A DNA stretch of 58,902 nucleotides from an uncultured Candidatus Peribacteria bacterium (GCA_964451705.1 CAYVIV010000003.1:1-58902); one strand, 5' to 3'; shown: positions 1 through 58,902, counted from the stretch's first letter. Made by a program: numbers and translations. The notes: generated from the letters alone by a model not told the origin.

Positions 1-1167
1 GTTGTCCAATGCGTCTTTCTTGGCTTCTAGTTCTGACAGCTCGTCCTTTAGTGCACCGAGCCTTGTTTCTTTATTTGTTTGTGCTTGTCGCACATGTGTT
101 TGCTTCAACTGAAGTTTTTTTGTAGTTTCACCTGCAGTGTCGGCAGTAGATAGTGCTCTCTGGTGGTCTCTAACCAATGTATCTAGAGCAGTCTTGGAGG
201 TAGTTAGTTCTACTTGTTTAGCATTAAGCTCGGTATTTGTTGCAAGAGCTTGTGTCTTGAGTGAGTTTATCTTAGTTAATTCAGTTTGAATTTGTGTTTC
301 TACTACTGGAGACTGTTGTAGCAGAAAATAAATCTCTGCAAGTTGGCCCTGCTTTCTTTTATTAATAGCATCAATCTGTATCTGTGTTAAATTAGGCACA
401 GACTTAACAATCTGTTCTACCATTTCTTTTAAACCATTGGTACTATCTGTAGCTTCAGTGCCGTGAAGGGCAATTATTTGAGAAAGGGTGGAAAGCAAAG
501 ATTCATTCTCCTGAATATCTTCCAAACTACCCAACCCAAGTTCCTTTAGTGCTTTCTTCAATCTTTTTTTGTCATCATCATGGAGGGCGGCTAGGAATTG
601 ATAGTCATTTTTTATGAGTGTGTTATCTACCGTGTTATAGGCATCTTGAATTGAGTTTGCTATAGCAGCCTTGATGGTTAATAAAGTCCTAAAGCCAAAG
701 GCATTTTGATCATCGTCTTCTAAGTATTCATTTAGGGTTTGGATTAACTCATCTGCATCTTGGTCGGCAGAAACAGTATTAATAAGGCTTGTAAGTAAGT
801 TAATATCGATAGTAGCTTGCTCTGGTGTGTTAGAGCCAATAAGCGGTGATTGGATAGTGTCCAAAGCATCTTGGAGTCTCTTAGTTAATGAGCTGGTTAG
901 TATTTCGTTAAAAGTCTCTTTATCTTGGATTTGCTGGAACTCCAAGTAGGCACCAGCTCCTTGGCTAAGCTCCTTAGTTAAATAGGTGTACCTTAAAGCA
1001 GCGTTGACATCGCTAGCCATTTGAGTTTCTGCTTGAATTGGTGGGTTTGCAGACTTATCTACTGGTCTCAAAATACCTTGATCAGCCTCAGCCAAAGGTG
1101 GCTGCGCCTGTGCTTGCTGACCCTGCCGAGGATTCTGTGGTTGGTTCATACCTGGGAATGTATTCAT
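1..1167 (-). CDS. hypothetical Gln/Pro-rich, coiled-coil-like protein (N-terminal 389 codons; ORF runs off the window start)
   Basis: Not on the supplied track because there is no stop in the window. The reverse strand is open from ATG 1167..1165 (MNTFPGMNQPQNPRQGQQAQAQPP...) to base 1, exactly 389 codons. The distal part is Q/L/K/E-rich and heptad-like. No family recognised. Confidence 0.55.
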   Translation of the reverse strand, partial: MNTFPGMNQPQNPRQGQQAQAQPPLAEADQGILRPVDKSANPPIQAETQMASDVNAALRYTYLTKELSQGAGAYLEFQQIQDKETFNEILTSSLTKRLQDALDTIQSPLIGSNTPEQATIDINLLTSLINTVSADQDADELIQTLNEYLEDDDQNAFGFRTLLTIKAAIANSIQDAYNTVDNTLIKNDYQFLAALHDDDKKRLKKALKELGLGSLEDIQENESLLSTLSQIIALHGTEATDSTNGLKEMVEQIVKSVPNLTQIQIDAINKRKQGQLAEIYFLLQQSPVVETQIQTELTKINSLKTQALATNTELNAKQVELTTSKTALDTLVRDHQRALSTADTAGETTKKLQLKQTHVRQAQTNKETRLGALKDELSELEAKKDALDN

Positions 1168-1230
1168 GATTTAGGGGGTTTATCTAGTTGGGCGAATTAT
1201 AACATAATAGCCGAAAAATTGCAAAATCTA

Positions 1231-1260
1231 TTTACAGTTAGGCACTGGTTTTGCTAAGAT
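1231..1260 (+). promoter_or_regulatory. candidate sigma70-type promoter for tig (TTTACA-N18-TAAGAT)
   Basis: TTTACA at 1231..1236, an 18-nt spacer, TAAGAT at 1255..1260. If used, the ATG at 1261 cannot be the start, which favours ATG 1291. Confidence 0.3.
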
Positions 1261-1290
1261 ATGTCAAACTATTTAATAAGTATTTTCAGT

Positions 1291-2568
1291 ATGAAATTCA
1301 AAGTTGATAAAGATAAACATTCCCAAGCAGTCATTACAGTTACCCTAGAGGATAAAGACCTCAAGGGCTACAGAGAATTTGCTGCAAAAGAGCTCGCCAA
1401 AACATTGGATATTAAGGGTTTTAGAAAAGGACATGTGCCACTAGATGTAGTCGAAGAAAATTATGGTCCAGAGATTCTGATTGAATTTGCATTAGAGAAA
1501 AAACTTTCTTCAATTTATCAAGCAGCACTTATTGAAAACAAAGTAGAGGCTATTAGCCAGCCAGACTTTAAGGAGGTCTCCAAAGACCCTTATGTCTTTG
1601 AATTTACTGTAGCAATCAAACCAGAAATCGACCTAAAACCGCTAGCAAAGGTTAAAATCAAGAAAATCGCCACGAAAGTAACTAAAAAAATGGTCGAAGA
1701 AGAGATTAACAGGCAACTTAATTCAGCCGCAAGCTTTACAAAAGTCGATAGAGAGTCTAAAAAAGGCGATAGAATAGAGATAGACTTTGAAGGCTTCGAC
1801 AAAGATAACAACCCAATCCCAAACACAAAAAGTGCCGCTCACCCATTGGTTCTGGGCGATGGTATGTTTATACCAGGTTTCGAAGAAAACTGCGAAAAAC
1901 TCAAAGCAGGTGACAAACATGAGTTCCAAGTAACCTTCCCTAAAGATTACCATGCTAAAGACCTAGCAAATGCTAAAGTTACTTTTAAAATCACAGTAAA
2001 TAGTGTCGAGGAAAAATCAATTCCTAAACTAGATGAAGCCACTATAGAAAAACTTTCCTATAAAAAACAAAGCAAAGCTGACTACGAAAAACAAGTTGAA
2101 AGCCGCCTGCTCGAAAAACTGGAAAGTGACAACAAAAAACAAGAAGAAGAGCAACTCTACGATGAATTTTTGAAAAAGTTAAAATTTGAAATTTCTCCAT
2201 TAGTTGTCACAGACGAAATGCAGATTCTCAAACAAGAACTAGGCCAAAACCTCCAAAAACAAGGCCTAACTATGGAGCAATACGAAAAAATGATTAGCGA
2301 AAAGCAAGGTAAATCTGTAGATGAAACATATCAAAAACAAGCTGAAGAAAGAGCGCGCCTAAAACTTATTATAGATGCTATTGTCAAAGAGAAAAAATTA
2401 GAAGTAAAGGACGCAGATGTTGATTCTAGGCTAAAGCAAGAGGTTGACAAAGCCCCAAAAGAAATTAAAGATCACATAGAAAAGTACTATCGTGAAAACC
2501 CACAAGCCATAGCCGTTCTTAAAAACAGTATCCTCTTAGATAAGCTAGTAGCAGAGTACATTTCATAG
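1291..2568 (+). CDS. tig: trigger factor
   Basis: GFRKGHVP motif about 43 aa from M at 1291, as in known trigger factors. Has a central FKBP-like segment (FEGF..DGMFIPGFEE) and a long K/E-rich C-terminal domain. The ORF is open from 1261; the MKFKV start at 1291 is preferred. Confidence 0.9.
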   Translation: MKFKVDKDKHSQAVITVTLEDKDLKGYREFAAKELAKTLDIKGFRKGHVPLDVVEENYGPEILIEFALEKKLSSIYQAALIENKVEAISQPDFKEVSKDPYVFEFTVAIKPEIDLKPLAKVKIKKIATKVTKKMVEEEINRQLNSAASFTKVDRESKKGDRIEIDFEGFDKDNNPIPNTKSAAHPLVLGDGMFIPGFEENCEKLKAGDKHEFQVTFPKDYHAKDLANAKVTFKITVNSVEEKSIPKLDEATIEKLSYKKQSKADYEKQVESRLLEKLESDNKKQEEEQLYDEFLKKLKFEISPLVVTDEMQILKQELGQNLQKQGLTMEQYEKMISEKQGKSVDETYQKQAEERARLKLIIDAIVKEKKLEVKDADVDSRLKQEVDKAPKEIKDHIEKYYRENPQAIAVLKNSILLDKLVAEYIS

Positions 2569-2650
2569 GTTTTGAAAATATTGTCATAATTTTAGTTTGC
2601 ATTACGAGTTCAGTTAATTTAAAATATGAATAAATTATTTGAACTTACTC

Positions 2651-3202
2651 ATGCTAAAACAACTCTTCACATCAAATGTTCGCGTAAAACTTCTACAAGT
2701 TTTTGTCGATAATCCTGGTGAAGAGTTTTTTATTCGTCAACTCACACGAGACCTAGACGAACAAATAAACTCTATTCGCAGAGAACTCGAGAATCTTAAG
2801 AAAATTGGAATTTTGAGCTCCAAGCTCAAAAACCGCAAGAAATTCTACTACCTCAATAGCAATTGCATGATAATAGAAGATTTAGCAAATATTTTTAATA
2901 AAACTAAAAATCCACTCCAAAAACTCACAGCAAAAATCAAAAAACTAGGCAATATCGACTTGCTTATGTACTCTGGCAAGTTTATTAACTCCAAGTCTCC
3001 ACTAGACTTACTAGTAGTTGGTGAACTCACACAAGAGCAGCTTAAAGCACTTACAGATAAGGAATTAGGCTTTAACCCAAGGGTCCAAGTTGCCAATCTA
3101 AATGAGTTTATGCAAGCCTACAATGCAGATCGTGAGTTTATGACTAATATAATTACCGAAAAAGGCGTTATAACTCCTGTAAATAAGCTTGAAATTATAT
3201 AA
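2651..3202 (+). CDS. winged-helix (ArsR/MarR-like) DNA-binding protein
   Basis: N-terminal VRVKLLQVFVDNPGEEFFIRQLTRDLDEQINSIRRELENLKKIGIL is a typical wHTH. The C-terminal DLLVVGE segment resembles small CPR/archaeal regulators. The track starts at TTG 2639; ATG 2651 is more likely. Confidence 0.6.
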   Translation: MLKQLFTSNVRVKLLQVFVDNPGEEFFIRQLTRDLDEQINSIRRELENLKKIGILSSKLKNRKKFYYLNSNCMIIEDLANIFNKTKNPLQKLTAKIKKLGNIDLLMYSGKFINSKSPLDLLVVGELTQEQLKALTDKELGFNPRVQVANLNEFMQAYNADREFMTNIITEKGVITPVNKLEII

Positions 3203-3250
3203 TTTTCAGTTTATACTCGCACTACTAAAAATTACTTAACTTGCGCTAAA

Positions 3251-4048
3251 ATGAACCAAGTACTTCTAAACAGTGTAGCTAACAATAGTCTACAAGCGCG
3301 TCCTCAAATTAAAGTAGGTCAAACTGTAAAAGTTTTCCAAAAAATTACCGAGGGTGAAAAACAAAGAATCCAAAGATTTGAAGGTCTTGTTATCCAAGTC
3401 AAAGGGGATAGAGGAGTTAACCAAACCTTTACTGTAAGAGCACTAGTCTCTGGGGTAGGTGTGGAGAAAATTTTCCCAGTACACTCACCAAGTATTGATA
3501 GAATAGAAATCATTAAACAATCCAAAGTACGTAGAGCCAAACTTTACTACATGCGAGAACGATCTGGTAAATCTGCCAGACTTAGAGAAGTCCCAATGGA
3601 CGCAGAAGTTCTGAATCAGAATATCGACCCAGAATCAATCTACCCAGATGTAGAGCCAACTGTTGTCGAAACACCAGCTGCAGACACAGCCGCAGTAGAT
3701 ACTGCAACAGTGGAAGCACCAGCAGAGCAGGCCACTGCAGAAACTACTCCTACACCAGAAGTAGCCACAGAAAAAGCCACAGAGAAAGTAACTGAGGCTG
3801 TCGCGGAAACTCCAGCACCAGAGGTTGCAGAAGAAGCAGCAACTGAACAAGCTCCTCAAGAAGAGGCCAAAACAGAAGAAGCAACAGAGCAACCTGCTGA
3901 AAAAGTAGAGGAAAAAGCAACTGAGGCCACACCAGAAGTAGCTGAAGAGGAAACTAAAACACAAGAAAGTGCTGAGGAAGCTCCTCAAGAGGAAGCTACA
4001 GAAAAACCAGCCGAGCAAGAAGCTAAAGAAGACGAATCTAAAGCGTAA
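3251..4048 (+). CDS. rplS: 50S ribosomal protein L19 with a ~150-aa acidic P/E/A/T-rich C-terminal extension
   Basis: The core VGQTVKVFQKITEGEKQRIQRFEGLVIQVKG...FTVR...GVGVEKIFPVHSPSIDRIEIIKQSKVRRAKLYYMRERSGKSARLRE is canonical L19. Residues from about 116 to 265 are low complexity. Confidence 0.9.
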   Translation: MNQVLLNSVANNSLQARPQIKVGQTVKVFQKITEGEKQRIQRFEGLVIQVKGDRGVNQTFTVRALVSGVGVEKIFPVHSPSIDRIEIIKQSKVRRAKLYYMRERSGKSARLREVPMDAEVLNQNIDPESIYPDVEPTVVETPAADTAAVDTATVEAPAEQATAETTPTPEVATEKATEKVTEAVAETPAPEVAEEAATEQAPQEEAKTEEATEQPAEKVEEKATEATPEVAEEETKTQESAEEAPQEEATEKPAEQEAKEDESKA

Positions 4049-4079
4049 GCTCAAATTAACAGCTCAAGCGAAATATATA

Positions 4080-4108
4080 CCCTACAAAATTCAATTGTAG
4101 GGTTTTTT
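4080..4108. terminator. bidirectional rho-independent terminator between convergent rplS and the pyruvyl-transferase gene
   Basis: An 8-bp stem ccctacaa (4080..4087) / ttgtaggg (4095..4102) with a 7-nt loop, followed by T6 at 4103..4108. The reverse strand reads the hairpin followed by tatatattt. Confidence 0.6.
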
Positions 4109-5012
4109 ATTTATACAATATCTTAATATCACTCAGACCTTGGTCACTAAAGAAGCCCAGTACCTTGGGGGCATAGGCTAAAATCTGTATATTTAAGCCA
4201 AACTTTTGAGCGCAAATCAAAAAGTGCAAGCGCATACCAATTGCCTGCTTGGCATTCTCAAAAAGCTTTGCAGATGGGCTTAAACACTTAACATTTGTAT
4301 TAGCAAAGTATTGCTTATGAAAATCTACATCGCTTTGTTCAAAGGCACAAAAGACTAAATTCCTATGGGAGCTCAAGATATTCTTGACTACACTCTCTAA
4401 TTTAGCCGGCTTAAGTACTTTGTAGTGCCTAAGATTAACTAATGTATAGCCTGAAGTAACTATATCTTCTAAGGCATCTACATCTTTAAGTTGAAATTTC
4501 TCGAAGATACTTGATATTTCTTGTTTAGATAAACATAGAGCTAGGTCATCAGCTTTCTTAATCTTTAAGCCGAGATTATCTAAGAATTCATAGCTAAGTT
4601 GGTCTCTTAGCTCAATTAACTGGACCTTGGATAAAAGTAGTCTTAAGAAAAAGCCTGGCTTGGAAGAAAAGCTTTGGCCCCACATACTCACAGGTTTTCT
4701 AAACAAGACTGCCCAAAATAGAATCTGTAACCATATCCAGTAAGAGCGCTTGTTTTGTGAGTTTATTAAACCTCCACCACCATAAACTACTTGTTTGCAG
4801 CCTAGCAGGCCAGTGCAAGCTTGTTGCCATTGTCCTAAATTCAAGATAGAGCGGAAACCAGCAGGGAAGACAGGGAAGTCTCCACCAATAGGTGACATTG
4901 TTTTGATTGGTAGACTCTGCGTGGCCAGTTTTTTGCGAGCTGCGAAATGTAGCAGTTCATCACCTATATTAGAGGCTCCATAGTTTCCAACAAGCAGGGT
5001 GTATTTAGACAT
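4107..5012 (-). CDS. polysaccharide pyruvyl transferase family protein (CsaB-like)
   Basis: N-terminal LLVGNYGASNIGDELL and internal YGGGGLINSQNKRSYWIW...RKPVSMWGQSF follow the pyruvyl-transferase pattern (GyyGfgNlGDeail ... GGGsLlqd..s.rs..yy). Confidence 0.7.
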   Translation of the reverse strand: MSKYTLLVGNYGASNIGDELLHFAARKKLATQSLPIKTMSPIGGDFPVFPAGFRSILNLGQWQQACTGLLGCKQVVYGGGGLINSQNKRSYWIWLQILFWAVLFRKPVSMWGQSFSSKPGFFLRLLLSKVQLIELRDQLSYEFLDNLGLKIKKADDLALCLSKQEISSIFEKFQLKDVDALEDIVTSGYTLVNLRHYKVLKPAKLESVVKNILSSHRNLVFCAFEQSDVDFHKQYFANTNVKCLSPSAKLFENAKQAIGMRLHFLICAQKFGLNIQILAYAPKVLGFFSDQGLSDIKILYK

Positions 5013-5595
5013 TTTTCAAAAAGCTTAATCGATGTGCTTTAGATGGTCCCAACTCGGCAATCTTATCTCGATGGGCCTTGCTGCCATAACCTTTATGCGA
5101 AGATGAACTAAAGTTTGGGTGTAGTAGTTCTAAACCAGTCATTACATTGTCTCTATAAACTTTCGCAAGCACAGAGGCGGCAGCTATACAGTAGCACAAA
5201 CTATCCCCAGATTTAAAGTGTCTGGCATTAAACTCTCTTGGTAATTTGATACCATAGTCACTTAGAAAGTAAGTTTCTTCTAAATTTAAGTTAAAATACC
5301 TGCAAAATCTCTTGGCTGCGTACAAATACGCCATATTTAAGCCATAAAGGTCCAGAAAACTTGAATCAATACTTACCAACAAAAACTTTGCCTTAGAAGC
5401 AATCTCAGGAGCAATCTTAGTTCTTTTGGCTGCAGTTAATTTTTTGGAGTCAGTTAAATCAGCAATAGATTGCAGACTTGGGTTATAAAAACAAAAACCT
5501 ACTACCATCGGCCCCATAAAGCACCCCCTGCCAACCTCGTCTATACCTACAATGTATTTATAGTCCAAAGTAGATTCAATATCTAAAAAACTCAT
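5005..5595 (-). CDS. rnhB: ribonuclease HII
   Basis: GIDEVGRGCFMGPMVVG catalytic motif, DSKKL, and size of 196 aa. Confidence 0.9.
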   Translation of the reverse strand: MSFLDIESTLDYKYIVGIDEVGRGCFMGPMVVGFCFYNPSLQSIADLTDSKKLTAAKRTKIAPEIASKAKFLLVSIDSSFLDLYGLNMAYLYAAKRFCRYFNLNLEETYFLSDYGIKLPREFNARHFKSGDSLCYCIAAASVLAKVYRDNVMTGLELLHPNFSSSSHKGYGSKAHRDKIAELGPSKAHRLSFLKNV

Positions 5596-5631
5596 ATCTT
5601 AGAGAGGTTAGGACAAACAGTGGTAACTCTC

Positions 5632-6420
5632 CTACTGATTCACGTAAATCGCCTCTCGCAAAGTCGCAAGATCAGCAATGGAAGCATGTGTCCGCTTGGA
5701 ATCCTTAGTAGTATCCACTAGTGATTTCACAAAACTAGATGCTTTCACCAAGTCTTGGTGAGTTCCAGCATCAAACCATGGGTAAACTAGGTTTTGACAT
5801 TTTGCAGTTCCTGCTTGAATATACTGCTGAATCACATCATTAGTTTCGTATTCACCACGTGGAGACAGCTCGATGTTTTTAGCATATTCAAAGAATTTGC
5901 TATCGAATAAAGCAACTCCCGTCCATGCAAAGTTTGACGGTGGGTTTTCAGGCTTTTCTATTAAACTAATGAGTTTGTTATTTTCATCAAAATCTGCCAC
6001 TCCAAATCTTCTCGGATCTTGGACTTGTGTCAGTAAAATATTGCAGCCAGATTCAAAGTCTTGTGTTACCTGCGTTAAATCATCAAAAATAATATTGTCA
6101 CCCATTAGCATTAGAAAATTGTCACCAGCTATAAAATCTTGGCACAAGGCTATAGCATCACAAACACCAGATGGCTCAGCCTGAACCTTGTAAGTAACAT
6201 CTAAGCCATAATCCGAACCGTCTGCTACAACCCGGCTGAACATATGAGCATAGTCAGGATGGATAACGATGCAAACCTTCGAAATAACAGTCGCCTGAAT
6301 TGCAGACAATGCATAGTGAATCATAGGTTGATTATACACTGGTAGTAAGCACTTAGGTGCTGCATCTGTAAGGGGAGCTAGTCGAGTTCCCAAACCAGCT
6401 GCACATATTATAGCTTTCAT
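5632..6420 (-). CDS. sugar-phosphate nucleotidyltransferase (glucose-1-phosphate thymidylyl/uridylyltransferase-like)
   Basis: MKAIICAAGLGTRLAPLT (G-x-G-T-R-L signature), LMGDNI, and EKPENPPSNFAWTGVALF. Confidence 0.8.
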   Translation of the reverse strand: MKAIICAAGLGTRLAPLTDAAPKCLLPVYNQPMIHYALSAIQATVISKVCIVIHPDYAHMFSRVVADGSDYGLDVTYKVQAEPSGVCDAIALCQDFIAGDNFLMLMGDNIIFDDLTQVTQDFESGCNILLTQVQDPRRFGVADFDENNKLISLIEKPENPPSNFAWTGVALFDSKFFEYAKNIELSPRGEYETNDVIQQYIQAGTAKCQNLVYPWFDAGTHQDLVKASSFVKSLVDTTKDSKRTHASIADLATLREAIYVNQ

Positions 6421-6421
6421 A

Positions 6422-7135
6422 TTATTTATTCAGGTTATAAAAGTATTCATTGGCTTCGTGTAGTGAGTCATGAGTTCCAGCATCACTCCAGAAAGCATCT
6501 AAAAAGTTAGCTTTAGCAGCGCCATCTTGAATATAGATATTATTCAAGTCAGTGACTTCATATTCGCCACGAGCAGATGGCTCTAAAGTTTTAATGTATT
6601 CACAGGCTTTAGTATCAAAAATATACAATCCTACACAGGCATAGTCAGAATCTGGGTTTTCTGGTTTTTCAGTGAGCCTGAGAACCTTTCTACCATCTAG
6701 GGTTGGTACTCCAAAGCGTTGTGGGTCTGGTACTTTTTTAAAAAACAGCTCGCAACCTTCGTTAAAGTTAGCAACTGCAGGCGAAAAATCAAAATCTGGA
6801 CCAAAAATATTGTCAGATAGGTAAACCAAAACGTTATGACCCTTAATTTCTGACTCACATTCCAAAATCGCGTGTGAAATTCCCATAGGGTTCTCCTGAA
6901 CCTTAAAACTCACATTCAAGCCAAATCGTGCACCAGAACCGACTAATTTTAAATAAGTAGAGACAACAATAGGAGAAATAATGATAATCACATCCTTAAT
7001 CCCTGTTTTAGCAATTGCCTCCAGTGAGTAAAAAATCATTGGTTTATTGAAGATAGGTAAAATTGACTTGTGTAAACAGTTCGTAAGTGGACGTAAGCGG
7101 GTTCCATTGCCACCTGCTAAAATAATTGCTTTCAT
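6422..7135 (-). CDS. sugar-phosphate nucleotidyltransferase, paralogue of the preceding gene
   Basis: MKAIILAGGNGTRLRPLT, YLSDNIF and EKPENPDSDYACVGLYIF. It has the same architecture as 5632..6420 and sits 1 nt upstream of it. Confidence 0.8.
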   Translation of the reverse strand: MKAIILAGGNGTRLRPLTNCLHKSILPIFNKPMIFYSLEAIAKTGIKDVIIIISPIVVSTYLKLVGSGARFGLNVSFKVQENPMGISHAILECESEIKGHNVLVYLSDNIFGPDFDFSPAVANFNEGCELFFKKVPDPQRFGVPTLDGRKVLRLTEKPENPDSDYACVGLYIFDTKACEYIKTLEPSARGEYEVTDLNNIYIQDGAAKANFLDAFWSDAGTHDSLHEANEYFYNLNK

Positions 7136-7137
7136 TC

Positions 7138-7992
7138 TTATGTATTTAATAAATATTCCCTAACTGCCAGCTTGTAATCACGTAGGGATTCTATCCTTTC
7201 ACTGCGCATTATACTATATTTAGGGCGCATTGCAAGGGTTTGAAAGCCTGAAGAGTCAACAGGCAAAATATTGGCTTTGGTGCCTAATAATTCTTGAATC
7301 AAACAAGCATACTCATACCAACTACAAGATCCATCGTTAGTTAGGTGTACAATTCCAGATAAACTAGAATCAATATATTCGTCTACGACACGCGCAGCTA
7401 AATCTACTGTGTAGGTAGGAGATCCAACTTGGTCATTTACTACTGGTACTGGATGAGCATCTGTCGTTAGTTTGTTAGAAATAGCATCTATAAAATCACG
7501 TTTGTTAGGACCAAATAACCAGGATGTTCTTATGATTAAAGTTTCTGGATTTGCATTTAGAGCAGATTGCTCTGCCATAGCCTTAGTTTTACCATAAAAA
7601 TTAATCGCATCCACTGCATCTGATTCTAGATATGCAGAGTTTTTGGACCCATTAAAAACATAGTCCGAAGAAAATGTGATGAATCTAATAGAATCTTGCG
7701 CAGCAAGCTTAGCTAGAGATTCCACTGCAGTGACATTGAGTTCTAAGGCGTTTTGTTGCTGAGCATCATCGGACTCACATTTATCTACCAGGTTATAACC
7801 AGTGCAATTAATAATACAGTCAGGCTTATGCTCGGATATATAATCACTTAGTTGCTGAAAAGACCTTAAGTCAACCTGACTTGATAGCGGTGCCAAAAGT
7901 TCAAATTTATCAGATTCACTAAGTAGCTTTGCAAATTGGCTACCTAACAGACCAGTTGAGCCAAACAAGAGTACTTTATGCATAGAACTCAT
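7138..7992 (-). CDS. rfbD: dTDP-4-dehydro-6-deoxyhexose reductase (RmlD family)
   Basis: VLLFGSTGLLGSQ Rossmann motif, a SSDYVF...Y..TK catalytic Tyr/Lys pattern, and 284 aa. Confidence 0.8.
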   Translation of the reverse strand: MSSMHKVLLFGSTGLLGSQFAKLLSESDKFELLAPLSSQVDLRSFQQLSDYISEHKPDCIINCTGYNLVDKCESDDAQQQNALELNVTAVESLAKLAAQDSIRFITFSSDYVFNGSKNSAYLESDAVDAINFYGKTKAMAEQSALNANPETLIIRTSWLFGPNKRDFIDAISNKLTTDAHPVPVVNDQVGSPTYTVDLAARVVDEYIDSSLSGIVHLTNDGSCSWYEYACLIQELLGTKANILPVDSSGFQTLAMRPKYSIMRSERIESLRDYKLAVREYLLNT

Positions 7993-9691
7993 TTAATTTA
8001 TTAATACACTCATCGATATCTACCAGCTGGTGCTCGGCACCTGTTCGCAGTTTGAATTCTAGCTTAGCATCTGCCTCTAGTTTCTGAGATGCTACCACAC
8101 GTACAGCAATACCAATTAAATCTGCATCGTATAGCATGGTGCCTGGTCTTTGATCTCTGTCATCAAACAGGACATCGAAACCAGCAGATTCCAGTTTGTT
8201 ACAAATCTCTTGGGCATATTCAGGGCAGTTAATACCAACTAAATGAACCTGGAATGGAGTAATTGATTTTGGCCAACAAATACCTCTTTCATCATGATGA
8301 ATTTCGACAACAGTTTGCAAAGTTCTACCAATCCCAATCCCAAAGCAACCCATATATAAAGGAGTAACTTGATTATTGGCCGCAGTAAAGTCTGCCCCTT
8401 TCATTTTTGCCGTATAGTGAAAACCATTTTGGAAAATATTGCCTACCTCAACTCCACGTTTTTCGATAAATTCCAAGCCATTTTCAGATAAGTGGCCAGG
8501 TTGTGCTAGAGCAATATCTCCTTGCAGGTCGGCTGTAAAGTCTCTACCAAAATTAACATTCAACATGTCATGATTTTTTTTGTTGGCACCTGTATATCCA
8601 TTTACAAAAGTCTGTAGTGAGTTGTCTGCAACGACAGTCAACTTAACTCCCTGAGCCAGGTTGTCTTTAATACCAACAGGGGATATAAAACCAGGGTGAC
8701 TTCCAAGTAAATCAATCACGTCGCTTGCTTCTAGTGGCTCCAAATCATCTTCTAGGACTCCAAGAAGGTTTTCTAACTTACGCACATTAACATCCACATC
8801 TGCACGAACAACTGCTAGCACAACGCCAAGAGTTCTCGATTTAAAGGCTACATTTTTGATTTGTCTTTCTAGCGGTAGATTGTGGAACTCGGCACCTGCA
8901 GCGACAGTTTTGGCTCGGCTGGCTTCTACTATAGTTAATTCTTCTAGTGGGTCGTCGAGGTTAATTTCTGCAAATTTTGAAGCGGCAATGTCTTCATGGG
9001 CGTGGTAATCACCATTTTTTTCTGCTAAATATCTGCTTTCTCCAACTTCTGTATCTACAATGAATTCATGACAATATTCACCACCAATAAAACCATTATC
9101 AGCTGGGACCATATGCGCTGTTAAGCCTAATTCATTGAATATATCAAAGTAACTATCTGCCATTTGCTTATAAACTTCGGCAAATTGCGTTTCGTCCTCA
9201 CAAAAAGCATAGGCATCTTTCATTAAAAACTCACGAACTCTAAGCAAACCTCCACGTGCCCTTTTTTCATCCCTGAATTTATAACCAAATTGATAAATAT
9301 TAAAAGGCAGGTCTTTGTAGGATAAATTATATCTTCGCACAATGTCTACAAACATTTCTTCGGCTGTGCCTCCTAGTGCAAACTTGGCGCCTCTTCTATC
9401 TTCGACCAAAGTCAAGTCAAAACCACTAGCAGCATCTCGATTAGTCTCTTGCCAAAGTTCTAATGGGTGACACACAGGCGCTAGCATTTGCTGTGCGTCT
9501 GCTTTGTTCATATGTTTTTGAATCACATCTACTAGCTTGTTTTGCACTAACATACCAAGAGGTAGCATGTAATATCTGCCTGCAACGGACTCTGCAATAT
9601 ATCCTGCCTGTACTAGTAGTTTATGTGAATCTATCTTTAGATCACTGGAAACTTTTTTTAAAGTTTTGCCAAAAAATTTTGAATATTTCAT
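7976..9691 (-). CDS. proS: proline--tRNA ligase (bacterial type, with insertion domain)
   Basis: 571 aa. Starts MKYSKFFGKTLKK...HKLLVQAGYI, has class II motifs (FRDE.RARGGLLRVREF, GCFGIGIGR) and a C-terminal anticodon-binding domain. Confidence 0.95.
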   Translation of the reverse strand: MKYSKFFGKTLKKVSSDLKIDSHKLLVQAGYIAESVAGRYYMLPLGMLVQNKLVDVIQKHMNKADAQQMLAPVCHPLELWQETNRDAASGFDLTLVEDRRGAKFALGGTAEEMFVDIVRRYNLSYKDLPFNIYQFGYKFRDEKRARGGLLRVREFLMKDAYAFCEDETQFAEVYKQMADSYFDIFNELGLTAHMVPADNGFIGGEYCHEFIVDTEVGESRYLAEKNGDYHAHEDIAASKFAEINLDDPLEELTIVEASRAKTVAAGAEFHNLPLERQIKNVAFKSRTLGVVLAVVRADVDVNVRKLENLLGVLEDDLEPLEASDVIDLLGSHPGFISPVGIKDNLAQGVKLTVVADNSLQTFVNGYTGANKKNHDMLNVNFGRDFTADLQGDIALAQPGHLSENGLEFIEKRGVEVGNIFQNGFHYTAKMKGADFTAANNQVTPLYMGCFGIGIGRTLQTVVEIHHDERGICWPKSITPFQVHLVGINCPEYAQEICNKLESAGFDVLFDDRDQRPGTMLYDADLIGIAVRVVASQKLEADAKLEFKLRTGAEHQLVDIDECINKLNEFYA

Positions 9692-10674
9692 TAGTCTTGT
9701 ATTACTTGATTAACCCAGTTTTGATTGTCTTTATACCAATCAAAAGTCATCTGTATGCCCTTTTCAAAAGGCACTTTAGGTTCCCATCCAAGCTCATTTT
9801 TAATTAAGCTTGCATCTATGGCATATCTTCTATCATGAGCCTTTCTGTCTTCGACATGGGTAATTAAATCAGCTGGTTTGCCTAAAAACTCTAAAATATA
9901 TGCAGTGATATCCATATTAGAGCGCTCATTATTGCCTCCAATATTATATATACTGCCAGGTTTTGCTTTTTCTAGTATTAAATCCAAGGCCTCGCAGTGA
10001 TCTAAAACATACAACCAATCTCGAACATAGTTACCATCCCCATAAATAGGTAAAGATTTATCTTCGGAAGCTAACTTGAAAAACAAAGGGACGAGCTTTT
10101 CTGGATATTGGTAAGGACCATAATTGTTCGAGCAGCGAGATATTGTCGCATACATGCCATAAGTTTCAAAGTATGAACGCACCAACAAATCTGCAGAGGT
10201 TTTAGCGGCTGCATATGGGCAGTTGGGAGCTAGGGGAGTAGTTTCTGTCATTAAATTTGTAGAGCCCTCACCCAGGTCACCATAAACTTCGTCAGTAGAG
10301 ACCTGATGGTATCTTTTAACATCTGTAGCAAGGCTAGCTGCCAGTAAGTTATGGGTACCAACAATATTAGTTAAAATAAAAGGACTAGGGTCCTCAATAG
10401 ATCTGTCGACATGAGTTTCGGCTGCAAAGTTTATCACACAGTCAAATTTATGTTTCTTAAAGTAATTCATAAGAAAGTCACTATCAGATATATCACCTTG
10501 AGTGAATACAAGCTTTTTATCATCAATCAAATCCTGGATAGATGGCAGATGTCCGGCATAAGTAAGCTTATCCAAAACAAACACCTGCGATTCTGGATGG
10601 TTTTGAACATAATAATGCACGAAATTTGATCCAATAAAACCAGCACCTCCTGTAATTAATATTCTAGGAAACAT
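9691..10674 (-). CDS. rfbB: dTDP-glucose 4,6-dehydratase
   Basis: ILITGGAGFIGSNFVHY, STDEVYG and YAAAK (catalytic YxxxK); 327 aa. Confidence 0.9.
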   Translation of the reverse strand: MFPRILITGGAGFIGSNFVHYYVQNHPESQVFVLDKLTYAGHLPSIQDLIDDKKLVFTQGDISDSDFLMNYFKKHKFDCVINFAAETHVDRSIEDPSPFILTNIVGTHNLLAASLATDVKRYHQVSTDEVYGDLGEGSTNLMTETTPLAPNCPYAAAKTSADLLVRSYFETYGMYATISRCSNNYGPYQYPEKLVPLFFKLASEDKSLPIYGDGNYVRDWLYVLDHCEALDLILEKAKPGSIYNIGGNNERSNMDITAYILEFLGKPADLITHVEDRKAHDRRYAIDASLIKNELGWEPKVPFEKGIQMTFDWYKDNQNWVNQVIQD

Positions 10675-11056
10675 ATTCTAAAAAGTTATCAAAGTCTTCT
10701 ATATAGTCACTTCTGTCGGGATTATAATTAGTCGAGCTAAAACATAACAACACAGAATCTTTAGAAAATTCTATAAATTCATGCCAAACTTTTTCTGCAA
10801 TATAGTATCCTTGTTTGTTTGGAGTCATTTGAATTAATTTTTCACTTAAACCATCATGTATTTTCATAGTCATTGTACCATGAACTAAGACAAAAAACTC
10901 CTTTTCTGAAATGTGACAATGTCCACCTCTATCTAATAAATTATCATAAGCCCAGTACACTCGTTTGACTTCGAATGGGACCAGGTCCTTAAATTCAACA
11001 GCTGCAAGTGAGCCCTTAGCAGTTGTGTGATTTGGTATATCGATAGTTTTAAACAT
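10664..11056 (-). CDS. WxcM/FdtA-like cupin (dTDP-4-keto-6-deoxyhexose 3,4-ketoisomerase-like)
   Basis: 130 aa. KGSLAAVEFKDLVPFEVKRVYWAYD...RGGHCH...VWHEF..FS.DSVLLCFSS..Y...DYIEDFDNF parallels the FdtA pattern (RGSLvaiE..iPF.iKRvYyi.d...RG.HAH...vWHem..fs...v..vlaS..Y...DYIr.yd.F). It is too short for RmlC and lacks RmlC motifs. Confidence 0.7.
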   Translation of the reverse strand: MFKTIDIPNHTTAKGSLAAVEFKDLVPFEVKRVYWAYDNLLDRGGHCHISEKEFFVLVHGTMTMKIHDGLSEKLIQMTPNKQGYYIAEKVWHEFIEFSKDSVLLCFSSTNYNPDRSDYIEDFDNFLEYVS

Positions 11057-11064
11057 ACTAAAAA

Positions 11065-13119
11065 TTAAAGTGTTCTCTCGCGCATTTCAATTTCGTAAGC
11101 ATGTAAAACCATGCCCTCTTCTAATGTTACATTTCCTGTGAACTTGATACCACACTCATTAGGTGCTTTTACTTCGTCTGCAGGTTCTTTAGCCTTCTTT
11201 AAAGATATAATTTTACCCTCGCCTACAAGTTCTTCGTCTTTATAAACATCCAGCTTGGCAGTCTTTTTGAGTAAACCATTAGTGATTTTAAGGCCGACAA
11301 TCATTTCCTTACGTTTAGTAAAGAAAATTGCTCGAACCTCTGCCTTACCTAAATCAGTTCTAACTTCTTCTGGTTCTAACATTCCACTTAGAAAGCGAGT
11401 AATGTCATCTATCAATTCATATATAATTTTATAATTTCTAACCTCAACATTTCTTTGCTCTGCAATCCTCTGGACATTTGAGTCCATAGATGTATGGAAA
11501 CCAAGTACTAGCGCGCCAGAGGCAGCAGCCATTGCTATATCTGTTTGAGTTATAGTTCCTACTCCATGGTGAATAATTTTAGCTGTCACTTCGGCATGTT
11601 GTATTTTGGCTAAACTTTGGCTTATAGCATCAAAAGAACCCTTAGTATCAGTTTTCAAAATTAATTTGAGAACTTTCAGATCTCCAGATTTAATTCGAGA
11701 AACAATCTCTGATAAATTAGAGGCAGAAGTTAAACTTTCATTTTTTCTAACCTGAGAAATATTATCAGCCTTTAATCTAGCAGTTTTCTCAGAGTTACAG
11801 ACCTGTAAAATATCTCCTGCAAAGGGTGTTTTAGACAATCCAGATAACAATGCCGGAGCAGACGGAGGTAATTTAGGCAATTTCTTGCCAGCATTCGAAG
11901 TTAAGGACTTTACTCGACCATAAGCATCTCCGACTACAAAAGTCTGACCAATTTTTAATGTTCCCGCATTCACAACTATAGTTGCTACTGGACCCAAACC
12001 TGGATCCACATGAGTTTCTACAACTGTAGCTACAGCAGGTCTGGTAGGGTTAGCCTTGTAATCATTAACCTCGGACAAAAGCAAAATAGTATCCAAGAGT
12101 TTATCGACTCCTTCTCCTGTTAAAGCAGATACTGGTACCATCATGGTCTCTCCACCCCAATCTTCTGGAATTAGTTCATACTCTGCTAATTCTGATTTGA
12201 CTTTATCTGGATTAGCATTAGGCAGATCCATTTTGTTAATTGCAACAATAATTGGAACTCCAGCATCTTTTGCATGGTTAATCGCCTCTATCGTAGTTGG
12301 TTTAACACCCTCAGTGGCTGCTACAACTAATATAGCAATGTCTGTAAGTCTGGCACCGCGGGAACGCATTTCTGTAAAAGCCTCATGCCCAGGGGTGTCT
12401 AAAAAGGTAATTTTTGATTTGTTGTGTTCAATTTGATAAGCAGCAATGTGTTGGGTGATCCCACCAGATTCGGAGTCAACTACATTGGTACTTCTAATAG
12501 TGTCTAAGAGTTTAGTTTTACCATGATCTACATGGCCCATAATTGTAATAATTGGTGGGCGAGATTTTAAGTCCTCTGGCTCATCTCCAGCTAAAATTTG
12601 CGAAATATCTTGAGTCATAAGGTCTGCAAAAGAACTGCTACTAGCAATCTTCTTTACTACAATGTCAAATTCTGACAGGATCAAAGCTACAGTATCATAG
12701 TCTAATTTTTGGTTAATGTTAGCCAAAATACCATTTTTCATTAACTCACCAATTAATTTAGCTGCATTTATACCAGTTTTTTCAGATAGTTCCTTTACTG
12801 AAATACTTTCAGCAATTTCTAACTGGTTAGTTTTAAACTCCTCGGTATCTGCATCTGAAGTTTTTTGATTAGTTTTACCAGCCACCTGTTTACGCTGGGT
12901 TTTGACAATCTCTCTTTCCAACCCTTCTTCAACTTTTTCTACCAAGGCTTCCACAGAAGACTTCTTAGTGCCGAGTTCACCCTCTAGCAGTTCTGCAACG
13001 TCATCCTCTATAGAGTCAGAATCTGGATTCCAATCTAAATCATATTTTTTAAGCATGCTCTGTAACTCAGACACACTACTGTTTAATTCTTCGGCTAAAT
13101 CAGAAAGTAAAACTACCAT
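11065..13119 (-). CDS. infB: translation initiation factor IF-2
   Basis: GTPase motifs GHVDHGKTKLLD, DTPGHEAF and NKMD, with IF-2 domain order; 684 aa. Confidence 0.95.
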   Translation of the reverse strand: MVVLLSDLAEELNSSVSELQSMLKKYDLDWNPDSDSIEDDVAELLEGELGTKKSSVEALVEKVEEGLEREIVKTQRKQVAGKTNQKTSDADTEEFKTNQLEIAESISVKELSEKTGINAAKLIGELMKNGILANINQKLDYDTVALILSEFDIVVKKIASSSSFADLMTQDISQILAGDEPEDLKSRPPIITIMGHVDHGKTKLLDTIRSTNVVDSESGGITQHIAAYQIEHNKSKITFLDTPGHEAFTEMRSRGARLTDIAILVVAATEGVKPTTIEAINHAKDAGVPIIVAINKMDLPNANPDKVKSELAEYELIPEDWGGETMMVPVSALTGEGVDKLLDTILLLSEVNDYKANPTRPAVATVVETHVDPGLGPVATIVVNAGTLKIGQTFVVGDAYGRVKSLTSNAGKKLPKLPPSAPALLSGLSKTPFAGDILQVCNSEKTARLKADNISQVRKNESLTSASNLSEIVSRIKSGDLKVLKLILKTDTKGSFDAISQSLAKIQHAEVTAKIIHHGVGTITQTDIAMAAASGALVLGFHTSMDSNVQRIAEQRNVEVRNYKIIYELIDDITRFLSGMLEPEEVRTDLGKAEVRAIFFTKRKEMIVGLKITNGLLKKTAKLDVYKDEELVGEGKIISLKKAKEPADEVKAPNECGIKFTGNVTLEEGMVLHAYEIEMRERTL

Positions 13120-13143
13120 TAGACTAATTAAATATCGTTATTT

Positions 13144-13172
13144 ATTCTAATGATCACAAAGCAGTTTGTAAA
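13144..13172 (-). promoter_or_regulatory. candidate promoter for infB (TTTACA-N17-TAGAAT)
   Basis: On the reverse strand, TTTACA is at 13172..13167, followed by a 17-nt spacer and TAGAAT at 13149..13144. This is about 25 nt upstream of the infB ATG at 13119. Confidence 0.4.
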
Positions 13173-13173
13173 G

Positions 13174-13200
13174 AAAAAAGCCATCCTGGGATGGCTTTTA
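13174..13200 (-). terminator. rho-independent terminator after rpsA
   Basis: gccatcc / ggatggc stem extended by A/T pairs. On the reverse strand it is followed by a T-run (complement of a74..a79). It lies 20 nt downstream of the rpsA stop. Confidence 0.6.
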
Positions 13201-13219
13201 AAAAAACAAAAGGTAGTAA

Positions 13220-14638
13220 TTAAGCAGCAAGTATTTTCTTTACAGAGGCAGCTGTCAGACCATCTATTTTTGTTAGTTGTTCTTCGGACATTGCCTTAAG
13301 GTCATTAACATTTGTAATACCAGCAGCTTCGAGGGCCTTTTGAGCCGCCTTCGATAACTTCAAATCATCAAAAGATTGCTTTTGTGTTGCCTCTGGAGCT
13401 TTATCAGCTGGCTCTTGAGACACTTCCTCAGTGACTTCCTCGGCTTTGGCTTCTGTTTTTTGTTTTTTAGGCTCAGCATTAGTCTCTATAGTTTCTTTAG
13501 CTTTTTCCTTACCTTCTTCTACAGGAATTTCTGGAAGTTTTTGGTCTTTATTCAAATGTGCATCTAGCAGTGTCAAACCGATTCTGTGGTTGTCTTTGTC
13601 AACATGTAATATCTTTGAAACTATTTTTTCTCCGACTTCTATTTTCAAGTCCTCTGAGTCCTTTACCCTAGGGTCATTAATCTCAGAAATATGAATTAGA
13701 CCATTGATATCATCCGAAATGTTCACAAATGCTCCATATTCTGTTATACGAGAAATCCTACCTTTAATCTCCATTCCTGGTGTATAGGCTTTAGCTATCT
13801 CTTCCCAGGGGTTCTCTATCATTTTCTTTAACGATAAAGAGATCTTATCTCCTTCAATCCCAATGACCTTAACTTCAATTTTGTCACCAAGTTTTCCATA
13901 GTGAGATGGATTGTCTACGTGTCCCCAGGCTATTTCAGAAATATGGACCAGACCTTCTAAACCATTAAATGTTACAAAGATACCAAAATTCACCACTCCT
14001 GAAATTTCACCAGTTACAACTTGTCCAATTTCAACTGTTCCTAGGGCTTTCTTTCTTTGCTCATAGTAAGCAGCTTTTTCAGATAAGATTAGTTTTCTAG
14101 TGTCGTGATCTGCATTTATAACTCGTACAAGGATATCCTGACCAACAAGTTTATTTAAGCGGCCAAGAATTTTAGCACTATCAGCGCCATTTACACGTGG
14201 ATAATGCTTAGGTGCCAATTGACTTACTGGCAAGAAACCTTTAATGCCATCAACCTCAACAAGGAGTCCACCTTTATTGGCATCTGTTACTCTAACATCG
14301 ATAGATTCCTTATTGTCATGGATATCAACAAACTTCTTCCATGTTTTATGCTGAGAAGCACGTCTGAGGGATAGAACAATTAAACCTTCATCATTTTCTG
14401 GCTCTAAAACAAAAGCTGAAACTTCGTCTCCTGGAGTAAGTGATTTAACAGTATCACTACTATCAACTGCTTCTTTACCAGCTATAATACCAGTAGAAAC
14501 GCCTCCTAAATCGACCAAGACCTTGTTATTGTGTACGGTAATAACTGCACCTTCAACAATAGACCCTGGCTTAGGAAGAAAAATAGATGGAGACTCCACT
14601 ATCAATTCCTCCATTGGAATTAATTTTTTATCATTCAT
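13220..14638 (-). CDS. rpsA: 30S ribosomal protein S1 (four S1 domains) with K/E-rich spacer and C-terminal helix-hairpin-helix-like tail
   Basis: Repeated S1/OB motifs: G.IVEGAVI, GFLP.SQL, G.VVTGEISGVVNFGIFV, GLVHISE and GRISRITEYGAFV...GLIHISE. The tail is AAQKALEAAGITNVNDLKAMSEEQLTKIDGLTAASVKKILAA. Confidence 0.85.
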   Translation of the reverse strand: MNDKKLIPMEELIVESPSIFLPKPGSIVEGAVITVHNNKVLVDLGGVSTGIIAGKEAVDSSDTVKSLTPGDEVSAFVLEPENDEGLIVLSLRRASQHKTWKKFVDIHDNKESIDVRVTDANKGGLLVEVDGIKGFLPVSQLAPKHYPRVNGADSAKILGRLNKLVGQDILVRVINADHDTRKLILSEKAAYYEQRKKALGTVEIGQVVTGEISGVVNFGIFVTFNGLEGLVHISEIAWGHVDNPSHYGKLGDKIEVKVIGIEGDKISLSLKKMIENPWEEIAKAYTPGMEIKGRISRITEYGAFVNISDDINGLIHISEINDPRVKDSEDLKIEVGEKIVSKILHVDKDNHRIGLTLLDAHLNKDQKLPEIPVEEGKEKAKETIETNAEPKKQKTEAKAEEVTEEVSQEPADKAPEATQKQSFDDLKLSKAAQKALEAAGITNVNDLKAMSEEQLTKIDGLTAASVKKILAA

Positions 14639-14693
14639 AATTTAATGACTGTAACCTAGTTAATAATAATAATCTTAATAAGTATGAAGGTTA

Positions 14694-14727
14694 CAAAAAG
14701 ACACACTATATAAGATATAAGTGTGCC
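14694..14727 (-). terminator. rho-independent terminator after clpC
   Basis: The reverse strand reads ggcacact..agtgtgtc, an 8-bp stem with one G.U plus inner TATA pairs, followed by TTTTT. It lies about 35 nt downstream of the clpC stop. Confidence 0.55.
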
Positions 14728-14761
14728 AATTATACATTATAAAACTACTTAAGCAAGCGAA

Positions 14762-17317
14762 TTATTCCTTGACAGCAAATTTAAATTTAGATTTCTCAAA
14801 TGATACTTGAACCTTTTGTTTGTTTTTGAGTTTACCATCCAAGATCATATGAGTGATCGGGTCTTCTATTTCATCAGCTAAGATTCTTCTAGCGGGTCTA
14901 GCACCATATTCAGGATCGTATGATTTTTCTGCTAGTTTCTCTATTGCTGATTTTTTAAGCTCAATTTTAATTTCCTTTTCACTTAAGCGATCTTGCAAAT
15001 CCGAAACTAGTAAGCCAACTATTTCCTTTACATTATCATGTGTTAGTGGGTCAAACACAAGAATCTTATCCACACGATTTAAGAATTCAGGTCTAAAGAA
15101 ATCTCGTACATCCTTCATAATTTCTTCTTTGACATTTTCAAAGTCAGTTCTTAGGGCAGCCTCCTTCGAAGCAGCAATTTGAAAACCAATAGGTGCAGCC
15201 TTGTCTGTAAGCTTCTTGGCACCAAGGTTAGAGGTCATGACAATAATTGCATTCGTAAAATCAACCTTCTTACCTTTCGAGTCTGATAACAAACCTTCAT
15301 CCAAAATTTGAAGAAGTAAATTAAAGAAATCCGGATGCGCTTTTTCGACCTCATCAAACAAAATAACTGAGTAAGGTTTACGACGCACAGCTTCTGTTAG
15401 TTGACCACCATCTTCGTACCCAACATAACCAGCAGATGTTCCAACAAGTCTTGAAGTAGAATGCCGCTCCATAAACTCACTCATATCAATCTTAATCAAT
15501 GCCTTTGGATCATCATAAACCTCTTGAGCAATTGCCTTTACAAGCTCTGTCTTACCAACACCTGTAGGGCCTAAAAATAGAAACGAACCTATTGGGCGCC
15601 TTGCACTTGATATCCCTGCTCTCGAGCGTCGAATAGCTTTAGATATGTTAGATACTGCATCTTTTTGACCAATAATGCGCTTATGCAAAGTTTCCTCTAA
15701 GTTTTTTAGTTTTGAAAGATCAGAAGAGACCAATTTAGTTACTGGAATGCCTGTCATCTTATTAATAACGGCTGCTATATCTTCAGAATGGATTCTTTTT
15801 CTTAAATTTCTTGGGGTTTTGACAACTTTGAGCTTTTCAATTTCGTCTAAGAGTTTCACCTCCTTATCTCTAAATTCCGCTGCTTTTTCATAGCTTTGGG
15901 AGCTTACTGCAGCCTCTTTACTTTTAGTTAACTTTGCTAACTTCTTTTGTAAAACATCTAATTCATCCTTGTTATCCATCGAGGAAACTCGCTTTAAGGC
16001 ACAGGCTTCATCAATTAAGTCAATAGCTTTGTCTGGTAAAAATCTATCGGGCAAGTACCTTGCAGATAGTTTGACAGCAGATAGTATAGACTCATCTGTA
16101 ATCATTAGATTGTGATGGTCCTCAAAACTATCACGAAGGCCTTGAAGTATTAAAATAGCCTGATCTTGACTAGGTTCATCTACCTTTATCGGTTGGAATC
16201 GTCTCTCTAAAGCAGAATCAGACTCTATAGCTTTACGATACTCATCAGTAGTAGTAGCACCTATTACCTGAATTTGAGCTCGAGAGAGAGCAGGTTTTAA
16301 AATATTTGCAGCATCTAAACTACCCTCCGCACTACCAGCCCCAATAATAGTATGTAGCTCATCTATAAACAAGATCACGTTTGGCATACTCGTAGCCTCT
16401 TCAATAATTAACTTAATTCGTTCCTCGAACTCACCTCGAAATTTAGTACCAGCAATAACAGAACCAAGTGGTAAACTTAATATTTGCTTATCCTTCATTT
16501 GGTGGGGGACTGCACCCTCTACGATTTTAGTCGCTAATCCCTCTATAACAGCTGTCTTACCAACACCGGGCTCGCCAATTAAAACTGGGTTATTCTTGGT
16601 CTTTCTATTTAAAATAGAAATCACCCTTTCAAGTTCTACATCTCTTCCAATAACAGGATCGATTTTACCTTTATTAACTTGTTCATTTAAATTAATTGTA
16701 AAATAGTCTAAGGTTGGCGTTTTGCTTTTGGACTTTTTATTAGCCTTTTGCTTGTAGGGAGCTTGATTATCCTGAGATAAAACTCCATTTAAACCGTTTA
16801 AAAAGAATTCAATAGGGTTCATGTCTCCAGCTGGAGCATTAGTAGGTCCCATATTCTTCTGAAAGGCATCAATAAGTTGGTTTTGAATATGCTTTGGATT
16901 AATTTTCATATTTTCCAAAATCACTGTAGCAGCTGTATTATCTTGGGATACTAAAGAGAAAAGTAAGTGCTCCGTACCAACAAAATTATGGCCATAACGA
17001 GACGCACAACTAACTGCATTCTCAATCACTTGTTTAGCAAAGCCACTCAATGCGGCAGCTTTAGCCTTTGGCATGGAAGTGGAGCTAGCAGTAGATTTAG
17101 AGCGCCCTACTGTTTTTAGTACCAATTCAACATTGGACACAGAAACACCAAATCCATTTAGAATAGTTGCTCCCAAAGAGTTAGATTGTGACAAAATACC
17201 AAGTAAAACATGCTCAGTTCCAACATAGGATAAGTGTGCTTCTACTGACTTCTCTTGTGCATAGACTAAAGCAGCTTTAGCTTCTTGAGTGAATTTTTCG
17301 AAGTAATTTTCTTCCAT
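14762..17317 (-). CDS. clpC: ATP-dependent Clp/Hsp100 chaperone, ClpC-like
   Basis: Two Clp_N repeats and two AAA+ modules (GEPGVGKTA, GPTGVGKTE). A short middle domain carries a UVR-like YEKAAEFRDKE, and a PIGF loop is present; 851 aa. Confidence 0.9.
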   Translation of the reverse strand: MEENYFEKFTQEAKAALVYAQEKSVEAHLSYVGTEHVLLGILSQSNSLGATILNGFGVSVSNVELVLKTVGRSKSTASSTSMPKAKAAALSGFAKQVIENAVSCASRYGHNFVGTEHLLFSLVSQDNTAATVILENMKINPKHIQNQLIDAFQKNMGPTNAPAGDMNPIEFFLNGLNGVLSQDNQAPYKQKANKKSKSKTPTLDYFTINLNEQVNKGKIDPVIGRDVELERVISILNRKTKNNPVLIGEPGVGKTAVIEGLATKIVEGAVPHQMKDKQILSLPLGSVIAGTKFRGEFEERIKLIIEEATSMPNVILFIDELHTIIGAGSAEGSLDAANILKPALSRAQIQVIGATTTDEYRKAIESDSALERRFQPIKVDEPSQDQAILILQGLRDSFEDHHNLMITDESILSAVKLSARYLPDRFLPDKAIDLIDEACALKRVSSMDNKDELDVLQKKLAKLTKSKEAAVSSQSYEKAAEFRDKEVKLLDEIEKLKVVKTPRNLRKRIHSEDIAAVINKMTGIPVTKLVSSDLSKLKNLEETLHKRIIGQKDAVSNISKAIRRSRAGISSARRPIGSFLFLGPTGVGKTELVKAIAQEVYDDPKALIKIDMSEFMERHSTSRLVGTSAGYVGYEDGGQLTEAVRRKPYSVILFDEVEKAHPDFFNLLLQILDEGLLSDSKGKKVDFTNAIIVMTSNLGAKKLTDKAAPIGFQIAASKEAALRTDFENVKEEIMKDVRDFFRPEFLNRVDKILVFDPLTHDNVKEIVGLLVSDLQDRLSEKEIKIELKKSAIEKLAEKSYDPEYGARPARRILADEIEDPITHMILDGKLKNKQKVQVSFEKSKFKFAVKE

Positions 17318-17351
17318 AAATAAGGAGATTCAAATAATAAATTACAAAAAC

Positions 17352-17360
17352 ATTATAGCA
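17352..17360 (-). promoter_or_regulatory. candidate extended -10 element (TGCTATAAT) upstream of clpC
   Basis: The reverse strand reads TGCTATAAT, preceded by a T9 tract, about 35 nt upstream of the clpC ATG at 17317. No clear -35 element. Confidence 0.3.
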
Positions 17361-17392
17361 AAAAAAAACTAAAGAAAAATTAAAAAATCAAA

Positions 17393-19030
17393 TTAAAGTT
17401 CTCTAGTTGAATTTACAATATATTCAAGCGTAGCTAAACTCACATTATTTGCGCTAACTCTTAAGTATTTTCCTTTACTAGTAGCTCTTATATATGTTCC
17501 ACCATTGAAAAATAAATCATCTGAAATTCTTGAAAAAGTCTGAGTATCAAAAAAATCAATTAATTCCACTCGCAATAAAACTGATGTCATATCAGCCGAG
17601 TCAGAAAAGATGTAAGCATTAGATTCGCGTTTATAAAACCAGTCTTTAGGGTAGTGCAAACTGAATTCTAAAGGCAACGATTCAAATAGTCTAAATCCTT
17701 CCTTAAGACTATGTACATTGAAATTGTTATTATCTAAGTCTATGCTAAACACTGTTAAACTTTGATCATAGACAGGGTTTACACCAGAAATTAATTTCCA
17801 ATCCATCACCGTATCCTGTGCAAACTCTGCAACTAAACTAAAGTCTTTTGTAGTGTAAGAAAACAAAGCTCTTTTTTTGTCTAAATTCTTATCCCAATAA
17901 ATAAGATAGAAATGATTAGACTCAGTAAAGGCATATTCTACCGCAGATTCATAAGAGTTCAAAAAACTACCAGCATACAAGCTAAATCTAGCAATCACAT
18001 CTGAGTAGTTTGAATTAAGATCTGAATTATTACTATTATCACGAAGATAAGGCTCAGATCCAATTACTAATTTAGAAGTATATTCTGAGTTAGCACCTGC
18101 ACTTAAAGACCTCGATGAATCTATAGAGTCAAGATTTGTTTGTAATTGCTCATCTATAGCATGACCCTGAGAGCTTATCTGTGCACCTGACTCTAGTTCT
18201 GGGGAGGTAGATTGCTCTTGTGGTGAAAGATCTACTGTATTGTTTAACGCTGCCTCTGTATTATCTAGTAGCAATTCCTGAGCTGCAGCATCAGCTGTCA
18301 GTCCATCAGTGCTGCCTTCCAAAACAGATTGGAGGATAACTAATGAAGACAAAAAGTCATCAACTGTATTTTGCTTAGAAGATTCGAATAAAGAGACCTT
18401 GATTTCAAGAACAGAGTCATTCAGTTGCGTAATATACAGTTGTTCATAATCAGAATTAAAAAAAACATTAAAATCAGACTCTCCAATTAATAAAAAGTCA
18501 GAAGCTACATCCGTAAACTCATTAAGATAAGATTGATAGCTAGCACCATTTAGTGGCTTTTTTGAAACTAAAAAATTCGTAGAATCTAAAGTAAAAAAAA
18601 CTGAATTCTCTGACTGTTTAATCTCTAAGCCCGCTACAGCAGGAAATTTGATAGCAAGTTCAGCAAAACTATAGATTTCTAATTGCTCCTGCAACGAGGT
18701 GGGTTGTGCTGGCTCTAAGGAATCAATAGTGTTAACCATTAAAAAGTCAACATTATTGTTAGCCAAATCTAATACCTTAAAATCACCAGTAACCTTTACT
18801 CTTGTATCTACAAAGGAGGTCAAGTCATGCACAAAACTTTGTAAATAAACAACGGAATTCGCATCTGTTGTCAAAGCATAAATGTCCTCCAAGCCCTCTA
18901 GTGGCACTTGAGATTCCTGAATCATACCAATGAAACTTCGTGAAACAAAGCCCTGGTATTCATCTTTAGAATCAGAACAACCTAATATAAAAAAAACAGT
19001 AAAGAATAGAAAAAGAAATTTTTTGATCAT
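17393..19030 (-). CDS. hypothetical lipoprotein
   Basis: MIKKFLFLFFTVFFILGCSDS is a signal peptide plus a lipobox-like ILGC. The rest is S/N/D-rich and no family is recognised. Confidence 0.6.
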   Translation of the reverse strand: MIKKFLFLFFTVFFILGCSDSKDEYQGFVSRSFIGMIQESQVPLEGLEDIYALTTDANSVVYLQSFVHDLTSFVDTRVKVTGDFKVLDLANNNVDFLMVNTIDSLEPAQPTSLQEQLEIYSFAELAIKFPAVAGLEIKQSENSVFFTLDSTNFLVSKKPLNGASYQSYLNEFTDVASDFLLIGESDFNVFFNSDYEQLYITQLNDSVLEIKVSLFESSKQNTVDDFLSSLVILQSVLEGSTDGLTADAAAQELLLDNTEAALNNTVDLSPQEQSTSPELESGAQISSQGHAIDEQLQTNLDSIDSSRSLSAGANSEYTSKLVIGSEPYLRDNSNNSDLNSNYSDVIARFSLYAGSFLNSYESAVEYAFTESNHFYLIYWDKNLDKKRALFSYTTKDFSLVAEFAQDTVMDWKLISGVNPVYDQSLTVFSIDLDNNNFNVHSLKEGFRLFESLPLEFSLHYPKDWFYKRESNAYIFSDSADMTSVLLRVELIDFFDTQTFSRISDDLFFNGGTYIRATSKGKYLRVSANNVSLATLEYIVNSTREL

Positions 19031-19032
19031 TA

Positions 19033-20055
19033 TTAAAACTTAAGTACATCCTTTATAATCAAATCTCCCTTAGATGTCAAAATTCTTCCTCTTTGGCTAC
19101 GATTAATAAATCCTAATTTAATCAAAAATGGCTCTGTAATGTCCTCAATGTGCTCTGGATCTTCGCTTAAACAGGCAGATATTGTTTTCAGACCAACTGG
19201 TCCTCCATCAAAATCACATTTTAAGGAACGCAAAAAATTTAAATCTAAATTGTTCAAACCAAGATGATTCACACCCAAAAGCTTAAAAACCTGTGAAAGA
19301 TCTGCTAAAGATACATTACTAATTTTATTATGAATAACAAAGTCAGAAAGTCTCTTTAAAAAATTATTAGCAATCCTAGGGGTACCTCTTGAATACTCAG
19401 CTATTTTATAAAGAATCATAGAGTCTAAATCTAAATTCAAAATTTCTGCATTCACAGAAAGTATCTTGACTAATTCTTCTTGAGAGTAAAATTGCATAGG
19501 TAAAATAGCTCCAAATCTATCTCGCATTGGTCTAGAGATTTTATTTAATTTAGTTGTGGCTCCAATTAAGGTGAAGTTAGCCAGTTCTAAACGCATTGTT
19601 CGTGCAGAAGGGCCTTTGCCTAAAACAATATCAATTTTAAAATCCTCCATAGCAGTATACAGCATTTCTTGAATGTCCATTTTCAATCGGTGAATTTCAT
19701 CAACAAATAAAATATCTAATGGCTGTAAGTTTGAAAGCACGGCCGCTAAATCGCCAACTTTAGTTAAAGCTTGACCAGAAGTTATAACCATTTTAGAAGC
19801 TGATTCACTGGCAATAACAGATGCTAACGATGTTTTACCGAGTCCAGGTGGTCCATGCAGTAAAATATGATCTAAGGCCCTAGTTTTAATCTTCGAAGCT
19901 CCAATCATTATTTTAACCTGCTTAGTTACTGAAAGCTGACCAACATAACTGTCTAAACAACGAGGTCTTAATTCTTGTGAGTCAAAAATATCTGACTTTA
20001 AGTTATTTAAACCTCTATTCTTTGTTTTTGGTTTATCTACAGAATTTTCAATCAT
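19033..20055 (-). CDS. ruvB: Holliday junction branch migration helicase RuvB
   Basis: LLHGPPGLGKTSLA Walker A, LFVDEIHRL, a RuvB C-terminal winged helix, and 340 aa. Confidence 0.95.
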   Translation of the reverse strand: MIENSVDKPKTKNRGLNNLKSDIFDSQELRPRCLDSYVGQLSVTKQVKIMIGASKIKTRALDHILLHGPPGLGKTSLASVIASESASKMVITSGQALTKVGDLAAVLSNLQPLDILFVDEIHRLKMDIQEMLYTAMEDFKIDIVLGKGPSARTMRLELANFTLIGATTKLNKISRPMRDRFGAILPMQFYSQEELVKILSVNAEILNLDLDSMILYKIAEYSRGTPRIANNFLKRLSDFVIHNKISNVSLADLSQVFKLLGVNHLGLNNLDLNFLRSLKCDFDGGPVGLKTISACLSEDPEHIEDITEPFLIKLGFINRSQRGRILTSKGDLIIKDVLKF

Positions 20056-20057
20056 AA

Positions 20058-20537
20058 CTATATATCCATTATTCTTGTTATAAATTTTCTTAAAATATCT
20101 GGTCTTGGTGCCTGAGGGAATTCCACATTCGAAGAGTGGGCTGAAGTTTTTATTATCAAAGTTCCGTAGTGCAAGGATGGTACAAAAGATAAAATACCCT
20201 TTTCGACACTGACAACATCTTGAATATCTGAAAGTAAAGCTTCTGATTCAACTTTAACAGTTAGAAACTGCCAATCTATAAAAAGCACCCTTTTGTTTGT
20301 GATTACTAATTTATCTAACCAGTAAATAAGAGCAGAGTAAATAATTACTAGCAAAAGTATAATAGATATAAACAAATTAATCCAAACAAGAGTGTTAAAA
20401 GACAAGACAGGACCTAAAAAATAAACTAATATATAAAAAGGTAAACCAACCAGGCATATCTGAAGCACTGTAAAAACAAACGGCATATAGTGATGATAAA
20501 CAGTCAAGATAACCTTTTCGCCTGGAGCTAAATGCAT
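20058..20537 (-). CDS. membrane protein with bacterial PH-like (YdbS/YdbT-type) domain
   Basis: Two N-terminal TM helices are followed by LVITNKRVLFIDW...GTLIIKT, a pattern typical of bPH_2-type proteins. Weak, motif-level call. Confidence 0.5.
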   Translation of the reverse strand: MHLAPGEKVILTVYHHYMPFVFTVLQICLVGLPFYILVYFLGPVLSFNTLVWINLFISIILLLVIIYSALIYWLDKLVITNKRVLFIDWQFLTVKVESEALLSDIQDVVSVEKGILSFVPSLHYGTLIIKTSAHSSNVEFPQAPRPDILRKFITRIMDI

Positions 20538-20547
20538 AATTTATCTT

Positions 20548-21222
20548 ATGAACAAACCCATTCTACCTGAATTTCCAAAGTTTTTAAAGAGCCAAATCGC
20601 AACAGTAATTGGAGGCTTTATTCTAATTTTTTTGATTGTAAACTTCTGCGCACTTATCCTAAACCAAATTACCAACACCAGTTTTAGTAATTTAGGAAGC
20701 ATAATTTTGCAACAAATTCTACTGATTTTGCTTATTATAATCTTAATAAAACATTTCAGCCTCAAATCAGTCCAAAACAAACCACGTAAAGTCACAACAA
20801 TAGTTTACAACATTGTATTGACGTTTATATATTTCATCCTGATTAGCTTCGTAATACAAAGCCTAAAGATTCCCGGTTTTGGTATACAAGAAAACATATT
20901 AAACTTATTTCCAGACTCTGGAGTTGGTTTATATATAACCATATTGGTTTTCACGATAGTAGCTCCAATTACAGAAGAAATTATATTTAGAGGATATTTG
21001 TTAGGTGGCTTATTAAAAAAGTTTACTAAATCTCAATCTATAACAATAAGCAGTATAATCTTTAGTCTTATCCATTTTCAACCTGATGTGATATTTCCAT
21101 TATTTATTTTAAGCGTATTAATAAGCCATTTGTATTTGAAAACAAACAGTATAAAGGTAGCTATATATTTTCACATACTAAATAACTCACTAAAAACTTA
21201 CTTATTGCTTTATTTAATTTAA
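20548..21222 (+). CDS. CPBP (CAAX) family intramembrane glutamic endopeptidase
   Basis: APITEEIIFRGYLL, FSLIHF and FHILNN are the three canonical CPBP motifs. The protein is multi-TM. Confidence 0.8.
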   Translation: MNKPILPEFPKFLKSQIATVIGGFILIFLIVNFCALILNQITNTSFSNLGSIILQQILLILLIIILIKHFSLKSVQNKPRKVTTIVYNIVLTFIYFILISFVIQSLKIPGFGIQENILNLFPDSGVGLYITILVFTIVAPITEEIIFRGYLLGGLLKKFTKSQSITISSIIFSLIHFQPDVIFPLFILSVLISHLYLKTNSIKVAIYFHILNNSLKTYLLLYLI

Positions 21223-21256
21223 AAAAAGTGTTATAATTAAGAGATTAATTATATAC

Positions 21257-22738
21257 ATGAAAATTAAACAACACCTAGTTATAGCATTAGTAATGATAGC
21301 AAGTTTTATTGGACTTGGTAGCAATAGTAGTGTTTTACAGGCAAGTTTAAACCTTAGTAATAACAGCGTAATTAGCCTGGAGGAATTTAAAGAATTAAAT
21401 ACTCAAACAGTCAAAATAAAAGTCAACAATGAAGCCAAACAAATTTTAGGGTCAAATTTAAGGTTAAAATACAATAAGGGTGTAGTCCAAAGCACAAATG
21501 AAACACAAGAATTACTAGAAAGTATTTTTGATAGTGTAAATAAAACTAAGTCAGCTGAACTGATAGTTAAAAACCAAGGTATTTATCTCAAGCCAGCAAT
21601 CACTGGTACGCATGTAAATCTAGATGCACTAGAAAGGCAGCTCAATTCTAAGGATTTCAAAAAAACTAAATCAATTGCACTAAATGCCTATCAAATCACG
21701 CCAGAATATACCACACAGCAAGCTCAAACAGATATGGCACTGACAAAAGAATTATCAAACCAAAGAGTTCAATTTTATATAGACAGTGAGCTGGGCTACA
21801 GTCAAAGCTCAGCCTATAGCGCTTTAGAATTCAGTAAATATTATAAGTCAGAAATTGTAATTAACAACAAGCAGCTGTTAGAATTGCTAGAGACATTTAA
21901 GGAGGGCTTTAACATACAAGCCTATAATATTAAAATTCAAAATCAAGAACACAATATTAATATCGAAGACACAGGACTGCTTGGACAAAAGCTTCTTGTA
22001 AACCCCAGTATAGAAAAGGTCAAAACAGCTATCGAAAACAAACAAACACATGTCGAATTAGTTTACGAGACAGTCCTGCCAGAGGTATATAATTTTAAAG
22101 GTGCTAAATCTAAATGGAGAGCAATTAGTTATGGTGTAAGCGATTATACCGGCTCAATTGTTAATAGAGTCAAAAACATTCAAATGGCAAGTCAGAGTGT
22201 CTTTCAAAACATTATAGTCAATCCAGGGCAAGATTTCTCGTACAACGACACTCTCATTAAAAGAGGCAGTCATATAGAGTGGAAAAATGCCTTTGTTATT
22301 GTAAATGGAAAAGACCTACAGGAGGCTCCTGGTGGAGGATTATGTCAGGTTTCAACCACAATTTATAGAGCAGCTATAAAAGCAGGTTTTCCAATCAATC
22401 AACTAAAAAATCATTCACTATATGTGAAGTATTATAAAAAACATGGTGATGGTCTAGATGCAACTATTTACCCAGGTGCTCAAGATATGGTCTTTACCAA
22501 CAACCTTTCAACACCAATTTTAATTCAAACCTACTACACGGCTGATAATAAAAACATAAGTATTATCTATGGTCTAGAAAATCCGAAAGATAGCAATCTC
22601 TACGGACCATATTATAGTATGAGTCCAAATCCATATGGGCTCACAGTCAAAAACAACCAAATAGTTTGGGTGAGAGAAGTAGAGGGGTCCAAAGAACCAG
22701 AGGTATTTACTTCAACATATAATCAAAGAGTGCTATAA
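21257..22738 (+). CDS. VanW family protein
   Basis: N-terminal signal anchor. C-terminal GGGLCQVSTTIYRAAIKAGFPI...H...V.YY matches the VanW core. Confidence 0.8.
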   Translation: MKIKQHLVIALVMIASFIGLGSNSSVLQASLNLSNNSVISLEEFKELNTQTVKIKVNNEAKQILGSNLRLKYNKGVVQSTNETQELLESIFDSVNKTKSAELIVKNQGIYLKPAITGTHVNLDALERQLNSKDFKKTKSIALNAYQITPEYTTQQAQTDMALTKELSNQRVQFYIDSELGYSQSSAYSALEFSKYYKSEIVINNKQLLELLETFKEGFNIQAYNIKIQNQEHNINIEDTGLLGQKLLVNPSIEKVKTAIENKQTHVELVYETVLPEVYNFKGAKSKWRAISYGVSDYTGSIVNRVKNIQMASQSVFQNIIVNPGQDFSYNDTLIKRGSHIEWKNAFVIVNGKDLQEAPGGGLCQVSTTIYRAAIKAGFPINQLKNHSLYVKYYKKHGDGLDATIYPGAQDMVFTNNLSTPILIQTYYTADNKNISIIYGLENPKDSNLYGPYYSMSPNPYGLTVKNNQIVWVREVEGSKEPEVFTSTYNQRVL

Positions 22739-23372
22739 CAGGTAAGTGTAGTAAATAGAGTACTAAACTACGTTTAGCGACGAAACTACACAAATCAGTA
22801 TAGAGGTTAGGCACATAGGCAATCTTAAAGTGATTTTTAAAGTAATATGCAAATAAATATCCCAACCCAACAAAACTAAAGTAAGGGCAAAATGCAAAGT
22901 AGTCAAAAGAAGCGAAGTCCGCCGTGTGCAAGCCTAAAAAGAGTAAGTAGTTAAAGTCTACTGTAGGCAACGCAAATACAAAGCCAAGACTAGAAACAAG
23001 CGTTAGAGTAGCTATTAACAATGGTTTGGTTCTTAAAAAGTATAAAACAAAAGCTGAAAATATAAAAAAATGCAAAACACCAAAATAAATAGCTAAAGAT
23101 GGTTCATATATATAACTAGTGATAGTCACCAGTAAGGCGGCAGTAAATAATTTCTTTAAACGTATAAAGACTAATTTGAGTGTTTTTGGCTTAGAAAATA
23201 TAAAATTATAACCAAATAAAAATAGAAACAAGAACCTGGCTAGCCAACCAATTATTTCTACTGCATACGTAATTGGAGTAGCGTACAAATAAAATTGGTA
23301 AAAATGCCAATGATAAACAATCATAGCAACTAAAGCTATGACTTTTAATATATCTAGTAGAATATTGCGCAT
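22707..23372 (-). CDS. polytopic membrane protein, DUF1624 / heparan-alpha-glucosaminide N-acetyltransferase-like
   Basis: MRNILLDILKVIALVAMIVYH resembles the family's N-terminal R..DxlRG.a...M...H motif. It is followed by about 8 TM helices. Motif-level only. Confidence 0.5.
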   Translation of the reverse strand: MRNILLDILKVIALVAMIVYHWHFYQFYLYATPITYAVEIIGWLARFLFLFLFGYNFIFSKPKTLKLVFIRLKKLFTAALLVTITSYIYEPSLAIYFGVLHFFIFSAFVLYFLRTKPLLIATLTLVSSLGFVFALPTVDFNYLLFLGLHTADFASFDYFAFCPYFSFVGLGYLFAYYFKNHFKIAYVPNLYTDLCSFVAKRSLVLYLLHLPVIALFDYMLK

Positions 23373-23382
23373 AAAAACTAGG

Positions 23383-23459
23383 TGGTACCCGCGAAAGGAT
23401 TCGAACCTTTGACCTTCGCCTTAGAAGGGCGCTGCTCTATCCAGCTGAGCTACGCGGGC
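23383..23459 (-). tRNA. tRNA-Arg (anticodon TCT), CCA encoded
   Basis: Reverse complement is GCCCGCG TA GCTC AGCTGGATA GAGC A GCGCC CTTCTAA GGCGA AGGTC AAAGG TTCGAAT CCTTT CGCGGGT A CCA. This is a full cloverleaf with a TTCGAAT T-loop and one G.U in the acceptor stem. Confidence 0.9.
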
Positions 23460-23509
23460 TTATTGTACAAATAATCTACTATGACTATCAAAGGATGTAA
23501 AGACTTAAT

Positions 23510-25444
23510 TTAACTTAGATCAGCAATCAGTTTGTAGATAAAATTCATAAGCTCTCGACGGCTTAAAATTCTACGGTATTCCGCAACTTGCCATTCTTCA
23601 ATTAATCCATCAATCAAAGCTTGCTGTACAAAAAGCTTATTAGCTCCAAAATTCTTAAGAGAATTTGCATGTTTATTTTGAACTACAGGCAAGACATAAT
23701 TACCACTAGACTTATAGTAAAGTGCTAAAAGCCAGTCGATAGTCGTTCCAGACTCAGGGTATAACATTGAGTCGAAATCAAGAAGGTTATATTCTAAGGC
23801 AGATTTAACATAATTATTAAACCAATCTAGATCAGAAACATCTAGAAACTCATGCTGACTAACAGAATTTTTAGCAATTTGCATAAATTCTAAATATTTA
23901 ACTAAAAACTTTAAAGACTCTGCCCTAGTAATCAAACGATCTACAGCTAAACCTTCTGCTGTATTAGCCTCTATGAAGCCTAGGTTTTTTAAAAATTTAA
24001 ATACTTCGTAATCATCATCTCCTTGCAAATTAAGATCAAAAGCATCTACAACAAAATCAAAGTCTAAAATAATTTGGTCAGCAACAACAACAGATACCGT
24101 GTAGTTACCAGCCACCAAAGGCCTAAAGCTAAACTTAGTAAGCCTAGAGCTAGCTGCTAAGCTTTTTGGGAAATCCGCAAGCTTGGTGCTATAAATTTGA
24201 TAAAAATCTGATTTGGAACCTAAGGCTCCAAGGTGATCAGCATTAATACTAAACTCATACTCAGTGTCCACAATTAAACGGCTAGGGCCGCTAAGGCTAA
24301 AATTAGAAGCCTCAACGTAAGATATTTGACTGGTATCAGAAATCAATAAAGTCTCTGATATTTTTTGAATATCAGTCTTAATATCCAAATTTGATTCCGT
24401 CTCAACATCTACAGCTACAGTTGCCACCAGCTCCTTAAAATTTTCAATCAGTGTCGGTTTAACTAAATTTGGATATTCTTCTGCTTCTACCTCTACACTA
24501 ACAACAGAACCATCACTGTCTAAAGAACTATTATCAGAGATTTGAGTCTGCTGATTTTCACCAGTTCCTAAATTGTTGGAGGTTAGGAGTTGGGTTTTAA
24601 AGGCTGAATCAATATAAACCAAAGGGTTTACAGTATTCTTTAAAGCAGAATCGTAACCATATCCCTGGTTAATAGCTTCTGAAAAGCTTAAACCTAATTT
24701 CAAAACCTCAGAATCACTAAATGGCCAAAAAGGATGCCAGGGTGCTGAAGATTTTTCAATTTGAAAGTTCAAATGGGCTCCAGAGGATAATCCAGAGTTA
24801 CCAGAGTAACCAATAAGCTGGCCAACTGTTACAATTTGGCCAGGGGATACAAGTATAGATGAAAGGTGACCATAACTTGAGAACAAGGTCTGGGTAGCTC
24901 CAGACTCTAAATCTGGAACATTATTATGTCTTAAAACTATATGATTACCAAAACCAACTTCTGATTGCTTGGTTTTAGTCACCACTGCATTAGCAATCGC
25001 AACTATAGGTGTACCATGAGGCAGCTTAATATCGACACCAGGGTGTGAACCAGCATATTGTTTCCCATCAAGCTTATAGTTGCCCATGTAGGCAACAGAA
25101 TAAGTTAAACGGGCGTTAATTGTTTGATTATCTAGTGCAGCAAGATTATCAACAGGGCCAAGCAAGTGCGAGTCATATTTAATAGGGTTAATTTTAAATT
25201 GATCGTCAATTTGACTAAAATGCAAAGAACTATTGGCCAACATCGCTGACCAATTGATTGATTGTGAAAAAGGATAAATAAATTCAGATACAGGGCTATG
25301 TTTAAGCATAGCAATTGAATTTGCCTGCAAAAATCTAGAAATATTTTGGTTAAAAAATAATCCAGTAGCAAAAACTGCAAATATAAAAGCATGTACAAAA
25401 ATAGAACTACGTCCTAAATTGCGAACTTTAAATAAATTGTACAT
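23510..25444 (-). CDS. M23 (LytM-type) peptidoglycan metalloendopeptidase with N-terminal TM anchor and C-terminal SLH-like repeats
   Basis: HPGVDI...GNHIVLRH...YGHLS...GYSGNSGLSSGAHLNFQI are the M23 zinc motifs. The C-terminal 170 aa contain LITRAESLKFL, FLDVSDLDWFNNYV and ILSRRELMNFIYKL. Confidence 0.85.
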   Translation of the reverse strand: MYNLFKVRNLGRSSIFVHAFIFAVFATGLFFNQNISRFLQANSIAMLKHSPVSEFIYPFSQSINWSAMLANSSLHFSQIDDQFKINPIKYDSHLLGPVDNLAALDNQTINARLTYSVAYMGNYKLDGKQYAGSHPGVDIKLPHGTPIVAIANAVVTKTKQSEVGFGNHIVLRHNNVPDLESGATQTLFSSYGHLSSILVSPGQIVTVGQLIGYSGNSGLSSGAHLNFQIEKSSAPWHPFWPFSDSEVLKLGLSFSEAINQGYGYDSALKNTVNPLVYIDSAFKTQLLTSNNLGTGENQQTQISDNSSLDSDGSVVSVEVEAEEYPNLVKPTLIENFKELVATVAVDVETESNLDIKTDIQKISETLLISDTSQISYVEASNFSLSGPSRLIVDTEYEFSINADHLGALGSKSDFYQIYSTKLADFPKSLAASSRLTKFSFRPLVAGNYTVSVVVADQIILDFDFVVDAFDLNLQGDDDYEVFKFLKNLGFIEANTAEGLAVDRLITRAESLKFLVKYLEFMQIAKNSVSQHEFLDVSDLDWFNNYVKSALEYNLLDFDSMLYPESGTTIDWLLALYYKSSGNYVLPVVQNKHANSLKNFGANKLFVQQALIDGLIEEWQVAEYRRILSRRELMNFIYKLIADLS

Positions 25445-25499
25445 GACTCAGTGTTTATAAATCCTTATATTATAACACAAATAGCCGGGAATTTAAAGC

Positions 25500-26129
25500 T
25501 TAAACATGCACAGAAAACAAAAGTAAATTCTTATGATAGACGTGCTTCACACGAATTGAAGATATAGATAGGTAGTTTAAAACTCTAAAATCAAAATCAC
25601 CATGCTGAGATCTATATACCATAGGGTTAATAAAAGAGAGTCTAAACGGCACAAAATAATGCTGTAAAGCCCTTTTGTTGCGAGATTGAGAAATAAATTT
25701 ATCTGTTTGCTTCACCTCTATCAACTGCTTACCAAATAATTTGCTTGCGCGTCTAGCTTCTTCGCCAAAACCCATCCAGATATCGATTCGTTTATCTTTA
25801 ATAGCTCCACCTCTATCCAAAACAGCAAAAACCCCAATGTTGCCTATAGATACTTTATCTCCAAAATCAAAACATTTATCTGCAGCTACAAATCCATATT
25901 TATAATCTGTTACAGCTAATCCAGAGGCTGTATAAAGCCCCTTGCCATTAAGCCTTATTTCTGATTTGTAATCTCCAGTTAAAAATAAGCTTTGTGAAGG
26001 AGACGGTGAGTAGTAAGCAGTCACCAAGTATTCCCCATCTTCACAGGCCAAGGCTAACAAGCTACCTAAGAACATACTAGCCAATACGACGCAAAATTTC
26101 ACGTGAAACGAATTCAACATCTCTACCAT
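25500..26129 (-). CDS. 3D-domain (MltA/YabE-like) cell-wall-associated protein
   Basis: VTAYY...GKGLYTASG......VAAD...FGDKV.I...GVFAVLDRGGAIKDKRIDIWMG fits the 3D-domain pattern with its conserved Asp residues. The N-terminus is signal-like. The start could be 26129 or 26120 (overlapping the upstream gene) or 26075. Confidence 0.65.
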   Translation of the reverse strand: MVEMLNSFHVKFCVVLASMFLGSLLALACEDGEYLVTAYYSPSPSQSLFLTGDYKSEIRLNGKGLYTASGLAVTDYKYGFVAADKCFDFGDKVSIGNIGVFAVLDRGGAIKDKRIDIWMGFGEEARRASKLFGKQLIEVKQTDKFISQSRNKRALQHYFVPFRLSFINPMVYRSQHGDFDFRVLNYLSISSIRVKHVYHKNLLLFSVHV

Positions 26130-28557
26130 ATTTTAATCTTGATAATTGTTTATATGCAGCACCTACATCTGGATCTCCAGCTTCTAAATGTGGACTTATA
26201 GGTTTGATACTAAAAGCTTTTGAAGGCTGGGTATCTATTGACAACTTCATGACTGCTTGAAATTTATCAATATTAATTAAATCTTGGTCAGAAAAAACTG
26301 GGGCAAACTCCTTGCCCATAAACTCAGCATCTTGGGCTCCAATCTTATAAGAAACCATAGTTCCAACATTACCAAAAACTGCATTTTTGATCTTTTCATC
26401 ATTTTTATTCACCAACTGTCCAATATATTGGTGGGCTAAATTGAGACCTAGTCTATATTTACGAGCCTCAGAAAGAATACTTTCAATTGAGTCTGTTATA
26501 TAATTTTGAAACTCATCTATGTACAAAAAGAAATCTCGTCTTTGAGAAGGGTCTACCTTTTGTCTTCTCAAAGCAGCCATTTGAATTTTAGAGACAATAA
26601 TTAACCCCAGTAATTTAGAGTTAATATCACCAGTTAAACCTTTGGAAAGATTCATAAGTAAAATTTTGCCATTGTCCATAACATCAGAAAAATCAAACGC
26701 AGACTTAGGCTGGCCAATAATATTACGCATCATAGTATTTGTAATAAAGGCACCAAACTTAGCAGCAAAGTAAGGTATCATTTCCTGCTTTTCTCGAGCT
26801 CCAGTATTAGCCATTTGGTTTTCCCAAAAAGATTTCACAATCGGATTTTTTACCTGCTCAATTTTTGTGCGTTGAAAGGCGTCATCAGTAAACAAGCGAA
26901 CAATATCAGTTAAAGCACCACCTTCTTTACATTCCATTAAAGTTAGACAGCCATTTCGGAAGTAATCCTGGATTCTAGGTCCAAATATTTCTTCATCAAA
27001 AATCTTGATCATAATGTTCATTGCATCTAGAGCTACTAAATCCCTCTCTTCAGGAGAGTCGGCTTCAAGTAAATTAAAACCCATAGGTCTTTGTGTGTCT
27101 GCAGGATTAAAATAAATCACATCATCAGCACGCTCTCTTGGAATGAAAGGTAATAACTCCTCAACTAACTCACCATGTGGGTCAATAACACAGACACCAT
27201 TACCTAGCTTGAGATCCTGTCGGATCATTGTTGTCATAATCGATGTCTTACCAGTACCAGTTTGTCCAATTACATAAAAATGACGAAAACGGTCAATATT
27301 CTTCATTCTAATCTCCTTTTTTTGACCTCTATAAATATTATGCCCTAACAAAATACCTTCAGCTGGCAAGTTAGATGGTGGGGGAGCAACCTTATAGTTT
27401 TTCCAGTTTATATTAGGAGATTTATTATACTTTATGTTTGGTAGATGAAACATAGAAGCCAACTCATCGGCAGATAAGATATGCTCCCTAAAAGCTTCTA
27501 ACCACGGTTTTCGAAAAGCTCTAAGTATATAGTTCTTGATCACTAACCTTTGCGAATATAATTTCCAACCTGTAGGTACAAATTTAAATTCATTAATATG
27601 ATTATAAGAGGTGCCATATTGACCAAAAGCAGACTTAATATTATTCAAATGCTCCTTAGCTGTAGGGTAATCTGCTGCAGTTGTAACGACTCTAATAATT
27701 GCATCGTAACCTATCTGTCTAGATTTAGCATCTAGCAGTTTGATTTCATCTTCTTCAATTTGAGTTTTTCTATCTATAGATTCATCATTCTGTGGTTTAT
27801 CTAATTTATCTGAACCATGAACTAAAACATCTAATACCTTACCTAAGTAATAAAAGGGCTTCATTAAAAGTGATACAGACTTTTTGTTTTTTTTATTTAA
27901 TAAATCTTTGGCAGCCTTGCGTCCATCTGCTCGCCAATTAGAGTTGGGTGGTTTAATCATGATCTGAATAGCTGCAGCCTCGTTCGGGGCAAATTTGCTA
28001 AGTGAATTTGTGAGATAGTTTAAAGGATCAGCACCCATTGATTCGTAAGAAAGCAAAGGCATATGCGCTTCCTTTCTAGGGTTTAAATATTGTACAGCTA
28101 TTGCTTGCCGCTCCTTAAAAATATTATAGGTTGCATCGTATTCAATAAAAGCATCTGGGAAAAACCCTGTAATCTTTTTTTCCATCAAAGAAGCCATATC
28201 GTGAGGACAAACAACATAAAAATCAATCATTCCATCTACCACAGCAATTTCTAAACTTAAATAATCTTGACCAGTAAATTTCCTTTTAATTTTACCAGAA
28301 CCAATTGAGTCCAGTGCTGTAAATAACTGTGACATTTCTGCTATTGGGGTCTTAAAATCTGTCTGAGTTGCTTTGTCCCGCTCTGCATCTTTATCTTGTT
28401 GAGATTCCTTCTTTGGTACACATATTCTTAAAAAAACCATATCGTAACTCATTCTGTGACTCCAAAAATATCGTATAAACCAAATACATACTCTAATAAG
28501 GTAGTAGGCTACTAAGAGTAGTAAAGCTATTGAAAGGAGGATTTGAATCAAGGCCAT
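26077..28557 (-). CDS. membrane-anchored VirD4/TraD/TraG-like (type IV coupling-protein-like) P-loop ATPase
   Basis: N-terminal TM (LLSIALLLLVAYYLIRVCIWFI). Walker A is YVIGQTGTGKTS (about 27242..27271), followed by VIDPHGEL. Walker B-like FFLYIDEFQNY is followed by EARKYRLGLNLAHQY, a TraD/TraG C-terminal pattern. Confidence 0.75.
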   Translation of the reverse strand: MALIQILLSIALLLLVAYYLIRVCIWFIRYFWSHRMSYDMVFLRICVPKKESQQDKDAERDKATQTDFKTPIAEMSQLFTALDSIGSGKIKRKFTGQDYLSLEIAVVDGMIDFYVVCPHDMASLMEKKITGFFPDAFIEYDATYNIFKERQAIAVQYLNPRKEAHMPLLSYESMGADPLNYLTNSLSKFAPNEAAAIQIMIKPPNSNWRADGRKAAKDLLNKKNKKSVSLLMKPFYYLGKVLDVLVHGSDKLDKPQNDESIDRKTQIEEDEIKLLDAKSRQIGYDAIIRVVTTAADYPTAKEHLNNIKSAFGQYGTSYNHINEFKFVPTGWKLYSQRLVIKNYILRAFRKPWLEAFREHILSADELASMFHLPNIKYNKSPNINWKNYKVAPPPSNLPAEGILLGHNIYRGQKKEIRMKNIDRFRHFYVIGQTGTGKTSIMTTMIRQDLKLGNGVCVIDPHGELVEELLPFIPRERADDVIYFNPADTQRPMGFNLLEADSPEERDLVALDAMNIMIKIFDEEIFGPRIQDYFRNGCLTLMECKEGGALTDIVRLFTDDAFQRTKIEQVKNPIVKSFWENQMANTGAREKQEMIPYFAAKFGAFITNTMMRNIIGQPKSAFDFSDVMDNGKILLMNLSKGLTGDINSKLLGLIIVSKIQMAALRRQKVDPSQRRDFFLYIDEFQNYITDSIESILSEARKYRLGLNLAHQYIGQLVNKNDEKIKNAVFGNVGTMVSYKIGAQDAEFMGKEFAPVFSDQDLINIDKFQAVMKLSIDTQPSKAFSIKPISPHLEAGDPDVGAAYKQLSRLKYGRDVEFVSREILRRIG

Positions 28558-30323
28558 TAATTTTTAATTAAGTCAATTTGTAATTCTTCTAAGAGTGAGT
28601 CATCTACTGTAGAGGGAGCTCCAAGCATAATATCCTTACCCTTAGAGTCTTTTGGAAATGCAATTACCTCTCGAATATTGGGTTCATTTGCAAATATCAT
28701 GATTAATCTGTCCAATCCCCAAGCAATTCCTGCATGTGGCGGTACGCCGTAAGAGAACGCCTCTAACATGTGACCAAATCGTTTTTCTGCATCTTCATCA
28801 GATATTCCCAAAGCATCAAAGAGCGCTTTTTGCAATGCAGCATCGTGAATACGTACACTTCCACCACCAATTTCATATCCATTTAATACTATATCATAAG
28901 ATATAGATTTTAACTCAAGTGGTTTTGTTTTTAAGTCGGCAATTTTTTCTAATTTAGGAGAAGTAAACGGATGGTGACAGGCTTGCATAGACCCATCATC
29001 ATTTTTTTCAAACAAAGGAAAGTCGACCACCCAGGCCAAGGCATAAAGATTAGGATCAATTAAATCTAAAATCTTGGCTAACTCATTTCTCACAGCTCCA
29101 AGAGAGTTACAAGCAATTTCAAATTCGTCTGCCATAAAAAATACAACGTCACCATTTTGGATTGATAACTCAGCTTGCAAACCCTGAATTTCGGACTCAG
29201 ACAAGAATTTTAAAATAGGCGAACGCAGTTCATCATTCTCCTTAATAATATACGCTAACCCCTTAGCCTTATATACTTTAGCAGTTGCTTCTAAATCAGC
29301 TATGACTTTACGAGACAACTTTTCTGCTGCATTAGGCGCCTTTAAAGCCTTAATAATACCAGAATTGGATACAACAGAGGCAAAAGCCTTGAATTCTGAA
29401 TTTTCAAAAACCTTAGACACATCAACAAATTCCAAATCAAAGCGTAAGTCGGGTTTATCGCTACCATATTTGTTCATAGCCTCGTCATAAGTAAGTTCTA
29501 ATGGCTGCTCAAAGCGCAACTTAACATCTGGACGGTGTTTTTTGATAAGTTGCAAAACTAATTTTGTATTTATATCAATCACATCTTGTTGTGAAGCGAA
29601 AGACATTTCCAAATCTAATTGTGTGAACTCTGGTTGTCTATCTCCTCGTAAATCTTCATCTCTAAAACAACGAGCAATCTGAAAATATTTATCCATACCA
29701 GCAACCATTAGTAACTGTTTGAGTTGTTGAGGTGACTGAGGTAATACATAAAAGTTACCTGGATACACTCGAGAGGGTACAATATACTCACGACTGCCCT
29801 CAGGAGTACCTTTGATCATAATTGGGGTTTCTATTTCTAAAAAACCATCATCAGATAAAAAATTCCTAATATCTCTAATAACTTCGTGTCTCAAAATTAA
29901 ATTTTTCTGTAAACGCTCTCTTCTTAAATCTAAATAGCGATATTTTAGTCTAACATCCTCACCTGGTTCAACATGTGAATCTATTTCAAAGGGTGGAGTT
30001 ATAGCTCTTGATAAAATATCTAAATCTGTAACTACAACCTCTATATCTCCTGTTGCTAACTCCTTATTCTGCATGCCTTCTGGTCTTTTTGCGACTGTGC
30101 CTTTAATATGAATAACAAATTCAGATCGAAGCTCATTAGCTAACTCATGTGCCTTGACACTAGAATCTGGATCAAAAGTAATTTGAGTTACTCCGTATCT
30201 ATCACGTAAGTCAATAAAAATTAATCCGCCATGGTCTCGGCGTCTATGAACAAATCCAGACAAACTTACTGTGGAATCTACATCTGCAGCTCTTAATTCA
30301 TTTAAATAGTGCGATCTTTTCAT
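28557..30323 (-). CDS. aspS: aspartate--tRNA ligase
   Basis: N-terminal OB domain (VSLSGFVHRRRDHGGLIFIDLRD), class II motifs (FRDEDLRGDRQPEFTQLD, GGGSVRIH, GLDRL), and 588 aa. Confidence 0.95.
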   Translation of the reverse strand: MKRSHYLNELRAADVDSTVSLSGFVHRRRDHGGLIFIDLRDRYGVTQITFDPDSSVKAHELANELRSEFVIHIKGTVAKRPEGMQNKELATGDIEVVVTDLDILSRAITPPFEIDSHVEPGEDVRLKYRYLDLRRERLQKNLILRHEVIRDIRNFLSDDGFLEIETPIMIKGTPEGSREYIVPSRVYPGNFYVLPQSPQQLKQLLMVAGMDKYFQIARCFRDEDLRGDRQPEFTQLDLEMSFASQQDVIDINTKLVLQLIKKHRPDVKLRFEQPLELTYDEAMNKYGSDKPDLRFDLEFVDVSKVFENSEFKAFASVVSNSGIIKALKAPNAAEKLSRKVIADLEATAKVYKAKGLAYIIKENDELRSPILKFLSESEIQGLQAELSIQNGDVVFFMADEFEIACNSLGAVRNELAKILDLIDPNLYALAWVVDFPLFEKNDDGSMQACHHPFTSPKLEKIADLKTKPLELKSISYDIVLNGYEIGGGSVRIHDAALQKALFDALGISDEDAEKRFGHMLEAFSYGVPPHAGIAWGLDRLIMIFANEPNIREVIAFPKDSKGKDIMLGAPSTVDDSLLEELQIDLIKN

Positions 30324-30367
30324 GAAATTATAATTAAAATTATCATAATAAAATTAGCCTAAAAAAC

Positions 30368-33300
30368 CTATTTAATCAAAGCTAATATTTGAGATTTTAC
30401 ACTAGGAGTTAAACATATTCCAGTTTTGAGTTTAATTTTCTTGGCAGAGTCACTGTTAGCATCAATAATTAACAAAACAGGTGTTTGTCCGGGATTATCA
30501 GCTAAAAGTTCTTTTAATTTAGATAAATTTGTTTTCGAAGTGCTTTTATCTAAAGGGATTTCAAAAACTTTCTTAGAATAATCATAGAGCTCACCATTAA
30601 TTGCAGAGTCCTTCATAACCTCTAAAGAAACCTTTTGAATGTCGGTAAGGGCTAATTGCAAGTTATCTCTTTTAGAAACTTTAGCTTTACAAACAACAAA
30701 ATCATCATTTTCAATTTCTATTCTAATAGACTCTAAAGCTCTAGGAAATACAACTACATCTATACCTGCAAACAAATCTTCTAAAATAAAAGTCATCATT
30801 TGCTTACCATTTTTGGTGTAAAACTTCCTCAAATTAGTCACCATTCCACAAAAGCTATAAGACTTTTCTAAATCTTTATCATTTAAAGCATTTATCATCT
30901 TATATTTACTCTTTAAATAGCTACCAAGACCACGTAAAGGGTGGGCAGAAACATATAAACCCAAGACATCCTTTTCTCGTGATAAAATTTCAAAATCAGA
31001 AAGGGGGTCCACCTGCAACACATCTAAACTGGAAGTCTGGCTTGCATCATCCGTCATATCAAAAAGACTACCCTGGCCACTATTTCGAGCCTGAGCATGG
31101 GCTTTTGAAAATTTATTAATTAACTCATAGGAACTAGCAATTGCATGTCGTGAACCGAAATCGTCTAAGGCTCCTGCATAGGCAAGTGCCTGAATAGATT
31201 TTTTATTAAGTAACTCAGGAGCCACACGTGTAGCAAAGTCGCTTAAGGACTCAAATTCACCTTCTAACTCACGAACTTTAATGATTTCTTCAATTGTTTT
31301 TGTTCCAAGCCCTTTAATAGCACCCAGACCAAAACGTATGGTTTTATCTCCTGTGACTGTAAATGTTAGGGCACTTTGGTTAATACTAGGTGGCAACACC
31401 TCTATGCCTAAATTTGCACATTCTTCTATTTCTATCACTACTCTATCTGTAGTTTCTAAGTCTGCAGTTAATAAAGCTGCCATAAATTCAACTGTATAGT
31501 TGGCCTTTAAGTAGGCAGTCTGATAAGAAATATAAGCATAACAAGTGGCATGAGCTTTATTAAAGCCATATCCAGCAAATGGCTCAATTACATCGGTAAA
31601 AACCTTAAGAGCAAATTCTGGATCATGACCCTGTGCTTCTGCTCCTTTTGCAAAGTTCTTCTTTTGCTCTGCTAGTAGTTCTGGGATTTTCTTACCTACT
31701 GCTCTTCTCAACAAATCTGCTTGACCAAGGGAAAAACCAGCGAAATCACGAGCAATTCTTAAAATCTGCTCCTGGTAAACACCAACTCCATAGGTTTCCT
31801 CTAAAATAGGCTCAAAGACAGGGTGCATGTATTTAATAGTTTTAGGATCATGCTTACCCTGAATATATTGAGGTATATAATCCATAGGGCCCGGTCTATA
31901 CAAGGCATTCATAGCAATTATATCTTCTAAACGAGATGGTATTAACTCTTTTAAATACCGCTTCATTCCATTTGATTCCAGCTGAAAAACTCCAGTTGTC
32001 AATCCGTCTGCTAACAATTCATAAGTTTTACTATCATCTAACTTTATATTGTTTATATCTATATCTATATTGTGACGAAACTTGATAATTTTCAAAGTAT
32101 CTTCTAAAATAGTTAAATTCTTTAAACCTAAGAAATCCATTTTTAACAGGCCAATATCCTCAAGTGGCTTCATTGAATATTGAGTCACAATAGACCCATC
32201 CTTGCCAGATGCAGGCTGCAGGGGAGTATAGTTGGTAATTGCATCTTCAGAAATAATTACAGCACACGCATGAGTTCCTGTATGACGCACTGTACCCTCC
32301 AGCTTAATAGCAAAATCCATTAAACGTTTTGTAGCCGGCTCTTTTTTATATGCCTGTGCCAATTCTACAGCATCAACTATTGACTTAGCTAAAGGTTCAT
32401 ACTTGCCAAACACTGGAGGGGGCACTAACTTGGAAATTCTATCTACATCACTATAAACCATGCCTAAAGCCCTACCTACATCTCTAATAACTGCCTTGGC
32501 AGACATTGTCCCAAAAGTAATTATTTGAGCAACATTCATACGACCATATCTTTCTACTACATAGTCCATAACCTCCTCACGCCTTGTATCAGCAAAGTCA
32601 ATATCGACATCGGGCATACTAACACGTTCTGGATTAAGGAATCTCTCAAAATACAACCCATATTTAAGTGGGTCTACAGTAGTAATATCTAAAACATAAG
32701 CGATAATGGACCCAGCAGCCGATCCACGGCCTGGTCCAACCATAATATCTTGTTTTTTAGCAAAGTCTATAAAATCATAAACAATCAAGAAATAATCTAC
32801 AAAGCCCATGCTTTCAATTACTGATAGCTCGTACTCAAGCCGTTTTTTAGCTTCCAAATCATTTTTAGGATATTTTTTTTGCAAACCTTCATCACATAAT
32901 TCACGTAAATATTTATTTGGGGATATATTATTAGGAGTAGCAAATTTAGGCAGTAAATTCTGACCAAATTCTATTTGAAAATTGATAGAATCAACAAAAT
33001 CTTCTAAATTTTGTAAGATAGGCTCAAGTTCAATATCTTCAAACTCCTTTTGAATCTCTTCTAGGGTCCTCAAACTAAAATCGCCATCATATTTAAGCCT
33101 ATCATTTTCATCTACATGACGACCAGATTGAATGCATACTAAGACATCATGCGCGCTAGCATCTTCTGGCTTTATGTAGTGAGAATCACAAGCAATTAAA
33201 ACTTTTAAATTTCTCTCTTTTGCCAAGGCTAAAACCTGCTTATTTACAAAATCTTGTTTAGGATGCAGGCTAGGTGGTGAAATCTGTAGGTAATAATCAT

Positions 33301-33790
33301 CGAAAATGTCACTATAAAAGTCTAAAACATTATTAGTCTTATCTAAATTCTCAGCTAATATTGCATGTGATAATTCACTTTGAATTCCTCCACTAACTGC
33401 GATAATGCCCTTTGAATGACCAGATAATAACTTTCTATCAATTCGAGGTACATAGTAAAAACCCTCTAAATAGGATTTAGTCACTAATTCAATAATATTC
33501 AAGTATCCTTGTTGATTTTTGGCATATAACAAAATTGTTTTGCAAAATCTATTCGTGGAGTCTTTAATAAAACGATCCTCAGAAATATAGAACTCTACAC
33601 CCAAAATTGGCTTAACACCTTCTGATTTACAAGCTTTAAATAACTCACATGCACCATATAGATTCCCATGATCTGTAATCCCAATTGCCGTCTGGTTATT
33701 AGCCGCGGCAAAGGCAGCTAGCTGTTTTGGGCGAGTTAAAGCGTCAAGTAAACTGTAATGAGTATGATTTTGGATATTTATGAAATTCAT
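30368..33790 (-). CDS. dnaE: DNA polymerase III alpha subunit
   Basis: PHP domain (HTHYSLLDA, ITDHGNLYG), palm/fingers motifs (PDVDIDF, GLLKMDFLGL), and 1140 aa. Confidence 0.95.
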   Translation of the reverse strand: MNFINIQNHTHYSLLDALTRPKQLAAFAAANNQTAIGITDHGNLYGACELFKACKSEGVKPILGVEFYISEDRFIKDSTNRFCKTILLYAKNQQGYLNIIELVTKSYLEGFYYVPRIDRKLLSGHSKGIIAVSGGIQSELSHAILAENLDKTNNVLDFYSDIFDDYYLQISPPSLHPKQDFVNKQVLALAKERNLKVLIACDSHYIKPEDASAHDVLVCIQSGRHVDENDRLKYDGDFSLRTLEEIQKEFEDIELEPILQNLEDFVDSINFQIEFGQNLLPKFATPNNISPNKYLRELCDEGLQKKYPKNDLEAKKRLEYELSVIESMGFVDYFLIVYDFIDFAKKQDIMVGPGRGSAAGSIIAYVLDITTVDPLKYGLYFERFLNPERVSMPDVDIDFADTRREEVMDYVVERYGRMNVAQIITFGTMSAKAVIRDVGRALGMVYSDVDRISKLVPPPVFGKYEPLAKSIVDAVELAQAYKKEPATKRLMDFAIKLEGTVRHTGTHACAVIISEDAITNYTPLQPASGKDGSIVTQYSMKPLEDIGLLKMDFLGLKNLTILEDTLKIIKFRHNIDIDINNIKLDDSKTYELLADGLTTGVFQLESNGMKRYLKELIPSRLEDIIAMNALYRPGPMDYIPQYIQGKHDPKTIKYMHPVFEPILEETYGVGVYQEQILRIARDFAGFSLGQADLLRRAVGKKIPELLAEQKKNFAKGAEAQGHDPEFALKVFTDVIEPFAGYGFNKAHATCYAYISYQTAYLKANYTVEFMAALLTADLETTDRVVIEIEECANLGIEVLPPSINQSALTFTVTGDKTIRFGLGAIKGLGTKTIEEIIKVRELEGEFESLSDFATRVAPELLNKKSIQALAYAGALDDFGSRHAIASSYELINKFSKAHAQARNSGQGSLFDMTDDASQTSSLDVLQVDPLSDFEILSREKDVLGLYVSAHPLRGLGSYLKSKYKMINALNDKDLEKSYSFCGMVTNLRKFYTKNGKQMMTFILEDLFAGIDVVVFPRALESIRIEIENDDFVVCKAKVSKRDNLQLALTDIQKVSLEVMKDSAINGELYDYSKKVFEIPLDKSTSKTNLSKLKELLADNPGQTPVLLIIDANSDSAKKIKLKTGICLTPSVKSQILALIK

Positions 33791-33872
33791 AAGCCTACAC
33801 TATTTAAAATGCAAAGATTTGGTTTGCTAAAAGCTTATCAGATAAGTCTTTTTTTGAAAATTAAAAAAAGTC

Positions 33873-33899
33873 TTGCTTAACCAAAAATAATCTTATAAT
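33873..33899 (+). promoter_or_regulatory. candidate promoter for tRNA-Leu (TTGCTT-N15-TATAAT)
   Basis: A perfect TATAAT at 33894..33899 lies about 25 nt upstream of the tRNA 5' end. The -35-like TTGCTT sits at a short 15-nt spacing. Confidence 0.3.
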
Positions 33900-33924
33900 A
33901 TCACTTTATCTTATTAGTACACGT

Positions 33925-34009
33925 GCCGTGGTGGCGGAATTGGTAGACGCGCTGGTCTTAGGAACCAGTAGGGAAACCTGTAAGAGTTCGAGTCTCTTCC
34001 ACGGCACCA
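33925..34009 (+). tRNA. tRNA-Leu (anticodon TAG), class II long variable arm, CCA encoded
   Basis: GCCGTGG TG GCG..CGC G CTGGT CTTAGGA ACCAG, a variable arm TAGGGAAACCTGT, then AAGAG TTCGAGT CTCTT CCACGGC A CCA. Confidence 0.9.
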
Positions 34010-34028
34010 TTTTTTTCTCAAAATAGAA

Positions 34029-34056
34029 TTGACTTATGTCAAAAGTACTATATAAT
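34029..34056 (+). promoter_or_regulatory. near-consensus sigma70 promoter (TTGACT-N16-TATAAT)
   Basis: TTGACT at 34029..34034 and TATAAT at 34051..34056, 25 nt upstream of the ATG at 34082. Confidence 0.5.
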
Positions 34057-34081
34057 ACTTATCAATAACATAAAGGTAAAT

Positions 34082-35113
34082 ATGAATAGTTTTACAACCA
34101 TAAATAACGACTTCCAAGAGATCATCAGGGAAGTAATGTCGATTCTAAGCCAAAAAGAACAAGAGGTTATCAGCAAACGAAACGCCATTACCACACCGGT
34201 TAGAATGACACTTCAAGCAATTGGAGAGGATATGTTTATAACAAGAGAAAGAGTACGTCAAATAGAAAAAAAAGCTATCTCCAAAATAGAAAGAAATCAG
34301 AAAAACCTCAAAATCAAAGAGGTTGTTGCTCTTGTAGAACAAAGCTTAAAAAAATTCCAAAACCTTGCCAAAGAAAAACTATTCATTAAATATCTTGAGC
34401 AAGAAGGCACAAAACAAGAAGCTTTAGGAGTTTACTATATAGCTCTGCAAATCTCACAACAAACAGGTTTGCTGCGTAAAACTCAAACCCTTGCTAAAAC
34501 CTGGTATAATAAAACTCTTTTAAACGAAACAGAAATCAAAGGAGTTGTCAAAGAAGCCGTTTTATTATTAAAGTCCAAAGAATCAGCTATAGAGGAACAA
34601 ACATTAATTGATAGTATTGCAAAAAAACTTTCAATTAGCGCCGAATTGGTTCCAAACATCTTAAATATTACCAACGAGGTAAAAAATTTAGAAGGGGTTT
34701 ACGGGCTAGCAAACTGGAGAAATGTAAACCCAAAGAGTATCAAAGATAAAGCTGTCATTATCCTGAAAAGAGCACACCGACCATTGCATTTCAGAACAAT
34801 CAATAAGTTAATTCATGACTCGCAGTTTGATCACAAACAAGTAACTGTCGAGGCAGTCCACAACGAATTAATAAGATACGAAGATTTTGTCTTAGTAGGA
34901 AGGGGATTATATGCCCTATCTGAATGGGGATACACAAAAGGCACTGTTAAAGATGTTATCTACCAGATTCTTAAAGAGCATGGACCATTAAAAAAGAAGG
35001 AAATAGTTGAACATGTACTGAAAAAAAGGCAAGTCAAAATAGGAACTATTTCTCTGAACCTACAGAAAAATACTGAGTTTAAACGAGTTGGAAGAGCTAT
35101 TTACTCAATTTAA
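34082..35113 (+). CDS. sigma-70 region-4-like HTH protein with C-terminal HARE-HTH-like domain
   Basis: LSQKEQEVISKR......MTLQAIGEDMFITRERVRQIEKKAISKI is a region 4.2 pattern. The C-terminal LHFRTINKLIHD...VHNELIRYEDFVLVGRGLYALSEWGY resembles HARE-HTH. No sigma region 2 is present. Confidence 0.6.
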   Translation: MNSFTTINNDFQEIIREVMSILSQKEQEVISKRNAITTPVRMTLQAIGEDMFITRERVRQIEKKAISKIERNQKNLKIKEVVALVEQSLKKFQNLAKEKLFIKYLEQEGTKQEALGVYYIALQISQQTGLLRKTQTLAKTWYNKTLLNETEIKGVVKEAVLLLKSKESAIEEQTLIDSIAKKLSISAELVPNILNITNEVKNLEGVYGLANWRNVNPKSIKDKAVIILKRAHRPLHFRTINKLIHDSQFDHKQVTVEAVHNELIRYEDFVLVGRGLYALSEWGYTKGTVKDVIYQILKEHGPLKKKEIVEHVLKKRQVKIGTISLNLQKNTEFKRVGRAIYSI

Positions 35114-35555
35114 TATCTTTCCAGATTGCGAATATCTCCTCATCTGATAAATGTTTCAGATTCGAGATAGTAAAATTCAGATTACAGATCTTCAAATATA
35201 AAGTGGACAGTTGCACAGCTGTTCCTTTTCTGAAATTTGCACGATTGGCAATATCGGTTTTATGCGCTTTTATAGCAGCAACCATTGTCCTTCTAGATGG
35301 GCGTTGAATACTCTTAGGTATATTTTGTTTATTTACAACCTTCTCCTTAGTGACTACCTCAACTTGTTCGGTAATACCTGTATCTTTTGAACTAGGAATC
35401 AACTCCTCTATTGACTCTAGAACCTCCGGCTTCTTCTCAGGGATTCCAGGGGTGCTTAATTCACTGGATTGGTTGATAATTTCATCATCTTTGGGTAGTA
35501 TTTCCATAATTAAAATTTTAAATAATGAAACTAATAAAAATTTTATTGTCGACAC
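35097..35555 (-). CDS. hypothetical protein
   Basis: Only an ORF of 152 aa. An alternative start at 35507 (MEILPKDDE) would remove the overlap with the divergent gene at 35525. No motif recognised, and coding status is unproven. Confidence 0.35.
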   Translation of the reverse strand: MSTIKFLLVSLFKILIMEILPKDDEIINQSSELSTPGIPEKKPEVLESIEELIPSSKDTGITEQVEVVTKEKVVNKQNIPKSIQRPSRRTMVAAIKAHKTDIANRANFRKGTAVQLSTLYLKICNLNFTISNLKHLSDEEIFAIWKDIKLSK

Positions 35556-37030
35556 TATTATGGACTAGTTTTGCATTCGCAGCAACTATAGAACCAAACT
35601 CGATAATTAACCTTATAAACTCAGAGGATTTCACTAGAATAGATGAACCTGTAGTCTTTGAGGCAGAAAGCTTTAGTGATATAGAAGACTTAAACAAAGG
35701 TCAGATTAAATATGTCTGGGATTTTGGTAACCAAAACTATGATGAAGGTCAAAAAGTTGTACATAGATATCAAAAGCCCGGAAATTATAAGGTCAGCCTT
35801 AGCACAACATACAAAGATGATACATTTAATGCAGTCAAGGATATATTTGTTTCTAAAACCAATATATTAGTAATTACAGATAACCAACAGGAGTCTGAGA
35901 ATATTCAACAGTTTAAGAAAACTGCAGAAAGTTTTGATATCTATGTAAACGCAGTCAGCGCGTATAACAATGCCTCAAACTTTGTAAGTTCAGAAATCCT
36001 CTCACAAAAGATTACTAATAGCAGTAACCTGCAACAATATGAATATATAATCGACTGGACTGCTCAAAGTATAGGCAAAAATACCATCCAAAAAGTTCAG
36101 CAAAAAAACACAAATAGTTTTAAAAACATAACATTTATAAATCTTTCAAAAGCCAAACAAATCACAATTAGCAGCAGACAAAAGAAACAATTGTCGATTT
36201 CAGACATTATAACAATCAAAAAATCTGCATTATATACCCTACTTGAAAGTCAATCTAAACAAGATTTTCTTAATAAACTCGAGACACAACAACATGAATA
36301 TCAAATTCACGGAGTGACTCACAAAATCTCAGAAAAATTGCCATTTACACAAATATTCAACTTTATGCGAGAAAATGGAGTTACCGAGCAAAGCCTATAT
36401 TTAATCATAATAATACCATTACTTGCTTTATCTATCACATTCGCCAAGCAGGTTGTTGGTATAGAAGCCATAGGGTTTTATACACCTCTGATTACAAGCC
36501 TGTCACTTTTATATATAGGAATTAAAGTCGGTACTGTGATCTTTATAGGTTTGTATATTTTCTCCTATTTCGTCCAAAAATATCAAAGTCGCAATAAATT
36601 TCACTATCTGGCCAAAAATGCTCTTTTAGTTTCCTGTTTTTCATTAATTACATTGGTTGTGCTTACTATCCTCACTTATTTCCAAGGTTCTCAAGCAGCC
36701 CTAATCAACATTGCAATTTTTCCTATGGTTGTCTTAATTACTATCGTAGAAAGCTTTGCTAAGCAAATATACATGAAAGGTTACAAGTTAGGATCTAAAA
36801 AGGTTCTGAGCACCTATGTAGTCTGCCTAGCAGCCTATATCTTAGCAGGGGGCACTCTTAACATATTGAGCAAAACTTTCTCCTTTACATTTCTAAAAGA
36901 TCTCATAATGCAAATTCCAGATTTAACTCTTGTTTTGATTGGGTTAATTATATATTTAGGGAACTGGAAAGGACTCAAATTAATTGAATATTACAGAATT
37001 AAGTCATATAACGATAACATAGAGGAGTAA
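35525..37030 (+). CDS. secreted PKD-domain ectodomain fused to a 7-TM module of the type partnered with RimK-like ATP-grasp ligases
   Basis: Signal peptide MKLIKILLSTLLWTSFAFA and PKD signature YVWDFGNQNYDEGQKVVHRYQKPGNYKVSL. Seven C-terminal hydrophobic helices begin at VGIEAIGFYTPLITSL and end at GNWKGLKLIEYYRIKS, resembling the '7TM usually fused to inactive transglutaminase' family. The C-terminus is ...NDNIEE. Confidence 0.7.
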   Translation: MKLIKILLSTLLWTSFAFAATIEPNSIINLINSEDFTRIDEPVVFEAESFSDIEDLNKGQIKYVWDFGNQNYDEGQKVVHRYQKPGNYKVSLSTTYKDDTFNAVKDIFVSKTNILVITDNQQESENIQQFKKTAESFDIYVNAVSAYNNASNFVSSEILSQKITNSSNLQQYEYIIDWTAQSIGKNTIQKVQQKNTNSFKNITFINLSKAKQITISSRQKKQLSISDIITIKKSALYTLLESQSKQDFLNKLETQQHEYQIHGVTHKISEKLPFTQIFNFMRENGVTEQSLYLIIIIPLLALSITFAKQVVGIEAIGFYTPLITSLSLLYIGIKVGTVIFIGLYIFSYFVQKYQSRNKFHYLAKNALLVSCFSLITLVVLTILTYFQGSQAALINIAIFPMVVLITIVESFAKQIYMKGYKLGSKKVLSTYVVCLAAYILAGGTLNILSKTFSFTFLKDLIMQIPDLTLVLIGLIIYLGNWKGLKLIEYYRIKSYNDNIEE

Positions 37031-39336
37031 TGCAGCCAAAAGACTACCTAGGTATGAATCTTAGGAATTTAAAATATATCGACACTGATAACAAAAAGGC
37101 TATAGACTTTACTAATAGCAAACTTAAAACAAAGTTTTTTTTATCTGCAAGACAAATAAGAGTGCCAAGACTCCATAGGATAATCAAATCGCACAAAGAC
37201 CTGCAACGACTAGACTTCGCAAGTTTGCCTGGAAACACAGTTTTAAAGCCAAACAAGGGTTCACAAGGACGGGGGATTATTCCATTTAAAAAAAGACAAG
37301 GGACAATCTTTACCACAGTTAGCAATCGTGTTTATGATGATCAGTTTATAAGTAAACATATTTTAGATATTCTAGATGGCAAGTATTCCATGGGTTTCTT
37401 ACCTGATCTTGCATTCTTTGAGGAAAAAATTGAATCCCATAAAGACCTAAAAGACCTAGCGCCAATTGGGCTACCGGATATCAGAATAATCATTTATAAA
37501 GGCTTTCCTGTCTTAAGTATGCTGCGCCTGCCAACGGAAGAATCTAAAGGCAAGGCCAATCTAAATTCAGGCGCAATAGCAATGGGGCTTGATTTAATAA
37601 GTGGTAAAGTTATTAGTAGCTACCAAAATGGTAAACTCATAAAATCCAAATATATCAATTCATTCCAAGTACCGTATTATAAAGAGTCTCTAGAAATGGG
37701 GGTTAAAATAGCAGACATTACAAAGCTGAATTTTTTTGGCTGCGACATTGCAGTCTCAAAAAACGGTCCGGTCTTAATTGAACTCAATTCGAGGCCCGGT
37801 CTCAAGATTCAATTTGTCAATAATATTGGGCTTAAGAAAAGGTTAGAAAAAATTGATGATTTAAAATACAAAGGACAAAAACAGGCCATTAGTCTTGCAC
37901 ATCACCTATTTAGTAGTAGCAGTCTTGAAAAAAACACTCAAAATCCTAAAACAATCAATATAAATAACAAAGCAACAATTCTTTACAAAAACAAAAAAAT
38001 ACAAGCTCAAATATTAATTCGAACAGACAAAAATTCCACTTACCTATCAAAAGATATACAAGCAGAATTAAACATTAAGAAAGACTCAAAAATAAAAGTC
38101 AAAACAAATCAATTTTCAGAAATAATCAAACTTAAAACCCTAGACGATATCCCGCCACAAAGTATTGTATTGGGTAAAAAGATATTATCTGAATATAATG
38201 TCAGCTTTAACAATCCTAGTAAAAAAATTCAACTTCCAAAGGCGATTGCTAACAAACAAAATATATTTTACAAGCCACAAATTAACTATGGACAGGTGGA
38301 TTACCAAATCTATCAAATTTGTCAAAGTTTAAAGTTAGTCGAAAAACTCAAGCCCATAAACCTAAAACAGGAACTAAAAAAATTCGCAAAGGATCCGAGT
38401 TACAATCCTCAATTTAGGTATGATTCCTTCGACGAGTTTGTATATAACAAACAAAATGCCTTACTCAATATAAAATGTGATGACTCTGCTCTAGGACAAA
38501 TATATGAGGAGAAAAAAACTGAATTGTTCAATCTATTAAACATTATCCAGAATATTGGCAGTCCAGAAATATTGCACTATTTTTCAAAATATATTCCCGC
38601 TCCAAGCTATCATGAGTATAAATATGCAAAAAAACTAAGAGCATTAAGAACACCTATCAAATCCAAAAATTTAAACACAAAGGAAATCAAAAAAATAATT
38701 CAAAAGACACTTGATGAATACAAGCTAAATGATTGGAAAATTCAAGAGAAAAAAACAATGCTAGGAAAATTCAGTGTGAATAAGCAAGACAAAATCTTTA
38801 TTAAACAGGGTACTTCTGTAAGCGAGTTTAGACTCAAACAAATAATAGCGCACGAAATTATGACACACGTTTTCACCACAGAAAACGGCAAAAAACAACC
38901 ATACTTGCTATTTCAAGATGGCATGGCAAATTATATTCAAACACAAGAAGGTCTGGCAATTTATAATGAATATGCATTAGTAGGACAACAAGATAGATAT
39001 TTTTCCGCAGGCAATATGATTAGTTCATATATCAGCTTAGAAAAAAGTTTTAGCAGCGCGGTAGCTGAACTTATTAAAATTGGTTTTACAAAAACATCAG
39101 CTATAAAACATGTTCTTAAAACAAAAAGAGGTCTCAGCGACACCTCTAAACCAGGTGGCATTACTAAACAATGCATATATACTAGAGGTGCTTTAAAAGT
39201 AGAAAAATTTATTAAAAATGGAGGTGATATTAAAGATTTATATGTTGGAAAAATAGATATTGATAAACTAGAAGTACTTAAAAAACTTAAATGCCTCAAC
39301 AAAGCCAAACATATGCCAAAACAGTATTTATCTTAA
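37030..39336 (+). CDS. fusion protein: RimK-related ATP-grasp (alpha-L-glutamate-ligase-like) + degenerate retropepsin-like middle module + DUF1704/QEGLA (MATCAP-like) metallocarboxypeptidase domain
   Basis: N-terminal LGMNLRNLKYID...VLKPNKGSQGRGI...LPDIRIIIYKG...KANLNSGAI..GLD...VLIELNSRPGL reads as ATP-grasp. The middle region is at about 37950..38225. HEIMTH is at 38851..38868 and QEGLA at 38944..38958. No signal peptide or TM. The start overlaps the upstream stop (TAATG). Confidence 0.75.
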   Translation: MQPKDYLGMNLRNLKYIDTDNKKAIDFTNSKLKTKFFLSARQIRVPRLHRIIKSHKDLQRLDFASLPGNTVLKPNKGSQGRGIIPFKKRQGTIFTTVSNRVYDDQFISKHILDILDGKYSMGFLPDLAFFEEKIESHKDLKDLAPIGLPDIRIIIYKGFPVLSMLRLPTEESKGKANLNSGAIAMGLDLISGKVISSYQNGKLIKSKYINSFQVPYYKESLEMGVKIADITKLNFFGCDIAVSKNGPVLIELNSRPGLKIQFVNNIGLKKRLEKIDDLKYKGQKQAISLAHHLFSSSSLEKNTQNPKTININNKATILYKNKKIQAQILIRTDKNSTYLSKDIQAELNIKKDSKIKVKTNQFSEIIKLKTLDDIPPQSIVLGKKILSEYNVSFNNPSKKIQLPKAIANKQNIFYKPQINYGQVDYQIYQICQSLKLVEKLKPINLKQELKKFAKDPSYNPQFRYDSFDEFVYNKQNALLNIKCDDSALGQIYEEKKTELFNLLNIIQNIGSPEILHYFSKYIPAPSYHEYKYAKKLRALRTPIKSKNLNTKEIKKIIQKTLDEYKLNDWKIQEKKTMLGKFSVNKQDKIFIKQGTSVSEFRLKQIIAHEIMTHVFTTENGKKQPYLLFQDGMANYIQTQEGLAIYNEYALVGQQDRYFSAGNMISSYISLEKSFSSAVAELIKIGFTKTSAIKHVLKTKRGLSDTSKPGGITKQCIYTRGALKVEKFIKNGGDIKDLYVGKIDIDKLEVLKKLKCLNKAKHMPKQYLS

Positions 39337-40344
39337 AAACAGGCAGGCATCACCAAACGAGTAAAATAAATATTGCTTGAAAATAGCATGCTCATAAATC
39401 GCTAAAGCTTGTTTTGTCCCAACAAAAGCAGATATCAACATAAATAGGGAGCTTTTAGGTAAGTGAAAATTGGTCAGTAGGCCATCGACCACAAAGTCAT
39501 TAAAGGGAGGTTGTATGAAAATATCAGTCTCTGAGTTTCTAGCAATAAACTCTTCGGTAGCGAAATCATAACAGGACTGCAAAGTTCTTAAAGTAGTAGT
39601 CCCAACTGCTATAATTTTTTTAGACCTCTTCTTGTAATCATTTAATCTACTAGCAACCTGTGTTGTGAGTTCAAATGATTCAGAGTGTAATCTACCCGAA
39701 TCTAATTGCTGCCTTGTTAATGCCCCAAAAGTTCCTAGTCCAACATTTAGATTTAGGTATTCCAAGGCTACACCTTTAGTTTTTAAGTCAGCTAGTAGAG
39801 CTTCATCAAAATGTAATCCTGCTGTAGGCGCCGCTACACTACTACCATTGCAAGCGTATACAGTCTGGTAGTCACTTGCATATAACTCAGGGTTCTTAGT
39901 GTTGATATAAGGAGGTAAGGGTATTTGCCCTTTTGATTCTAATATTAAAGCTAAATCCGTATCTGCTTCCAGTTGGATTACAAAGTACTTATCGAGCAGA
40001 GATATTATCGAAAATTTAAAGTCAGGAGTCTCAATCCATTTGTCTTTCTTATACACAGAAGGTTTTTTCAAAAAAACTTTATATTGATTTTGACCTAGAT
40101 CCTCTAGAAAGAAGATCTCACAAAGCTTTTTCTGATAATGAAACAAATACCTAGCATTCACTACTCTAGTTTGATTAAATACCAAGACATAAGAGTCATC
40201 TAGTATCGATAAAATATCTCTAAAAATCAAATCTGCAATCTCATGATTGTTATAAAACAACAACTTACAATCCGTTCTATTCTTGTAAGGTTTTTGAGCA
40301 ATCAGTTTAGCAGGCAAATCAAAATCAAATTTTGATAAATCCAT
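39328..40344 (-). CDS. queA: S-adenosylmethionine:tRNA ribosyltransferase-isomerase
   Basis: FDFDLPAKLIAQKP, PLPPYI, AAPTAGLHF and AVGTTTLRTLQS. Confidence 0.9.
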   Translation of the reverse strand: MDLSKFDFDLPAKLIAQKPYKNRTDCKLLFYNNHEIADLIFRDILSILDDSYVLVFNQTRVVNARYLFHYQKKLCEIFFLEDLGQNQYKVFLKKPSVYKKDKWIETPDFKFSIISLLDKYFVIQLEADTDLALILESKGQIPLPPYINTKNPELYASDYQTVYACNGSSVAAPTAGLHFDEALLADLKTKGVALEYLNLNVGLGTFGALTRQQLDSGRLHSESFELTTQVASRLNDYKKRSKKIIAVGTTTLRTLQSCYDFATEEFIARNSETDIFIQPPFNDFVVDGLLTNFHLPKSSLFMLISAFVGTKQALAIYEHAIFKQYLFYSFGDACLFLR

Positions 40345-41477
40345 TATTTACCCCAGTTAGTAACGAGCATAGTTTGCTCTCTATCTGAATTAAAATCAAG
40401 GTCAGTTAAACGCATGCAGATAAGTGTCATATCATCATTTTGGACAGTATCTCCAACGAAGGTCACAACATCTTTAGAAATTGCTTCAAAGACCTTTAAA
40501 CTATCTCCTAAATGACCATATTTAGAAACACATGCAGTAAGTTGTTCTAAGCCAAAAAGCTCTTGTGATTCATTAATAGCCTCTGTAATACCATCTGAAT
40601 ATAAAACAACAATATCATTTGTTTTTAATTTAATTTCCTTTTCAGATACTATTTCTGTAATATCATCTGCCATAGCAAGAGCAATTCCACCAGTAGTGAT
40701 GACCTCTGTAACTCCTTCGTCTGCTCTATAGACTAAAATATGCTCGTGACCACAGCCAGTATAAAATATACGTTTAGATTTAGGTTCAAATCTAAAAAAA
40801 ACAGAAGTCATGAACATAGATGAGTTAACTCGTGGTTTTAACAGCTTATTTATAGACACTGCTAAATCGTGAGTAGTTTTGGCTTTTGGAAGCAAAACCT
40901 CGTAAAGTGTATTTGTAATCATCATCACCAAGCCTGCTGGAGCTCCATGACCCGTAACATCGCCTACGTACACAAAAAATTGATCGTTATGTGCAGTTAC
41001 TGCAAAGCTATCACCTCCAATTTCTTCGGCACTACGTGTTTTAGCCACTGTGTCCAAACCAGGAATTTTGGGAATGCTCTTAGGCAAGACACTCTGCTGT
41101 ATAGAAGAAGCTATCGATAGCTCTTCCGACATTCGAGACCCCTCCTTTAACATATAAGAAATCTTTTCTATATTTTTGGTAATATCATTAAAGAAAAATG
41201 CAATTAAGCCAAATTCATCCTTGGAAAAAATATTCAATCTTTCATAAGGTTTTGAGGCAATTAAAGCAGCAATTTCCTTAGTCACCCTGTCTAAAGGTTT
41301 AATAAACAGTCTAAATAAAGTTATATAGGTTAAAACAATTGCTAAAAACAAAAGGCCCAGCACTACATATTCACTTGCTTCTATCCAAAGCAAAGATAGG
41401 ATGAAAGGCAAAAAATATAATACAGAAAGTAAAATTATTTTCTTGAAAATTCGGTATCGACTCGTGCTATATAACAT
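40344..41477 (-). CDS. membrane-bound HAMP + PP2C/SpoIIE-family serine phosphatase (RsbU-like)
   Basis: Two N-terminal TM helices and a HAMP-like linker (FIKPLDRVTKEIAA...FNDITKNIE). SpoIIE motifs are IGGDSFAV, VGDVTGHGAPAGLVM, YSDGITEA and DDMTLICMR. Confidence 0.85.
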   Translation of the reverse strand: MLYSTSRYRIFKKIILLSVLYFLPFILSLLWIEASEYVVLGLLFLAIVLTYITLFRLFIKPLDRVTKEIAALIASKPYERLNIFSKDEFGLIAFFFNDITKNIEKISYMLKEGSRMSEELSIASSIQQSVLPKSIPKIPGLDTVAKTRSAEEIGGDSFAVTAHNDQFFVYVGDVTGHGAPAGLVMMITNTLYEVLLPKAKTTHDLAVSINKLLKPRVNSSMFMTSVFFRFEPKSKRIFYTGCGHEHILVYRADEGVTEVITTGGIALAMADDITEIVSEKEIKLKTNDIVVLYSDGITEAINESQELFGLEQLTACVSKYGHLGDSLKVFEAISKDVVTFVGDTVQNDDMTLICMRLTDLDFNSDREQTMLVTNWGK

Positions 41478-41840
41478 TTACTTGATTAAATTAGAAACTA
41501 CATCATCAACTGTAGTGTGGACTGGAATGATCTTAGTAAGGCCAACTGCCTCAAAAACATCGAGAACTTGCGGTTGTACCTGAGCAAAATATAAGTGTTT
41601 ATGTGCTTGCTTTAATGAATAGTAAAGTGACACTAAGAAACCAACACCTTCGGAGTTAGTAAAGTTAAAATATCTTAAATCAAATATTAAATGTTTCTCT
41701 TTTAGTTCTGCAGAATATCTAGTCAATACAGAGCGGACATCTTCTATATTAGTTTTATCGAGTTCTCCTTTAAATTCTAGGGTTACAAAGTCATCAGTCG
41801 CAATTTGTTTATCTATAACATTTAAATCTAGCTTTGCCAT
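41478..41840 (-). CDS. STAS-domain anti-sigma-factor-antagonist-like protein
   Basis: 120 aa. LIFDLRYFNFTNSEGVGFLVSL aligns with the SpoIIAA/RsbV D.s.v.f.DSsGlG segment, and the phosphorylatable Ser position is retained (NSEG). Confidence 0.8.
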   Translation of the reverse strand: MAKLDLNVIDKQIATDDFVTLEFKGELDKTNIEDVRSVLTRYSAELKEKHLIFDLRYFNFTNSEGVGFLVSLYYSLKQAHKHLYFAQVQPQVLDVFEAVGLTKIIPVHTTVDDVVSNLIK

Positions 41841-41872
41841 ATATTATTTTATATAGGCAAAGTATAACTAAA

Positions 41873-44203
41873 TTAATACTTTCTTAAAAGATCTAACACT
41901 GTAAAATATTCTTTACTGGCGCCCAAAAAGTTATATAACTCTGAAATTTGACTGCAAAGCAATTTATTGTGACTGTTGTTTGCCTCAGCAGATTCAAGCT
42001 CTGAGTAAAGCAAGTGCACCTCAAACTTTAAACGTTGGTCTATAAGATGTAACAACTTATCATCAGATAAATCTAAAACTAAACTTCTAATGAAAATCAG
42101 TTCCTTCTGAGAAAAACGTTCGTATAATAAAGATAAAAAGTGATTTGGTTTAGATTTTTTATATAGATACAACTGATAAAACAATCTTTCAATCACACTT
42201 TTTGTACTGTCATTAAATGCAACTAAAATATCATTTGACACAGATATATCTGAATTCTGGTTTAACATCGCAAATAAAAGTAAAAATCTCTTGTTTTGCA
42301 TACTTGCTTGTGACATAAAATCTACTAATTTGTTAGCACGCTTACAACAGTCAAACTGAGACAAGACCCTTAATATATAATAGTTTAATCTAGGAGTATC
42401 TTCATGAATTAAATCACAAAGTACATTCGCTAAACTTGGATCGTTAAAGGACAGTAGGACAGGGCATACAATATGAACATTTTCTTCATCTAAATACAAC
42501 TTAAGTAGTTGACCAATATCCAAATCTAAATTAATAGTTAAGTCTGATAATAAAATAAAAGACAAAAATTCGCCCCGTGTAATAGAATCAAGTTCTAATG
42601 CACTTAGGTTTTTATAAAGTTTTTGAATTGCCTTGTTTGTAAATGGTAAATCCGCAATTTCACTACTATATTTAAGTAAAATAGTATTTAAAGTCGGTAA
42701 AATATATTGAATATCTACAGACTCATTGTTAGCCAAATTAATTAAGTCCGGAACCAGTAGGTAGTCAGCTTGCCGGGAAATAATCTCAAAAACTTTTTTC
42801 AAGACAATAGGATCATTAAATCCTTTAGAATTAATTGCGTCCAATAAGTACCTAGCATTATCAGACGAGGGATTCTGTTCCAAAATAGATAAAGCGTTCA
42901 AAATCACTTTTGGATCCTCAGAAGTTTTCAAGTGCATTCTTGGTACAAAAGTATAAGAGCTATCAAATTTGGAAATAGAGTAAATAGATCCAATCAGAAC
43001 AAAAATAGATAAAATATTTAAGAGCGTAAAATTCACGAGATTAAAAGAAAAAAGCAAAAATACAGAAGTTAAGACCAAAGCTAGTGGGCGGACAAATCCC
43101 TCAAGGAATTCTAAAATTTTTGCTCGGGAACTATGTGAAAAAACATAAAATACACCATGGTAAGCATTAGTGTGTAAGACATTCGAGATTTCAAAATTAA
43201 ACTTATTAATCAAAACCAAGGCTAAACCCGGACTAAACAACATTAAAAATGTACTAGAAATCAGCACTAGAGGACACACCAACATCGATTTAATAACACC
43301 AGAAAACATTAATATTCTAGAAGCTAACAAGGCTTGAAATAAAAAAGTAAAAAAACCAAAAAATATGTGTAACATACCCAGGTCAAATGCTAAGTTAGAC
43401 GCATGTCCACTAACAGAATCAGAAAAATTAAAAACCTGAAAAATATATTGTACTTCCAAGAGTCCAAAGTAGGCGAATTGGAAAAATACAATTGCTGCAA
43501 TGGCCAACAATAATTTGCTTGAAAATAAATGACTTAAAGCAATCGTATCACTACTGTTACTATGAGTCTTATTAATCAACAAAGTTAAAGGATGCTTAAT
43601 AGAACTAGTAGTGAAGTATGATAAGACTGGCAAAATAAACAAAACAAAAAACGATAAAACTAAAAGTAGCGAATTTAAAGGTAAGTAAGCTGACACCACG
43701 GAGACAATAAAACCAGCAAATATTAAAGCAACAGTGTCTGCTGATTCTATTACAGGAAAAACCCGAGTAGATTGAGTTGGGGTAAACAAGCTCTCAACAA
43801 ATAACAATTTAGCGATCTTAATTTGGGATAAAAACAAAGAGACAATGAACAGTAAAGAAGTAATATAAACATAATTATTTACATCGAAACTGAAAAAGGC
43901 CAGCAAAGCAAATACCACAGTCGCAAATACAGAAAAAATAAGTAAAGAAATAGGCTTATAGCGATTAATAGGGACTCTATACAACAAATAGCCTAAAATA
44001 GAAGTTAAACCATGTGCTAAAAATAAAAATGCAATAGAGGCAATACCAAAATATCCAATAAATTCCACCACCAAAACAGTCCAGGCAATTACAAAAGCAG
44101 CACGAACAAAAAACGAAACAAGCCAGCATATAGTTACATCAAATATCTCAGCAGGATGTACATTTACGGCTTTCGTAATAAATTGTTTTAAAAAACCTAT
44201 CAT
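41873..44203 (-). CDS. large polytopic membrane protein (MFS / ATP:ADP-antiporter-like N-terminal half) with C-terminal alpha-helical repeat domain
   Basis: The first 400 aa contain about 11-12 hydrophobic helices. The N-terminus (V.P.E......W...F) loosely resembles TLC/AAA-family nucleotide transporters. The last 370 aa are L/N/D-rich, helical and HEAT-like. Weak assignment. Confidence 0.45.
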   Translation of the reverse strand: MIGFLKQFITKAVNVHPAEIFDVTICWLVSFFVRAAFVIAWTVLVVEFIGYFGIASIAFLFLAHGLTSILGYLLYRVPINRYKPISLLIFSVFATVVFALLAFFSFDVNNYVYITSLLFIVSLFLSQIKIAKLLFVESLFTPTQSTRVFPVIESADTVALIFAGFIVSVVSAYLPLNSLLLVLSFFVLFILPVLSYFTTSSIKHPLTLLINKTHSNSSDTIALSHLFSSKLLLAIAAIVFFQFAYFGLLEVQYIFQVFNFSDSVSGHASNLAFDLGMLHIFFGFFTFLFQALLASRILMFSGVIKSMLVCPLVLISSTFLMLFSPGLALVLINKFNFEISNVLHTNAYHGVFYVFSHSSRAKILEFLEGFVRPLALVLTSVFLLFSFNLVNFTLLNILSIFVLIGSIYSISKFDSSYTFVPRMHLKTSEDPKVILNALSILEQNPSSDNARYLLDAINSKGFNDPIVLKKVFEIISRQADYLLVPDLINLANNESVDIQYILPTLNTILLKYSSEIADLPFTNKAIQKLYKNLSALELDSITRGEFLSFILLSDLTINLDLDIGQLLKLYLDEENVHIVCPVLLSFNDPSLANVLCDLIHEDTPRLNYYILRVLSQFDCCKRANKLVDFMSQASMQNKRFLLLFAMLNQNSDISVSNDILVAFNDSTKSVIERLFYQLYLYKKSKPNHFLSLLYERFSQKELIFIRSLVLDLSDDKLLHLIDQRLKFEVHLLYSELESAEANNSHNKLLCSQISELYNFLGASKEYFTVLDLLRKY

Positions 44204-44265
44204 CTACATAATTAAATCCTTATATTATAGCAGAAAATAGGTTTAAAAGCTAGTAATTAATAGTA

Positions 44266-45033
44266 CTAGACACGTAAATTCACAAAGTTCTTCAGCTCCG
44301 CAGAGTTGTTCTTAAGGAAAGTAGCAACGTCTACACTTGGATCTATAACAAAGTCCTGGGTAGATAAAGCTAAACCTTTTCTAAACTTAGTCTCTTTTCC
44401 AGTTAAGATTTTATCCCAAATCTCCTTTGGTTTCCCAGATTTTTGCATTTCATCATTCCAAATAACATATTCCTTATCAATTAATTCCTGAGGTACATCC
44501 TGAGGGTTAAGTGTACTAGGGTTACTAGCAGTAACATGCATGGCAACTTGCTTGGCTAAGTCTGCAGTAGCGCCTTCTAGCTCTACAGCTGCACCGAGCT
44601 TATGGTTAGAGTGAACATAGACGCCAATTACATTACCCTGCACTAAAGTAGGGTTAGCTAAGACTAACTTTTCACCCATCTTTAAAGACAGGTCAGCAAC
44701 TTCCGCAGATAAATCTGCATCTATACCTCTTTCTAACAAAAGAGCAGCTAGTCCATTAGCAGCATCTATAAAATCTTGGTTTTTTGCCACAAAGTCTGTT
44801 TCACACAAAACTTTTACAAGTACAGTTTTATCTCCTGATTGTGAAAATGCAACCACCCCCTCGCTAGTAGAACGGTCCTGGCGACTTGCTGCTTTAGCTT
44901 CACCTTTTTTACGAAGTAATTCAAGAGCTTTATCTTGATCTCCGCCAGCTTCTTCTAAAGCCTTTTTACAAGCAGTAATAGATACACCTGTTTTATCTCG
45001 CAAAATTTTAATTTGGTCTAAAGAAATACTCAT
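44266..45033 (-). CDS. tsf: translation elongation factor Ts
   Basis: The N-terminal UBA-like segment IKILRDKTGVSITACKKALEEAGGDQDKALELLRKKG, then a dimerisation core; 255 aa. Confidence 0.9.
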   Translation of the reverse strand: MSISLDQIKILRDKTGVSITACKKALEEAGGDQDKALELLRKKGEAKAASRQDRSTSEGVVAFSQSGDKTVLVKVLCETDFVAKNQDFIDAANGLAALLLERGIDADLSAEVADLSLKMGEKLVLANPTLVQGNVIGVYVHSNHKLGAAVELEGATADLAKQVAMHVTASNPSTLNPQDVPQELIDKEYVIWNDEMQKSGKPKEIWDKILTGKETKFRKGLALSTQDFVIDPSVDVATFLKNNSAELKNFVNLRV

Positions 45034-45052
45034 ATAATTATAGTTTTAGGGA

Positions 45053-45733
45053 TTAAAGAACTTGCTCTACTTGGGCAAGAATATATTTTATTGATTTAAT
45101 AGCATCGTCATTTGCAGTAATAGGGTAGTCTATATTAGTTGGGTCTGTATTAGAATCAGCAAATGCTACAACTGGAATACCAAGTACATTTGCCTCTTTC
45201 ACAGCAATATTATCACGGACTGCATCTATCACAAAAATTGAATCTGGCAAGTCTGACATTTCTTGTACACCACCCAGAGCATTCTCTAACTTTGCAATTG
45301 TTTTATGAAATTTTGATATTTCCTTTTTCTTATATTTAGCCATCTCTCCTGACTCATCCATTTGCTTTAACTTCTTAAGTTCTCGAATTCGCAAAGAAAT
45401 AGTATTAAAATTAGTCAGCAAACCTGGTATCCATTTAGAGGTAACATATGGTTGTTTAGCTTTCTTAGCTAAAGCTTGGATAGCTGGTACCGATTGTTGC
45501 TTAGTTGAAACAAAAAGAGTAGTTTTACCTTGTTTCTTTTGTTCTGCTAAAAAATCCAAAGCTCTTTCTAAATCTTCTAGTGTTTTGTGCAAATCCAAAA
45601 TATGGACATTTGCTCTAATTCCCCAAATATTCGCTTTCATTTTAGGATTCCACTTGTTTGTAAAATGCCCAAAGTGAACTGCATTCACTAACATCTCTTT
45701 TAATGTAGCATTTTTATCTTTTATGTAAGTCAT
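45053..45733 (-). CDS. rpsB: 30S ribosomal protein S2
   Basis: LKEMLVNAVHFGHFTNKWNPKM..IWG.R..VHILDL.KT and FVIDAVRDNIAVKEANVLGIPVVAFADSNTDP. Confidence 0.95.
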   Translation of the reverse strand: MTYIKDKNATLKEMLVNAVHFGHFTNKWNPKMKANIWGIRANVHILDLHKTLEDLERALDFLAEQKKQGKTTLFVSTKQQSVPAIQALAKKAKQPYVTSKWIPGLLTNFNTISLRIRELKKLKQMDESGEMAKYKKKEISKFHKTIAKLENALGGVQEMSDLPDSIFVIDAVRDNIAVKEANVLGIPVVAFADSNTDPTNIDYPITANDDAIKSIKYILAQVEQVL

Positions 45734-45839
45734 ATTCCTTGTGGTTAACGCCCTAGATACTTCGAACCTAATTGAATACTCTTTTTATCGAGCAGGAATA
45801 ATTAGTAATATCTAAAACTAGTATTAATTAAACGCGGCT

Positions 45840-45868
45840 ATTATAGCTAGCAAGACACAAAAATGCAA
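45840..45868 (-). promoter_or_regulatory. near-consensus promoter for rpsB-tsf (TTGCAT-N17-TATAAT)
   Basis: On the reverse strand, TTGCAT is at 45868..45863, followed by a 17-nt spacer and TATAAT at 45845..45840. This predicts a ~100-nt 5' leader before the ATG at 45733. Confidence 0.5.
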
Positions 45869-45959
45869 ATTATTTTCAAAGTTCCTCAAAACTTCAAGAA
45901 ATATCTTGGAAAAACTTCATAAAAGGGTTAAATTAGACATAGTTAAATAAAGAATTATA

Positions 45960-48554
45960 ATGGAAATTTCAAAAAGCTTTAATTTTCTAGGAAAAGAAAA
46001 ATTAATATATCAAGAGTGGGAAGAGCTAAACTGCTTTCAAGCAAATGACAATAAAGATACATTTTCAATTATAATGCCACCTCCAAATGCTACAGGACAA
46101 CTACATGTGGGGCATGCCTGTGGCTTATCGATACAAGATATAATGGTTAGATTTAAACGTATGCAGGGCTTTAGCACCTGGTATATTCCTGGCACAGATC
46201 ATGCTGCTCTAGCGACTAGTTCTAAAGTCGAAGGTTTATACTTTAAAAAAGAAGGTAAAACACGGCATGATTATGGCCGAAAGAAATTCCTAGAACTAGT
46301 AAATGACTATGTTAAAAACTCACAAGATACCATTATTAAACAAACAAAAGTAGTCGGTACCAGCTGTGACTGGAGCAACATTCGATACACCATGGATGAA
46401 ACAACTAGTAACAATGTACTAGCCACCTTTATAAAAATGTACAATGACGGGCTTATATATAGAGCAGGTCGCATAGTCAATTGGGATCCGAATATGCAAA
46501 GTACTGTTTCTACAGAGGAAATTGAGTACAAAGAAGAAAAATCAAAGTTTTACTATTTAAAGTTTGGTCCAGTTACTATAGGGACCTCCCGGCCAGAAAC
46601 AAAGTTTAGAGATAAAATTATCGTGGTTCATCCAGAGGATAAAAGATATAAGCATTTGATAGGAACAGAATTTGAATGTGAGTGGATAGATGGTACAATC
46701 AAAGCCAAAATTATTGCAGATGATTGTATAGACATGAATCTTGGTACAGGTGCCATGACCATCACACCAGCACATAGTATGGTAGACTATGAACTAGCAA
46801 TTAAGCACAGTCTAGAGATCCAACAGGTTATAGATTTAGATGGTAAAATCCTTGACTCTGCCTCCAAAAGCTGTGGTGGGCTGAGCATTCTTGATGCTAG
46901 GAAAAAGGTTATAGATATCCTAGAAGAGAAAGGCTTAGTAGAAAAAATTGAGGAAAATTACATGCACAACATTGCTCTAAACGAAAGAGGTGGGGGAGTT
47001 ATAGAACCACAAGTTATGCACCAATGGTGGCTAAATGTGAATAAAGAAGCAGTTGCGTACCAGGGACAAAAACTAAGCTTTAAACAAATTCTAGAAAAGG
47101 TCATTAAAGAGGATCAAATAGAAATTATACCAAAAAAATTCGAAGCTACATATTTTAACTGGATAGAAAATTACCAAGATTGGTGTTTATCTAGACAAAT
47201 TTGGTTTGGTCACAGAATACCAGCTTGGTATAAAGACAAAGACATAAAAGTCCAAAAAGACTCTCCAGGCCCAGGTTGGAAGCAAGACGAAGACACACTA
47301 GATACATGGTTTTCCTCCGCTCAGTGGACATACAACACTATGGAGTACCCTAAAATGGATTTAATAAAAAAGTTTCACCCAACAAGTGTGCTTGAAACTG
47401 GACGAGAGATACTAACCATTTGGGTTATTAGAATGATAATGATGAGCACATATAACCTAGGTGAAATTCCATTTAAGCAAGTCTTTTTACATGGGATGGT
47501 CGTCGACAAATATGGTAAAAAAATGAGCAAGTCTAAAGACAATGGAATCGATCCACTAGATGTAGTAGCTAAATATGGTGCCGATGCAGTCAGACTATCG
47601 TTGATTATAGGCATGACACCTGGACAGGACACCAGAATGTCAGAAGAAAAAATTGCTAGCTACAGAAACTTTGTCACTAAAGTCTGGAACAGTGTCCGTT
47701 ATATTCTATTAAACGTAGATACAAAATATCATCAAACGGTTGAAATTACAGCACAGGACATTAAATCACCTGCAGATAGTTGGATTCTTTGTGAACTCAA
47801 TAAGTTAATGCAAGAATCAACTGCCTGTATGGAAAAATGGCATTTATCACAGACAGGAACCAAATTATATAATTTTTTATGGAATACGCTCTGTAATTAC
47901 TACATAGAGATGTCTAAAACATCGCAAAACCCCAAAGTTTTGATTTATGTAACACAAACTTTACTTAAAATGCTACAACCATTCATTCCATTTGTGACAC
48001 AAGAACTCTGGAGTTTGCTGGGGCACAAATCTCAATTAATGCTAGAGCAATGGCCAGAACCTATCGTAGACGCCTGCCAAAAGCAAAGCAGTTACAATCA
48101 AGACATTATTCTGACAATTCAAGCTATTAGAAGCCTTAAGCAAGAAATGAACCTGCAAAACAATAAGGATGTTCGCGTCTTAATAAACACATCACTTGAG
48201 ATGCAAGATGCAATTGGAATCATTCAAAAAATGACTAAATTAGAAAACATAGAAATAATTGATTCAAAACAATATACTAAAAAAGGCTACATTGGCAAAG
48301 TGGTCAAAAAACACATATTTATAATGTTAGAGCTGCCTAGTGAAATAGATATTCAATCAGAAATCACAAAAGCTGAAAAAGAAATTAATCAAACAACTAA
48401 GTTTATAGAAAACGCCAAAGCAAAGCTCAACAATCCCAAGTATGTGAACTCCGCTCCAGAACATTTAGTTCAAGAAACTAAAGATAAACTGCTAGAGTTA
48501 GAACATAAATTAGAACAACTACAATCCAAATTAATCCACCTACAAAATGTCTAG
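45960..48554 (+). CDS. valS: valine--tRNA ligase
   Basis: PPPNATGQLHVGHA (HIGH), KMSKSKDN (KMSKS), a CP1 editing domain and a C-terminal coiled coil; 864 aa. Confidence 0.95.
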   Translation: MEISKSFNFLGKEKLIYQEWEELNCFQANDNKDTFSIIMPPPNATGQLHVGHACGLSIQDIMVRFKRMQGFSTWYIPGTDHAALATSSKVEGLYFKKEGKTRHDYGRKKFLELVNDYVKNSQDTIIKQTKVVGTSCDWSNIRYTMDETTSNNVLATFIKMYNDGLIYRAGRIVNWDPNMQSTVSTEEIEYKEEKSKFYYLKFGPVTIGTSRPETKFRDKIIVVHPEDKRYKHLIGTEFECEWIDGTIKAKIIADDCIDMNLGTGAMTITPAHSMVDYELAIKHSLEIQQVIDLDGKILDSASKSCGGLSILDARKKVIDILEEKGLVEKIEENYMHNIALNERGGGVIEPQVMHQWWLNVNKEAVAYQGQKLSFKQILEKVIKEDQIEIIPKKFEATYFNWIENYQDWCLSRQIWFGHRIPAWYKDKDIKVQKDSPGPGWKQDEDTLDTWFSSAQWTYNTMEYPKMDLIKKFHPTSVLETGREILTIWVIRMIMMSTYNLGEIPFKQVFLHGMVVDKYGKKMSKSKDNGIDPLDVVAKYGADAVRLSLIIGMTPGQDTRMSEEKIASYRNFVTKVWNSVRYILLNVDTKYHQTVEITAQDIKSPADSWILCELNKLMQESTACMEKWHLSQTGTKLYNFLWNTLCNYYIEMSKTSQNPKVLIYVTQTLLKMLQPFIPFVTQELWSLLGHKSQLMLEQWPEPIVDACQKQSSYNQDIILTIQAIRSLKQEMNLQNNKDVRVLINTSLEMQDAIGIIQKMTKLENIEIIDSKQYTKKGYIGKVVKKHIFIMLELPSEIDIQSEITKAEKEINQTTKFIENAKAKLNNPKYVNSAPEHLVQETKDKLLELEHKLEQLQSKLIHLQNV

Positions 48555-49401
48555 TATTCAAGACATAAAAATAATGATTGACAGTGATAAATTTGCTCAA
48601 GCAAACAAGGGCTTAAATAGTATCTTGCTTAAGGAACCTAACAACAAAGAGGCACAAGAACTTAAAACACAACTCCAACAAAAGGCGTATGACAAAAACA
48701 TACAACTAGTTGATGCTAAACTAAAAGAATACAAAGAGTTGTTTAAAGACAAAAAATACAAACAACTCATCCCAAAACTTCAAAAACTACAGGCCTATGC
48801 ACCAGGTTACAGCAAACTAGATAAATTTGTCTTAGCTTGTTTTAAAGAATACGAAAAAGGTCTTAACAAATCTGGAGACACTCAAATCAAAACTTTGCTA
48901 ACCAAGATAGACAAGCTAATTACAAGCGGTCAAGGCAATAAAGCAATATTGGCAGCTCAGAAGGCAGCTCTAGAGAACAAGTCCAATGCACTATATCAAA
49001 AAGTTGTTATAGATACCAAAAGAAACTTAATTAACTACAAACTCAAGAAAAATAAAAAAGGACTAAAAAAACTTAATGCTCCAAGTCGTTATGAATTTTT
49101 AAAAAAACTTTATATTATCGACAAATCTTACCCTAAGATTCAAGAGATTATGTTTAAAGCTAAAAAGGACCTAGAAAATTATGACTCAAAACAAAAAAAA
49201 GTTTATTTAAAGGAATCTAAAATGCAAATCAAGGTTCTATTTAATTCAAAAAAATATTTTGAAACTATGTCCGCATCTAAACAGCTTTTGAATTCATTTC
49301 CAAATAACTCGTATGCAAAGAAATATTATAAAAAAGCAAAAAAATCTCAGATTCAACAAAATTACCTAGTAGCTTATTCAAAATTAACCAATCAAACATG
49401 A
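48547..49401 (+). CDS. hypothetical Lys-rich helical (TPR-like?) protein
   Basis: A 284-aa ORF bracketed by overlaps: 8 nt with the valS stop and ATGA with the dcd start. This implies co-translation within the operon. No motif recognised. Confidence 0.5.
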   Translation: MSSIQDIKIMIDSDKFAQANKGLNSILLKEPNNKEAQELKTQLQQKAYDKNIQLVDAKLKEYKELFKDKKYKQLIPKLQKLQAYAPGYSKLDKFVLACFKEYEKGLNKSGDTQIKTLLTKIDKLITSGQGNKAILAAQKAALENKSNALYQKVVIDTKRNLINYKLKKNKKGLKKLNAPSRYEFLKKLYIIDKSYPKIQEIMFKAKKDLENYDSKQKKVYLKESKMQIKVLFNSKKYFETMSASKQLLNSFPNNSYAKKYYKKAKKSQIQQNYLVAYSKLTNQT

Positions 49402-50069
49402 TATTATCAGATAGGTCAATTAAGGAACAAATTAAAAAAGGCATACTGATTATTAATTCACCAGATAACAAACATCTTAAAAACATTCATGCGTCTAGTA
49501 TGGATCTAAGACTTGGTTATCATTTTAAGCTATATGAACATTCTAAAGTGGCAATTTTAGACCCCAAAAACCCAGAGCAAATGCAGTCTATGACCAAAAT
49601 GATTACACTTGATTCTGATAACGAACCCTTTATAGTACAACCTGGTGAGTTTGTCTTGGGTGTAACTATAGAAGATGTAAAGATACCAAATAACATGGTG
49701 GCCAGAGTCGAGGGTCGTAGTTCCTTAGGAAGATTAGGCATTATAGTGCATTCCACAGCAGGCTTTGTAGATGCAGGCTTTAGTGGTACTATCACCTTGG
49801 AAATTACAAATATCAACCGGCTACCAGTAGCCTTATATCCCGGGATGAGAGTGTGCCAGCTGGCATTCGAAACCATGACCACAGAGGCGGACGTACCATA
49901 TTACGCCAAAAAATCAGCCAAATACCAGGGCCAGAAATTCCCAGAAGAAAGCCGTATAGTAATCGATCCTGAATTTAAAACAACTTCATGCACTCAAAGA
50001 TCCCAGGGTTCATTAAAACAAGAATTGCCAGCAAGCCAAAAGTTGTCGAAGACAACTCCAAAAAGTTAA
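49398..50069 (+). CDS. dcd: dCTP deaminase
   Basis: MILSDRSIKE, SSMDLRLG, EGRSSLGRLGIIVH and KYQGQ. It carries a roughly 30-aa non-conserved C-terminal tail that reads into lipA. Confidence 0.9.
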   Translation: MILSDRSIKEQIKKGILIINSPDNKHLKNIHASSMDLRLGYHFKLYEHSKVAILDPKNPEQMQSMTKMITLDSDNEPFIVQPGEFVLGVTIEDVKIPNNMVARVEGRSSLGRLGIIVHSTAGFVDAGFSGTITLEITNINRLPVALYPGMRVCQLAFETMTTEADVPYYAKKSAKYQGQKFPEESRIVIDPEFKTTSCTQRSQGSLKQELPASQKLSKTTPKS

Positions 50070-50866
50070 AAAAGCTTGGCTTAGCAACTGTCTGCCAAGA
50101 AGCTAAATGTCCAAACATAGGTGAGTGCTGGAGCCAAAACACTGCCACATTTATGGTAATGGGCGATACATGCACTCGTGGTTGTAAATTTTGTCATGTG
50201 AAAACTGGCATGCCAGAGGCACTCGATAAATTAGAACCCTACAAGGTCGCAATTGCTATAAAAAAAATGCAGCTTGATTATGTTGTCATAACTTCTGTCG
50301 ATAGGGATGAGCTAGAAGATCAAGGGGCAAATCACTTTGCGCAAGTTATTTTAAAAGTAAAAGAGTATTGCCCAAATATCAAAATAGAAGTCTTAATTCC
50401 TGACTTTCAAGGCCAAAGCGAATTACTAGACATAATAATGCAAGCTAGACCAGAAGTTATTGCACACAATATTGAAACCACAGAATCTCTAACGCCAAAA
50501 GTTCGTGATATCAGGGCCAAGTACAAACAGTCCTTACGTGTACTTGATTATATTAAAGTCAACAATCCAAACATAGTGACTAAAAGCAGCATTATGTTAG
50601 GTCTTGGAGAAACGGTAAACTGCTTAGAAAAAACTTTTAAAGATCTAGCAAATATAAAACTAGATATGCTAACATTAGGACAATACTTACAACCAAGTCC
50701 CAAACAACTAGCTGTGCAAAAATACTACCGTCCGCAAGAGTATCCAGCTATTTGCGAAAAAGCGCAGGCAGCAGGCATTAAATTAGCAGAAGGGTTTCCA
50801 CTCATGCGCAGTTCTTATAAGGCAAATGAGTACTACAAAAAATTAATTTTTAGCACATGCAACTAG
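49988..50866 (+). CDS. lipA: lipoyl synthase
   Basis: CQEAKCPNIGEC auxiliary cluster motif and the radical-SAM CTRGCKFC. There is no alternative ATG before these motifs. Confidence 0.9.
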   Translation: MHSKIPGFIKTRIASKPKVVEDNSKKLKKLGLATVCQEAKCPNIGECWSQNTATFMVMGDTCTRGCKFCHVKTGMPEALDKLEPYKVAIAIKKMQLDYVVITSVDRDELEDQGANHFAQVILKVKEYCPNIKIEVLIPDFQGQSELLDIIMQARPEVIAHNIETTESLTPKVRDIRAKYKQSLRVLDYIKVNNPNIVTKSSIMLGLGETVNCLEKTFKDLANIKLDMLTLGQYLQPSPKQLAVQKYYRPQEYPAICEKAQAAGIKLAEGFPLMRSSYKANEYYKKLIFSTCN

Positions 50867-51957
50867 ACTCTAAAAAACATATACTTTTTAAAAACTATGA
50901 CTATCAAAACACTCCTGCCTATAGTGTCTTAGACATTCAAGGTAACGTAGTAGATAAACAAGCAGCTAGTGCATTTAATGATCAAGAACTGCTAAAAATA
51001 TACGGTTGGATGCTAAAAATACGCCTGGCAGATCAGAAATGTATCAATATGCAAAGACAAGGTAAAATGGGAACCTATCTATCTGTAAAAGGACAAGAAG
51101 CCTGCCAAGTTGGTGCCACATTTTTACTAAACAAAGACGACTGGCTAGTGCCAGCATTTAGAGAATCTGGCATGATGCAAATTATGGGCGTTGAACTCTC
51201 CAAACTATTGCTGTATTGGATGGGTAGCGAAAAAGGTAGCCAAGTTCCAGACAACGTAAATGTCTTACCAATTTCTATTTGTGTAGGAAGTCACATTCCG
51301 CACGCTGCAGGAATAGGTTGGGCCGAACGTCTAAAAATGGGACGTAAAATTGCAGTGTGCTCCTTTGGCGATGGAGCCACTAGTGAAGGGGACTTTCATG
51401 CAGGGCTCAATTTTGCGAGCTTATATAATAGTAAAACCATATTCTTTTGCCAAAATAATCAATTTGCAATCTCTACTCCAAGAAATCAGCAAACCAAGGC
51501 AAAAACACTAGCACAAAAAGCAATTAGTTACGATATGCCACACATTCAAGTTGACGGCAATGATGTCTTAGCCATTCTCACAGTCATGAAAGAAGCTATA
51601 GACCTAAGTCGTAATCAAAACACTCCAAGTTTTATAGAGGCCGTAACGTATAGATTAGAAGACCACTCGACATCTGACAGTGCCAGTTTGTACCGAGATC
51701 CAAAAGAGTTCGAGCAAGCTCAGGCAGCAGATCCACTCAAAAGAATAGAAGTTTTTCTCAGAAAGAAGTCAGTACTTACAGATGAAATCAAACAAGACAT
51801 TGAAAAAAAGGCACAGACTCAAATTGAAGAACAAATACTCAAGGCCAGTCGCGAAATGGACCCAGCAGCCGACGATATGTTTACTTATCTACTCTCAGAA
51901 ACATATCCTGAATTAGAAAAACAAAGAACAGAATTATTAAATCACATAAACACATAG
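50857..51957 (+). CDS. pdhA: 2-oxoacid (pyruvate/acetoin/branched-chain) dehydrogenase E1 alpha subunit
   Basis: TPP-binding GDGATSEGDFHAGLNFA...FFCQNNQFAIST; 366 aa. Substrate specificity cannot be read from the sequence. Confidence 0.85.
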   Translation: MQLDSKKHILFKNYDYQNTPAYSVLDIQGNVVDKQAASAFNDQELLKIYGWMLKIRLADQKCINMQRQGKMGTYLSVKGQEACQVGATFLLNKDDWLVPAFRESGMMQIMGVELSKLLLYWMGSEKGSQVPDNVNVLPISICVGSHIPHAAGIGWAERLKMGRKIAVCSFGDGATSEGDFHAGLNFASLYNSKTIFFCQNNQFAISTPRNQQTKAKTLAQKAISYDMPHIQVDGNDVLAILTVMKEAIDLSRNQNTPSFIEAVTYRLEDHSTSDSASLYRDPKEFEQAQAADPLKRIEVFLRKKSVLTDEIKQDIEKKAQTQIEEQILKASREMDPAADDMFTYLLSETYPELEKQRTELLNHINT

Positions 51958-51958
51958 T

Positions 51959-52939
51959 ATGAGCCAATTAAAAGTAATTGAGGCCATAAATCAAGCTCTA
52001 GATATGGCAATGGAAAAAAACGATAAAATCATGCTACTTGGTGAAGACATTGGCAAAGTTGGTGGGGTTTTTAGAACCACAGCAGGCTTACAAAAAAAAC
52101 ATGGAACCGAAAGGGTGGTAGACGCACCAATTTCAGAAATGGGCATAATTGGAACTGCAGTTGGTCTATCTTTAAATGGCTTTATTCCAGTTTGCGAAAT
52201 TCAATTCGATGGCTTTGTATGGACAGGGTTCGATCAGATTATAAACCATGTCACAAGAATGCGCAGCCGTAGCCGTGGTCGATTTAGCTGCCCAATGGTC
52301 ATTCGAATACCCTTTGGTGGTGGCATACATGCTCTGGAACACCATTCAGAAAGTATGGAAGCTGTTTTTAGCCACATTCCAGGAATCAATGTAGTTATTG
52401 CTTCTAACCCAGTTAATGCCAAAGGACTTCTGCTAGCAGCCTTAGAGTCACCAGACCCAACCATATTCCTAGAGCCGAAAAGAGTATATAGAGCAATCAA
52501 AACCGAAGTCCCAGCAGAGTACTACACACAAGATACTAAAAAAGCAGTTATAGAAAGGCAAGGCAGCCAAGTTACTATTATCTCCTATGGTGCCATGTAT
52601 ACAGAAACTAAAAAAGCCCTGGCGCAATACATACAAACAAACCCAATTGATTTTGAACTAATAGATTTAATTTCCCTAAGTCCAATTGACTACGAAACAA
52701 TTTTTGAATCTGCAAACAAAACTGGCAAAGTCTTAATCGTAAATGAAGAAAATCCTAACTGCGGTCTCGCAGCAGAACTATCCGCAAGCATTCACGAAAA
52801 TTGCATGTTTAACCTGCACGCACCAGTAAAAAGGGTCACAGGTTACGATGTGATTATTCCGTTACTCAAAAACGAATACAATTACATACCAAGCACTAAA
52901 AAGATAATTAGTGCCCTAGATGATTTAATCAAACAATAA
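51959..52939 (+). CDS. pdhB: 2-oxoacid dehydrogenase E1 beta subunit
   Basis: LGEDIGKVGGVFRTT.GL....G..RV.DAPISE.GI.G.A.G and EPKRVYR; 326 aa. Confidence 0.9.
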   Translation: MSQLKVIEAINQALDMAMEKNDKIMLLGEDIGKVGGVFRTTAGLQKKHGTERVVDAPISEMGIIGTAVGLSLNGFIPVCEIQFDGFVWTGFDQIINHVTRMRSRSRGRFSCPMVIRIPFGGGIHALEHHSESMEAVFSHIPGINVVIASNPVNAKGLLLAALESPDPTIFLEPKRVYRAIKTEVPAEYYTQDTKKAVIERQGSQVTIISYGAMYTETKKALAQYIQTNPIDFELIDLISLSPIDYETIFESANKTGKVLIVNEENPNCGLAAELSASIHENCMFNLHAPVKRVTGYDVIIPLLKNEYNYIPSTKKIISALDDLIKQ

Positions 52940-54210
52940 TGAAATTTCTATTTCCAGATGTAGGTGAAGGCATACACGAAGCAAAACTTGTAAGTATCCA
53001 CAAAAATCAAGGTGAAAACATTAAACAAGATGAAGTCTTGTGTGAAGTCGAAACCGACAAATCAGTAGTAGAAATACCATCTCCAGCAACTGGTCTTATA
53101 GAAAGCTTCCCACATAAAATTGGGGACACAATCCACGTAGGTGATATGCTAGCCGAAATTAGCTCAGAGAATCCCAGTCCAAATACAAAAAGCGATATGC
53201 AAGAAACACAAAGCTCTGGCAATGTAGTCGGCAGCCTAGAAGATGCAGATACTAGCAAGTTTTCAGAAATAGACTTTAGTAATTACACAGCCAACACAAC
53301 AAAACAGGCTACAGTGTCGGCCTTACCACAAGTCAGGAAACTTGCGAGAGACAACAATATTAAATTAACAGACATTAAAAGCCAAGGCACTGTCTCCAAA
53401 AAAGAACTTGAAGATTTTATAGCTCAAACAGCCAACTCCAAGCAAGCTACTGAAAAGACTACTCAAGAAGCTACAACACCCCCAGCCAACTCTGAAGAAA
53501 CAAAAGATAGCAAAACCTCTGTAAGAACAAATAAAGACACCATAGAGCTTTCTCAAACCAGAAAAACTATTTCAAAACGCATGCAAGAAAGTCTACAAAC
53601 TACTGCGCAAGTTACACAAATGGATGACATAAATATTCAAAATATAATTGAACACAGACAAGCAGCTAAACAAGAAGCTCAGCAAGAGGGTGTTAAACTC
53701 ACATATCTACCATATTTTATTAAAAGCCTTATAGAAACTATCAAAGAGTATCCATTTTTTAACGCAGAATATGATAGCTCAGCTCAACAACTCACACCAA
53801 TCAAGGAGTTTCACATTGCTATTGCTGTCGACACACCCAACGGTCTCATGGTCCCAGTCATCAAAAATGCCGAAAATTACAATTTATTTGGTCTAGCAAA
53901 AGTCATACAAGAACTCGCCCAAAAAGCTCATGATAGAAGCCTAGGCGCAGCAGACCAAACAGGCTCAAGCATTACAATTACAAACTACGGTAGTTTAGGC
54001 ACAAAGTATGCAACTCCCATCCTCAACCTGCCCAACACAGCCAACCTTGGCATTGGAACCTTTGAAGAAAAACTAGTCATGCACAACGAGGAAATTCAAG
54101 CACAAACTTTCGTGCCAATCAGCTTAACATATGCCCATGACGTAATCGATGGGGGATCTGCAGCTAGGTTTTTGCAAACACTCAAAGATAAACTTGCAGA
54201 ATTAACCTAG
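52939..54210 (+). CDS. pdhC: dihydrolipoamide acyltransferase E2 subunit
   Basis: Lipoyl domain with EVETDKSVVEIPSP (lipoyl-Lys), an E3/E1-binding segment ALPQVRKLARDNNIKL, and a catalytic domain ending YAHDVIDGGSAARFL. Confidence 0.9.
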   Translation: MKFLFPDVGEGIHEAKLVSIHKNQGENIKQDEVLCEVETDKSVVEIPSPATGLIESFPHKIGDTIHVGDMLAEISSENPSPNTKSDMQETQSSGNVVGSLEDADTSKFSEIDFSNYTANTTKQATVSALPQVRKLARDNNIKLTDIKSQGTVSKKELEDFIAQTANSKQATEKTTQEATTPPANSEETKDSKTSVRTNKDTIELSQTRKTISKRMQESLQTTAQVTQMDDINIQNIIEHRQAAKQEAQQEGVKLTYLPYFIKSLIETIKEYPFFNAEYDSSAQQLTPIKEFHIAIAVDTPNGLMVPVIKNAENYNLFGLAKVIQELAQKAHDRSLGAADQTGSSITITNYGSLGTKYATPILNLPNTANLGIGTFEEKLVMHNEEIQAQTFVPISLTYAHDVIDGGSAARFLQTLKDKLAELT

Positions 54211-54256
54211 ACAAAAGATAAATTTAGAGGTATTGTTGTGAAAATAAAACAACAAT

Positions 54257-54856
54257 ATGTCAAAATTAATTAGTACTCTCTCTCGCCATTTAGGCTCCAT
54301 TACAGAAGGGATCACAGAAGATTACATAGTAGATCCAATAGCTAAGAATGGAGAAGTTCTCACAGAACTTGGACACTTTGGATATTTAAGAGTAATTGGC
54401 TGCGAAACAGCACCACAAAACAAGTATCTACAAAGAAATCTTGAAGAGCAGTTTGATATAGCACAAGTTGCTAGCGATGTGCATTTTCAAGTTATACAAG
54501 CAAGTATAGACAATCCAAGAAATATGCTATCTCAACTCAAAACAGTTAGTTTTACACCAATTGACTGCTTCGATGGCGCAGAACACACAATGCCCAAAGA
54601 AGGGCTTTCTAGCGAAAACACGAGATTAATACTAATAGCACCAGAAACAAGGATCCTAATTAATAGGAGCTTTGTCCGTAAAATTGAAATACTTATGGAG
54701 TCTTTTCCAAAACTACTAGTAATCTCTAATTACACAAATCTAGAGACACTTCTGACAATCAACAATCACAACTTTGAAACTGAAAAAACAATTGGACAAT
54801 GGATAGTCTTATTCAACCATCCAGAATATGATGAAGGTCCATCTGCATGGTACTAA
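54257..54856 (+). CDS. hypothetical protein (last gene of the lipA-pdh operon)
   Basis: A 199-aa ORF, co-oriented and 46 nt after E2. No motif recognised. It does not look like E3, LipB or LplA. Confidence 0.5.
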   Translation: MSKLISTLSRHLGSITEGITEDYIVDPIAKNGEVLTELGHFGYLRVIGCETAPQNKYLQRNLEEQFDIAQVASDVHFQVIQASIDNPRNMLSQLKTVSFTPIDCFDGAEHTMPKEGLSSENTRLILIAPETRILINRSFVRKIEILMESFPKLLVISNYTNLETLLTINNHNFETEKTIGQWIVLFNHPEYDEGPSAWY

Positions 54857-54986
54857 GTAGCTAGTATCACAGTCGGAATATCTTAGCAGTTACGTTGGAA
54901 CATAAACTAAAGAAGCCTATTACTTCTTTGGTCTTTCCTCCTGGAAGGTGGGAAATCTTTGACTGCAATATATTTCATACTGAAAA

Positions 54987-55061
54987 TGGCTCCCGGGGTC
55001 GGACTCGAACCGACGACCAATTGGTTAACAGCCAACTGCTCTACCACTGAGCTACCCGGGA
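54987..55061 (-). tRNA. tRNA-Asn (anticodon GTT), CCA encoded
   Basis: Reverse complement is TCCCGGG TA GCTC AGTGGTA GAGC A GTTGG CTGTTAA CCAAT TGGTC GTCGG TTCGAGT CCGAC CCCGGGA G CCA. Confidence 0.9.
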
Positions 55062-56203
55062 ATATGTTCTACACAGATAATGTTTCTAAAAACTAATTGA
55101 TTGGGTCTTTCGTAGTGCAAACTTACACTATCTTCCATGCCAAATTTGTTTCGAGGAACAACTGTACGAAAAATATACCCGTAGTCCTTTAATTTTGCAA
55201 ATATTTTTTCGGGATTTTTACTGTATCGAAAAAACTTAAACTGCGGCACACAGATAACTACACAGAAAGACTTATTCGCATTTTGCTTTGCTAAATTAAT
55301 AAAAAAATCAAAATATAACTTTTCTATCACCTCAAAATCTTTTTTAAACTCTAACTCTGTTTCATTACCCTTCTTAGGCGTGCCTAAGTAGCCCTCTGTG
55401 ACAATTAAACTGTTTTCTGGGATATCTATGATCTCAGTAGCATCAAGTGGCTTAAATTCGGCCTGAGAAGATTTAAAATCAACTTTCTTAGATAAAAAAT
55501 CAAGGTTATTCTGAGAACCCTCAATATTTTCTTGTAGGATATCGCTACCTAAAGTTGCAACACCTAACTTTAAAGCTTGAAAACACACAGTCCCCGTACC
55601 ACAAAAAGGATCATAAATCAGGCTTGGTTCTCTAATAGATCCTAAATTAATCATAGTCAAAGCAAGTTTGCTTGGAAGCATTCCCAACTTTGCATCGCGA
55701 TATGGCTTTTCAAAGTCTTCAATACTCAAAGTATCGATATCTTGTACCTGAGAAAATAAAGCTAGATGCAGTTGACGATTAAATTTAAAAATCCCAAAAC
55801 CACCAAACTGCTTGGATTTTTTAGCTTCATGATAAATCGATGCTGTATTTCTAACATCAAAAAATCCAGATTTACGCTGAGTTGCCTTAAAAATCTTCTT
55901 GATTGCTCTCTGCATTTCAGAAATTTTAAACTTTGGTAAAAAGTTAGATTCCAGAAAAAATCTATCGAAATATATATCCTCAGCTTGGATGTAGTCCAAT
56001 ACAAAGTCTAGATCTGTAGTATCAAAAGATTTGATGATTTTATAAGAAACCGGAAAGGAACCAAAATGCTCTAAATTGATATTTGGTATATCACAATAAA
56101 AATACCCATTATAGAAATCTAAAAAACAATTTGTAGAAAATTTAGCAGATATTTCGGCAAAAGTGATTTCTGGAGTCGAAGAAGCCTTTAAAGCATATAA
56201 CAT
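55052..56203 (-). CDS. class I SAM-dependent (Trm11/UPF0020-like) RNA methyltransferase
   Basis: Motif I is IYDPFCGTGTV, followed by LGSDI. The N-terminal half resembles the THUMP-like region of such enzymes. At the motif IV position the protein reads VTEGYLG rather than D/NPPY. Confidence 0.55.
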   Translation of the reverse strand: MLYALKASSTPEITFAEISAKFSTNCFLDFYNGYFYCDIPNINLEHFGSFPVSYKIIKSFDTTDLDFVLDYIQAEDIYFDRFFLESNFLPKFKISEMQRAIKKIFKATQRKSGFFDVRNTASIYHEAKKSKQFGGFGIFKFNRQLHLALFSQVQDIDTLSIEDFEKPYRDAKLGMLPSKLALTMINLGSIREPSLIYDPFCGTGTVCFQALKLGVATLGSDILQENIEGSQNNLDFLSKKVDFKSSQAEFKPLDATEIIDIPENSLIVTEGYLGTPKKGNETELEFKKDFEVIEKLYFDFFINLAKQNANKSFCVVICVPQFKFFRYSKNPEKIFAKLKDYGYIFRTVVPRNKFGMEDSVSLHYERPNQLVFRNIICVEHIPG

Positions 56204-56260
56204 ATATAGAGTTAATTAGAACTACAATATAAAATTGTTATTAAAAAAACAAGACTGCTC

Positions 56261-56288
56261 TTGATTACCAAGCAACTTTTGCTAGTAT
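56261..56288 (+). promoter_or_regulatory. candidate promoter for ssb (TTGATT-N16-TAGTAT)
   Basis: TTGATT at 56261..56266 and TAGTAT at 56283..56288, about 25 nt upstream of the ATG at 56313. Confidence 0.3.
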
Positions 56289-56312
56289 TTAGGCAACCAT
56301 TAACAAATCAAA

Positions 56313-56750
56313 ATGGCAAATTCACTCAACAAAGTCCAATTAATTGGCAACCTAACAAAAGATCCAGAACTAAGACAAACACCAAATGGCAGCAATGTCT
56401 GCTCGTTCACAGTTGCAACAAACCTTACCTGGAAAGATGCAAATGGACAAAAGCAAGACAAAGCAGAATTTCATAACATTGTAGTCTGGGGCAAGCTTGC
56501 AGAAATTTGCGGACAATACCTACAAAAAGGCAAAAAAGTCTATCTAGAAGGCAGATTACAAACCCGAGACTGGGAAGCAGAAGATGGTAGTAAACGTTAT
56601 AAAACAGAAATGGTTGCAGAAAACATGATTATGCTCTCATCTGCAAATTCAGGAGGCTCTGATTCCAACTCTGGCTCAGGTTATGCAGCTCCAGCTGCCG
56701 CACCAGCACAGGCAGATGCAGATATATCTATAGATGATTTACCATTCTAA
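56313..56750 (+). CDS. ssb: single-stranded DNA-binding protein
   Basis: OB fold (NKVQLIGNLTKDPELRQTPNG...F.VA.N...........F..IVVWGKLAE), a G/S/A-rich linker and an acidic tip DDLPF. Confidence 0.95.
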   Translation: MANSLNKVQLIGNLTKDPELRQTPNGSNVCSFTVATNLTWKDANGQKQDKAEFHNIVVWGKLAEICGQYLQKGKKVYLEGRLQTRDWEAEDGSKRYKTEMVAENMIMLSSANSGGSDSNSGSGYAAPAAAPAQADADISIDDLPF

Positions 56751-56766
56751 AGACTCATCAAATAAA

Positions 56767-56910
56767 GTCTGAAAGAGTAACAGTTAATAATAAGCATATA
56801 GCTAGTACTTGACTAACCGAAATCTTACACGACCGCCAGTACTTGTAGAAATCCAGTCGTAACCAGATCAACCAAGCCATGGAGCAGCATCAACTATTAC
56901 TCTTTCAGAC
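56767..56910. repeat. 144-nt element closed by a perfect 14-bp (extendable to 18-bp) long-range inverted repeat; candidate structured RNA
   Basis: gtctgaaagagtaa (56767..56780) is the exact reverse complement of ttactctttcagac (56897..56910). After a 1x1 mismatch, agtt (56782..56785) pairs with aact (56892..56895). Confidence 0.5.
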
Positions 56911-56915
56911 CCTAT

Positions 56916-56943
56916 TTGTATAAAGAACTCTCTTTATTATAGT
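56916..56943 (+). promoter_or_regulatory. candidate promoter for gmk (TTGTAT-N16-TATAGT)
   Basis: TTGTAT at 56916..56921 and TATAGT at 56938..56943, about 40 nt upstream of the ATG at 56985. Confidence 0.3.
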
Positions 56944-56984
56944 CCAAATTAAACATATAGTCAAATTAGATTACAATAAAAATT

Positions 56985-57554
56985 ATGCAAAATGCCAAAC
57001 TCTTCCTAATAATAGGTCCAAGTGGCGTAGGTAAAGGCACTGCACTTAGGATTATCAAAAAAAAACATCCCGAGTGGTTTTTCCCAGTATCATTCACAAC
57101 AAGAAGCAAAAGACCAGCTGAAAAAGATGGAGCAACCTACCATTTTATCAACAAGGCTGAATTCGAAGAAAAAATACAAAACAAGTTCTTCTTAGAATGG
57201 CAAACAGTACACGGTCAAGACTTATATGGAACCGACAGACAATCCATAGAAAATAGTCTCCAAAACGGTGTCCATGCCATACGAGAAATGGATATCCAAG
57301 GTGTTGAAAGTATACTTGCTAAGAAAACTGAGTTACCGATCAAAACAATCTTCATAGCAACTGACAGTTGGCAAACATTACTCAGTAGAATTAATAGACG
57401 CTCAAAACTATCTAAGCAAGAAATCAAAAGACGACATGCAAGTTATTTAAAAGAAATGGAATTTCTTCAAAAATCAGATTATTTAGTATATAGTGATGAG
57501 GGACAGATAAACAAACTTGTCACCGATATTGAAAATATTATAAGTAAATACTAA
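56985..57554 (+). CDS. gmk: guanylate kinase
   Basis: IGPSGVGKGT P-loop, SFTTRSKRPAEKDGATYHF and EWQTVHGQDLYGT. Confidence 0.95.
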   Translation: MQNAKLFLIIGPSGVGKGTALRIIKKKHPEWFFPVSFTTRSKRPAEKDGATYHFINKAEFEEKIQNKFFLEWQTVHGQDLYGTDRQSIENSLQNGVHAIREMDIQGVESILAKKTELPIKTIFIATDSWQTLLSRINRRSKLSKQEIKRRHASYLKEMEFLQKSDYLVYSDEGQINKLVTDIENIISKY

Positions 57555-57556
57555 CT

Positions 57557-57922
57557 ATGCTTAAATCCGTAGTCGCATCTATATCTCTGAATGCACTACT
57601 ACTATATGTAACCACAATAATTACAAGCCTTGTAAGTGTAGAGGGTGGCTTAATTACATATGCTGTATTTGGAGCAATTTTTGGAATTTTAAACACAGTT
57701 CTCAAGCCAGTTTTAAAAATTATAAGCTTACCCATAAAATTCGCAACATTTGGCTTTACTGTAATACTTGTTAACTGTCTTATCTTGTATACCTCTGATT
57801 TAGCAATAGAGATAATGCTTGGTACTGGATTTGACTTAGTAATTGCAAAAGAACTTGCAACTTACATAAAAGTAGGTATCTTATTTGGTGTACTCAACTG
57901 GACAAAAAATTTAATATTTTAA
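57557..57922 (+). CDS. small 4-TM membrane protein, 'phage holin family IV / DUF360'-like
   Basis: FGILNTVLKPVLKIISLPIKFATFGFTVILVNCLILY matches the family's core pattern (lN...rPil..ltlP....TlGlf..v.Na..l). Confidence 0.6.
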   Translation: MLKSVVASISLNALLLYVTTIITSLVSVEGGLITYAVFGAIFGILNTVLKPVLKIISLPIKFATFGFTVILVNCLILYTSDLAIEIMLGTGFDLVIAKELATYIKVGILFGVLNWTKNLIF

Positions 57923-57923
57923 G

Positions 57924-58136
57924 ATGGATTGGTTTCAAATTTCGCATTTAGCAGTAACAATAGTCTTAGCTCTTTTAATACTCACTCAAAACAGAGGAGT
58001 TGGACTTTCTGCAACATTTGGTGGTAGTGGTGAATTTTATGGTCAAAAAAGAGGACCTGAAAAGTTGCTTCACAACGCTACAATTATTTTTGCTCTCTTA
58101 TTCGTAGGACTATCTGTAGCATATTTATTTATCTAA
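57924..58136 (+). CDS. secG: preprotein translocase subunit SecG
   Basis: 70 aa with two TM helices separated by LTQNRGVGLSATFGGSG, a Gly-rich SecG loop. Confidence 0.8.
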   Translation: MDWFQISHLAVTIVLALLILTQNRGVGLSATFGGSGEFYGQKRGPEKLLHNATIIFALLFVGLSVAYLFI

Positions 58137-58137
58137 A

Positions 58138-58902
58138 ATGAATTGTAAATCAGTATTCAAAAACTACTGCTCAAGTAGTAAGTTACGAAGTGTCGCTTTA
58201 TTTAGCTTACTTATACTTACACTCATCTTTAAATCAATATCGACCATTCACAATTGGCATCTTGAAAATCAAGATTTAGAAAGTATTAATATATATAATA
58301 GTGGAGAATTCTTAGGGATTAACCCATTATTTACCAATGGGGATACAAACAATCAAATTCTTAGTCGGTTACTATTCAGAGGACTTGTTAAGTACGACCC
58401 AGAAAAAAATATATATAGTCCTGATTTAGCAGACTTCACAATTTCAAAAGATGCCACAGAGTTTAGCTTTACACTCAAGGAACAACAATATTGGTCTGAT
58501 TCAAGACCTATTACCATAGAAGACATCTTGTATACATATAAAACTGTTATTCAAAATTCAAACTTTACAAATGAATTTCTTAAGGCTCAGTTTTCACAGC
58601 TCATAATAGAACAAAGTCGCGATAATCAAATTACCGTTAAATTACCAAGTTCAAATTCCTTTTTTATAAGTCAGTTTACTCATGGAATCCTGCCAAAGCA
58701 CATATACAAAAATAAAAATATAGAAGATATAACTAAACAAAAAGATGCTCATATAGTCAGTTCAGGCAATTATGAAATAGAGAAAATAAAAGAAAAAAAA
58801 GATCTAGTGCAAATTTATCTTAAAAGTAAACAAACTCAACCCAATATAATTTTTGATATAGGCAGCTATAATCCGGACAATAGCTACAATCTAATACTAG
58901 CC
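58138..58902 (+). CDS. ABC transporter substrate-binding protein, family 5 (peptide/nickel, OppA-like), N-terminal 255 codons
   Basis: Not on the track because there is no stop in the window. Starting at ATG 58138, the protein has a TM/signal anchor. It then reads LFRGLVKYDPEKNIYSPDLADFTISKDATEFSFTLKEQQYWSDSRPITIEDILYTY, the typical SBP_bac_5 N-terminus. Confidence 0.7.
   Translation, partial: MNCKSVFKNYCSSSKLRSVALFSLLILTLIFKSISTIHNWHLENQDLESINIYNSGEFLGINPLFTNGDTNNQILSRLLFRGLVKYDPEKNIYSPDLADFTISKDATEFSFTLKEQQYWSDSRPITIEDILYTYKTVIQNSNFTNEFLKAQFSQLIIEQSRDNQITVKLPSSNSFFISQFTHGILPKHIYKNKNIEDITKQKDAHIVSSGNYEIEKIKEKKDLVQIYLKSKQTQPNIIFDIGSYNPDNSYNLILA

Follow-up and report, generated by a model that had tools for sequence, protein, structure and literature searches.

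A Peregrinibacterial gene pair that may write and erase the -Glu-Glu tail of a 7TM membrane protein: a Rim/Rlo-type module with a fused MATCAP-like carboxypeptidase

RimK, RloC and LysX/ArgX carry out ligation onto the C-terminal Glu of a protein, and free poly-alpha-Glu is also a RimK product. RimK puts Glu on the C-terminus of RpsF, and both RimB and RloA cut poly-Glu (PMC12239564). Gammaproteobacteria, among them P. aeruginosa, carry the RloABC operon (Lormand et al. 2025, PMC12239564). Its RloA peptidase is periplasmic; genetics in P. aeruginosa make RloB and RloC epistatic to the secreted peptidase, and loss of the periplasmic RloA peptidases is suppressed when either rloB or rloC is deleted, arguing that the Rlo product reaches the periplasm (PMC12239564). 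An earlier note on the DNA described here had held that modules of a 7TM protein, a ligase and a peptidase were known only through comparative genomics, a view made outdated by these genetic results of 2025. The MATCAP/TMCP enzymes require a penultimate Glu and also take C-terminal Glu off chains (PMC10499314), and low salinity strongly induces both RimK and a QEGLA gene in Photobacterium (PMC10308900).

The locus lies in a stretch of 58,902 nucleotides (the 58.9-kb window) from an uncultured Candidatus Peribacteria bacterium, and its features, all on the + strand, are:

35525..37030, +, gene 1, 501 aa: signal peptide, PKD domain, alpha/beta ectodomain, RloB-type 7TM domain and -EE tail
35525..35590, +, signal peptide, aa 1-22, ...FAFA/AT (hydropathy peak at aa 4-22)
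35645..35833, +, PKD domain, aa ~41-103 (Pfam PKD_4 8e-10, PKD 6e-6; Foldseek)
35837..36349, +, alpha/beta ectodomain, aa ~105-275, in the position of the RloB inactive transglutaminase domain
36353..37006, +, 7TM_transglut domain with seven TM helices, aa 277-494 (Pfam 6e-19; hydropathy)
37001..37027, +, tail KSYNDNIEE, predicted cytoplasmic, with Glu-Glu codons at 37022..37027
37028..37032, +, TAATG stop/start overlap, translational coupling (sequence)
37030..39336, +, gene 2, 768 aa: predicted three-domain cytoplasmic enzyme
37039..37914, +, RimK/RloC-like ATP-grasp ligase domain, aa ~4-295 (Pfam, NCBIfam, Foldseek)
37936..38229, +, degenerate RimB/RloA-type retropepsin-like domain, aa ~303-400 (hhalign)
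38287..39333, +, MATCAP/DUF1704 (QEGLA) metallocarboxypeptidase-like domain, aa ~420-768 (Pfam, NCBIfam, phmmer, Foldseek)
38851..38868, +, HEIMTH, aa 608-613 (sequence)
38944..38958, +, QEGLA, aa 639-643 (sequence)

The layout agrees with that given in the earlier note. ORF calls place gene 1, ending in ...YNDNIEE, directly before gene 2, and the GAG GAG TAA at 37022-37030 shares its last A with the gene 2 ATG at 37030-37032. Among ORFs of at least 60 aa in the window, gene 1 is the only one that ends in two acidic residues. No secreted peptidase gene is encoded near the pair, the operon encodes no alternative substrate gene, and neither protein matches the PADLOC models of known anti-phage defence.

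The PKD and 7TM families anticipated for gene 1 were both recovered by Pfam: PKD_4 (PF18911) at aa 52-103 with 8e-10, and 7TM_transglut (PF14402) with 6e-19 and 69 bits against a cut-off of 25. The PKD region matches the ColG PKD 4tn9 in Foldseek with a target TM-score of 0.78, a beta-sandwich fold. The alpha/beta ectodomain has no Pfam match even at E<=1 and its AF2 model is of low confidence; PF14400, the inactive transglutaminase of the RloB N-terminus, is absent in the Pfam search, and the NCBIfam RloB profile aligns over positions 310-505 only, with 43 bits against a cut-off of 900. By hydropathy the claimed signal peptide is borne out at aa 4-22, as are the seven TM helices at aa 291-480, and the predicted topology puts the N-terminus outside and the C-terminus inside. 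The K/R-rich loops at aa 351-365 and 412-426 fall on the same side as the C-terminus. In a Halobacterium ORF the 7TM domain is joined to the N-terminus of an ATP-grasp and so has no free C-terminus, and the separately encoded MATCAP proteins of relatives are without signal peptides. Because of the positive-inside rule, the Halobacterium fusion and these signal-peptide-free MATCAPs, the tail is predicted to be cytoplasmic, as the earlier note had proposed.

Gene 2 has no signal peptide and no TM helix, and its AF2 model has a mean pLDDT of 87. The predicted ligase family was matched by both ATPgrasp_ST (PF14397; aa 12-276, 1e-49) and TIGR02291 (2e-58; 197.6 bits, under the equivalog cut-off of 314), while the RimK family TIGR00768 reaches 33 bits, far under its cut-off of 143. 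Seven ligase residues (K73, E131, D150, R152, D239, E251 and N253) are invariant among 82 unique fusions. The folds expected for gene 2 had included RimK, TTL and MATCAP. Foldseek supports RimK (5zct, E 1e-10) and MATCAP, but TTL structures are not in its top 50 matches, and PF03133 (TTL/TTLL) has no match in gene 2 at E<=0.01. The structures nearest to the ligase domain are RimK and LysX/ArgX, not TTL, and addition of Glu is therefore more likely than a Tyr cycle. Precomputed PF03133 matches, of unstated strength, are recorded on a few homologues.

The reading of gene 2 as a ligase joined to a peptidase holds for both of those domains, but it had overlooked a retropepsin-like domain between them. 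This middle domain aligns by hhalign with RimB-like domains (probability 98.6%, E 1e-15) and with a proteobacterial RloA pair (probability 90.4%). Its catalytic D-T-G column reads R-T-D; with Asp-Thr-Gly lost, the domain is catalytically dead as judged from its motif. The MATCAP domain, in keeping with the DUF1704 assignment, matches PF08014 (aa 452-764, 6e-37; 128 bits against a gathering score of 27) and the QEGLA family TIGR02421 (1e-42; 146 bits, under the equivalog cut-off of 339). Both phmmer and Foldseek pair it with human MATCAP 7z5g; in the former HEIMTH/QEGLA, found at the expected positions, align with HEIGTH/EEGLA, and in the latter the match has E 3e-13 and a target TM-score of 0.60. 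H608, E609, H613 and E640 are invariant in 81 of the 82 unique fusions, the other one having a gap there, and the catalytic residues are retained in both the ligase and the peptidase domain.

The locus reads as a new variant of the Rlo/Rim ligase-peptidase-7TM system. Like RloABC, it has a 7TM_transglut gene adjoining a co-directional gene for an ATPgrasp_ST (TIGR02291-like) ligase, together with a RimB/RloA-type retropepsin module. It differs in that the ectodomain is PKD plus an alpha/beta domain, whereas that of RloB is an inactive transglutaminase; the retropepsin is cytoplasmic, ligase-fused and dead, in contrast to the secreted, active RloA; there is an additional MATCAP-type metallocarboxypeptidase; and the host is a CPR bacterium. 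The 7TM protein here has a conserved -EE end. RloB tails, by contrast, vary and are not acidic: that of Aeromonas RloB is non-acidic, and none of 120 RloB proteins of the Legionella clade ends in -EE. With RimK-RimB-RpsF the locus shares an ATP-grasp ligase that comes closest to RimK among solved structures, a peptidase able to undo the ligation, and an acceptor-like -Glu-Glu end. However, the candidate acceptor is a membrane protein rather than the S6 C-terminus, which undergoes poly-alpha-glutamylation and trimming; the active peptidase is a predicted zinc carboxypeptidase rather than an aspartic endopeptidase; and the enzyme parts, in which the TIGR00768 cut-off is missed, are all in one chain. 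The tubulin tail cycle (TTL/TTLL against MATCAP/TMCP (KIAA0895L) and CCP) has in common with it the MATCAP fold, the HExxxH and EEGLA motifs, and a MATCAP family that acts on ...EE-X ends and is opposed by an ATP-grasp ligase; here the ligase is RimK-like rather than TTL-like, writer and eraser are fused, and a 7TM protein is the putative target. No description of a fused ligase-retropepsin-MATCAP protein with a PKD-7TM partner was found in the searchable literature.

Peregrinibacteria and neighbouring CPR lineages commonly carry the ligase-MATCAP fusion, with more than 115 clusters and 80 genome loci. The 7TM gene is directly upstream of, and co-directional with, the fusion gene in 73 of the 80 (about 90%), and in most homologous loci its stop codon overlaps or abuts the enzyme ORF; six of the 80 have flanking sequence present and no adjoining 7TM gene. 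The 78 unique partner sequences of fused enzymes, with a median domain identity of 49%, end in EE (59), EEE (13) or EEEE (2), a varying count of encoded Glu that looks like ligase products, while an EE end is seen on just 2 (0.29%) of the 682 neighbouring ORFs. When tail classes were counted by MATCAP state, after dereplication to unique 7TM sequences, 73 of 76 partners of MATCAP fusions carried an EE, EEE or EEEE tail, as did 6 of 15 7TM proteins with a separate MATCAP gene (the last residue being acidic in 14 of the 15) and 4 of 23 7TM proteins without MATCAP in the inspected flanks. The conserved acidic C-terminus that the earlier note had proposed to look for among homologues is thus present, and acidic tails are associated with MATCAP (Fisher p = 4e-10, uncorrected for phylogeny and with MATCAP scored within flanks only). 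Three fused-enzyme partners are without -EE, and their enzymes retain the catalytic motifs.

Metagenomes also hold CPR two-gene modules of a 7TM protein and an ATP-grasp-retropepsin enzyme. These have the same 7TM family, often with a PKD ectodomain, and the same ligase, gene order, coupling and tail length (about nine residues past the conserved helix, whether or not the tail is of the EE class). Unlike the present pair they are without MATCAP, the retropepsin DTGA motif is intact in 36 of 38, and the 7TM tails are mostly basic or neutral; the enzyme's own C-terminus is -EE in 6 of the 38. Of three informative cases looked up prospectively, two showed a PKD-7TM protein with a basic tail paired with a MATCAP-less enzyme. 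Some 7TM partners of ligase-retropepsin enzymes end in EE(E) even though the flanks contain no MATCAP gene, and therefore the tail does not go with MATCAP exclusively.

Based on these data, the gene pair is proposed, with about even confidence, to be a CPR (Peregrinibacteria) Rim/Rlo-type ligase-peptidase system for the reversible Glu extension and trimming of the 7TM -EE tail. The 7TM protein would use a conserved cytoplasmic face (K364, E409 and the GLK/RLxEYxR helix) as the docking site for the soluble enzyme and would offer a free -Glu-Glu end about nine residues past that helix, the candidate acceptor peptide being the end of the gene 1 tail, ...EYYRIKSYNDNIEE. The ATP-grasp domain would lengthen this end, most probably by one or more alpha-linked Glu, and the MATCAP-like zinc carboxypeptidase would cut the tail back to the genome-encoded -EE. 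The dead retropepsin domain would be a relic of the ancestral peptidase, most likely serving in dimerisation or acidic-tail binding. Tail length would then be a reversible, ATP-dependent mark on a membrane protein, which by analogy to RloABC might, at a guess, control envelope or osmotic homeostasis. That the PKD ectodomain gates the cycle is purely speculative, because some relatives have a different ectodomain and others have none.

The write/erase cycle suggested in the earlier note passes all of that note's own computational checks, although we infer rather than observe that the tail is its substrate. Counting against it are the -EE tails without MATCAP, the fusions without an adjoining 7TM gene, the three fused-enzyme partners that do not end in -EE, the Halobacterium 7TM domain with no free C-terminus, and the periplasmic product implied for RloABC. 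The module may be a bacterial counterpart of the tubulin-tail add/remove cycle. It is more tentatively proposed that bacteria have a protein "tail code", in which a RimK-like ligase reversibly extends the cytoplasmic -Glu-Glu end of a membrane receptor and a MATCAP-type carboxypeptidase, fused to the ligase, shortens it again. If so, the tubulin tyrosination/glutamylation cycle would have a prokaryotic forerunner in this module, and the 7TM tail would be the first substrate known for any bacterial MATCAP/DUF1704 enzyme as well as for any ATPgrasp_ST ligase.

The acidic tail could instead be a docking or pseudo-substrate motif that sits, product-like, in the MATCAP pocket or in the acceptor pocket of the ligase and recruits or inhibits the enzyme at the membrane, the true substrate being another molecule. 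The encoded tail is the exact product state of a MATCAP-type reaction (PMC10499314), its near-constant length in EE and non-EE classes suggests a structural contact whatever the chemistry, and the 7TM and ligase domains are physically joined in Halobacterium. We consider this explanation unlikely: strict conservation of both active sites implies that catalysis acts on something, the EE/EEE/EEEE variation fits an extendable end rather than a fixed ligand, and no other substrate is encoded in the operon.

The production by the ligase of a free polymer or peptide such as poly-alpha-glutamate, exported or sensed by the 7TM protein, with any excess recycled by MATCAP in the cytoplasm, would amount to Glu/poly-Glu homeostasis of the kind discussed for RloABC. 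The free poly-alpha-Glu made by RimK provides a precedent. The variable, non-acidic RloB tails are consistent with such a role, as are the periplasmic Rlo product deduced from rloB/rloC suppression and RloA cleavage of poly-Glu (PMC12239564) and the induction of QEGLA and RimK genes in Photobacterium (PMC10308900). However, both peptidase-type domains are cytoplasmic here, with no secreted peptidase gene nearby, and the 96% conservation of -EE on the partner would go unexplained unless the tail is a primer, making this explanation quite improbable for the present locus. A very improbable alternative is that the 7TM protein only regulates or localises the enzyme, the target being another protein with an acidic C-terminus, such as S6 as with RimK. 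The six fusion loci without an adjoining 7TM gene and the -EE ends of some MATCAP-less enzymes would fit such a target, but the adjoining, translationally coupled 7TM gene in about 90% of loci, the lack of any other ORF in the window that ends, like gene 1, in an acidic dipeptide, and the low TIGR00768 score argue against it. Extra RimK-like genes, which would also suit a separate target, adjoin the fusion in three loci (L005, L007 and L071).

Profile searches bear out the two-gene architecture proposed in the earlier note, and its two open reading frames, their TAATG overlap, the -IEE end of the first product and the positions of the HEIMTH and QEGLA motifs are all exact:

35525-37030, forward strand: gene 1, a PKD-7TM membrane protein of 501 aa, C-terminus ...YNDNIEE (C-terminal tail peptide EYYRIKSYNDNIEE)
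37022-37027, forward strand: Glu-Glu codons of gene 1
37028-37030, forward strand: TAA stop of gene 1, in the TAATG overlap with the ATG of gene 2 (start 37030)
37030-39336, forward strand: gene 2, an enzyme of 768 aa
38851-38868: HEIMTH, in the MATCAP domain of gene 2
38944-38958: QEGLA, in the MATCAP domain of gene 2

Every domain predicted there was recovered by Pfam and NCBIfam profiles. Gene 1 matches PKD_4 (8e-10) and 7TM_transglut (6e-19) in Pfam, and the match of the NCBIfam RloB model to it is confined to the membrane half of the profile. Gene 2 matches ATPgrasp_ST (Pfam, 1e-49) and TIGR02291 (NCBIfam, 2e-58), as well as MATCAP (Pfam, 6e-37) and TIGR02421 'QEGLA' (NCBIfam, 1e-42). Searched directly against the sequences of the PDB, gene 2 matched human MATCAP (7z5g, E 6.6e-5), with HEIMTH aligned to HEIGTH, TQEGLA to TEEGLA and KRGLSDTSKPG to KRGQTDTSLPG. 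Human MATCAP is also the best structural match of the gene 2 AlphaFold2 model (mean pLDDT 87; E 3e-13, target TM-score 0.60), followed by RimK (5zct, 4iwx, 5zk6, 7qys; E about 1e-10), LysX/ArgX and cyanophycin synthetase. A TTL-type identity for the ligase was rejected, TTL structures being absent from the top 50 structural matches. The PKD fold of gene 1 is confirmed by a match to the ColG PKD (target TM-score 0.78), the one use for which its AlphaFold2 model (pLDDT 62, built from 12 sequences) is trustworthy; for ectodomain residues 105-275, Pfam gives nothing at E<=1 (three homologues). Promoter and terminator scans around the gene pair gave matches no more numerous than in shuffled sequence, and a defence system was rejected, PADLOC giving no matches.

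The gene 2 model contains a further, beta-rich domain between ligase and peptidase (aa ~303-400). Built from 29 family members, a profile of the region matches RimB/RloA-type retropepsin domains with an hhalign probability of 98.6% (E 1e-15), and Aeromonas plus Legionella RloA alone with a probability of 90.4% (E 1.4e-6). In the window the catalytic column of the retropepsin reads Arg-Thr-Asp in place of Asp-Thr-Gly, and of 82 unique fusions 41 keep the catalytic Asp and only 9 the Gly. Gene 2 thus consists of an RloC-like ligase, a dead RloA/RimB-like domain and a MATCAP peptidase.

Fused enzymes of this kind are common: among the matches listed there are more than 115 clusters (90% identity) from Peregrinibacteria, Gracilibacteria, Dojkabacteria and other Patescibacteria, and the fused protein is already present and automatically named in databases, the names including 'DUF1704 domain-containing protein' and 'tyrosine/phenylalanine carboxypeptidase domain-containing protein'. 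A one-genome-per-species scan gave 412 relatives, the best 80 of which are all full-length fusions. Ligase residues K73, E131, D150, R152, D239, E251 and N253 are invariant in 82/82 fusion sequences; peptidase residues H608, E609, H613, E640, G641, K699, R700 and G701 are invariant in 81/82, the remaining sequence being gapped there. A 120-kb JGI metagenome contig matches the window, and synteny with a Candidatus Peregrinibacteria genome takes in dnaE, the sigma-region-4/HARE-HTH gene, the PKD-7TM gene, the fusion, queA, a SpoIIE phosphatase and a STAS gene. Reading the loci in code 25 (UGA = Gly) left all conclusions unchanged.

Of the 80 genome loci (best 80 of 412 relatives), 73 have a co-directional open reading frame immediately upstream of the enzyme that matches the 7TM profile, and in most of the 73 it overlaps that of the enzyme. 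The 78 unique 7TM partners have a median identity of 49% in the 7TM domain, and their tails end in EE (59), EEE (13), EEEE (2) or a single E (1); the other three are two short forms (...LIFKNH, ...LIFKQN) and a frameshift fragment. The background rate of EE ends is 2/682 (0.29%) among neighbouring open reading frames of at least 200 aa, and within the window gene 1 alone has an acidic dipeptide end. This conservation is not explained by close kinship of the partners: -EE is kept whether the ectodomain is a PKD one (window, L003), another one (L006) or missing altogether (L007, a 241-aa Dojkabacteria protein).

Tails were then compared with the arrangement of MATCAP, counting unique 7TM sequences with enough flanking sequence from genome and metagenome loci; short 7TM relatives, used as seeds in a metagenome scan, had supplied 80 further loci. 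When MATCAP is fused to the ligase, 73 of 76 partners end in at least two Glu, with one single E and two other tails, and the conserved acidic C-terminus for which the earlier note proposed to look in homologous loci is indeed found. Where the locus has MATCAP as a gene of its own, the tails are 6 of two or more Glu, 6 single E, 2 D and 1 other; without MATCAP they are 4, 2 single E and 17 other. The association is strong for tails of two or more Glu (Fisher p = 4e-10) and for any acidic end (1e-12), both values being uncorrected for phylogeny. Proteobacterial RloB tails are variable and non-acidic (...LAKARS in Legionella adelaidensis, ...TPGKDK in Aeromonas caviae), and an EE end was found in 0/120 clusters of Legionella-clade RloB, in a control of two lineages, the Legionella clade and Aeromonas, for which the search yielded Legionella-clade proteins only.

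The converse rule, that an EE tail implies a MATCAP nearby, failed. An exhaustive phmmer search for 7TM proteins gave 594 matches, and the 135 complete C-termini in its top 150 comprise 51 of two or more Glu, 14 single E, 4 D and 66 other. Of five representatives looked up prospectively, two basic-tailed PKD-7TM proteins matched prediction, with partners lacking MATCAP and with DTGA intact; P0274, with a ...DVEE tail, went against it, its partner lacking MATCAP; one was an orphan, and one lay on too short a contig. A ...EDEEE-tailed class likewise has no MATCAP nearby, its downstream gene being MnmA. The EE tail is thus nearly obligatory with a fused MATCAP; MATCAP is not required by an EE tail. 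A third tail type, ...[DN]x[AS]QE, recurs in proteins of PKD-7TM length (P0262, P0270, P0277, P0278, P0343, P0356), and one such protein (locus L178) has no adjoining ligase gene. Where the 7TM tail is non-acidic and MATCAP absent, -EE is often found instead at the end of the ligase-retropepsin enzyme (metagenome loci L091:4237-5541, L095-L097, L115, L125, L129), as ...DDIEE, ...DDVEE, ...MMEE, ...LPEE, ...GLEE or ...RHEE. Such swapping of the acceptor was rejected as a rule, the difference (6/38 vs 0/14 when the 7TM ends in EE) not being significant (Fisher p = 0.17).

The retropepsin motif D[TS]G[AS] is intact in 36/38 enzymes without MATCAP and at 5/5 loci with MATCAP upstream (7TM tails ...YGSE or ...ND), in 0/10 other separate-MATCAP loci, most of which carry MATCAP downstream and a tail in ...IIEEE, and in 0/81 fusions. 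This split by MATCAP arrangement argues for an evolutionary series toward the fusion. It would have begun with a 7TM protein and a ligase carrying an active retropepsin; a downstream MATCAP gene may then have been gained while the retropepsin decayed and the tail became EE(E); and the three-domain fusion, as in the window, would be the last step. Read in this way, the series documents a swap of peptidase type, from an active retropepsin through a dead one with separate MATCAP to the fusion. At six metagenome loci (L114, L119, L128, L130, L131, L133) a MATCAP gene of 430-450 aa lies upstream of a 7TM gene with a ...TLESYGSE tail; DTGA is intact in L114, L119, L128 and L131, the four with a complete downstream enzyme.

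The cytoplasmic location of the tail proposed in the earlier note is also predicted here, from basic-residue sidedness, an archaeal fusion and signal-less MATCAP proteins. Besides a signal peptide, gene 1 has seven hydrophobic segments, at aa 291-480. An external ectodomain would put on the cytoplasmic side two K/R-rich loops, aa 351-365 and aa 412-426, each with five basic residues, and the C-terminal segment, which has four. On the Halobacterium sp. DL1 plasmid CP007061, an unannotated 584-aa open reading frame (L090:4170-5924) fuses a 7TM_transglut-type domain to the N-terminus of ATPgrasp_ST, and therefore the 7TM C-terminus and the ATP-using ligase should lie on one side. This chain joins both partners in an archaeon and leaves the 7TM part without a free C-terminus. 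No signal peptide was found in the stand-alone MATCAP proteins of related loci. Residues common to all 7TM classes (K364, E409 and the GL(R/K)LxEYxR(F/I) helix) group on the C-terminal face, and the C-terminus lies 9±1 residues past that helix in EE and non-EE classes alike; the fixed tail length and conserved face suggest a docking geometry conserved across the classes.

We know of no substrate for the ATPgrasp_ST/RloC ligases, the 7TM_transglut proteins or the bacterial MATCAP/DUF1704 ('QEGLA') proteins. In Pseudomonas the Rlo operon matters for tolerance of osmotic stress, for the formation of biofilms and for sensitivity to beta-lactams. RimK extends the RpsF C-terminus with Glu and also produces poly-alpha-Glu in free form; poly-Glu is cleaved by RimB and by secreted RloA, and the defects of an rloA triple mutant are suppressed by deletion of rloB or rloC (PMC12239564). 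A Glu in the penultimate position is needed by MATCAP/TMCP enzymes, which take Tyr, Phe, Ala or Glu off ...EE-X ends and also trim chains of poly-Glu (PMC10499314).

The reading with the best support, to which we give about an even chance, has the C-terminal -EE of the 7TM protein serving as acceptor of the fused ligase; the residue added would most likely be Glu, and the MATCAP domain would trim the tail back. Glu is favoured on three counts: the fold is RimK/LysX-like, the number of encoded terminal Glu varies (EE/EEE/EEEE), and related peptidases are specific for poly-Glu. Gating of this cycle by the PKD ectodomain, raised in the earlier note, is unsupported, since no part of the system is less conserved than the ectodomain. 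That the tail is only a docking or pseudo-substrate motif seems rather unlikely. It is a slimmer prospect that the enzyme makes a free polymer and the 7TM protein is its exporter or sensor, the direction in which RloABC genetics point in Proteobacteria. Modification of some other acidic-tailed protein such as S6 is quite improbable; it draws on six fusion loci where flanking sequence is available and no 7TM gene adjoins, and on additional RimK-like genes next to certain fusions. A gene of ~160 aa upstream of four 7TM-less fusions was rejected as an alternative partner, being a LeuD-like housekeeping neighbour. In some Gracilibacteria and Dojkabacteria loci these additional RimK-like ATP-grasp genes come immediately downstream of the fusion, one each in L005 (8441-9367) and L071 (8404-9315), both without an adjacent 7TM gene, and two in L007 (8494-10437).

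No description of the ATP-grasp/retropepsin/MATCAP fusion was found in the literature covered, outside which lies Iyer et al. 2009, reportedly the comparative-genomics source for these families; nor was any paper found on its PKD-7TM partner, on the near-invariance of the -EE tail or on MATCAP taking the place of the retropepsin. The components (Pfam and TIGRFAM families) and the association of 7TM protein, ligase and peptidase (RloABC, 2025) are already known. The CPR variant differs in placing ligase and peptidase in one chain, predicted to be cytoplasmic, beside a partner with a near-invariant -EE, and so yields a specific, assayable hypothesis whose outcome could carry back to the proteobacterial systems. 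If the acceptor reading is true, the animal detyrosinase/deglutamylase MATCAP would be tied to an ancestral bacterial context, in which bacterial MATCAP already worked against an ATP-grasp ligase at a C-terminal tail of acidic residues.

The window has a GC content of 35.4%, and the stops of its 42 open reading frames of at least 150 aa are TAA (30), TAG (11) and TGA (1); TGA is nearly absent as a stop, yet the frames are intact under the standard bacterial code. The 343-aa protein at 34082-35113 (forward strand) has sigma-70 region 4 (aa 19-69), a C-terminal HARE-HTH and no other domains, with a syntenic counterpart in another Peregrinibacteria genome (L003:1477-2568). On the other side (39328-44203, reverse strand), queA is convergent with gene 2, overlapping its 3' end by 9 nt, and is co-directional with the fusion in L003. 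The genes past queA encode a SpoIIE-type phosphatase, a STAS antagonist and a membrane protein of 776 aa that matches MFS weakly; synteny with Peregrinibacteria on this side reaches the phosphatase and the STAS gene, not beyond.
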